A stretch of 64,000 nt of DNA. Source: Octopus vulgaris. Lineage: Eukaryota. Below are positions 1 to 64,000 of the stretch, piece by piece. The stretch is from positions 7,192,001-7,256,000 of the forward strand of contig OX597818.1 of assembly GCA_951406725.2 (NCBI GenBank). The letters run 5' to 3'. How positions within the stretch are numbered: position 1 is the first letter of the stretch; each line of letters starts with the position of its first letter. Below the pieces are notes generated by a model. It had not been told where the DNA came from. It worked only from the letters and a program-made list of their open reading frames with translations, and made no database searches. Both the position numbers and the translations under genes were made by a program.

Positions 1-250
1 TTTTAGCAATGGGGTTGTGTGTGCGTAGAAAGTCGAGAAAGGAAGAGCTAGTTGAATGTTAAATTATTTATGAGTAGGAGTTAGGGTTAGGGGTCTATAG
101 TAGGGGATTTATTGGATTAAGGTTTTGACATCTTGGAGGGTGTCAGTCCTCCCCCTTCAACACAGGCCAACAATTTTGCTATGTCCGAACCAGCTGGGAT
201 TCTTCCAGAAATAACACGACTTAATATTTCCCTAATACTTGTCGCATAGT

Positions 251-345
251 GAAGGCCATGGCTCAGTGGTTAGAGCGTCGAACTTACGATAGTGAGGTTG
301 TGGTTTCGATTCCCGGACCGGGCTGCGCGTTGTGTTCTTGTTGCT
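251..345 (+). mobile_element. tRNA-derived SINE head (3'-truncated)
   Basis: Pol III box A (TGGCTCAGTGG) and box B (GGTTTCGATTCCC), followed by GACCGGGC..GTTGTG as in the SINE at 58905; no closing tRNA acceptor stem. Confidence 0.65.
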
Positions 346-614
346 TTCAAAAACTTGGCTGTGATAGCAACTTGGGCTTCCTTCACAGTACTCTATTTTT
401 TCGTTTTTTAAGAAAAATGTCCATTTCCTTGGTTTTGTATCTATGTTTTCGTTTCTCATTGTGTTCGACGTTTTTTTGGTGTCCTGTACCCATATATACA
501 TGTATATATACATGTAGATGTAGGTACGTACATATATGTATGTATATATGCATATGTTTTATTTATTAATTTGTTATTATATGACGGAACGCACGCATGC
601 ATTTCTAAGTAAGT

Positions 615-663
<49 letters not shown>

Positions 664-766
664 AGATAGATAGATAGATGCATAGATATACATATAGATT
701 TATATATATATACTTACAAACACACACATGTATATATATACAAAAATATATGTGCATATATGTATG

Positions 767-801
<35 letters not shown>

Positions 802-830
802 GTATATGTATGTAAATGTATCTATATCTA

Positions 831-2062
<1,232 letters not shown>

Positions 2063-2114
2063 TATGTATGTATGTATGTATGTATGTATGTATGTATGTA
2101 TGTATGTGTGTATG

Positions 2115-2290
2115 CCTGACCGCTAAATCCACAATATTTTATTCTCTCTGTTTTCTTTTAATCCTTTCGGTTGTAGAGCGTAGGCTCGAAACGGAAAAAA
2201 ACTTCCTCACTTTCTCGGGCGTCACATAAATACACCTGCTCGTTGTTCCTACACTTCTCTTCGTCTTTTGTTTTTCTGTAAATTTAAACT
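2115..2290 (+). mobile_element. Short PLE-end-like repeat in microsatellite, with degenerate hammerhead core
   Basis: GAGC-GTAG-GCTC-GAAA-CG motif, then a pyrimidine-rich tail ending AACT at a TA/CA tract; resembles the reverse complement of 46448-46655. Confidence 0.45.
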
Positions 2291-2302
2291 ATGTACACAC
2301 AC

Positions 2303-2753
<451 letters not shown>

Positions 2754-2761
2754 TACACATA

Positions 2762-2812
<51 letters not shown>

Positions 2813-4261
2813 TCATACATTCATACATACATATGCGTACATGTATGTATAGACGCACAACACACATGCACACCACACACCCTGATACGCGCAGTCACGC
2901 AAACACTCACGCTTGTATATGTGCTTTTGTGTCTATATATTTCTACAAATAAATACGTCAGGAAGCAGAAGCTATAACCGTCGCAACTGAGTAAAATGTT
3001 AATACGGAAATTGGGAGATAGGAATGATAGTCTGTGGATTTACACTAACTGTCAACAATAAACACCGAGTAAGGAAATCTGTCCATCTCATATCTTTTGT
3101 CTTCTGGCACTAATTAAATTCTTCGTCTGATTGTCCGAAGACAGTCCTGATTTGTCAATTTTGGATGAGATGGCGACATTGAGATCAGCACATTTCATTC
3201 AAAGCCACGCCGTTGGTAACAACAATGATGAAATACTGTTAAAGATTATCTATAGCTGTCTCTCTGCTTCCCTCTGTCTCTCTTTTTTCACCCTTCCTCT
3301 ATTTCTTCCTCTCAGTATCTGACATTACCTAAATATCGCTCTCTAATTCTCTTAAACTCACTTTTAATTTTCTTTCTCATTTTCTACCCACCCTGTCTTC
3401 AATTTCTCCCTCCATCTCCGACGATGACACCCAGCAGACAGCTAAATTTTCTTCAGATTAATCTTTCCTTTCTGCTATGAGAGAAAAAAAATCATAAAGT
3501 GAAGACGGTCATGACATTTTTTAAACCAGAAAGTTAATGCAAATGATGTCTGTTCTAAACTGAAATTGAAATTGTATGGCGAATAGAGACTTGACTAATT
3601 AAATGAACTTACTTGCATGGCTTGTTTGCAGTATGATATAGCATGCTATAAAATAATATCGATATGTAAAGCTTGACACGAAGCCTTGCATAGGAATTGA
3701 TTGTAAGTATTACTATAAATTTATTGTAAGCAATTACCTTAATGTGGTCATTCGACCATAAAATAATACTCTACTCCCACACAATCCGGTCATATGCAGT
3801 CATGAATTCTTATTCTGAATGAAAGAATATGTTTGCAAGTAGTTTGGAAAACATCTAAAATTATGTCAAATTGAAATTCTTTTTCCTTGAGTTTTGTGAA
3901 AGCAACCACAATATTTATAGGGTTGTAGATTGATGAGATTGACACAGCAAATTTTTGTTTGAAATTGTGTTATTAAATCTCAGTCTAAGGAGATGAATCT
4001 CAAACGATGCAATTTTAAGTGCTTGCATATAGTTTAACTGCAGTTCAAACGTTGAAACAGAGTGGAATGAAGAGTAAAAATAGTAGAGTGGATGGGGATA
4101 TATTTGATGAATTCAGCAGTAACAGATTTGAGCAGATTTTTTAATACAGAGTAACTGGCTCAGTCTGTTTGATTTTGGTAGATGTGAAGCCGAGAAGATA
4201 TATCGGTTTCAAATTTTGACACAAGGACAGCAATTCTAAGTGGTGAAGATGGTACTTCCTT

Positions 4262-4759
4262 TGTCGTATCTATATTCTAGCTTGTTCTTTTTCTAACAGC
4301 ATCAGCACCTCGTTAGTTAAACTTTCTCTCTGAGACACCAGCAACTCAGTCACATCATCCTCTCTGACTATTTCAAATCTTGCATCCATTGCAAGTGTTA
4401 CATATATTTTCGAATTTAATGAAGACTCTCTGCTTGAGGAAAAATTTTTAAAGCACGGATACAATCTGATCATATAGTTCTCCAAACACTATTCAAAGTT
4501 GAAGGATTCACTTTATCCCATGACTTGGCTATATCATCCACAACATCTCTTGTGTTGAATTTTCCCCAGAAACTCTAGGCTTATCCTCCTAGTCAATTTC
4601 TTTCATTATTTGTTTGAAAGGTCTTCTCATGTATCTTGAACCAGGGACTGTGGCAAGCAAGCTGTATTATATGTTATATATTCAAGTTCACATTATCAAA
4701 GAAGCAATCTCAGCTCGCGGAGGCTTTTGGAACGTAACAACCGCGGTAGTCGAGGGAAT

Positions 4760-4763
<4 letters not shown>
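4262..4763 (-). mobile_element. Tigger/pogo-like DNA transposon relic
   Basis: Minus-strand peptides KFNTRDVVDDIAKSWDKVNPSTLNSVWR and EDDVTELLVSQRESLTNEVLMLLEKE resemble a Tigger transposase C-terminus; TIR-like end CCGCGGTAGTCGAGGGAATATTG|TA. Confidence 0.7.
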
Positions 4764-4818
<55 letters not shown>

Positions 4819-4881
4819 ACAGATATAAGATATGGATATATATATATCCATATCTTATATCTGTACACACACACACACATG

Positions 4882-4917
<36 letters not shown>

Positions 4918-4997
4918 CATAAGACTTATGTATATATTTCTAAACATCTTTATTATATATATGTATCTATACATTTGTGCGTATATGTATAAGTTCG

Positions 4998-5150
4998 TAT
5001 TTGTTTGAAAGGTCTTCTCATGTATCTTGAACCATGGACTGTGGCAAGCAAGCTGTATTATTGGTTATATATTCAAGTTCACATTATCAAAAAGGCAATC
5101 TCAGCTCGCGGAGACTTTTGGAACGTGACAACCGCGGTAGTCGAGGGATT

Positions 5151-5154
<4 letters not shown>
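4998..5154. repeat. Direct duplication of 4607-4763 (Tigger-like terminus)
   Basis: Near-identical ~157-bp copy, TTTGTTTGAAAGGTCTTCTC...GTCGAGGGATTATTG. Confidence 0.9.
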
Positions 5155-5217
<63 letters not shown>

Positions 5218-5220
<3 letters not shown>

Positions 5221-6494
5221 GATATGTTACATTACTCGATAGTCAAGATAAAACTCTGAGTTTCAGATGCCGAAGTGGGAATCCACGCCGCCATCTCTTC
5301 GGTTATCTGGCTATTTGAAAACGCTATGAAAAAATACCGTTATACAAAGGGAAATTACTGTGTTATAACTCTGCTTGCCTGCGTACTTATACATCGCTAT
5401 GTGAACGTACACATCTTCACTCGCATATTTCGCCATAAAAATTATATAAAAATACATAAAAAATATATAAAAAATATATAAAAAAATATATATACATAAA
5501 ATATATATAAAAAAATATGATAGAAGGTATGATGAGGTAAAAAACCTTCTTGGGACATAACATAGAAAGCACGTTCTAACCATGCTTATAGGAAACTCTT
5601 CAATAGACACAATTTAAAGAAATTTAAGAAAACAGCTGTTCATGCAGGAGTAAAGAATTGTGCCCGCTAAATGGAGCTTGCATGTCCAAGACCATCATAT
5701 ATGAAGCTACCGTAGACTCTATAACCACTAAAGACACCGTTTCGACGAAGAATTACGTGGGCCTTACAGATGGTAATTTCAAGGCCATGTTCAATAACCA
5801 CACTTTGAGCTTTAGGCACTGGAACAAAAGAAAAGCGACAAAATGATCTAATCATATTTGGTCTTTAAGAGATAAAGGTGTCGATTATAACATACATTGG
5901 AAGATTTTGGCCAAATGTAAGCCCTATACCAACGGCAGCGGAAGGTGCAGTCTATGCGACATGGAGAGATGGCTTATCTGGAAAAGCAGCTTAGACCCTA
6001 CTACATGTCTAAATGTGACTAAATTTCTGTTACGTTTTTGGTCCCCTAAAGAAGACAGATAGAACATGCTTTCTATGTTATGTCCCAAGAAGGTTTTTTA
6101 CCTCATCATACCTTCTATCATATATTTTTTATATATATTTTATGTATATATATATTTCTATATATTTTTTATATATTTTTTATGTATTTTTATATAATTT
6201 TTATGGCGAAATATGCGAGTGAAGATGTGTACGTTCACATAGCGATGTATAAGTACGCAGGCAAGCAGAGTTATAACACAGTAATTTCCCTTTGTATAAC
6301 GGTATTTTTTCATAGCGTTTTCAAATAGCCAGATAACCGAAGAGATGGCGGCGTGGATTCCCACTTCGGCATCTGAAACTCAGAGTTTTATCTTGACTAT
6401 CGAGTAATGTAACATATTATTTTATAGATAAATTTCCTCTATTTACACAATATTGAGGTCTCTTTCTTTCTTTTGTTATCTTACCGTTTTACCA
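5218..6494 (+). mobile_element. 5'-truncated Penelope-like element (Naiad-like GIY-YIG end) with inverted 5' copy of its 3' end
   Basis: CPLNGACMSKTIIYEATV..NYVGLTDGNFKAMFNNHTLSF..*SNHIWSLRDKGVDYNIHWKIL..RCSLC at ~5640-6010; ~360-bp inverted repeats 5218-5578 / 6060-6421; inserted in (TA)n. Confidence 0.9.
6331..6393 (+). ncRNA. Minimal type-I hammerhead ribozyme (variant core); mirror copy at 5246-5308 on - strand
   Basis: AGATAA-CCGAAGA-GATG..CATC-T-GAAA-CTCAGAG-TT-TTATCT: stem I AGATAA/TTATCT, stem II GATG/CATC, near-palindromic stem III. Confidence 0.6.
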
Positions 6495-6534
<40 letters not shown>

Positions 6535-7559
6535 ACAGATATAAGGTATGGATATATACATATATATTTATAAACATCTTTGTATATGTGTATCTATACA
6601 TTTGTGTGTATATGTATATGTTCGTATTTGTGTGTATGACTGTTTTCTCAATATGTCCATCACTTTCACCAACACAGTGCAGTTTGATTTGAACGAGATT
6701 TGAAGTATCTCAGAATTCATTTCTGTGATTGATTTTTCCTGGCAATTTCACATTTTTGCTACAAATGACGTATCACGATCTGCGTGGGCGTTCATGCTAT
6801 CCATATTGTAAAAATCCAAGTAATTCTCTTGATAGAGCAATCCATTGTATAGAAATGTGTGCTTCTCAGCGAAATTTGGAGAAATACATGTAAAAAAGAC
6901 AGAAAAATTTATATTTACCATATCATTCCCAGTTTAAGAAAATCCAAGTAAGAATTATATAACCTATTGTGTTGTCACTGTGACAGGAGTTAATTGCCTT
7001 GATACTTTGCAACCGAGACCATTGCCCGTTAACGTTTGCATCACAGTTTCAGTTACGCTTGCGTCAGTGTCTCGCTTATATGCTTGAGACACTATTGAAA
7101 AGTTATCTTCTATTATTCAAGTCCAGGTATTTTCTGCCTGTCCTGTAGAAGTGCCTTGTGTTTTGGACAAAAATGATCAGTGGAATCCCGCATCGGCGAA
7201 ATGAGTTCATTAGAAAGGTTTATGAAATTCCTGCCTCCTTCATCTACACTTAATCAGCTATTTTGACCATAACGATGAAGATGATGATGATGATGATTAG
7301 GAGGAAGAGGATTCTCAATCTCTTCCTCCATCTCATCATCATCAATAACAGAATTAACATAGTAACAACAACAACAACAACAACAACAACGGCAGTATAC
7401 GCTTCCGAAACTAACTCATTGTTAACAGAAGGTATAAATTTTCTTCTTTCGAAATCAGATGAGACCCATATCCTAAAAAGGTACCGGCCTGTCACTAGCC
7501 AGTTCAATGCATATAAATAGCTTCATCCATCATAACAGACCAAGCAGATGAAAGCAATA

Positions 7560-8860
7560 CAATTTTTTTTCTTGAAGAGAAGGACTGTAAATGTGTGTCA
7601 TATAGATGCAAAGTTCACAAAATGCATCACCCTAACTATCATATTGAACACCTATTTCTCCTGAAGGTGGTAGAAATATCTTTCACTTGAATTTCATTTA
7701 GAACTACCACCGGTCTTGAAGCATTCTTTGATACTACAACTGGAATCCAGGTAATAAAAAAAACACACAGGAGAAAAGTCACTGGAAAAAAAGTAATAGT
7801 AATAAAGCCACGGAAAAAAGTCACAGAGGTTTTGTTCGGATCCCATAAATTGTGCCATTTTACTTGTGATTTTTTTCCCAGCAAAATTCGTGACTTTACT
7901 ACTTTTTTTTCCTGCGACTTTATTACTGGTCACTTACAACTGACTGGATGATGGTCTTGGTTATAAAAGCATTAAACTAGAAGGTCTAAGTACTCTGTGC
8001 CAAAACAGATTAATAAACTTAAACACAAGTTCTGTTTAGAATATATGGACACCAAGATCAGAGAAACTTCAACAACGCAAGCTGCAAAGTTAAGTTAAAG
8101 TAAGATAAAATAAAACAGAAGGGCTTGGAACGAGCAAAACACCGCTGGCAAAATAAACCCTCGATAAATAGTTGTAACATGCAGCAACAAAGCTGTTGTT
8201 GAAAAATTCCTCTCCCATCACTGGTTGCAAACTGCTGATTTAAAGACAGAAAGTGAAAGATTTGTAGTTGCAGCCCAACACCAATCCTCATCTAACCGCA
8301 ATTACAATGTAAAAATACTTTGGAACGGAACAGACTCAAAGTATACGCTATTTAGTGTTCAGGTAGATACTATTTGTCACCTTGTCTCTGGTTGTTCTTT
8401 AATGGCTTATAAATGTAAAACCAAAAATGAACACATCGGGCAATATTCACACCAGAATATTTGTAAAGGCTATCGGAAAGAAACATCTATGAATTGGTAT
8501 GAATGAACATTTTCCTTAACCAGTCACTCAAATTGACCGTATAATCATTCTCCGAAGTTTTACAATTCATAACGACAGGATCATCAACGTAAACCACCCA
8601 GGTATTTCAGCAGAAAATGAAATGAATGAAATATATCTTCTTATTGACATTTACGTCACATTAAAAAACTTAGCATACTACAAAGATACGATGGCTTAAG
8701 TAGGGAGATTAACAATGTATAGCAAATGAAAACCACTAACGATACCTGTTATCATCGGAGCTCTTGTGGAAATAAAGAATAGAAATGGGGAATTCATGGA
8801 TAAGATACCAGTAAAACCATGTTTAAAAAAACACATAAGTAACCATAGTAGGGTACTGTA
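7560..8860 (+). mobile_element. Old R4/Dong-type (RLE) non-LTR retrotransposon 3' fragment
   Basis: KMHHPNYHIEHLF, LKTESERFVVAAQHQS, DTICHLVSGC, LLIDI and PVIIGAL align by eye with the 21204-24066 element; many stops. Confidence 0.8.
7742..7934. mobile_element. MITE-like non-autonomous DNA element nested in the LINE fragment
   Basis: Left half has GGAAAAAAGTCAC-like repeats and right half their inverse; ends CCAGGTAATAAA / TTTATTACTGG; flanking TACAACT duplicated (7735-7741, 7935-7941). Confidence 0.65.
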
Positions 8861-9993
8861 CGTAGAGTACTATCACCGTGAAATGCATTTTTTAAATTGT
8901 GAACTCATACACACAATTTTTATTTCATTTTCATTTCTCTATGATTTTTCCAGTCGTACTACTTTTCTACATTGTAACTAAAAGAAATTATGAATAAAGT
9001 CTCAAAGATTTGAACCCCGAAAATAGAAATTATTAATAGTAAAGTATAAGATTACGTAGCAAGCTCGTTCATAACTCAAGCAATTAATTCGAGTTTTATC
9101 GATCCCTTGAAGCATCTTCCGAAGCAAAATAGAATAAAAACATAATTTATCTCCATTAAATCTGTTAAAGTAATCCGTTTATGGTCAATAGTTAAGAACA
9201 GGATTTCATTATCACACGTTGAAATTTATCTACCAAAGTGGAAACACCGCTTCAGCGACTAATCATATGCTAAGATATCACATAGTTTCTCGCTTAATCA
9301 GTTCACACCTTGCATTAACAGATCCTTTCAATCACATATGTGAAAGATACCACAGCTGTGACTGGCGATGGAGTTAGTAATCAGGAAATGTTCGTTAATA
9401 GCAGGATTCATGTTTTCTTAATACCCACCACTTCTCTTAACATTGACATCAGCGCTACGTAAAAGTCAAAAGAACGAATATATATGAACTCACATACACA
9501 CGCACACATGCACACACACGTATACACACATATACACACACACGTATTATATATGTGTATGTATATGTATATATATATATATATATATGTATAACGGGAT
9601 ATATTAGTTTATAAATATATCTATACAAATGTGTGTGTATGTATATATGTATATAAATAGATAGATAGATAGATAGATAGATAGAGAGAGAGTGAGAGAG
9701 AGAGAGATACAGACAGACAAAGAAACAAAAAGAGAGAGACAGAGAAAGGTACTATATATATGTGAGACTTAGTATGCGTATATTTATGCGTCAATGATTT
9801 ATGTTCAATCATATGTGTGTGTGTGTGTGTGTGCGTGTGTGTGTGTGTGTGAATATTGGCTTCATCAGCATCTTCTGCTTCTTGGCACGCAAAAGCACTC
9901 ATATTTATATATACATACATTATCTATCTATCTATCTATCTATCTATATCTATCTGTCTATCTGTCTATCTATCTATATCTATATATTTTATA

Positions 9994-10363
9994 ACCAACC
10001 ACATGGTTCCGGGTTCAGTCCCACTGCGTGGCATATTGGGCAAGTGTCTTCTGCTATAGCCCCGGGCCGACCAATGCCTTGTGAGTGGATTTGGTAGACG
10101 GAAACTGAAAGAAGCCTGTCGTATACATGTATATATATATATATGTATGTGTGTTAGTGTGTCTGTGTTTGTCCCCCTAGCATTGCTTGACAACCGATGC
10201 TGGTGTGTTTATGTCCACGTTACTTAGCGGTTCGGCAAAAGATACCGATAGAATAAGTACTGGGCTTACAAAAAGAATAAGTCCTGGGGTCGAGTTGCTC
10301 GATTAAAGGCGGTGCTCCAGCATGGCCACAGTCAAATGACTGAATCAAGTAAAAGAGTAAAGA

Positions 10364-10365
<2 letters not shown>
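9994..10365 (+). mobile_element. tRNA-derived SINE (octopus OK-like family)
   Basis: CCACATGGTTCCGGGTTCAGTCCCACTGCGTGGCA head, internal TA/TG tract, 3' GGCGGTGCTCCAGCATGGCC..GACTGAA and TAAAAGAG tail; several related copies in the window. Confidence 0.9.
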
Positions 10366-10404
<39 letters not shown>

Positions 10405-10490
10405 CATACATGTATATATGTATATACATACAAACATACATACATATAAACATACATAAACACACTCACACGCGATATGTTTATATATAT

Positions 10491-10552
<62 letters not shown>

Positions 10553-10634
10553 ATATCTGAAAATATGCATAAACACATGCACATATACATTCATTTAATA
10601 TATACATGTGTCTGTGTCTGTATATATATATATA

Positions 10635-11541
10635 AATCCTTAAAATCCTTAAAAATGTTTTAGCCCGAAGGCCGCGGCCATGCTGGGGCACCACCGCTGA
10701 ATGAGCTACACTAGTTTGTGAATCCACCTCTGATACGTGGCACTTGATCAACAAGGGAGTTCGATGCTGCTGCCCGCATCCGTGTCTCCTGTCGTGTGGT
10801 AGGTTCATCTGGGACTCCCAACAAGAAGAGATCCAGTTTAGTTTTAAAGAAACCCACATCCACACCATGTAAGTCTCTCAGGCATTTAGGGAGGATGTTA
10901 AAGAGCTGTGGTCCTCTGAAACCCAAGCTGTTGCAGTATCTGGACCTGTATTTTGATGGTGATGTTGGAATCCTTGGCACCACGCAGCGGCGCCCGTTCT
11001 GCGGTTGGAGTAACTTTGAATGCCAAAGTTTGGGACAAGACCCTCCAGGATTTTCCAGATGTATATCACTGCATATCTCTCCCGCCTCCGCTCCAGGGAG
11101 AAGAGGTTTAATACCTTCAGTCTTTCCCAGTAGCTGACATTTTGCATTGAGACGATTTTCATTGTGTAGCTTCTCTGAATTGCTTCGAGTTCTGCTGTTT
11201 GTTTTATATTGTGTGATGACCAAAGTTGGGAGCAGTAGTCCAAGCGGCTGAGGACGAATGTTTTCCATAGGACCATCAGTGTCTCCTTCTCTCTTGTTCT
11301 GAAAGTTCGGAGAATCCATCCAGCTAGCCGTCTGCATTTTATCACCAGATTAGCAATATGCACTTGGAAAGATGCATCATTGCTCATGTCAATGCCCAGG
11401 TCACGCACTGATCTTGATTCAGGGATTGCAATTCTTCCTGGGCCAGTGTATCCAGTCTTCACGTCATTTACCTTTGTGTGCCAGTAGCGCAGGGCCTGGA
11501 ACTTACCTGCATTAAACTGCATGTTGTTGTCCTCAGCCCAC

Positions 11542-11544
<3 letters not shown>
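10635..11544 (-). mobile_element. 5'-truncated CR1-like LINE (RT C-terminus, 3' UTR and tandem tail)
   Basis: [58 protein letters not shown]; one frameshift near 10990; tail (TTTTAAGGA)x2; both flanks TA. Confidence 0.9.
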
Positions 11545-11596
<52 letters not shown>

Positions 11597-11667
11597 CATA
11601 CACACATATATGGTTGTGTGTATGTGTGTGAGTTTGTGCATTTGTTTGTGCATATATATATAGAGAG

Positions 11668-11706
<39 letters not shown>

Positions 11707-13658
11707 CACACACGTACACACACATACATGCATACATATGTGTGTGTGTGTGTGTGTGTGTGTAAGGGTATTGTATGCATCATTTATATGTATATACAGT
11801 GATGACCATAAGTCACTTCATCCATTTCTAATAATAATGAAATGGGTTAATATATAAAGAAAGGAGGTAGCTTATGTTATTCTCTTCGAATCATGTATTC
11901 TCTAACTGTATTTTCGCTCAATGAACTTACACCTGTCTATCATACATCCCCTGCTATTTCTATTCATCACTTCTAGTTTGGTTCTCCGCTGAAGCGTGAG
12001 AGCAAAGCACCTGTTGCTTTCGCTCATATTCATTTTACTCCTAGTGTCTCTCAAGAAATCTGTTTTCATTTGAGAACACCCGTTTAAGTGTATCTACTAA
12101 GACTCTAGACCAGCCAGTGTTTTGTGGGTACATTTCGTACATGGAAAGTATGGAAGTCGCTGTAGTCATCTCTGTTAATGAGACCTTGGCAACGCCTGAT
12201 CCGATTCATCTCTCATTCCTCTTGTTCTTGCTGCTGCATTTCTACTGTGAATGCTTGAAGCACTGTTAGACTGTGACAATGTCTGCGGTGATGACGTTTT
12301 AATTAAATAATTAATTAATTAATTTATTTATTTATTTGAGCTCAGATATACCGGTGGAAATCCCAGTCAATTATATATGAATAGGAAAGTATCGCACTTC
12401 ATTTCTCCACCCATCTTCCCTTCTCGACACCATCAATAAATTTTTAATATCTGGTGCTTAACCTATCGGTCACTTTTTGATGAACTACTCCGTTATTTGG
12501 GCGTAAATATATCCCCATTCTTTGTCAGACATTGTTGGGGTGACGTGCACAAACACAAGGATACACATTACCGTAGTGTTTCTCTAAGTCGTTTAATTTT
12601 TCTCAACCGATGGATAGGCCGATTGAGTAAATGTATTAACATGGAACCTATAATGACTACTGGAAACAATTGTAAAGTTAAATTTACTACCATAAAGACC
12701 TGTGTAATGACGATTATTTACGCCTTGTTTGTATATTCGTAAACACACACACATACACACATAGAGAGAGAGGAAGGGGGGAGAGAAAATATGTTCTGTT
12801 AGTAACAGCAAGGGTTGTTCGGAAAGTCATCGATATCTAATGAAACTGGTGGCTCGGTATCAATGACATTGATTCCGAATATAAAACATTTGTGGATGCC
12901 ATAAAATGATAGTAATGCGAAAATGATCCGGAATAGTCAGTTTTATGAATAAAAGAATCCAGAATAGCCAGGCATGAATAAAATTAAACCAGCAGAATAA
13001 TGATATAGATTTAAGAAACCAGGAATAATACGTAGGAGCAATGTAAATGTATACTATCGTGTAAAAAAATGAAAATGATAATCAAACGAGTGTTTGCAAA
13101 AATAAAATACTAATATCAAGCAGAGGAAAATGATATAAATAATTAGGAGAGAATGATTAGAGGCGAAGGTCATAAACTAGGAAATATTTGATCGCAATTA
13201 TGAAAAGGAGAAAATATACTGGTAAAAATATAATACATGCACACACATCTATTAAAAAGAATGTTTGATCGACAGACAATGAAGATTCATCAACAGTGAA
13301 ATACTAAAAGAAAAAAAAAGAACAGCTGTCACGCCTCTCTTGACTTGAAGACACAACTACCATTTCTTTCAGAATAATATATAGCAGACTCTTCATTTAG
13401 TAGTCAACTATTTTCAAGTTTATATTTTTAAGGTTTTTACATTTAAGAAAACATATAACATATATAATTGTGTGTGTATGTATGTGTGTGTGTGTGTGTA
13501 TGTGTGTGTGAGTGTTTGCGCGCGTTTATCTATCTTTTATTTGCGATTAACAATTGAGGAAAAATTACAGTTTTCCCATGATTCTCCATGGATGGTGTAC
13601 ACATTTTGAAACCTTATTTGGTAGTTGAGAAAAGTAATATTATAAAATAAAATGAATA

Positions 13659-13835
13659 CAACCGATGCTGGTGTGTTTACGTCCCCGTCCCTTAGCGGTT
13701 CGGCAAAAGAGACCGATAGAATAAGTACTGGGCTTACAAAGAATAAGTCCCGGGGTCGATTTGCTCGACTAAAGGCGGTGCTCCAGCATGGCCGCAGTCA
13801 AATGACTGAAACAAGTAAAAGAAAAGAAAGAATAA
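13659..13835 (+). mobile_element. OK-like SINE, 3' half
   Basis: CAACCGATGCTGGTGTGTTTAC...CCAGCATGGCCGCAGTCAAATGACTGAAACAAGTAAAAG, matching 10190-10365. Confidence 0.9.
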
Positions 13836-15895
13836 AAAGAACAACTGACTCGAAGAAATTCAAAGTATTTGTGAAGTAATAATTTAAGAGTTTTTTTCCG
13901 GATGTTCAAAGCCTCCTACTGAGTGGTGTTTTCGTCCCATTTAGAAAACACCTAATACTCCGAGAATTCCGACTTCACCGAAACTATTAATCACTTAGAG
14001 GCTCTCATCAATTCATTATTCACAGTAGAATTCATACACTTGACACATACATTCTCACATAAATAAATACACACATATATGATTATATAATGTGTATACC
14101 CGTCAGTGTATACATGTTTGCGATTATTGAAAGGGTGTATGAACCAAAGTGCTGGAACAGGGGTTCCTCTGAATCAAGTATTATTTTTAACTTAGTGAAC
14201 TTTGGGGGAAAACTATGAAGCATAAGATAGTATAACAAAAGGGCCAATATGGTATATATTGATACAAAAATTAGAAATCGAAATTGCGGTATGATTTCTT
14301 TTGTCATTTAAAAGGAAATACTGCCCGGAAAAATCATTAAGTCTAATTTTGCACCAACAAAGATTGATGATTCTTTGTTTCTGTCGTTTAGCCTTACATC
14401 TGATTTATCGAATATCAAGTAGACACATGAAGAGAGGAAACCACACGTTAACACTGTTTTACATTGTGTGATAATACGTCCAGAATTCATTAATACGTTC
14501 ACTTCTTTAATGATTGGCGATGGAAGATTTTGATTGCTATTTCTAGTCTCCCTTTCAACTGCACACATATATTTTCTTTGATTTGTCCATTAATGTAATG
14601 GCCGAAAGATTCTTTTAAAATTTAGAATTGTTTATATGGCGATATATTGCTTACATTATTACTCCTCTTGGAATATACAGATTATATTATTAGGAAGAAT
14701 CATAAAATATCTTACTCTATCATCCGTACAGAATTTCTGTCTTCTGTGTTCTCAAGCATCATCTAATGCTTTTGCGTTTGTACACATAGCAAAGGATATT
14801 TAAACATCATCACATACATAATTCTGATCGAAATATATTAAAATTTCCGATGTGTATGTCACACTGATAAAGTTGTTTCTGTATATATATTTACTTGACT
14901 TTAAGGATATGAACTAGGTGTTTTCCCATCAGAAATGGCACCACGAAAACGAATTATTAATATTTTTGTCCATGAATTTTTGTGTATTTTCACGCATTTC
15001 GATTTCCACTCTTCCCCCACCCTTTTCTCTATCATCTAAATCTTTCTTTCCTTTAAAAACACCTGAACGTACGTATACCTATATGTACACAATATATATG
15101 AGTGTATAAATCTTATACATGCATACATAGATGCGCATACGCATAAACATATATACATACATATACATATACATGAATACACGAATATATACATACATAC
15201 ACAAATAACTACATACGTACAGACAGACATACATGAATACATATATTTTTATGTTTATATATGCATGTGTCTATGTATAAGCCTATGTGCATACACACGA
15301 CCCTACACGCATATTTTCTACAAACATACAATTTGTATTTATAACGGCTGTATGCGCGTTTGTGTATGTATATATTCCTCAAAAATTTAGAGCAAAATAC
15401 AAAAACATAGAACGAAAAGTATGAAGCAAAATACATCAAGAAGAGCAAAACTTGAATCCAGTGAAAGTTAAAACTACATAACAGATATAACGAAATATCG
15501 CCAAAAAGAATTAGAGTGAAAAATTCGGTCGTGTAAGTTGAGGATATTACAACGACAGTGAAACTCTGTTGGAAAGATTTTGCAAAAAAAAGATAACATG
15601 TTCAGTGAATATGAAATGATTCAATTTGGTAAGAAGAAAAAGAAAATAGAAAACTAAAACCAAAATATTTGTTTCTTTTCGCAATATTTTATCGTTGTTC
15701 TCAATACTTCCGTTTTTATTTCTCTTTCTTTTCAATATATTATTCCTTTTGGTTCTGCAAATGCCTCTCTTGTTTTCTTCCTGCTGCTGTTGTTGACTTC
15801 TAAATTTCTCGTTTCCCTTACATGATTCATAGGTCTTCGTTTTTTTCCCCACTTCTCTGATTCCATTGGTTTCTAATATGTCATCGAAAAAGGAA

Positions 15896-15896
<1 letters not shown>

Positions 15897-15926
<30 letters not shown>

Positions 15927-16007
15927 CTTCTTCTTCTTCTTCTTCTTCTTCTTCTTCTTCTTCTTCTTCTTCTTCTTCTTCTTCTTCTTCTTCTTCTTCT
16001 TCTTCTC

Positions 16008-16074
<67 letters not shown>

Positions 16075-16084
16075 GTTGTTGTTG

Positions 16085-16158
<74 letters not shown>
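15897..16158. repeat. Compound (TTC)n(TTA)n microsatellite
   Basis: Directly visible. Confidence 0.95.
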
Positions 16159-16159
<1 letters not shown>

Positions 16160-16829
16160 CAAACCTTCTTTATGTTACCCCCGAAGAGGAAAATAAGGAT
16201 GAAGAGAGAAGTGTTGCCTTCCAGTCATTGTGTTCGGAGGTGGATGACAGTGGCGTGTATAGTCTGTGTATACACCTTAAAACCGGTGATAAAGAACTGA
16301 AAAGAGATACTTGCCCCAGAAATCTGGGTACCTGTGATTTTATGATTTTATTTTTTCATGTGTGTATGCATATGTATATATGTATGTATGTGGGTGTGCA
16401 TCTGTATGCATGTATTCTGCACATTCATGTGCTTGCATGTCCGTGTTTGTGTATTTTTCTGTATATGTGTGTGCATGTGTTTATATATGTATGCACCTCT
16501 GTCTCCTTGAGTGTGCACGTCTGAGTGTGCGTGTGTGTGTGTTTTGCAAATATGTACTGTGTTTGTATGTATGGATGTGCATCTCGTATGTGTCCTTGTG
16601 TGAAGTAAAGTGTGTGTGTATATATGGTCATGTGTTTCAGTCTCCATTTGCGTATGTGTGCTTGTCTGTTCATATAACCTATGTACCAATCCGTCTGTAT
16701 GTTGATCTGCATATTTTCATATCCATATGCTTACATATATGTGCATATACACATATATACATACACCCAAACACACACACACACATACTTCTATCTACAT
16801 AACAGCCCACTAACTATTCTACTCTACTT

Positions 16830-19800
16830 GTGTGAACTGTGGGTATGGGGGTATGATATCTACTATGTATATTTCCTATTTAGTATTCGGGAAGTTTCAT
16901 TTATAAGGACGTAATCCCGTATTTGTCTGAGTGTTGGGTTTTTTGGGTGCTCGGATAAGATGCAGATGTCAAGTTGACCCAAGTTTCCTACATGTTGGTC
17001 TTTGGCATGTTGGTAGAGTATGGAGGACGGTTTTTTTGTTGTCATATTGTCTTAGATGTTCATTTAGTCGTTCCGCAATGCTCCTAGATGTCTCCCCTAG
17101 GTATATATCATGGTCATGTCTTTACAAGCACCTGCTATGCATCTTATGCTGTAAACTACATTTCGAGTTCTACAGTTAATGACAGGGCTAATCCTACATA
17201 CCATGCAGTTATCATTGGTGCATATGGTATTCTCAAATGGGTACATCCTACATAGTTTTGATCAGAGGGATTTCCCTAGCTTTTCAACAATCTTAATGTT
17301 GAGTTTGTTCTCCTTCAGAGATTTTCTAAATCAACAGGTTATTTCTCCATGGGCTGTAGCCTCTACAAACATAACTCCTTGATGTTTGTTTGTTTTATTC
17401 TACGTGTTCGCCCTGTTTGGTTTGTCAGAGTTCTTTGTATCCTATTCCATTCTTTGTTTCTATATCTAGGACAGGTACCACTGGTATCATTACGTATAAT
17501 ATTATCTTATTTCTTTCTAGCCACCCCACCTGTATACTCGAACCCTATCTTTCTGATCATATCAAGAGAACTGCATGCGGTGCATGAAGTTCTGTATATG
17601 GTTTTTCGTTTCATAGAGTTCTCATAGTGGGGACACATTGTTCATTATTCTAAGTCTGCTTTCAGTATCTTAATTTTCATGTCGTGTGACAAAGCTGATT
17701 TCTTGTGAACAACATATTTTGAACTTATGGGTTTCATATAATAGGAGTGGAGTCTCTAACCAAAGTTCAGTATCAAGTACAGGGAGTCTATTGTTGGGTG
17801 CTTAGTGGGGTAATCTATAGTTACCTTGATACTTTGGTGGATGGAGTTAGCTATTTGCTGGATGCTTCCCATTACGTTCTTCTCAGTTTCTACTTTACCG
17901 TCACTAGAGTTGGTCCTAATTATGTCATCTACATATCTACTGTAGAGTAGAGGAATTGGGGACTGTTATGCTAAAATTGCTTTAAGTTTTCTGTCCCACC
18001 AGGTTATGAAGTGGCCGGCCACATCTCCTGCTACACCGACACCGATGGCTGCACCTTGAACCTGCATATATATAGTTTTTTTTTAAACTTTACTATGTGG
18101 CTCTTCAATGCGGTTTTTACACTGGCCACTATGGCATATGCAATCATTTCTTTCACCTGATTGTTGTTCTCAGGGTTTTGGGTGGCTGCAGTCCAGTCAC
18201 TCCAGCGCAGTGTAGTGCTTTTCTTCATTGCTGAAGTGATGGTGGGTGGTCTTCCCCTCTGGGACCTGGTGGGGTAGAATCTACTAAGGGCATGGTCATC
18301 TAAATAGTTACTGTCATAGCTCAGTCTGAGGAGGAGGCCCAGTTCCCTGGTGTTGACCTTACGGAACTCCACCTAACTCTCACAGATTACCTGAATGCAT
18401 TTCTCCACAGCAAAATCTATGTCTATAGAAGGGTTGAGTGAAATCATATCCATTCGACCCACTGTACAACCTGTGAGGTCGTTGTAGTGGTTGCAAGTAC
18501 TAATTTTATTGAGGAGATCTTCCCTACTCACACAGACAAAGGGAGACATCTCTATGAGAGGTCGTAATACCTGTGAGAGGAAGTAGGACAGTCTATAGTT
18601 GCTGGAGATATTCGCTCCGCAAACTGGTCTAGTCGGGGGCCCCACGACAGGGTTTATGTAGGGTTTGTGGTCTTTGCGTAACCGGTATAGTGTAGGAACA
18701 TCATTGTTGGGTGCTTGGAAATTGTGAGCCGTCTTTTTTATAGGTTGGAATATATTGCACCACCTTCCCATGTGAGCATTGAGAAGTTTTTCCACTCGTT
18801 CATGTTCCTGTGGTGTAACTTCTCTCATGCTACTGATGTGGTGTTGCATGGTCTGGACATAGTTCTGTCTGTTGGCTGTCTATTGACAGTCTGCCAGACT
18901 AATTCTCTATTCCTAAATCGCTGTTTCAGTTTTTGTAGGCTTTTGTCAACAGATGAGCTGAGTTGGTGGGTCTCCTCCTCACTATGCTTTTTAGTGGACT
19001 TGTTGTATCGGTCTAAGATATATCGGAGTCTATTTCTAGCTAAGGTGATCTTTTCTTCTGTTTCACTATCAATTTGGGGTGGGATACATACCCTTTTGTT
19101 AAAGGGCTAGTCTGTGGGGTAGATCCTCGTCATGTCGTAAGATTTGTCGTTAGGGTTATAGAAGACAGAGTGTAGAGTGTTATTATCGTTGTTGTTGCTG
19201 TTATAGTTGCTGGTATTGTTGTTGTTGTTCTTGCTGCCGGTGGTGGTGGTAGTGTTTGTGTTGCGCCTATTGTTATTATTGGGGTGGTATTGATGTGGGT
19301 AGTGTTGGTGGAGGTGTAGAGGATGTGGTTGGTATCGTTATCTGTGTGTGGGATGTTGCTGCTGTTGTTATTGCCACTATTGTTGTTATCAACACCGCTA
19401 TTGTTATTGTTGTTGTTTTGGTTTTGTATGTTTGTTTTGCTGTTGTTTTTGTATTGTCCTAACATCCATCTTAATTTTAAGAACGTTTTTTCAATTTCAG
19501 ACAACAAATTTTTCTGACCTTTTTATATTTAGCGAATTTTGGTGGTAACTCTAAAGCATGTATTTTATCTGTATCGAGCTATACTACACCATATATTCCA
19601 GGGGTGCGTTTGTTGTTGATGTTGATGGTAGTATTGTTTTCCGGTGTCCTGGCGTCGAAATACTCTGGTAGCTTACATTCTGACATAACAATCCCGTCAA
19701 TATTTTTTGAGTATTTGTATTACAACTTACCATGCTGGGATCGTTGTTGTTGCTGTTTCATCCACTTGAGTTTATTGTTGAAGTGTTTTTTACAGGCATG

Positions 19801-20484
19801 GTTAACTTGGCAGTATTCTTGTTCGATGTTTGTCATGAATGTGCCTCTTTCATGTGGAGTAATGTTGGTTTTTTAGTTCACGCAGCAGGACTCTCATTTT
19901 TTGTACTGGTTGATTTCTGTGTATATTTTCTTTTTGATGTTTTGTAACATCGTATGTTTTAGTTTTCTTTCTTTATATTCTGTGAGTCCTAACCGCTTGG
20001 CAGCTGAATTGACAGATTTTGTGTATAGCTTGGAGGAGATGCATGTTTTAATGAAGTGGAGTTGTCGGGTAGCTATCTTGATTTTTAGACAGCTGAATAC
20101 GGTGTTTCTCAGCGTCTTGCTAGATTGGCCAAAGCTTATTATATTTCGTTTTTGTATTTGGTCTGCTTCGTGTGTTGAAGCATATACTATTGTGTCTGGG
20201 GAGAGTCGTTCTCTTCTTGTGCTTTATAATTTAACACACTAACCGGTAGAATAACCATTTATTTCTTATTTTTATTTTCCTAAAATTTTCTTTGCGTCTT
20301 GCAAACTTTTCAATAGTCTTGACTCTGTCCATTATTTACACTGCGTTCCTTTTTGTTTGTTTGTGCACATGTGTGTGGGTCAGTGTGTGGCATAAAAAGA
20401 AAATGACTCTCCCCAGACACAACAGTATATGCTTCAACACATGAACTCACATACAGTATGTGCAAACCAAATCCAAAAGCGAAA

Positions 20485-20486
<2 letters not shown>
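16830..20486 (-). mobile_element. Decayed near full-length Penelope-like element (tentatively Nematis-like)
   Basis: RT motifs LYRLRKDHK..PTRPVCGA..LSYFLSQVL, MDMISLNPSI, YYMKPISSKYVVHKKSAL; GIY-YIG CRTRNVVYSIRC..IYLGETSRSIAERLNEH at ~17050-17250; inverted repeat 20143-20210 / 20402-20486 at the 5' end. Confidence 0.85.
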
Positions 20487-20517
<31 letters not shown>

Positions 20518-20585
20518 CATAATCATTATCATCATCATCATCATCATCGTCATCGTCGTCGTCATCGTCATCACCATCGTCATCG

Positions 20586-20629
<44 letters not shown>

Positions 20630-20633
20630 GTCG

Positions 20634-20673
<40 letters not shown>

Positions 20674-20679
20674 TTTTGA

Positions 20680-20885
20680 ATGCCGAGCTGGCGGAACCGT
20701 TAGCACGCCGGGCAAAGTGCGTAGCAGTATTTCGGCCATAATTCAGTTCTGAGTCCAAATTCTGCCGAGTTCAACTCTGCCTTTCGGGGTCGGTAAATTA
20801 AGTACCCGTGAAACACTGAGCGCAACATAATCGACTAATACCCTCCCATCAAAAGATTTCAGGCCCTGTGCCTTTAGTAGAAAGC
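20680..20885 (+). mobile_element. tRNA-related SINE, second family (Nin/Deu-like core, tentative)
   Basis: GAGCTGGCGGAACCGTTAGCACGCCGG..TTCTGAGTCCAAATTCTGCCGAG..CTTTCGGGGTCGGTAAATTAAGTACC; relatives at 20910-21110, 35035-35240, 37740-37825, 48105-48290, 62660-62820, 63887-63980. Confidence 0.75.
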
Positions 20886-20909
20886 ATTATTATTATCATT
20901 ATAAAACTG

Positions 20910-21110
20910 GCTAGCAGGCAGAGGCGTTTGCAAGCCGGTCAAAATGTACCGCGGCATTTCGTCCATAATCATGGTCTGGTTTCATATTCCGCCAAGGCTA
21001 ACTTTACCTTTTATCCTTTCGCGGTAGATGAAATAAGTACTCGTTGAGAACTGGAGACGATTTATTCGACTGGCCCTAAAATTTCGGGCCTTGTGCCTAA
21101 AGTAGAAATT
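20910..21110 (+). mobile_element. Second adjacent copy of the same SINE family
   Basis: GGCAGAGGCGTTTGCAAGCCGG..TTCCGCCAAGG..CCTTTCGCGGTAGATGAAATAAGTAC..GGCCTTGTGCCT. Confidence 0.7.
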
Positions 21111-21120
21111 ATTATTGTTG

Positions 21121-24356
<3,236 letters not shown>

Positions 24357-24562
24357 TCTTCTGAACTTACATTTGCTCCTCATAACTGACGTCTCAAAAT
24401 ATCAGAATATATAAAAATATTGCATCTCAATGTTGAGGTGAAACAGGAGTAGAAGCAGCAACATCACAATATATTTGCAAAATGAAGGTTCATACACATA
24501 CACACACACACACATACTCGTATTCATATACACATACATACTTCTATATGGCGTCTGTGTGC

Positions 24563-24601
<39 letters not shown>

Positions 24602-24913
24602 TATATATATGTGTATATATACGTATGTATGTATCTATCTATATTTATATCTATCTATCCATACGCAAGCGCGCCCGCACTCACACACACGCACACCCAC
24701 ACACACACACATACACACACATATACAAATCAATGCATAGCGAAACAAAAATAAAAGAAATTATAAGAGCAATAAAGCTGTCCCCCGAACTTGAACGAAA
24801 ATGTGTTTTTTTACTATCATAAACAATCTGTATTCCACAACAACAGCAACAACGACGACCTCGACGATGATGATGATGATAACAACAACAAAAACATCAT
24901 CATCATCAGCAGC

Positions 24914-24951
<38 letters not shown>

Positions 24952-25439
24952 CAACAACAACAACAACAATAATAATAATAATGATAATAATAACCTACAA
25001 TCCATAAGGATCCAAAGAAAAAGGATGAAAATTACTGAAAGGAAAACAAAACAATGTAAAGTGAATTAAGGAACTATAAAAAAAATAATGCAAACACGGA
25101 AAAACAAGGAGGCTAAGCGTTTCTTGGCTTTGATTTATTAGATTAGTAATTGCTCTCCCTCCGCTCTTTTATGCGTACAATAAATAGAACACAATCATAC
25201 ACCATTTGTTTCTTTTTCTCTTGCTGGTTATTTGCAAGATGTATCACAAAACGGCCATTTTGCTTTCGTTTTATACTTTGTCATTTTGATTTTCTTTTCC
25301 CTTCTTTATGTTAATAGTATCGTTGCAGAGGACTAATGTCACCTTCCGGGCAGATGTTTCCCCCCACTTCGTTAAAAGTTATTTTATTTTCCGGTGACTT
25401 TATTAGAAATGAAAAAAGCAAAAACAATAAGCATTCATT

Positions 25440-25480
<41 letters not shown>

Positions 25481-25595
25481 GCTACTACTACTACTACTAC
25501 TACTGCTACTGCTGCTGCTGCTGCTTCTTCTTCTTCTTCTGCTGCTACTACTACTACTACTAATACTACTGCTGCTACTACTTCTGCTTCTGCTG

Positions 25596-25691
<96 letters not shown>

Positions 25692-25860
25692 TGACGACGA
25701 TGATGATAGCAATGATGATTGCTACTGCAGTGGTTGCGGCTGCTTTCAATGCTGGTCCTCCTACTGCTACAAACGCAACAACTATTGCTTCTACTACTAC
25801 AACAACTACTACCACTATTTTTATTTCTGCTGCTCCTCCTCCTGCACTTCCTGCTCCTCT
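25440..25860. repeat. Compound (TAC/TGC/TTC)n trinucleotide tract
   Basis: Directly visible. Confidence 0.9.
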
Positions 25861-26688
25861 TCCCTCCCCCTTCAATGGAACTTGATCTCGAGATATACTT
25901 TTTTTTCAGCGAATTCAGAAACTGCAAATACTGCATTACTCATTATCCTGACCTGCAATTCGTTTACAATAGTGTATTATTGCTAATACCAAGAATGTTT
26001 CCCACACCATGGTCGCTCATATTCTGCATTAAAACTCTGCCTCACACGAGGCATTGCTTTCCACTGGGTACAGAGTCTTATATGGAGAATACAATAATTC
26101 TTCACCAGCATTCCAGAAACCAAACACTTATCTTTGGTCTCTGATGCAGAACAACTTTTGAGTGTCATACTTTGCGGGTGTGTCACCAATAATCTTGGAA
26201 TAATCTTTTGAAGTCTCCTGATGAAAGCGATCTTTTCTTCCGACGTTCCTACATATTTCTTTGTTCAAATCAATACATGCTGTGTATTCATTTTGTGTTA
26301 TTTCAGTCTTATGTTTATGTTTTCACATTGTTTACTTGTTGGGTTTTATTCTGAGTGACGATTCTTGATTTTCTACATCCTCTCTCTGCCACAGAGGCGA
26401 ACTTATTGAACAGCAAAAAACAAAGCTCGAAAATCACGTATATTACTAAAAAAATTTCTAAAGTCTATCCTTCTTTTCTAGAAGGTAAATTAAAATGAGA
26501 ACGTTAAAGATGGTGCCAAGCAATACCGGAAGAGAATATTTTCATCAGATCTGTATAAAATGTGACGCTTCATATGAAGCAAACTTTTGACTTTAAATTT
26601 ATAATTTAGTGTTAGTGTCAGGTTTAGGTTTTCAGGATTGGTGTTGATTTTGTTGAAAGAGGCTTAGGACGGTTTAATAATAATAACG

Positions 26689-26731
<43 letters not shown>

Positions 26732-26749
26732 TAATAATAATAATAATAA

Positions 26750-26816
<67 letters not shown>

Positions 26817-27795
26817 GTCATCTGTTTATGGATGACCTAAAATTGTTTGGGAAATCTGAAAAACAGATTCCTTGACTAAAACAGTCCAGAAATGTGGTAG
26901 GGAGATCGGTATGGGATTTGGGATTACCAAATGTTCAGTACTTAATATGAAAAGACGGAAGAAAGAAGCCTGAAGAGGACTGCGGTTACCCTCAGGAGAG
27001 ACCATGGGTGAATCCGTGTGTAGTAGGTATAGATATTCAGAGATTTGGGGGCTGAATGACATTCTACACAGAGAAATGAAAGTCAATGTCAGCGATGCGT
27101 ATCAAAAAAGGTGAAGATGGTGTTGAAATCCAACCTGAATGCCAAAAATTTGATTACTGCAATGAATATCTGGGCAGTTGCGGTTGTCAGATATAGGCGT
27201 GTCAATCCTTCAATGGACTAAGGAGGAAATATCAACACTGGATAGTTTTGACGCTGCATGGGGCGCTACACCCTAAAGCAAACGTAAACCGACTGTATGT
27301 GGAAAGAAAGAATGGTAGCAGAAGACTAATAACTATAGACCATTGTATAAAGAGTGAAAAGAAAACGCTTGCCGAGTATTTGATAAGTGGTGAAGAAGAC
27401 CTAGTGCAATATATCGCGAAAGATATGGGTGTAAATGCAGATGAAATGATTGGCAAGGAAGAGTTTAACGAAAGAGCTGAGGAGAAGAGAAAAGAAGACA
27501 TTCTTGAAATAAGAATGCATGGATTGTTTGAAAGGAATACACAAGACGTTAAGGATAATATAGCATCGTGGGCATCTCTTGAGCAAGGTGATTTGAAGCA
27601 GATCACCGAAATCCTGATCAATGCTGCACAAGATCAGGCTCTCGCTACCAATTCAATGAAGTATAACATCTATAAAACTTCTGACACTCAGAATTGCAGA
27701 CTCTGTGGAAAGAGTGTGGATAATGTGGCCCACTTGGTAAGCGGATGTGAGAGCCTTACATAAAAAGAATACAATGGCCGTCACGATAAAGTTAT
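26817..27795 (+). mobile_element. Second, divergent R4/Dong-type LINE fragment
   Basis: HLFMDDLKLFG, NAKNLITAMNIWAV, HGALHPKANVNRLYV, AAQDQALATN, CRLCGKSVDNVAHLVSGC, RHDKV; starts immediately after (TAA)n 26675-26815. Confidence 0.9.
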
Positions 27796-27799
27796 CTCA

Positions 27800-28847
27800 T
27801 GTGTCCCTCTTGTTTTCGACACTATGCCCCGCCTGACAGAATTGGGAATACTCCCGTTCTGCTGCCAGGAGATCGAAGAACAAGTCTGGCATGTTTAGGT
27901 TCATAGGGCAAACCATCTAAAGCGGGTGACTTGCACCTCATGCAGCCGATAAGAGCATCCTGAATTTCGGCTGAGGTTATCTGCCTTTCACAGTGCTCAG
28001 CAAGCCGTCGAGGTAGGGATGAAGTCTTCCACCATCTCTGCCTCCATTCGAGTCCCCTAGCAAGGCTTTCACACGCCTAAAGAAATCGACCGTTTGGCTC
28101 AGGTATGAGCGTAGACGGCCACCTGTCTAAAAACACTAACTTCACTATTGCTCACATCCAAGATCACCAACTTTCCGTCCGGGTCCTGGAAGATCGAGTT
28201 TACCTCGTGATCCAGTTCTTTCCTAAACACCACTGCCACATCACTTCCCATTCCCGGCTAACTAACAGATGCAAAGATCTGATAGCCGTCGACCATGTGT
28301 GCCAATGCGCATGTATTGGAAATCCTGGTCTTACTGTCAACAATTATATTCAATTCTAGAGATGTGAGGTCATTGATGAGCAGGCGCCTCTGCTTCCAGG
28401 GTGACACCAGGCCACGAATATTTAAAAATCTTACTCTTAGTATGGCCGTGTTGGAAAGCTGAAGGGAGAAGGGAGAGATTTACTTACCTCCCAGTGTCTT
28501 TTGAAGGTCGGGGAGTTCGTCTTGTCTTCCATAATTGGTGGGGTCTTTATTGGGAACCCTTTTAAGAGCTTCGATGTGCGTCTCCCGTTCGCGTTTCTCA
28601 TGTCCTCCGGAAAGCTCTCTCGAATTTTTGTGTGGGAATCCAGCGACATTCGCGCCAGAAATAATTTTCTGGTAGACGAAACGGGTTCGATTCGAATATC
28701 ACCCACCACTGTTTCAAATTCCGTGTTTTGTGCTACGAGGGCCATCAGTTCCTCGTTGTCTCTTCTGGTGTGTACGAAGTTGGGTGTTTTCTGTTGTTTA
28801 ATTCGTTCGCTTGACTAGTGGTAAATGTCTTGTTGCTGTTGCTTCTG

Positions 28848-28892
<45 letters not shown>

Positions 28893-30465
28893 TGTTTGTG
28901 TGTTCTGTGAATGTGGTGTGTGCAGTTGTAGATGATTGTGTGAGTGTTTGTCCTTGTTTAGGCTGTTTTCTTTTGGAGAATTCTGGTTATAGTCATGGTG
29001 TTCATTGTGATGCTGTTAGTGTTTTGGGGGAGATGTTTGCATAGGTGGTGTCTGTATTTTTTATTGTGAGTGTTGTTATGCTTTGTGGAGTTTTTGTTTT
29101 GTGCTTTCTTTCTCTTTTTTTTGGACCTTTTGGTTTTCTTTCATCTTCACTGTGTGTATGTTTATAATTTTGTTTATGCGAGTATTTTTGTTTGGTGTGA
29201 GGGGAGGACTGAGCTTTCCTTGTTTTGAACCTTTATTTTTGATGTTGTCGCTGTTGATTTTGCCGGTGGTGGTGTTGCTTGTGGTCCTCGTCCCAGCGTG
29301 GACAGCAGTGGGAGGGCCTTTGATCCCTTGCACATTGTACCAGTTGGGGGCCAATGAGCTCGCAAGTGAGTCGTTTCTCCACACGCGAAACAATGAGGCC
29401 TTTTGCTCTCAGTTATTATGTGTATCATTGTCCCCTTCTGGATACAGATGTGGTCCGGGTATTTTTGGTTCCGGGTCTGATTTAGAGTAGTATCTCCCAA
29501 TCAACACCGGACCAGTCCTCCCTGGAAGTTCTTGTCGCCTCTATCGAGACAGTATCCGTTTCACCACATTTACGCATCCCAGAAGACACCACATGTGGGT
29601 TCGTAGGTATGTGAACGTGCTGTACTTTTACCTATGTGGGAGGGTACATAATGACTTTGCTAGTTTTGCAGGAATTCATTGAATTTTTCATAGCAAGACC
29701 TTCTGAGTTAAATGGTGCCGTATTGTTTGCCCCTCGCTAAATATTCGAGGTCATTTTTGATGCACTTCAGCGCCGCCCCAATGTCTACTAAGGATAATGA
29801 AGCCGCTCTGTTCGTATCTTCTTAGGTGCATCTGAAAAGCACCGTTCTTCTCTCTACTGATTCAGTTGCCTTTAATGGAATTGTCAAATTGGCCCAAATC
29901 TTCTCTTGTTTTATTAGTTTCCACGCCTGTGTTAGCGTCTGCTCCCTATTTCTGAGGTCTATGGAAATACGTAATTTGCTCTTCGCAGCAGCTGCTGCTG
30001 CGAACGTGCTTTTGTTATTGGTACTTTTCTCGTTGTTGTTTTTGTTGCCGTTATTGTTGTTGCTGCTGTTGCCGTTGTTGTTGCTCTTCTTATCAATGTC
30101 ATCGGTATTAGTTTTGCTGTTGCTAGTGTTGGCACTTTTGTGCTCCTTGTTGTTGTTATCGCTACTGCCGCTGCAGTTGCTGTCTTTTTCGTAGTTGTTG
30201 CTATCCCTACTACTAATGCTGCGACTGCTGATACTGTTGCGGCTGCTGTTGTTGTCGTTCCTACAGCTGTTTCTGTTTCTGTTACTATTAGGCTGACTTT
30301 GTACCATGACAGTTTTGTTTTTCTCCCCTCCCCTTCCCCTGTATTGTTGCCAGTGAAGAAGGGAAGGAGGGATCTGCCATTACCAAATTGGCAGGAGGAG
30401 TTGTTTTGTTTTTCGTGAACTCTTTCAGAACGTGCTCCCCTCTTTTTGAGTTGCATTTGATTCAA
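27800..30465 (-). mobile_element. L1/Tx1-like LINE relic (ORF1 with zinc knuckle and start of APE endonuclease)
   Basis: Low-complexity ORF1 start, ATESVERRTVLFRC, RPHCFACGETTHLRAH (degenerate CCHC knuckle); APE-like FLNIRGLVSPWKQRRL and DPDGKLVILDV..VAVYA at ~28100-28440. Confidence 0.7.
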
Positions 30466-30649
30466 CTAAATTAACACCCACCGAAATTAGCCCCTCTTGA
30501 GGCTAAACATCGATAGAAAACCAGTATGGTGTCTTTATTCAAAACTTGGAATAATTATTGCAAAAAGACACCAATCCTGGTGTAAATAGATATTTTGAAC
30601 TGAACTTACTTGGAGCGTTCGGAAACACGTCCGATGAATTCTGCAGCAA

Positions 30650-30742
<93 letters not shown>

Positions 30743-30777
30743 TGATGATGATGATAATGATGATGATGATGATGATG

Positions 30778-30834
<57 letters not shown>

Positions 30835-31080
30835 TGTTTTTTCCTTATTTCTTCAAATTTTCTTCCGTTTCTCGCCGAATGTTTTCCATACACCTAGGGC
30901 AGAGAAGCTCATTGTATGCATTCCCAGATTACACACGCAAATTCACAGATAAAATATGTATTTAAAAATTAATAAATAAATAAATTCATGGATGGATGTT
31001 GTTTTCACAGCGATAATGCTCTTCTCAGTACATGAGCCGTTCCAGTTAATACGATTTTTTTTTGCTTTGCTTTGCTTTAC

Positions 31081-31178
<98 letters not shown>

Positions 31179-31239
31179 GTTGTTGTTGTTGTTGTTGTTG
31201 TTGTTATTATTATTATTATTATTATTATTGTTGTTGTTG

Positions 31240-31336
<97 letters not shown>

Positions 31337-33029
31337 TGTCATTATTAAGTCAATTTTTCCTTTCTCCTTAGCAATTAGTAGAACTCTTGCTGATATAAAA
31401 CCCGCTTTGCTTTACTATTCAATTTAAGACGACCGCAAGAAAATCTATTGGTATTATATAAAACAGCAAAATGTCTTAAAATTGGTTCCTATGATAATTA
31501 TTGTATGGGAGAACAGATAAAACCTAGAAACAGAATGTGTTGTGAGAAAATGAAAAATGCTAAAGAGAATTGAAGCATAGAGAGAAAGCTAGAAACGGAT
31601 ATGAGAGATAAGGCAATGAAGTTTTTAAAGAATTTTATAGGGACTTTAGCCATAAGAATTTGTTGAAAAATCATCTGTAATTCTCTCGTTTTATGTCGTT
31701 CATGCTTCATATTTTCGTTTATTTGCTTCGCCCGATATCTTTTATTTCCGATTTATTTGTTTTTCGTGAGTCATTTGACTTTAGACTAAGTGTCTGAGTT
31801 TCACATCTCATTCAATGTTTGATGGTACATTTCAGAATACAGACACGCACGTACGCACACGTGCGCACACACACTCCCATATAGATATTGCATATTCATC
31901 ATTCATAACTTCATTAAACTATGTTCAGCATACTACTGCTGCAGTTTTGACACATGTATCGAACAAAACGCATTAAAATATACTGTACACTTATATCGCA
32001 ATTGATATACGAACACATACACATAAATCTGTATATGCATGTATTTTGTGCGCGCGCGTGCATGAGTGTGTATGTATTTTTATCTTTTTAAAACTTATAT
32101 GCGTTTATCAATATATGTGTATTACGTTCTTTAGTGTACTTTTATCATTGAATACACTGATGTAACATTTAAATGAATATTGAAGTAAGGTTCACTTCAA
32201 AAATAGAGAGTTCTTACATAACACGCTTCCGTCACAATATAATTTAAAATGATTATCCTACTTAGTTCCTTGTTAGAAGTTCATCACGGAAAAACCAGTG
32301 TAAATTTATAGTTTATAAAAATTCACAAATATCAAAATTGCTGCTTAACTTCCATAAATTAACGCATCTTTGACTTTTATTAATCAAGTAAATATGAAAA
32401 TATATTTAGTTCAACTCCTGACACAGTCTCTGCATCATTATTTTGTTCTCGTATTTTATCCCTCTATTTCATTATCTGATTCAGTGCTTCCTAGATCTTG
32501 TGCCTACGGTGACTACGACGACCGCCACCGTTGTAATCACCATCACAACCAAAACCACCACCACCGCCACCACCACCACCACCAACAACAACAATAAGGA
32601 TTACTACAACAATGACAAAAAGGAAAACAAGAACGAAGATATCGAAAACAGCAGCAGCAACAACAACAACAATAATAATGGCCACAACGGCAATATCAAA
32701 TAATCCCTTACAATGACTTCAAAATCAATTCCGCTATTTGTTAGTGTAATACTAACATGGATTAATTTAGCACTGGAGGTCACCAAGGTGTCCATTTTGA
32801 GGTACTGACATTGGTTAGCCTAGCTGGACATAACTATGCTTCCTTAAGAAGAGAAAGAAAATAGAAATTAAAATAGGGGTTAGAATCCCAACGCCAGCAA
32901 AAACATAGAAGTGCTTGAATGATGTGTACAGATCAGTATGGTATCTGAGAAGACGAAGATAGTACTGAACGATAGAAATTTTCTGCTTTATTAAAGAAGA
33001 AACTATAAATATATCAGCGGATACATGCT

Positions 33030-34700
33030 CCTCGTAGGAATATATACACCTGAAGTTGTATTTAGGGAAACGTTTAAGGTGATGCTAAACAGCGTGTTTT
33101 CTGATGTAAACATTATATATTTTAGAATGACTCTAGAAGGGTATAGGGAGATCGTAATCATGAGATCAATCCCACATAAAATGTTATGGTATAGATGCAG
33201 CTCACTAAAAGAAATAACGAGCATCACCAGCCTCTTTTGCTTGAAGAATGAGGACTCTGTGAGTGTTGTGGTAGAATGAAGGAAAGCCAAGTGTTAATCT
33301 TGTGGGAACATATGCACAAAAATAATACCGAGAACAAACGATAAACAAGAACAATAAATCCTAAAAGAATCCTCATAGCTACCAAACCTGCCACATTGAC
33401 CCCCCTACAACAGCAACAGAAGCACACACATGCACAACAATAAAACCATAAACAGAACCGATAACATCACCAATAAACACAACAAAACACAAACAGAAGG
33501 CATATTCAACTTCACCGTAAAAAAATAATGAACAACAATATGGACTATATGGCAAAACATTTCAAAAACAAAATAACAACCGAAGGGGTTGAATTTGAAA
33601 CATTCATTCCCCAAATATCTAAAGACAGTGTATTAATATAAATGAAATTTATCAAACTCTCTTAAACTACTTCCCTGGGACTGCTGAAATTATAAAACAA
33701 ACTGTACACAAAGCATCACTACACATATGCTTTTCAAACAACGCTCTCATGCGAAAGAACGCGGACCTCGCGATGATGAAGGTGAGTAACCTCTCCATTG
33801 TTTGAATGCGTAAATGTATGTAGTCTGTGGTCTGCTTGGAAGCAGGATCACAAGCTCAGCAACCCCAAATCATTTAAAATAGATGTGGTAGCCATTACTG
33901 AAACAAATATTTCCCGAATGCACGCACAGTACCATTTGTGACGACTACAAGGCATATACATATTGTGGTCAGATGGGATTCGGCGGTTAAATATCAGTAC
34001 TTTTCCGGCAAGAATATTTAACGGTACAGACGATCGCACAGGTAAGTCAGTGATATTAGATGGGAATGAGAGTAAAGGCTGTGCCTTCAGGATAACAACT
34101 GCCTATGTTTGAACTGTCTGCCAGGAATCAGATTGATATCAATCATGCCCTATTGTAAACTAGGATAACCCACAGCCTGTCATCCAAACTTTAGTCGCGA
34201 ACTGCAGTCTTGTTGTAGCCGGTTACATTATCGCCTTCAAATGTTGGTTCATTATAACATAGATTATAAAATTTAGGAGGCCAAGATAAATACTGAATTA
34301 TACTTACAGTTTCAAATCGTTTACTCGGTTCTTCAAAAACGCCTGCTCCTCTTTCGACTGTTTATTTTAGTGAAGATGCTGCTCAAGGGATTGGAGATTT
34401 TGCGGTGGATCTTGTTCAATATTAGACACAGACGATTCATGTCTTGCTATTACCAGGTCTTCATCGCACTCTACCAGCTGGGGTATACGGTTAGTGGAAA
34501 GTTGACTCTAATGTAGCGGATACTAGATCACATTCAGACAACCACGGTATTAGATAAGAACGTGGATTTCGACGAGAACGATCGGAACATCGCTTGTCGA
34601 AGGAATTCTGTTAGAGGATGATGGACAATTTGCAAAAATCTTTATCCAAGCAGTAATATTTCGATGAAATACTCGATCAGAACAAGATTCTTTCACATGG
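33030..34700 (+). mobile_element. Older L1/Tx1-like relic related to 27800-30465
   Basis: CVNVCSLWSAWKQDHKL..IDVVAITET (APE motif I/II-like) at ~33805-33910 and VILDGNESKGCAFRITTAY at ~34050; heavily decayed. Confidence 0.55.
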
Positions 34701-34882
34701 AAGTGTTATTTTATTTAACCTTTCTGCAATGCGCGCAAAGTGACTAAAAGCAGCTGAGTCGTTACTACTGCATTTATTGCTGTTGCTGCAGAAACAACTA
34801 CCAAACCTTGAATAATAATGATGATAACAACAACAACAACAGCAACAACAACAACAACAGCAACAACAACAACAACAACAAC

Positions 34883-34932
<50 letters not shown>

Positions 34933-34971
34933 ATTTATGTCGATTGAGACAATCATATCGATGAGGATGGG

Positions 34972-35024
<53 letters not shown>

Positions 35025-35034
35025 TGTTATTGCG

Positions 35035-35240
35035 AAGGCGGCGATCTGACAGGATTTTTAGCCTAGCAGCATTTTGTCCGTCTTTCCCTTCTGAGTCGAA
35101 ATGCCCTTAGGGTCGACTTTACCTTACATTCTTTTGGGTTCGACAAAATAAGTACCAGCTGAGCACTGAGGTAAATCTAGTCGACTACCCCAAACCTTGA
35201 AGGGAATAATTTTTTTTAGCCTTGTGCTAAACTTTGAAAC
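35035..35240 (+). mobile_element. SINE copy (family of 20680-20885)
   Basis: GGCGGCGATCTGACAGGAT..TTCTGAGTCGAAAT..GGTCGACTTTACC..AAAATAAGTACCAGCTGAGCACTG. Confidence 0.7.
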
Positions 35241-35383
35241 CATTATTGTTATTAAGTGAAAGGGCAGCGCATGCTGTCAAAGTGACATTGGTGTACAAGT
35301 ATACTAAGCACAATGAAGAAAAACTGGCACTCCGTCGGTTACGATTACGAGGGTGCCAGTAGATCCGATCAACGGAATATCCT

Positions 35384-35416
<33 letters not shown>

Positions 35417-35559
35417 CCTTCCTTCTATAGGCACAAAGCTGGAATTTTGGGGAAAGGACTTGCTCGATTACATTGACCCCAGTACTATATTCGGGATACT
35501 TTTGATTTCTGTCTACAATCAACATTTTTAAGCACCGAGGCCGTGTTAAGCGGTCGAAT

Positions 35560-37310
35560 AAAAGTATTCCATCAAAATTTCTCTGTAGATTATTGAGATT
35601 TGCGTTACAAAGTAACACAATGAAATTTGAACAAAGATTTTACCATAGGCGAGGGGTTGGACCATGAGTACTCCCATGGCAGTTAATTTCGCTAATGTCT
35701 TCATGACGAAATTCGAGACACAGCTACTGAAGACATTCAAATCCTTTCATGGTCATGAACCAATACTTTGTTCACGGTTCACTGATGGCGTCTTTATTGT
35801 CTGAGAGGGCTCTCAGGATAGTTTACTTGAGTTCTTGCTTTTCTGTGAGTGTTATGCTAAAAACTATGGCACTAAGTCCAACATAAAATTTACGTCTAGT
35901 GTTTCAAAACTAGCATTGAATTTTTAGTCACAATAGTTAAGTTTTTTTCTGGAGGCAGAGTAGTGACAGAGTTATTTTGCAAGCCCACGTCATCCCACAT
36001 TTACCTTCAACGTCGGTCCGATCATCCACATCATATTATTCGGTCAAATCCGAAATCCTAATATCTAAGGATAAAACGGATTTGTACTGCCATAGGTAAT
36101 TACTGGAAACATGCAAATGCTTTTGTACATCATTATGTCAAACGCGTTTACAGTGAATCATGATGAAATGAAATAGCTAATGAAATAGCTAAGTTTAGCA
36201 AAGATTGTCAAATCTTCACGCGTAGTTTTAGCAAACACAGTACAATAGATGACAGAATTCCTTTAGTGGTTAACTGGTACCGACATTTAGCTGGCATTTC
36301 AAGTGTTGTATGAAAGTTATCAGCATGGTGCGAAAAATATCCGCGTTTCAAACGGATATTTCCTCAGCCAATATTTCTTCAAGAATTTTTATCACTTCTT
36401 ATTTTGAACTTGACAAAGACAGGCTTACTGTCGAAATATTGTTCAACCAATAAAATATCTATTACAATAGAATCGCACTCTTCGCCTTTAGACGGAATAA
36501 GACTATAAGAGAATTATTGACCTCTATTTCTGATTCCAAGAAAACGAACATTGGAGTATCTACACGCTGTACCTTGAAAAACAGCCGCAAGAGAGGAAAG
36601 ACCTGTTCACTGTGCAACAACATGAGTCAAGTGAATTCCATTTGGCATCATAACAGAAATGCTACGATTTATACCGAAGCTGGGACATGTAGAGATTCCC
36701 AGTTGGTGTACTCGGCAGAATGCATGAAACACAACTTGATTTATTTTGGTTCTACAACTGAACAATTAAACAAAAGATTTAATGGGCACAGATATGACGT
36801 CAGGCACAATAACAGCCGTTCGACAGAACTTGCTGAACAGTTTTTTCTTTAAACGGCTGCAATTTTGAAAAAGACTTCAAAGTGCATATTCTCAGAAAAT
36901 AGTCTGAATCTACTTCATTTTCACTTCTCAAAATGCATGAAGAGAAATATGCTTGCGGTTATTAACATCACGCCCTGGAGAAATGATTAAAATGGAGATT
37001 AATGATCAAATTTATACAAAACTGTTTAATTAAATATTTTCCTTTCCTTTTTTTCTTTCCTCTTTCTTTCTGTCTCTTTTTTTTCTGTCTTTTTCTTTTC
37101 GCCTGTTATAAAATTGAATCTTAAAGTCTGATGATGTCATTCCATTAGCGTGTGGACACTGGTTTCTCTCTTTCATACTTTAAATTTAAATTTCTATAAT
37201 TTTGAATTTTTATAACTTCTTATTTTGAACTCGACAAAGACAGGTTTACTGTCGAAATATTGTTCAACCTATAAAATATTTATTACAATAGAATCGCGCT
37301 CTTCGTCTAG
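35560..37310 (+). mobile_element. Decayed Penelope-like element (Neptune-like RT-thumb-GIY-YIG)
   Basis: MSTPMAVNFANVFM, LFCKPTSSHIYL..SDHPHHI, YLRIKRIC, AFRRNKTIRELL, CSLC, TCRDSQLVYSAEC..IYFGSTTEQLNKRFNGH; 3' repeat with a hammerhead-like fold. Confidence 0.85.
37225..37267 (+). ncRNA. Degenerate minimal hammerhead (second copy 36404-36446)
   Basis: TTGAAC-TCGACAAA-GACAG..CTGTC-GAAA-TA-TT-GTTCAA: stems I and II intact, CUGANGA box mutated. Confidence 0.5.
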
Positions 37311-38107
37311 AGTAATAACAACAACAGCAGCAGTAGCAGCAGCAACAACAACAACAACAACAACAATAATAATAATAATAAATACCCTGCTGCAGTACCA
37401 GACACTGGCTCTCATGGCTTCTCATCTCAACTCATTGAAGTGTTATCATGTACATCATGTTGTCTTGGTGTAAAAGATGTGCTACAGCAAATATTCTACT
37501 CAATACCACAGATTTGCTTGTCAGTTGTTTAACCTCAACCAGATGAGCGTCTCCCTTGTGACTGACGGTATGTGCATCTCTGATCACAAGCAGAAGTAGT
37601 GGGGGAGAATCATAGCCTTGTGTTGAGAGGCATTCTTTGGGATTTGGATAATTCACCTTTGTTGGTGGTGGTGAGGAGGAGGAGAAAGAAGAGGAGGAGG
37701 AGGATAGAATCTATGATAATAACGTTATTATATTTAATGCACTGAGCTGGCACAATTGTTAAGGCGTCGGACTTAATGACTAGCGGCATTTCTTCCGGCT
37801 CTTTACGTTCTGAGCTAAAATGTCCTCACCTCCTAAAATATTGACTTGCCAATATTTTAAAGACTTACAATAATAATAATAATGATAATAAATTTTTTTC
37901 TGTTAAGCCTGTTTACAAGCAAAAACACTTACATCAACACACACATACACAACCACTTAATGTGTTGTCCTATGCCACCCTGAACGTTTATTTTTCTCTA
38001 TGTAAACCCTCTGTTGTTGTCGTTAAGAATAATAATGATAATAACAATTATAATTATAATAATAGTAATAGTAATAATAATTATCATTATCCTAATTATC
38101 ATTTTCA

Positions 38108-38180
<73 letters not shown>

Positions 38181-38520
38181 CATCATCATCATCATTATTA
38201 TTATTGTGAATGTTATTCTTATATATAACACAAGGTCAAAGTTTTATTGGTTTCTCAGGTGGCTTTTAAGAAAATTATAAAACAGTAAAGCAAACTATAA
38301 TAATGCCGGCAAAACAACGAAATAAAATGGCGGCAAAGCCAGAAAATAACAAAGCAAATTTGGCGGCAAAGTAACTGGTCAACGTGTTCCTGTCTGATGA
38401 TCAAGTGATACAGGAAGCCATTAATCAAACAGTTACGTTTTATGAAGCGCATATAAGTTGGCCATCCAATAAATTCACATTCTTCTGGTTAGCTTAAAAA
38501 AAAACAGAATAACACACACA

Positions 38521-38603
<83 letters not shown>

Positions 38604-40882
38604 TATATATATGTGTGTGTGTGTATTTGTGTGTATGTATGTATGTATTTATGTATCTACGTGTATATATGTGTGTATATATTTATGTATGTATGCATAT
38701 ATATATGTGTGTCTATGTGACTCTAGTTTAGTCTTATACCTATGTCAGTTATTATTATATGTTTGTATGAGAGTTTGTTTCTTCTATGTATGCTTATGTT
38801 TTATTCAAGCATAATAACCATTGTGAAATCTGCTAATTTAAACTGTCGCTGTGTAGAAATTTTATGAGTTATGATTCTCTCTGTCTCATTAAGAACAGAC
38901 AGCACATGTTTGTTATGCCAAAAGTTGGGAAAGTTTACAAAAAACAATAGAGACAAAAGGCTAATTTATTTTATCACGGTGTGTCACACAAACTGATTTA
39001 CGATATAACATAAGAATAAACTAAAATTTACCTTTCCAACTATCCACCAATCTATTGACCTGAGTAATTATCGATATTTTCTCTCTATCGTTCTTCTGCT
39101 ATTATAAGCTATCGCTCTCGTGATCTACATACATCATAATCTCATTCTATCTATGTATTTATATATATGTTTCAAATTTTATTTGTTTCAGTCACTGGAC
39201 TGTGGCCATGCTCGGGCACTACCTTGAAGAATTTTTTTTATCCAAAGAATATCCCACAGTACTTATTTATTCTAAAAGCCTGGTAGGTATTCTGTCAGTC
39301 ACTTTTGCCGGACCGCTAATTTATGGTAGCGAAAGCACACGAAATCTGGCTGTCAGATACACATACATATGCACGCACATACGCACACACTTACACACCA
39401 GCACACACAGCTGCATACATATACGGCTGCATTTATAAGACTCTTTGATTTCAAAGTGAATCTCTGTTTGTTTAGTTCAGATGCATGTGTGTGTGTATAT
39501 ATATATGTCTGTGTATGTGTTTGTGTTCGTGTTTGTGTTCGTGTGTGTTCGTGTGTGTGTGAATGTGTGTGCGTGTTTGTGTGTATATGTTTGTATGTGT
39601 GTGTGTGTGTGTGTATGTGAATGTGCGTTTGAATGTGTGCGTGTATGCTTATATGAATGGATAGGTTGAAGAAGGGAAAATACGTGCTTCGTGTCACAAC
39701 AGAGAAACAAGGAAATAAAAAAAAACTCAATGAAATTAATTTAGTAGGGTAATGTGTGAACTACAGCGACTGCGTATGCGTGAAAATAAGATCCATTGGT
39801 ACTTAAAAGCTTCTTTTCTTTTATGAGTTACGTTTGATTCTCAGAATTTTACTGTTCAGCGTCTCCTAACAGAGAATCAACTTTTACGTCGTCTCGTTTT
39901 CCAAAATAATTAATTTATTTTTTTTCATCGCACGAAAACTACTTTTGTGCAGTTGTTTAGTATGACCGTTCCTATACTTTCACATCCAGAATGAAAGTTT
40001 ATTTAGATATTCCTGTGAAAAGTGTCCTCTATGATTATTTTTGTAATAGAATTTAATAAAGAAGACACAGTTGTATATAATAAAATTATACTGACACATT
40101 ATCACGCGTGATTTGTTCACTTTTAACTCGATGTCTCACGCATATCCTAATCCCGACAAAGCATTTACACCATGTAAAAAAAATTGGTGTATAAGTTTAA
40201 ACGATTAAATTTCTAATAAAAAAAATACGGCACCTTCCATCGTGTCCCCTAGATATTTGTCTTCCCAAAAGGGCGACACTACTCACGCTGCGTAGCGCTG
40301 TCTAATAGGCTATTACTTGTTATAGAACTGTCTGAATTAGAGGTAATGGCAATGTCCATTTCTAAGGTTCAAGAATAATTTTATTAAAATAATTTATGGT
40401 TGATTATGAGAAAAATTAATTGAACATTATTTAGAGATAGATATGAGATTAATATTTATAAAATTTTTTTAGAAATTGATCCGATGAATGATGTAGTGAT
40501 TTTTTCAGTAACAAGCAGTGGTCCATCTATACAATTGTCATTAAAGTGTTCTTGCCGCAAATTCACGAAGGGTTATATTACAGTTTACGGAAACAGATAT
40601 AATTGTGTCGTATGATATGCCTGCATGTATATTTGCGCTGAAATATGTTAAATAAATGAATAAACAGATAAGTAGATAAATAGATAAATAAATAAATAAA
40701 ATTGATGACCGACTATTAATATACATGACATAGCAGCGAATTCATTATAGTTTCCCTCTTTGAAATCAAGATTATAAGGAAGTGACAAATTTTGCTCATG
40801 TCACTTGATAAAAGAAAATTTTCGAAATTACTATATTTATTTATAGTATTCCTTATTTGTTTATAGTATTCCTTAGACTCTT

Positions 40883-40941
<59 letters not shown>

Positions 40942-41705
40942 ATTCTTTCTCTCACGCACAGAAGTTCTGTAAATTTTAATCTGCAGAATTCCAGGAGATA
41001 CACATATAGAAACGAATGCGAACTTCCATACTATATCTGCTTCAGGATTCTTCTAGATTCCTGTTTAGATGACCTAACATAATACATTATTTTGTTTAGT
41101 CGGTAACAGAAATTATAAATAAACAAGAGTCCTGGAAAGAAACAGTGGGTATTTATTTCCAGGAATGTAAAACCCGAGTACCTAGAGTTTATATGAGCGG
41201 GTGTTATTCTGTAATACGTTTTAACCAAGCAGATACAATCATGCTGGGGTTGCTGTGTAAAAACTGTATTATGCATCGTGGGTATTAGGATAATAAAAGT
41301 AAACAATTTCACTAGCGCAAAGGAAAAAATTCATAAATTCAGTATTTTAATCGGAAAAATGCAATTTAAATTACAGTACAAAAAGGTTAGTTTAAGATTT
41401 AGAGTATATATGGGATTATTGAATTAGAATTTGTACAGAAGATTTGTAGAAAAATGTGAAATTCATTTTCTTAACTTGATATATCTTTTATTTAGATTTC
41501 TTATCACATTCTCCTTTAAATATACATAAATCAAAATAGATCTTCACGTTGACTCGGACGTAGTTATGTATATTATGTATGTATGTATGTAAGTATGTAT
41601 GTATGTATGCATGCATGCATGTAGATGTGCATGGATACATGCATGTATGTACACATATATACATATATATATCGATATATACATACATATATATATATAT
41701 ATACT

Positions 41706-41766
<61 letters not shown>

Positions 41767-41783
41767 ATATATATATATATACT

Positions 41784-41825
<42 letters not shown>

Positions 41826-43092
41826 GTATACATATATATGCATGTATGTGTGTTTATATACTGCTTCATTAATCAATTGAATTTCGTAATTCATGTCTAT
41901 TAGAGACAGCAGTTAAAAAGACACTTTAAATATAAGGAAATATTACTGCAAAATATTTACTTAGCTGCATTATTTAGAGGGTGGTTCCATGGGGAGTTGT
42001 CGCAAATACAGAGCACTCACCTACATGCCATAGAATTTTTAGTGATATCCCATAAAGACTTTAACTTTCACCACTCCAACATGGACAAAATAACTAGTAA
42101 GCACGTAATCGTTGTTGATCCACTCAATTATGCACGTGCTGTATAAATTCATAGATTTCTATTAATGTAAAAATGCATTACTTTCATGTTGGTGGACCTT
42201 GTGAAAACGAAAAAAGAATTATCAATATTTTCCCGATGGACTAGAGTTTACAATAGATTTCGTAGTTAGCTCATGACGTGTCAAGACTGTGACAAAGCTT
42301 AAATAATTCAGTAAAGATATGGTAATTTCATTTCCAATGCTATCGAGTGTAGCGACATCAGATTTAGTTGAAAAATCTAGTCTTGTGCTTCATAACAAAG
42401 TGTTGTTGTTTTTTTCTAAAGATACCAAAAATTATGAATCGATTAGCTAAATGACATATTTTAAAATGTACTTCCAAATCCTCTCAATTCGATTTTTGTA
42501 TCTCTATTAGGGATGAACCTCTGCTTTGATACATGTAGATAAAAAAATTTATCCAGTCATTGTCATTACAAATCCTAAATGAAAGACTTTTGTACTTTAC
42601 AGCAAATATAACAATTAACTGAAGTTTGACATTAGCCTGAATTTGATAACGTATATCAAACGTACTGCTAGACATTCTGAAAACAAAAAAATAGCAAAAG
42701 TGCAAAAAAGTAACAAACAAAGAAATAGTCAATATCGACATTTTAAAACTTCTCTCTAGTGTAGATTAAAAATATGCAGCTATGGGGAAGTAACCATACA
42801 TATTTATAGTTATTTAAGGTTTCTGATTTGTTTAATATCGTTTCATCTTTGGGAAAAAAATTAGGAAAAGATAAAACGTTATTAAATCTATAACATGTCT
42901 CAAAGATGAAAAACAGGAAAATAAGAGATGTTAGACATGAAAAGAAAGTCAGGAAGAGTTCTGACACTAAACAGAAGCCGCATGTATGCAGCATTACAAC
43001 AATTCATGTCTGTGCACGAGTTTCCAAGAATATGCATTTCTTCTGTTACCACCTGATTCTCTTAACCATGCCGTTGGTTTTTATGTCGAAAC

Positions 43093-43228
<136 letters not shown>

Positions 43229-43361
43229 CCAATCTAATCTTCTCTCCCAGTTTTTCTTTTGTTGCTATTTCTATGTACGTACACACGCAAATATGTATGT
43301 ATGTATGCACGTACGCACGTGTGTGTGCAGGTAGGTATGTATGCATGTAGTCTACATATAC

Positions 43362-43885
<524 letters not shown>

Positions 43886-43908
43886 TATGTATGTATGTAT
43901 AAAAAAAA

Positions 43909-43957
<49 letters not shown>

Positions 43958-44049
43958 TAATAATAATAATAATAATAATGATAATAACAGTAATACTCGG
44001 CGTACATATTGAATATCTATTCATCCGTTGATAGTCTAGATATTCTATT

Positions 44050-45060
44050 ACTGACGCTTCTTGGTGTGCATCGCAATATATGTTCCTGGTGATTGGATCC
44101 TCGACTCTTATATTTTAAGTTCTCATTTGACTTATTGAATGGTTCAGATTTCTCATTAATGAGGCTGAGTTTTGTGCCAAGTAATTTTACCACTTTGTGA
44201 TGTTTTCAGTTTTATTTCTAATCAAACGTTCTTTAAGAATTTTGAGTTTTTCTTGCACCTTTCTATTTCTAATTTGAAAATTTTGTGTTTAGTGAACAAT
44301 GCGTCATCTCTATAAAATCCTACCCCATATTCGTTAGCCAATGTTCTATTTACGTTAATAAGTGTATGCCTACTACGTCCGTGATTTGCGTAGACTTGAT
44401 AGTCCCCATCGTTATGCCAAATGAATCAAACTTATCCGATCGAGTAAATAGCATTCCTCTGTATTCTATTATATTACTTCTAGCTGCTAAAATTATATCA
44501 GTTTGTTCCCTAGTTAGGTCGAATGTTGGTTTTAGCGCCTCGTTTAGTAGAAATGGGTTTATAGACTGGTTCGATATGTCCAACTGATCAAAATTGGTAT
44601 TGTTTTTGTTCTCTAGGTTTTTAAACCAAGTGATAATTTCATCGGTGTTAAACCACAATATGAGGTTGGTTACACATTTTAATTTAGGTATTATATTTTC
44701 CATTATTACTTTGCTAATTATACCTATATCTGATTTGGACGGGCATATAAATCTTACTGTTGGGTTATTATGGAATTTTTCCTTCTGTTTTTTTTTTGTG
44801 CTTATTCCAGGTGTTATATGTCTGTAAGGTCTAGTTTTATCATGTATACCTAACTTCATAACTATTTCGAGTCCATTCTTATTTATATTATCAAGTGTGT
44901 TGCGAGGTGTGTACTTCTATTTGCTATATAACTGCTTGGTTTATAAGTTCGGTGTATCTGTATTTTTCTGCACGTTCTAATATTCCAGTTGCGTTCCTGA
45001 ATATCTGAAGCAGTTCATTTAATTTCCTCTGGAAAATAATATTTCGAAAAGAAGTAAGGA
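44050..45060 (-). mobile_element. Naiad-like PLE reverse transcriptase fragment
   Basis: FHNNPTVRFICPSKSDIGIISK, WFNTDEIITWFKN, FGITMGT..ITDVVG, GFYRDDALF (YRDD catalytic motif). Confidence 0.8.
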
Positions 45061-45156
45061 ATTATAGAATAGTAAAAGAACCCAAACAAATAAATGAAAA
45101 TATCAATTTTTAAGATGAAACGCACTATAACAACAGAAACAGTAAAAAAAGTCACC

Positions 45157-45226
45157 CCCCGGGCCGACCAATCCCTTGTGAGTGGATTTGGTAGACGGAA
45201 ACTGAAAGAAGTCCGTCGTATATATG

Positions 45227-45257
<31 letters not shown>

Positions 45258-45460
45258 CTGTGTTTGTCCCCCTAGCATTGCTTGACAACCGATGCTGGTG
45301 TGTTTACGTCCCCGTAACTTAGCGGTTCGGCAAAAGAGACCGATAGAATAAGTACTGGGCTTACAAAAGAATAAGTCCCGGGGTCGATTTGCTCGACTAA
45401 AGGCGGTGCTCCAGCATGGCCGCAGTCAAATGACTGAAACATGTAAAAGAGTAAAAGAGT
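45157..45460 (+). mobile_element. OK-like SINE, 5'-truncated
   Basis: Near identity to 10060-10365. Confidence 0.9.
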
Positions 45461-46107
45461 ATAAGAGGGTTGGTATTAATCAGTTTGGTCAACAAACCCC
45501 ACTATATAGCAGCTAATCTCTTGGGTTCAAAATTTATTGAGGAGATCAGGTCTTGAATGAAATAGAGCAAGAAATATACTCCTATCGTTAAATCTGCTAA
45601 ATGAATGACCATCCTTAAAATCTACAGAATGAATAGCAAATAAATCCAACAGCATCACACACCTCCAGCCCCATATTACTACTATTCTTTCCCCTATTCC
45701 CATCAACTACCCCCCCTTATCAAGTACATACAGAAATACCCACATAGCTAGATTAGCCATCATACTGGCAAGAAGGGATAAACATCCCTCTGTGATTCCT
45801 CCGATAATATAGTTTCACCTGATGAAATGAATCAATGCTTGTGATCAACAGAATGCCGCAGGTCGTACGGACTATACTGTACTAATCTCAAGGATACCGA
45901 TTCTGGTGTCATATTAAAAGCATGTGATTAGTGGAAACGCACGTACCGGTGTATTAAAATTTTATAAATCCCATGCTATGATTACTGTTATTATAATATT
46001 TATCCTACATTATACTGGTATAACCATGCTGCTCCCTCGAAAAACTGACTCACTAGCTAGAATCATTTGCACAACCCGAATGTTACTATAAACGAATTAT
46101 ATATATA

Positions 46108-46289
46108 TATTAGAGAAAAAAACCACTATTATGCAATTCAAACAATGATAGACATAAACCAAATCATAAATGAAAAATTTAAAAAATTTAATAAAAATAT
46201 ATTTTTTATAAAAATATATTTTATTGTTATTTATGATTTGGTTTATGTCTATCATTGTTTGAATTGCCTAATAGTGTTTTTTCTCTAAT
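46108..46289. repeat. Inverted repeat (~62-bp arms) in AT-rich context
   Basis: ATTAGAGAAAAAA..CAATTCAAACAATGATAGACATAAACCAAATCATAAAT and its reverse complement at 46229-46289. Confidence 0.85.
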
Positions 46290-46368
46290 TTATATATTAT
46301 ATATTTATATTGTGAAATTTGATATAATACTAAATTGAATTTTTCCCAGTAACTTTGGAGTTATACTC

Positions 46369-46447
<79 letters not shown>

Positions 46448-46449
<2 letters not shown>

Positions 46450-46652
46450 AAGTTAATCCAAACAAGAAAGCACAAAAAAAACACAACAACGAGAGGACGT
46501 GGAACAAATATAGTATTATTGGACGCTCAGGAAAGAAGGAAAGAGGGAGGGTTTAACGTTTCGAGCGGCGCTCTTTGTCGGGAATATAGAAGAAGGAAAG
46601 ATCCAGAGAAGGGAAGACAGAGGAAAAAAGTCGCCAACGGTGCACACGAGGT

Positions 46653-46655
<3 letters not shown>
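46448..46655 (-). mobile_element. Short PLE-end-like repeat between TG and CA tracts, with hammerhead-like core
   Basis: - strand CCGACAA-A-GAGC-GCC-GCTC-GAAA-CG-TT (~46555-46582), then a pyrimidine-rich tail ending AACT. Confidence 0.5.
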
Positions 46656-46725
<70 letters not shown>

Positions 46726-46973
46726 ATGTATGTATGTATGTATGTATGTATGTATGTATGTATATGTTTATATTTTATAAACACATGAACACGTACGTAT
46801 ATGAGTGTAAATGTGAGTCATTGTATATCTCAAGGAACAAAAAAGATCATTTTGCCCTGCTAGCTAACGATTCTGCCTTAACTGGAATTTCAAAATCAAA
46901 ATCGACCGAGATCCATTCTCTATACTAGCTCTGAATGCATGTATGAATGTATGTATTTATGCATGTATATATG

Positions 46974-47050
<77 letters not shown>

Positions 47051-47059
47051 TAGATAGAT

Positions 47060-47146
<87 letters not shown>
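46974..47146. repeat. (GATA)n microsatellite
   Basis: Directly visible. Confidence 0.95.
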
Positions 47147-49165
47147 TTAGGTAGGTAGGTATCCTATTTATCCTTCGTTTTAATTCATTGTAATACCAGA
47201 TATTTTTAGGTATTTGCCCGATTTCATTTTAAGCCTCCCATTAGCGAGTATGTTATAGAGACTTATACATTTATGCTTACGCTTTAAGTGGGACAGCTAA
47301 AGACTATTTAGGATTTTCCCGACAGCAACTAAGGCCAAAATTAATAGTATGTTTATTCAATTATTTTATTTTATTCATATTTTATTTTCATTTTATTCTT
47401 GTTTTTTCTCGTTTTCATGTTTCATCTTTTCATTTTCTTGTATTTTTCCCTCGAATAATGGTTGGCGTGGAGAGTTTCGATTGTTATCTTTCTTTGATAA
47501 CTTGCAATGAGGCTCTCTTTACTGCAGCATCCTAACACATTTCTATAATGGGTAACGATATTACAATCACTTTCTAAAAAAAAAAGAAGAAAGAAGACAC
47601 ATAGCTTGAGAGCTCGAACTTTTCTATTAATCAAAGCTTTTACGCTTTTGATAACAATGCGTCATTGATTGTTACGGTAGTTCAACTGATATCCCCTCTC
47701 TATCTCTCTAATCATTAATTTTCCCTCTCTTTACCGCTGCATTCCATGTACTTTCAAGGTTAAATCAGAGATGGCATTAAGGAATTTTGGCTAGATTTCA
47801 AGTAAAAGTTAACTAACGGTTTCGAATACAATTTGATTGCCATCGTGATAATTTATCTCACAACAAAAACATTAATTAAAAATATGTGATAAATTGCTTC
47901 CTGCTTGTCCAAAGACATTTTGCTCCGTTGTGTAGAAAGAAAAAGTTACATACATCTTAAATCATAAGGTGGAAATGACGTGACATACAGGTAGAATAGA
48001 GAAATGTCCCTTGCAAACTAAATGTGGATTTTGAATGGTTTGTTTGATATGCAAGGATTAATGATTACATCCTAATGCTTTACGTTCGTATTTAGCCCAA
48101 AGAAGGCAGCGAGCTTGCAGAATCATTATCGCTCCGGACAAAATAGTTAGAGTATCTCTACCGACTATTGACTTTCTAGGTTCAAATCCCGCCATGGCTA
48201 TCTTTGACGTACCAGTCAAGTTCTAGATTTGATTTAACCAACTTGCTAACTTGCCTCAAAATTTTCGGACAAGTACCTAAGTGAGAAAAAATTATTTTGC
48301 TAAAAATTACCTCCTAATTAATATCCGATTGAATTCTTTAAAACCATTATCGCCAATACCATTAAATTCTTTTAAACCATTATCGCCATTTAGAAATACG
48401 GCTCCCCGGTGTACACTATACAAAACATTTTAAGAATGTAAAACAGAGTTTCAGTAAGATGTCGCTGTTATTTCTAAATGATCGAGTTGAATGGCTGTCT
48501 TTCAGTTTGACTATGTTTACCTTAGAATGTAATATGCAGGAAGTGTATTTGCCACCAACACTAATAATAATCCTGAAATTTTCATCTAAATTTTATGTGA
48601 ATAAAATTATGATTTTTTTTTCTGTTTTTCTTCCCTTTCTTCTCAAATATCAACACAATCTGCAAATCCATTGATTTTACAACCTCAAATTCATGTAATT
48701 TTCGAAAAATTATAGAAACTTTATTAGTCTAAGAAATATGACTAATTTTCACTCGACTGATATCTCCTATATCTTAACTAAAAGCCAAGTAACACGGTCG
48801 TTAGTAGATCGAATACATTACGTTGCAGCAATCGTATGGTTCACAGCGCCCCGAATTGAAACCCCACCGACTTCAAACTTGTTTTTCACTTCTCCTGGAT
48901 GGAAAGAATAAAGCAGAATCACCTCGAAACTGTTGACCTCCTGCCTTAGAATCACACAAATGGGCGGTTGATTGGTATAAGCGGTATAGAGGCGAAAAAA
49001 ATGTCCTATCGTATTTTTATCTTGTTTCCTATGTTCTTAGTCAAAACTCACTATTGCTATTTATCATTCCAGGATCGATAAATTAATGTAATTGTGAAGT
49101 ACAGGGCTCCATGGAAACTGCCATTTTCCCTTCCTAATTTCTGGTCTGGGGACAATTGTTATTAT

Positions 49166-49207
<42 letters not shown>

Positions 49208-50247
49208 CAGCAGCAGCAGCAGCAGCAGCTATTGTTTAGCACAATGTGAGCCCTGATGGAGCAGAATGAGTCACAAATGTATAAGAGCCTCCGTAGATTT
49301 TATTTGAAACACATTGTTCAAATACGAAGCAGTTTACGAAAAGGTGTCTTTAAGTAAGAAAAAAAAAATTTGTTTCCACAAGTATTAATCTTGTAAATTC
49401 ACTATAAGATTATGTTTAGGTAATAATGAACCAAATACTGAACCCTCCCTAAAAGCTCTACAATTAGCAATATAAAAGTACTATCATATTCAACTGCAAC
49501 AATGAAAGTATCACTCACTTCCGAAATTCCTTTATATAATTTCCCTTTCAGTTGGTTACTATTTGTAATCAACCTATATCTCCCCCAAAATTGCTTGTCT
49601 TGTGCCTAAAATTTGATGCCAACATTAGAAGCGTAGGCATCAACGTCTTTTCGCCTCTTTCAGAGACAGTGCTACCACACCAACTAAAGTACATCATTGA
49701 CACAAAAGTTGCTAGTCACGTCTTCTTACAAATCGTATAGAATTGCATTCCTGTGTGCTATTTAAAATTCTTATCGAGAAATAGCCAGTTAATTCTCTCA
49801 TAATAATCAAATTGAAGTAAGTAATAAATATATGTAGAATTCAATACAATGATATATGCATGGGAGGGGGAGTATAAATCCGGCTTAAATGGAGGAAAAG
49901 AAAAGTTGATATAACCAGATATGATGCATCAAGCTTATTTTTCGCAACAGAAAAACAACACTGCATACATAAGTAAAATTCACCACGAAAATAAAGTTTT
50001 TTTTTATATTTTATCGATACAAACCATCGAAAGACTAAACAAATACAATGAAATAATATGCAACAAATTATGGAAAGAGTTGGACAACACAGAAAAGAAG
50101 AAAAAATCGAGAAAATTGATAGATTAATATTTAAATGTCATCCGATGTACGTAGGATAATGTAACGAATACGAAATAGATAAACTGAATATATGTTTAAC
50201 TGCATGAATATGTAAAAGAAAGCTCGTAACACAAACAGGTACATACG

Positions 50248-50296
<49 letters not shown>

Positions 50297-51529
50297 ATAC
50301 ACGCACACACACTCACAAGCTTATATATGTTTATGCTAGGTAATGGGAATGCGCAAACATAAGATACGGAATACGCATATATAAGTATATTGGTATATAT
50401 GACACGACTATGACAAACACTCGTATGATAAATCATTTGAACGCACGCGTGTATTAATGTATGCTTTTAAATATTCACTAAACCTCGAATCTCACTGAGA
50501 TGCAACGTGCACAAACACCCAACATTAAATTCAGGCAGACATATACACCCACAAATAGACACACACACAGACACATGCGTGCCGGCGCACAGGTGTGCAA
50601 ACGCGCAGATACAAGACAATTTACATCAGTAAGCACGTCTGGACGCATGCATATGCACTCTTTCAAATATACGTCTTCCGAAACACACGAACCGTTCGTT
50701 CAATATATAAAATCACTTGTACTATCTATCGACTTATCTTGCTGGCGTGGACCAAGTGAAATAAGGAAAGCGATACCCAAGAGCTTAAATATATTGACTA
50801 CAGCCAAATTGCGTAAAAAGGGACTGACAAAAATGAAAATCGAATGCGACGTTTATGCAGCTGGATCGATGAAAATGCAATGGACTGATTTAAAATATCT
50901 TCCTTTTTTGACTGGTCAAACAACTGTCAAACAACAAATAGATTTGTTTATTCGTTAATTAATTTTCATTATCGGCGTGTTATAATATAATAAAAGCAAA
51001 TATGTAAGAAATTACAATATACGTATGATCGACCTTATTGAAAAGGAAATAATTGGGCATTTAACTACCTCTTTTCTTTTCACTTCATTGTAGATGTGGT
51101 ATTATGATTTTATTCTGGTTGAGTTAAGCACACATTCGCCGCTCACAAACTGGGCACTTTTCATGGCGTAACTTGTATATAATTACACCAAGTTTATATA
51201 TATAGATGTATATGTGTGTGTGTGTATGTGTGTGTGTGTGTGCGTGAGCGTGAGTATGTGTGTGTATGTATATATATATATATAGTTTTATACGGACATA
51301 TATAAACACACACACACACTCACACGCACATAAATACACACACAGGCACTCATACGCATACACACACCCTAATTCCCACACCGTCATACGCAAACATGTA
51401 AACAAATACATATCAACACAGTCTCACCCACCGACTTGCACATATTCACTTCGTATCTCGCCACTCACCACCGGGTCGAACACCAGCTACTGGCCTTCTC
51501 GTCGACTCACACTCTTATCCTTTTATTTT

Positions 51530-51800
51530 TTGCTCGTTTCAGTCATTTGACTGCGGCCATGCTGGAGCATCACCTTTAGCTGGGTGAATCAACCCCCAGA
51601 ACTTATTCTTTGCAAGCCTAGAACTTATTCTATCGGTCTTTTTTTGCCGAACTACTAAGTTACGGGGGCGTAAACACATAAACATCGGTTGTCAAGTGCT
51701 GGGGGGGATAAACAGAGACGCACACATAGATATATACATATATATTTACGACGGGCTTCTTTCACCTTCCGTCTATCAAACCCATTCACAACGCTTTGGC
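51530..51800 (-). mobile_element. OK-like SINE, older truncated copy
   Basis: TTTCAGTCATTTGACTGCGGCCATGCTGGAGCA...ACGACGGGCTTCTTTCA. Confidence 0.85.
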
Positions 51801-52073
51801 CAGGCACATGCATCATTCACATAAACACAAACAATCACGCACACAGATACTACCACACACACATCACAATCATACACACACGCACACACACCACAATCAT
51901 GCAAACACACACACAAACATACCACAATCACACTCACACACACATATGCATCTACTACAATATACAAAACACATTTCATCACCTACATAGGCACACACGC
52001 ACACATACTTAAACAAAACAACACACGCACACAATAAAGCAAATGAAAAATAATTCCTTCCCAATCTTTTGAA

Positions 52074-52171
52074 TGACCATCCTTTAAAAAGTCACTTAAC
52101 CACTGACCATCCTTTAAAAAAACCACTTAACCACTGACTATCCTTTAAAAAGCCACTTAACCACTGACCAT
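52074..52171. repeat. ~30-bp tandem repeat, ~3.2 copies
   Basis: Unit TGACCATCCTTTAAAAAG(T/C)CACTTAACCAC. Confidence 0.9.
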
Positions 52172-52371
52172 ATTCTATCAATAGGAGAAGGAAAAACAGA
52201 AATGCTTTTTAATATTTCATAAGATGGATACATCGAAATTGGTAATATTTTAAATCACTCTGTGTAACAAAAATATTAAACATTCTCTGAAATATACGTT
52301 TGTGCCATTCCCAAATTCATTTATCTTTTTAATCATAATCTTTGATTTGTATGGACTCTTAACCCGTTTTC

Positions 52372-52417
<46 letters not shown>

Positions 52418-52444
52418 ATGTACGTATGTATATATATATATATA

Positions 52445-52827
52445 TATAATTTATTTATGTTGAGGGCATTACTATACACAAATGCCACACGCTAGGAGGG
52501 AGTCTTAAAGTCAAAACTACCAAAACAAATAGACACATAGTACCGAATACGAGGGAATGCAACTCGCGAAGTGAGCCTCTTAAAAACAGAATTCAGCTGC
52601 ATATCAAATGATTTCATATGATATCTTATGAAATCTTATGAAATCCTATGATATCTTTGTGAAATCATGATATGCAGCTGAATTCTGTTTTAAGAGGCTC
52701 ACTTCGCGAGTTGCATTCCCTCGTATTCGGTACTATGTGTTTATTTATTTTGGTAGTTTTGACTTAAGAGTCCCTCCTAGCGTGCGGCATTTATGTATAG
52801 TAATGCCTTCAATATAAATAAATTATA
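52445..52827. repeat. Long fold-back inverted repeat (~170-bp arms)
   Basis: ACACATAGTACCGAATACGAGGGAATGCAACTCGCGAAGTGAGCCTCTTAAAA matched exactly by its reverse complement; spacer has short TATGAAATC repeats; starts at (TA)n. Confidence 0.9.
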
Positions 52828-53407
52828 TTTAAGAGAAAAATTGATGGATTGTTCTCTTATGAGGTTTTTCACGCTACTTGATAAATTCTTATAAAAATTT
52901 TATCACATATATATATATTAGGAAAATAAGAGAAGGTAGAAAACGCTAAAATAATTTTATCATGAAATACATTTTGTAAAGGTTAGTACCGGATTTGTGT
53001 TTTCGATTTTTTCAACTAAAATAAAAAGAAGAAAAACAATTAAATTGAACAACAAATTAAACGAAGTGGCTTGGAAATATTTCCATAGTCTTCAAGTAGG
53101 TAGGACATTTTCCTTTTTCTGTCTTTCTTTTAGTTTGTGAAGGCTCGGTAGGTAGTAGCAGATCTGAAGAAATAATGCTTATGAGTGCAGAGAATTATTT
53201 GGTTCTGAAGTTTGATGATTTATGCATCAATATACACCAACCCACTTGCGGGGGAAACGAACACCTTCTAACCTCTTGCAGCTAACAGGATTGCTAGACT
53301 AACTCGGTTTCAAGCTATTTGATTCGACTTCAGTCGTGAGCACCTGCGCACTACAGTGCGCAAGAATGACACACAATTTTGTGAAGTATTCCATATTTAT
53401 CATAGAA

Positions 53408-53800
53408 AAATGAGTGACTGTGTTGTAAGTAGCTTACTTACCACATGATTCTGGGTTTAGTCGCACTGTGTGGCACTTTGGGCAAGTTTCTTTTACTATA
53501 GCCCAGGGCCGACCAAAGACTTGTGAGTGCATTTGGTTGAGGGAAACTGAAAATAAACCCGTCGTATGTGTGTGTGCGTGTGTGTGTTTGTGAGTTTGTG
53601 TGTGAGTGTTTGTCCCCCCACAATCGCTTGACAACCGATGCTGGTGTTTACGTCCCAGCAAGTTAGCGGTTCAGCAAAAGAGTACGATAGAATAAGATCT
53701 ATGCTTACAAATATAAAATTCTGGTGTCGATTTGTTCGACGAAAGGCGTTGTTTCAGCATGGCCGCAGTCAAATGACTGAAACAAATAAAAGAAAAAAGA
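53408..53800 (+). mobile_element. OK-like SINE, diverged full-length copy
   Basis: GAGTGACTGTGTTGTAAGTAGCTT..CAGCATGGCCGCAGTCAAATGACTGAAAC. Confidence 0.85.
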
Positions 53801-53814
53801 AAAAAGGAATACAC

Positions 53815-53926
<112 letters not shown>

Positions 53927-54244
53927 TCACACACACATACGCATGTAATCAACATTTATAGGATTTTTCGCTTCTTGTCATGAAATCGTTGTTAACATTA
54001 TTGCAAATGCTGTAGCTACGACATACTACGAAATACTGACATCTAACAGATTATAAGAATGTACCACCATTCTATCACATGCACGCACATATATGCACTT
54101 GTACATGCACGTGCACACACGAGTTCACACACACACACAATATACACTTACTGAGAAATATACATCAAAATTTATTGTCTATATTAAACATAATTTAAGA
54201 TATGAAAAATGTTATATATATGTATATATATATATATATATATA

Positions 54245-54310
<66 letters not shown>

Positions 54311-54318
<8 letters not shown>

Positions 54319-54614
54319 GGAGATATACTTGCATAGCAAGTGACTTGATCTGAGATCGTGTGCTGAAGCAAAAACAGCTGCAGCTTGTAAGGTATTTATA
54401 AGCCATTTAAAATACACAAAAACCGTCAAATTCGCTTCAAAGTTTAAAATTCATTTGTCATGAACTAACTGTTACTTTCTCAGATGCGGCACGGAATTTT
54501 GTCAGTGAACAACCCACGGTTTCAAAGCGACGAAAATATTAATTAAATTTAAATGTTGAAGTGAATCTAACGGTTTTTATGTGTTTTTAAATGGCTTATA
54601 AACACCTTCCACGC

Positions 54615-54687
<73 letters not shown>

Positions 54688-54871
54688 TAGTAAAGAGTGA
54701 AAAAACTACAGAAGGCTTGAATGTTAAAAAATATATATATTTGCGTCAATATGTCTGAAGAATATTAGAAAAGTTAAAAAAAATTTTTTTTTCCTCTTGT
54801 AATGACATAATTTAAAAGAAAGACCGGTTTCGCGTGTAGCTTTTCAAATTTCTTGCGACGTTTCTTGCGAC

Positions 54872-54872
<1 letters not shown>
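54311..54872. repeat. Direct repeat copy A (~560 bp; copy B 55675-56232)
   Basis: Base-by-base match to 55675-56232 except microsatellite/homopolymer lengths; composed of the 2470-family repeat, (TA)(GA)n and a second PLE-end-like piece. Confidence 0.95.
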
Positions 54873-54912
<40 letters not shown>

Positions 54913-55004
54913 TATATATATATATGGGTGTGTGTGATTGTGTATAGAAGAATATATTAATAAAAAGAATTCCAACCTTGTCTGATTTTCACGTTTTATT
55001 TCGG

Positions 55005-55633
55005 ATCGTGTCGTTCGCGAGAAGAGACTCAATAGATCGCAGTGTGGTAGCTGCTCTACTAAGCACGTCACTCCGAACGGCAAGTCGGGTCGTATGCAAG
55101 CGATCCCTTTCGTCTCGATCTCTTCGAACTAGTCGGGGCGGGACGACGAGCAGACGACCACGGCGCGAACGCCGCAGCCGCCGCCGCGTCCCCGAATGGC
55201 AATTCCGCCGGCGACGCTGCCGCTCGCCGCGCGAACGCGACGGGCGGACGGCGAACGCCGAGCTAAGGCATGCGCCTTGAGGTTGAGACGCTTTTGGAAA
55301 ACAACTCGGGTCCGGCTACGGTTCCGGCTTAGAGGCGTTCAGCCGTTATCGCTCAGAGGCAGCCTGGCACCACCGCTCTATCGAGCGAGCGCGCAAACCG
55401 TTGCTCTGATCCCGCGGTTCCTCTCGTACTGGACGGGATAGCCGTAGCCGAGTTGACGTTGCCGACGCCCGCCTAAGGTCGGCCGGAGAAACGCCGGCGG
55501 CACGGCCAGGACGGACGGACGCGCGAGCGCGCCGCCGCCTCGACCGCACGCCGAGTACCCCGACGCGACTCGGGGCGCCGCGTACGCGCGATGCATCGGT
55601 AGGATAAAACTAACCTGTCTCACGACGGTCTAA
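55005..55633 (-). rRNA. 28S rRNA: Isolated 28S rRNA 3'-terminal fragment (dispersed copy/pseudogene)
   Basis: - strand TTAGACCGTCGTGAGACAGGTTAGTTTTATCCTAC, sarcin-ricin loop AGTACGAGAGGAAC (55417-55430), CTGAACGCCTCTAAG (55328-55342), GTAGAGCAGC..CTGCGATCTATTGA near the 3' end; GC-rich expansions. Confidence 0.95.
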
Positions 55634-55674
55634 GACCGTCTTAGACGGTCTTAGACCGTCGTGAGACAGGTTAA

Positions 55675-55978
55675 TGTGTTATGGAGATATACTTGCATAG
55701 CAAGTGACTTGATCTGAGATCGTGTGCTGAAGCAAAAACAGCTGCAGCTTGTAAGGTATTTATAAGCCATTTAAAATACACAAAAACCGTCAAATTCGCT
55801 TCAAAGTTTAAAATTCATTTGTCATGAACTAACTGTTACTTTCTCAGATGCGGCACGGAATTTTGTCAGTGAACAACCCACGGTTTCAAAGCGACGAAAA
55901 TATTAATTAAATTTAAATGTTGAAGTGAATCTAACGGTTTTTATGTGTTTTTAAATGGCTTATAAACACCTTCCACGC

Positions 55979-56042
<64 letters not shown>

Positions 56043-56231
56043 AAATAGTAAAGAGTGAAAAAACTACAGAAGGCTTGAATGTTAAAAAATATATATATTT
56101 GCGTCAATATGTCTGAAGAATATTAGAAAAGTTAAAAAAAAATTTTTTTTTCCTCTTGTAATGACATAATTTAAAAGAAAGACCGGTTTCGCGTGTAGCT
56201 TTTCAAATTTCTTTGCGACGTTTCTTGCGAC

Positions 56232-56232
<1 letters not shown>
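55675..56232. repeat. Direct repeat copy B
   Basis: See copy A. Confidence 0.95.
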
Positions 56233-56277
<45 letters not shown>

Positions 56278-56309
56278 CCAAGAAAAAAGCCACAAGAATG
56301 GATTAGTAG

Positions 56310-56398
56310 TTTAGTACAATTGTTTCATACCAAGAACAATTTTATTTAAAGCTGCAAGTATTGCAGCAAATACAAATGTCCAGTATTCATCAGCTAAA
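56310..56398 (-). ncRNA. Type-I hammerhead ribozyme with canonical core
   Basis: - strand TTTAG-CTGATGA-ATAC..GTAT-GAAA-CAATTG-TA-CTAAA: stem I TTTAG/CTAAA, stem II ATAC/GTAT with long loop, palindromic stem III, GUA cleavage triplet. Confidence 0.8.
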
Positions 56399-57341
56399 TC
56401 ACATATATGTTTTCCAGACATCTTAGAGAGTGTGTATATCCTCATGAAGTATTAGGAGTGAGTTCTATGAAATTTAAAGTCAAATTATAAGCAGACTCAA
56501 ATTGCTTTCTAATGATGCACAGTTTTATAAAAGTTTTTAAAAAGATTCTTAACTTCCCAGAGAAGGTGAATCCATCCATAAAAATGCAGATATAACTTCC
56601 GGAGACATGAGGAAAGCTGTTGATCACACAGCAGTTCATTTCACAACTAAGCTGTTGCAAACAGAATTTGGTTGTAGCAGTAAGAAAGTCAGCGAAGCAG
56701 ATTCTGTCCAAATAAAGGACATTATGGGAGGAAGGGAGTAGGGGAGTAAGAAGGCATAGATATACCACAGACAAAGGTTAGTTTATTTCTGTGGTGACAG
56801 AAAATCTAGGTCATTGTTGAAGGAATCTTAGATTTATAAAAGTTTGTCTACCACCAGCTATGAACTGAGACACTCCCAGAGTTAATGTTAGGATAGAGAA
56901 TACAGAGAGATCAAAGGAAAACATTAAAGGGGTCAAAGGCCATCAGTAGAGGAAGATACAGTAAGAAAGTTAAGGGTAACACTAGAATAGAAGGTTATTT
57001 ATTTATTATTGTTGTTTCTATTTTAACTTATGTTTATATATTGTAAGAAAGAATTTAGGTCAACATCCAGAGGTCAAATAAATTCAATAGTAAATTGTGG
57101 GAGAATTTTACTTATTCAAAGTATATAGTGAAAATTACTTGTATCCTTAAGGGAATAGTATTATTTATTAAATTTAGAATAGAATTAGGAAATATTATCA
57201 AATTTATATGATTTAAGTTAGGTTAGTCAAATTGACTATATAGTCAATTAAAAATTAGCATCGTACAAATACTATTTATTTTTATATATTAAAAAGGTAC
57301 AGTTAGAAAGGTGGAACACCAGTGGAAGAGCCTAAAGATTT

Positions 57342-58286
57342 CTATTTAAAATATTTTAGAGTTTTGATTTTTGAGTGAATACAAGACGGACCTAACTCTA
57401 AAAGGTTATTCAATAGGTTTTTATTTTTTCTATGTTTTAGAATTTCATATGTCTCCATGGAGCAGAGTTGGCAACCTGCCCTATTATTTCTATATGGTAT
57501 TGCCTTTCTAACTATTTCCCATTTTAGGTTATATTTAATATTATTAGTTTTGAGTTCCCAGATCTTACTGGAAAGTGTGGTGCAGCCAGCTTTATGACCT
57601 AACTTAAAGGAGGAGAGATGATTGCTAATTCTTTGCTTAAATTTTATAGTACAACCCAGATAAAAAAATTTGCAATTCGCAGTAGTTATAGTACATTTAT
57701 AGATTACATTATGGACCCCACACTGACCAGATGCCGGGCATTTTGACTTAATCTTACAATTGCAACTAGGGGGATAATTTTCAGATTTAGAATTATTTAA
57801 GGATAGATCTCTCATATTGCTGCTATTCAAATTATTATGAGTATTATTTTCGTTATTATAGGTAATATTATTATCTGAAGTTGTGTTATCATTTATCGAT
57901 CCATTTACACTATCATTTAGATCTACTATAGCCATATCATATTTATCAGTATTCTTGGTATTACTATTATTATTGTTTGTATTTATATCCGAATGCTCAT
58001 TACTGCTATAGATATCATTGTTATCTTCATTCTCGATATTTCTTTTTGTATTGCTCATATTATTATCATTATTCTTATTCCTATTAATATCAATATCATT
58101 ATTAGTTATTCTATTGCTGTTGATGCTGCAATTATTTTGATAATTATTATTATTGTTGTTATTATTTTTATTTTTATCTATGATAATATTATTACAATTA
58201 TTATTGGTATTCATGTTGGTATTAGTCTTATTATTCCTGGCTAACTTAATGTTTTTATTATTAATTCTAGCTATTATAGTGGACAT
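57342..58286 (-). CDS. Open C-terminal part of the PLE ORF: Asn-rich linker + GIY-YIG endonuclease (transposon-encoded)
   Basis: 314-aa ORF with uninterrupted VIY/YLG, R, H and Cys motifs. Confidence 0.8.
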   Translation of the reverse strand: MSTIIARINNKNIKLARNNKTNTNMNTNNNCNNIIIDKNKNNNNNNNNYQNNCSINSNRITNNDIDINRNKNNDNNMSNTKRNIENEDNNDIYSSNEHSDINTNNNNSNTKNTDKYDMAIVDLNDSVNGSINDNTTSDNNITYNNENNTHNNLNSSNMRDLSLNNSKSENYPPSCNCKIKSKCPASGQCGVHNVIYKCTITTANCKFFYLGCTIKFKQRISNHLSSFKLGHKAGCTTLSSKIWELKTNNIKYNLKWEIVRKAIPYRNNRAGCQLCSMETYEILKHRKNKNLLNNLLELGPSCIHSKIKTLKYFK

Positions 58287-58904
58287 ATTTGGGAGGATTG
58301 AGTAAGAAATCCAAACCGTTCTCTTAGAAATTATTCTATGATATTTATGAGAGGCTGGAAAATTTTTTTGTAGTATTAATTTGAATTCGCCGTATATATC
58401 CGATAATATCGCGCAGTTAAATGGAACATTGAACCAGATTATATCTTCTTAAATTAGAGTTAGAGTTAGTTGAATTATTATTGATCTCACCAGAGTCATT
58501 ATTCTTATTACTACTATTTGTATGCTTTTTTGATTTATCTAAATTAGTTTTATCAAAATTACTTTGCTCTGGTCCATATTTTTATTCTTACGATTTGGTT
58601 TGGATGCTAGATTAGTTGTCACCGTAAATCTATTTTTATTTTTATTATGGGCGTGATCTATATTCATGTTTGCGTAGTTAATGTTCACTCCATTATTAGG
58701 AATATGTAAGCTCTCTTTATCAATAAAGGTAATCTCTTGATTATATCCTGCTTTAGATAATGCTGTATTATAATGCTTAGAGTGAGAGTTAAATATATCA
58801 TTATTAGAAGACAATTTGGAAATTCTTAGGGAAATATTTCTAACCAAAGATTTTATTATATTTGGGGGATGATTAGATAATTTATTTACGTATATAGTGA
58901 TTTC

Positions 58905-59224
58905 GTGGAGGCGCAATGTCCCAGAGGTTAGGGCAGCGGACTCGCGGTCGTAGGATCGCGGTTTCGATTCCCAGACCGGGCGTTGTGTGTGTTTATTGAG
59001 CGAAAACACCTAAAAGCTCCACGATGTTCCGGCAGGGGGTGGTGATCCCTGCTGTACTTTTTCATCACTCTTTCTCTCACTCTTTTGTTGGCCTGCCCGC
59101 TTAGTCAGCGAGGTGGCGTCATTCGAAGGCTAAAACAATGCGAAGGCTAAAACAATGCGAACGCATTGTGACCAGCGATGTGTAGCAACATCTGATGGGC
59201 TGGTCCGTCACGTGACGTCACGTG
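58905..59224 (+). mobile_element. tRNA-derived SINE (tRNA-Arg/OR-like, tentative) inserted in the Naiad RT
   Basis: tRNA-like head with box B GGTTTCGATTCCC; 13-bp TSD ATATAGTGATTTC at 58892-58904 and 59225-59237; tail CACGTGA repeats. Confidence 0.88.
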
Positions 59225-59685
59225 ATATAGTGATTTCACCTTCTTTTCTAAATGGGTAATGCAGATTAGAGTTAAGGTCTAATGTAATATCCAGGAAATT
59301 AGTGCCAGGTTCATAAGTTATGTTAAGGTTAAAATCTTTAAAGAACTTGTTAATTTTCTTTCTAATCCGTTCAATGCTAGATTTATTATTACTAGGAATA
59401 ACAAACAGAGCATCATCCCTATATATAGACCACTTTGTAATTCCGGGATTTCCCTTTTTATGCACTTTAATAGATATGCACCTACTAAGTTAGTTATCTC
59501 AGCCGAATCACGAGAACCCAAGAAAGTTAGAGGTTGTGAATCCAATCAACTAAGGGATAATATATATCCAATATGCTGCTGGGAGAATACCCTATTATTA
59601 ATACACAAGTGATTTTTCATTGCATGGTAATTACACTACTGAATGTAATAAATGATTGGGGGTAAAAAGTTGTTTTACCCTTAAT

Positions 59686-60063
59686 TTATACGGTAATAAA
59701 AAATAGAGGGGATGAAGAGGTGGTATTCATCAACTTTTAGACATTATATTTATATCTATTATTTATTTTTGGAAAAAAAAAGCCAATTCTAACAATATAC
59801 ATACATGTATAACATATTATACTTTACATATATAAAAATACCAATAATTATTAAAATATATAACGTAGAACATAGTAGAATAGTTTCTAGGTTCTACGTT
59901 ATATATTTTAATAATTACTGGAATTTTATATATTTAATGCATATGTTATACACGTATGTATATTGTTATAATTGTTTTTTTAAATAAATAGATATAAATT
60001 TAATGTCTAAAAGTTGATGAATACCACCTCTTCATATCCACTCTATTTTCTTATTGCCGTATA
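59686..60063. repeat. Imperfect ~380-bp palindrome
   Basis: Outer arms TGAAGAGGTGGTATTCATCAACTTTTAGACATTA and reverse complement; inner arms TAATTATTAAAATATATAACGTAGAAC and reverse complement around 59875. Confidence 0.85.
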
Positions 60064-60149
60064 CATACATACATATATATATATATGTATGTTTTGATAT
60101 ATGTATGTATATATATATATATATATTTTTATATATATATACATATATA

Positions 60150-60198
<49 letters not shown>

Positions 60199-62659
60199 GT
60201 ATATATTACCCATCTAACGAATACCTTCAGAATCATACAATATAGTCATTTTGCAAATATACACTGTCATATATTCGCAGTAAATTCAAATGATTGTTCT
60301 TGTGTGCCTGAGTGTGCATCTGTCTTGCTTTCCCCTTTGTGTATGATTTCATTAAACTTACAATGCCTGGATGTGTGTGTTAGAATATTAGCAATGCCGT
60401 CAGTCGATGGTAGCAAGTAAATTGATTTTATTGGCCGATGTCAATTATACCGTGCGAACCTAACACCCTGTGCGCACTGAGGCTAACACTATATTGAGAG
60501 GAGAGCTTAAAGCAATAATCGATAATTTTCTTGTACGGTTGTCTTGATCCGAACAAGACAAATGTGTAGTCAACATGACAAAGGTTAAGAAATTGAGTGG
60601 ACATGACTTGTAAAGGTCAGCTAGAGAGCATAAGAAGAAAGTTTGTTTAGTTTTACAGATTAAAATATTAAGTAATATGTGCAGCTTCTCCGCAGGAGCT
60701 GAATATTTTAGTGGTCACCACTATTTATTAGCCACAGAGACAGTCACCAACGAAGACACACGTATCTCTCTCTCTCTCTCTCTCTCCTCACTCGATTTTA
60801 CTCTTACTTTCTTTCCCTCACATCGTGTGAGCAAACATACTTACAATGTAACAATGTAATATTTATTAATGTACTAAAGTTACCTTCTATTTCATTTCCA
60901 TACCTCTCTTTCCTCTCTCCCTCACTCTATTTAAGTATCATAAGTGTCATAAAGAGAGACAGAGTGACAGAGAGACAGAATGAGAGAGAGAGAGAGAGGA
61001 TAAAGAGATGTACGAGAAGTAGATCATATACATATGAATAAGTATGCATTTATACAGAAAAAGTATGTTTCCTGTAAAGCGGTAAGTTACAAGTTGCAAT
61101 AAATAAAGAAGAAAATGAAGTTTCGATTGATACTATGTGTATGCATGTCTAACTGTGAGTGTGCGTATGTGTGTATTTCTACACTCTGGTACACATATAC
61201 ATACAAAATGTATGTGTATATATATGTGTATGTGTGTGTGTATGTACGTGTGTGTGTGCATACATAGTAGCATGTGTGCGTATGTGCATGTATACATATG
61301 TCTGTGCATCCGTGGGTGTGCGTGTGTGTATGTTTATGAATGGTTAGTATATATGTACATATATAAACACCCTCAAAAACAAACGAATGTCTACCCGAAC
61401 ATTTGAACTGCTTTGGAAGTAAAGCGTTATCTTTAATGAAAGCAGAGTTTTTTTTCAGTCAAAGGTTCCTCTTCAAAGAAAATTGGTACGTACACAAGTG
61501 AATGAGACTCTCTAGTCTTTGTGTCTACGGCCCAGGGCAATGTGTTTTAGTTTATTTTTGCCTGCAGCGGAAAAGCACTAGCATGTAACAAATTCTCGTC
61601 AGTCAGAAAGTAGACAAATTCATTTCAAGTTTCGTCTGCCTTCAAAATATAGCAATCGATTTAACAGAATTTAAAACAGAGAAGGAAATTCTCTAAAAAA
61701 ATAATGGAATATCTCCACAAATATGTTTGACTTTAATCTCTGATACTCTGCGTTGATTCTTAAATAGCCATAAATGTGTACATTCTGAAATCTACATTAC
61801 TCACGATGGTTCATTATATTAGTAATATATGACGAAGCGATTTCCTAGCGTTTTACCCAAACGTATACGAAATCTCTCATCCACCAAAGATGTTAGGAGG
61901 ATTCTTGAAAAGTTATTGTCATTTGTTGTCTTTTCGCATTCTGGCACAAAATCATTTACAATTTCATCTAAGTATTCCCGGTTCAGTCAAAATTTAAGTA
62001 AAGATTAATCACGGTGGAACAATGCACAAGCAAATCAAAGAATGTAGTCTTCGGTGATACGATCGTGCTGATAATAATGAAGTCTTTACTGTTGCAAATT
62101 GTGAAGTTGAGCACAGATCCGACAGATTCTCAAAATATTTGATAAAGGAATAAAAGAAATCTCCATTTACGTGAGATATTCGGTTCAATTTCACTTTTTG
62201 ATGGGGAAAGGGGTTATTTGGCAGCTTGTGGGAACGGAAATGGAGGAGACTGAGCTTGTGGAAGGAACTGTTTACACAGTATGACATTATTATTGTTAGG
62301 ATGGTTGCAGCTGTAGGTGAGGTTATGGCGGTGATGGTGGTGGTATTGGTGGTATTGATGGTAATAGAGCACAGGATTGGATTTAGACATGCTTCTGGCA
62401 AGATATTTTCATTACTATTAGCAGTGTTTGCTTTCTGTATATGATTAATGATGTTACAGTCTAAGTTGCTGTGAACAGCACGATTTGTAGTAATGGTATA
62501 CTGCTGGTGGAGGTGATAACAGCAATATGACAAGAAATTGCAAAGTATTGTTGTCGTTATTGTTGCTGTTGTTGTTGTTATTATTATTGTTATTATTATT
62601 ATTGTTATTATTGTTGTTGTTGTTGTGGTTGTTGTTGTTGTTGTTATTATTATTATTTA

Positions 62660-62820
62660 GGCAGCGAGCTGGCAGAATCGTTAGCACGTCTGGCTTTTAC
62701 GTTCTCAGTTCAAATTCCGCCGAGGTCGACACTTCCAATCATCCTTTCGAGGGTGATCAAATAAGTATCAGTTGAATACTGGGGTCAATCTAATCGACGT
62801 ACCCTTTACTCTGAAATTAT
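62660..62820 (+). mobile_element. SINE copy (family of 20680-20885) with internal deletion
   Basis: GGCAGCGAGCTGGCAGAATCGTTAGCACG..TTCAAATTCCGCCGAGGTCGAC..ATAAGTATCAGTTGAATACTGGGGTC. Confidence 0.75.
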
Positions 62821-62843
62821 TGTTTTTGCTGTTGTTGTTATTA

Positions 62844-62907
<64 letters not shown>

Positions 62908-63147
62908 GGTCTGTGAAATCGTGCATGTTGGACCTCCGTAATTTGTAAGTGTTTAATCAAACATTTCAGCTGGTTGCAGCCCATTTATTCAAACTTTTAT
63001 TTAACAAGTATTTTGCTTACGTTGTCTGGATCACGGTGGTAACATTTTGTGTTATTACAGCCCCCTTTTGGGGGTTGTAATAACTATTTTGCTCTTTCGC
63101 ATTTTTTGTGAAGACAGGATTTTATTCATTTTTCCCATTTTAAAAAA

Positions 63148-63885
63148 TGTCGGATGACGGAAAAATAATAATAATCGACCAAGAGCAGCATTCTGTTAAC
63201 TCCGACGAAGAGCAACATACAGTTATAACTCCCGATAAATATAATTTCCTCTTGTTGCTATGACATCAGTAACAAGTGCAAAAGTACCAGCAGCAACGAT
63301 AATGATGTGAACGGCAACAGCACCAACACCACCATCACCTAATCACTCCCCCATCTCCACAAACAGCGGAAACAACAACATTAGCAACAACTGTATCAAC
63401 AAAAACATCAGCAACAAGATGAACAAGATCGAAAAGAAAAAGTGTCACGAACAACAAAACTGAAAACAACAACAACGACAACGACACCACCACCACCACC
63501 ACCACCACCAAGAACAACAACAGCAGCAGCATCAATAGTAACACAACGACCTCAACAAAGCTACTGCTGTTAGCAAGTCGACTATATTTCCAGTAGATTT
63601 TATAAATAAGGCACTGAAATACAAGGGTGACGTTATGAAATCAGGTGTTATGCACCTTAGTGAGGAAGTGGAAGAAAACTCAAAAAGACGAACAATTGTT
63701 TGTAAATGTATTTCTCGTAAGGAGAGGAAACTTAAATTCCCTACTCCAGCAGAGACTGAAAAATGCCTCAAAGATACTACACATACAGAAAGGTAAACAA
63801 TATGCGATGGTAACTGCTTTAGGTAACAGTGAGCAAGAAGCCAGAAGAATGGCTACTGTTACTTGCATGTACCAGGCTTATATTC
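63148..63885 (+). mobile_element. Possible L1/Tx1-like ORF1 5' relic
   Basis: ATG at ~63148, (CAA)-rich low-complexity stretch, then EEVEENSKRRTIVCKC, resembling ATESVERRTVLFRC at ~29830. Confidence 0.4.
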
Positions 63886-64000
63886 TATAAAGTACCAGTT
63901 ACACACTGGGGTCGACGTAATCGACTTAAACCCTTTGTCTGTCCTTTATGTTTAGCCCCTTGTGTGCAATAAAGAGATATATTACATGGGTAAAAGGTTG

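Follow-up and report, generated by a model that had tools for sequence, protein, structure and literature searches.

A probable retrocopy of the 28S rRNA 3′ end, bounded at the m3U position and set between long direct repeats in an octopus genome

Introduction

The 3′ end of a 28S rRNA lies in microsatellite-rich animal DNA of the octopus, between two nearly identical direct repeats and next to a broken PLE. The locus was analysed within a window of 64 kb, by which the whole stretch of 64,000 nucleotides is meant, and it raises the question of how a piece of rRNA came to stand there and whether RNA or DNA served as its template. An earlier, sequence-only reading had proposed that a 28S transcript was trans-mobilised into a TA tract by PLE machinery, or that the structure is a chimeric element of rRNA and pLTRs. 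Our verdict is that the locus is a SINE28-like rRNA retrocopy. Retrocopies, snap-backs and long target-site duplications (TSDs) are each already known; the locus unites three unusual features, namely an end at the m3U boundary, snap-back in nested rounds and an apparent TSD of great length. We consider it probable (roughly 0.6) that methylated 28S was retrocopied once, very recently, through a nick, a stall at m3U, snap-back and joining at a second nick. That the template was RNA by any route, whether through a retrocopy or an RNA-templated repair patch, is held with high confidence. The retrocopy locus shows no sign of function.

Results

Layout of the locus

The features of the locus are listed in Table 1. 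On the minus strand, the order of repeat B, hairpin, 28S end with the sarcin-ricin loop, linker, (TA)n and repeat A was found as previously read, and only the length of the linker, put at ~100 nt, had to be corrected to 75 nt of non-simple sequence. The polarity is TPRT-like, with the rRNA 3′ end at the TA tract and the truncation at the opposite end. The (TA)n tract at the insert junction carries an interruption at 54911, and the TA tract on the B side has no such interruption.

Table 1. Coordinates of the features of the 28S-bearing locus and of the neighbouring PLE in the window.
Feature	Position	Strand	Remarks
(TA)n/(TG)n tract	54214-54310		Repeat B begins again a few bases into its TG end; putative second-strand nick
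Repeat A (target DNA)	54311-54872	+	X1 54311-54612; (TA)n(GA)n 54613-54684; X2 54685-54872
(TA)n tract, insert 3′ junction	54873-54925		Putative priming site
AT-rich linker past the 28S 3′ end	54926-55000	-	75 nt, 29% GC
28S rRNA 3′ 633 nt	55001-55633	-	65% GC; E. coli U2585 equivalent at the 5′ limit, mature 3′ end at the other
Snap-back sequence	55634-55673	+	40 nt; nested self-templated copies of 7, 6 and 27 nt
Single base without assigned source	55674		Between the snap-back sequence and repeat B
Repeat B, near-identical to A	55675-56232	+	Putative target-site duplication
(TA)n tract	56233-56276		Between repeat B and the PLE-bearing segment
Older broken PLE	56277-59521	-	Starts 44 nt past repeat B, across the TA tract
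RT fragments of the neighbouring PLE	59521-59241	-	tblastn with full-length relatives
Thumb/linker of the neighbouring PLE, with Cys-rich linker	58895-58245	-	Relatives mapped
C-terminal GIY-YIG of the neighbouring PLE	57800-57345	-	E=0.006, below the Pfam cut-off
Presumed 3′ region of the neighbouring PLE	~1 kb past the GIY-YIG	-	Putatively assigned to the PLE
SINE-like insert within the neighbouring PLE	~58905-59225		By eye

The direct repeats as a putative target-site duplication

Direct repeats of ~560 bp had been reported from the letters, and the alignment of A with B confirmed them at 98.2% identity over 564 columns; when the TA tract was added, the identity was 98.2% over 608 columns. 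X1 (302/302) and X2 (188/188) were identical in the two repeats, with no substitution in 490 non-microsatellite bases, and the differences comprised two homopolymer indels and unequal microsatellite lengths. X1 is a repeat of a fold-back family; its paralogue at 2469-2748, also a fold-back, differed from it at 25 of 146 aligned bases, as against 0 of 302 between the two X1 copies of A and B. No further copy of X2 was found in the window. The repeat unit looks like ordinary target DNA, consisting of two old repeats and microsatellites, that was duplicated very recently.

The duplicated unit reaches from a few bases within the TG tract to the TA tract, and the latter is also where the RNA 3′ side of the insert lies, an arrangement that corresponds to a TSD. 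Given the lack of substitutions, the composite of unrelated older repeats and microsatellites, the shared private variants and the ends inside microsatellites, A and B are best read, from their sequences, as one putative TSD of ~560-600 bp and not as pLTRs of an element. Long TSDs have a precedent in the LINEs Dualen (median 900 bp) and R9 (126 bp) (PMC9977147); in the literature consulted, no comparably long TSD was encountered for PLEs.

The 5′ limit of the 28S piece

The only Rfam match at the gathering score in the whole window was LSU_rRNA_eukarya at 55003-55456 on the minus strand (140.7 bits; model positions 3006-3399 of 3401), with the sarcin-ricin loop within it. According to the alignment to LSU loci, the rRNA similarity extends past the Rfam match to 55633, giving 633 nt in total. 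When the piece was aligned to rrlB, window position 55633 corresponded to U2585 of the E. coli 23S rRNA, and the columns of U2584 and G2583 were mismatched, so that the match ends at the U2584/U2585 boundary. The comparison set contained 109 loci, that is, E. coli and 108 metagenome LSU loci obtained by a scan with a 23-nt 28S pattern; 84 of the 109 were anchored in the alignment and 25 could not be anchored. Columns 55633-55623 agreed with the window in 84/84 anchored loci. In the column of U2584, the m3U equivalent, T was present in 81 loci and G in 3, and in that of G2583 all 84 carried G; the window agreed with none of the 84 in either column. Farther upstream, columns 55638, 55639 and 55642 agreed in at most one of the 84 loci, and columns 55636, 55637, 55640 and 55641, four of the nine just upstream of the proposed stop, agreed with the LSU consensus in 84/84. 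This stretch half-matches LSU, yet an inverted copy accounts for all of it. The metagenome loci included no close relative, the top rows reaching 70-77% over the sarcin-ricin region, and accordingly they yielded no ETS. Because four upstream columns match in all 84 loci and the comparison loci are all distant, a short error-prone read-through or a divergent host 28S might also account for the stretch.

In fly, mouse and human, the conserved GGGUU of the peptidyl-transferase centre (PTC) carries the modification m3U on its first U; among the organisms tested (fly, mouse, human and yeasts), it was missing from yeasts, and primer extension terminated at the base directly 3′ of it (PMC11641110). 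It is one of two Watson-Crick-face modifications in human 28S, and a group II intron RT produced mainly misincorporation, not stops, at m3U4530 (PMC5066629), so the block depends on the enzyme. In the octopus, the 28S match breaks off one base 3′ of this PTC uridine, which in fly, mouse and human carries the modification. If truncation were uniform over the fragment, the chance of ending at exactly that base would be ~1 in 600, as estimated post hoc. Since the 5′ limit coincides with the m3U boundary and the hairpin starts there, the locus points to modified rRNA, and not rDNA, as the template, with m3U presumably present in the octopus. The non-consensus base at 55634 would likewise be consistent with misincorporation opposite m3U. 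The locus is likely a DNA record of an RNA modification. Among the open-access papers listed by the literature search, none was found that ties m3U to retrocopy ends.

The hairpin and the linker

A perfect palindrome was found at 55611-55673, with 31-bp arms at 55611-55641 and 55643-55673; when the insert was base-shuffled 200 times, no arm exceeded 9 bp. The snap-back sequence within it consists of reverse-complement copies of already-made sequence, added in the three steps given in Table 1 and starting at the base of the 28S limit, and the first two snap-back primers were very short, at 1-3 bp. Snap-back is a known class of TPRT 5′ junction, observed for R2 insertions (PMC11371274, PMC11331408), and inverted 5′ pieces are typical of PLEs (PMC8557442).

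At the other end of the 28S piece, no second copy of the 75-nt linker was found within the window, and no recognisable element tail or poly(A) was seen on the insert. The linker is either 3′ ETS, which would imply a 3′-extended pre-rRNA as template, perhaps annealed via a run of UA, or it is a tail belonging to a different RNA, which the RT would have left for the 28S 3′ end. An RT jump onto 28S has a precedent in 28S/LINE-1 chimeras (10.1101/2025.02.02.635956). Displaced target DNA was rejected as the source of the linker, given its single copy in the window.

The neighbouring PLE

The element across the TA tract from repeat B had been taken for a hammerhead-bearing Naiad 45 bp away. A PLE does start there, at a distance of 44 nt, and Naiad was ruled out, as the GIY-YIG follows the RT instead of being N-terminal. 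The RT piece showed 41% identity to P0110, and the GIY-YIG is C-terminal in P0110, P0091 and P0096. With phmmer, 3700 relatives of the GIY-YIG piece were obtained, the closest being 85% identical over 99 residues (an Octopus sinensis record); a word-index protein search had returned no longer relatives of this piece, and these were found by phmmer. Four neighbouring ORF pieces, when scanned against Pfam, yielded no meaningful match. Judged by its domain order (RT, Cys-rich linker, GIY-YIG), the neighbour is a predicted C-terminal-EN PLE of the Neptune/Nematis-like type. Naiads have the GIY-YIG N-terminal to the RT, are without canonical hammerheads and persist in cephalopods as long-inactive remnants (PMC8557442), and this long inactivity disfavours their involvement in a very recent insertion.

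The stops and the internal insert indicate that the neighbouring PLE is older than the duplication, and this copy cannot be assigned to the time of the event. Its presence shows that TA tracts in this DNA are used by PLEs, not that a PLE made the insert. Nor was its description as hammerhead-bearing upheld: a complete hammerhead was found neither by the descriptor scan of the element nor among 32 Rfam matches at E<=10, none of which belonged to a hammerhead family. A CUGAUGA half core is present at 56393 (56330-56402, minus strand), with two short stems and no GAAA, ~115 nt from the PLE-side end, and resembles half-cores noted for some PLEs. A retrozyme, which is built of tandem hammerhead units (bioRxiv 2026.07.22.740005), was rejected as a reading of the locus, where neither an intact hammerhead nor a tandem array was found.

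Discussion

Proposed mechanism

In the retrocopy reading, a nick in the TA tract would have primed a retroelement RT, which would have copied first the linker and then 633 nt of 28S before stalling at m3U, where the rRNA match stops. The cDNA end would have folded on itself three times by snap-back and would have been joined to the TG tract at another nick, ~560-600 bp off, and fill-in would have duplicated the DNA between the nicks, giving repeats A and B. Both nicks and the order of these steps are our inference. The reading is favoured by the limit at the m3U boundary, the snap-back copies, the TPRT-like polarity, the identity of A and B and the precedent for long TSDs; against it stand the enzyme dependence of the block, the four matching upstream columns, the 1-3-bp primers and the absence of an element tail or poly(A). 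Furthermore, an older duplication at 4607-5226/6500-6634 suggests that an rRNA insert is not needed for such duplications to form.

Within the retrocopy explanation, a (TA)n-targeting C-terminal-EN (Neptune-like) PLE is our first guess for the enzyme, at slightly less than even odds, and a LINE is nearly as likely; a host polymerase may be a further candidate. PLE endonucleases prefer AT-rich or (TA)n sites and produce TSDs of variable length (PMC11167929, PMC8557442), and in vitro a PLE endonuclease preferred AT-rich DNA and cut both strands (PMC11167929). As for the earlier proposal that PLE machinery carried a 28S transcript into the TA tract, the RNA-mediated insertion is sustained by the m3U limit and the snap-back, and the PLE is left as a possible driver.

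Alternative explanations

The m3U boundary and the nested snap-backs would be accounted for equally well by an RNA-templated repair patch, in which a break or fork at the microsatellites led to the tandem duplication and a 28S cDNA was patched into the junction, the cDNA coming from a retroelement RT without its nuclease or from a host polymerase with RT activity. Polymerase-theta-type repair makes templated insertions. Such a patch would also suit the two duplication ends in microsatellites, the insert without an element tail and the older TA-tract tandem duplication elsewhere in the window. It is nevertheless regarded as unlikely, given that the polarity is cleanly that of TPRT, the TA tract adjoining the RNA 3′ side, and that at the junctions no deletion occurred and just one base is without an assigned source. 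An assembly artefact, that is, a duplication or hairpin junction made by a chimeric or fold-back read or by merged haplotypes, is very improbable. The whole A-insert-B structure is known from one locus in one assembly, A and B differ solely in homopolymer and microsatellite lengths, which are usual types of long-read error, and among the 24 sequencing runs listed none exceeded the 0.62 of sampled words contained in the best. In seven runs (25-412 million letters), the word share was 0.31-0.34, and the 28S part alone predicts 0.32-0.35; such shares are too coarse to place the linker and carry no weight as evidence. However, low shares are expected where short-read contigs break at microsatellites, the inverted arm is only 31 bp long, is made of nested copies and is followed by repeat B as a direct repeat, and an artefact from a DNA library, prepared without reverse transcription, would leave the end at the m3U boundary unexplained.

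No more probable than an artefact is the capture, at the DNA level, of an rDNA piece (the 28S end with the true 3′ ETS) during repair, possibly after a site-specific rDNA cut. In its favour, the linker may be true 3′ ETS, repeated 3-bp microhomologies in a short natural stem at the site favour fold-back on any template, and mosquito RT elements presumably insert in this part of the 28S. A DNA template would, however, give the consensus base at 55634, whereas the window differs and the match is lost exactly there. Lowest of all is placed a multi-copy non-autonomous element composed of 28S and pLTR-like repeats. X1 belongs to a repeat family and folds back on itself, and by eye X1 and X2 each contain a hammerhead-like motif in degenerate form; on these grounds the former description of the repeats as PLE-end-like is suggestive at most. 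Against such an element, the repeat is a composite with internal microsatellites, private variants common to A and B are missing from the paralogue, X2 and the linker are single-copy in the window, and no intact hammerhead was found in the repeat by the descriptor scan or Rfam. This is the chimeric 'rRNA + pLTR' element offered by the sequence-only reading, and the ends of the repeats inside microsatellites also make it unlikely.

Comparison with known systems

Like SINE28/3′-LSU retrocopies (Longo et al. 2015, PMC4994717), the octopus copy has a 5′-truncated 28S 3′ end, a simple-repeat tract and direct repeats. Its simple-repeat tract is TA and follows a 75-nt linker, whereas SINE28 has an A tail; its repeats are ~560-600 bp and its insert ~750 bp, compared with TSDs of 5-28 bp and a length of up to ~500 bp in SINE28; moreover, it occurs in an invertebrate, has a snap-back hairpin and is known in one copy (PMC4994717). 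Among the longest class of human 3′-LSU fragments, in Table 1B of that study, 4 of 8 start at LSU 4501 and the others at 4480, 4495, 4511 and 4513, six of the eight rows being segmental duplicates of one locus (PMC4994717). A start at 4501 would adjoin m3U4500 if the numberings agree, and would then favour the m3U reading; the modification is not remarked on for these starts in the accessible text of that study (PMC4994717). The 27 SINE28s of Table 1A start at 4595-4963, none at the m3U site, and two longer human fragments, with starts at 1736 and 4253, cross this site (PMC4994717), observations that tell against the m3U reading.

The 28S/LINE-1 chimeras (10.1101/2025.02.02.635956) are similar in that 28S is joined in sense to other sequence, provided that the linker is an element tail; they differ in that the octopus insert is without a recognised LINE and that chimera fragments often start near 3636 and not at the PTC. 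In R2 PRINT junctions (PMC11371274, PMC11331408), the cDNA 3′ end also self-primes before target joining, whereas the octopus copy is a natural locus with three nested rounds that start at the position of a modified base. Dualen and R9 (PMC9977147) share the duplication of hundreds of bp around the insertion, but the octopus insert copies a host RNA and neither LINE was seen in the window. Neptune/Nematis PLEs (PMC8557442) target TA tracts and have inverted 5′ segments, and such PLEs adjoin in the window; unlike them, the octopus insert has no recognisable PLE sequence, ORF, hammerhead or tail.

A wider reading, in which an active (TA)n-targeting octopus PLE trans-mobilises Pol I rRNA and leaves TSDs several hundred bases long, and in which m3U is a recurrent 5′ end of such 28S retrocopies throughout animals, the human 4501 class included, is regarded as doubtful. 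If it were true, genome assemblies alone would map rRNA base methylation; with a PLE as the driver, rRNA would join the cargo of PLEs and long TSDs their chemistry. A retrocopy that ends on an RT-blocking modification offers a way to separate RNA-templated from DNA-templated rRNA fragments, and the same principle gives a DNA-only test for m3U in animals with unmapped rRNA. Should the linker prove to be 3′ ETS, the order of events in pre-rRNA would also be fixed by this copy, with m3U made before 3′-trimming.

Other elements in the window

A second C-terminal-EN PLE 3′ end was noted at 4607-6634, with its GIY-YIG at 5628-6044, an inverted copy (5206-5578/6060-6433, 97.9%) and, by eye, a hammerhead-like motif near 6325-6395. 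It lies in a TA tract of the older tandem duplication mentioned above (~400 bp, 88-90%), which also contains a microsatellite fold-back near 4790-4900. At 36383-37308, a GIY-YIG-like fragment (ORF 36454-36852), which by its motifs we take to resemble a Naiad N-terminal endonuclease, is flanked by direct repeats of 105 bp (93%), and a CUGAUGA half core lies near 37130. The X1 copy at 2469-2748 folds back exactly at the short AT palindrome of its hammerhead-like motif. Long fold-backs (80-90% self-complementary) were observed at 2377-2851, 46101-46297, 52441-52831 and 59684-60066, at least three of the four adjoining TA tracts; they are either MITEs or inverted PLE ends. A LINE RT at 22512-24401 (RVT_1, E=4.7e-32), presumably R4/Dong-like from its motifs, is interrupted by or lies within (AAT)n tracts, and other LINE pieces are also present in the window. 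Finally, an RT piece at 43996-44916, with 34% identity to P0110, belongs to the same PLE group as the neighbour of the 28S insert.
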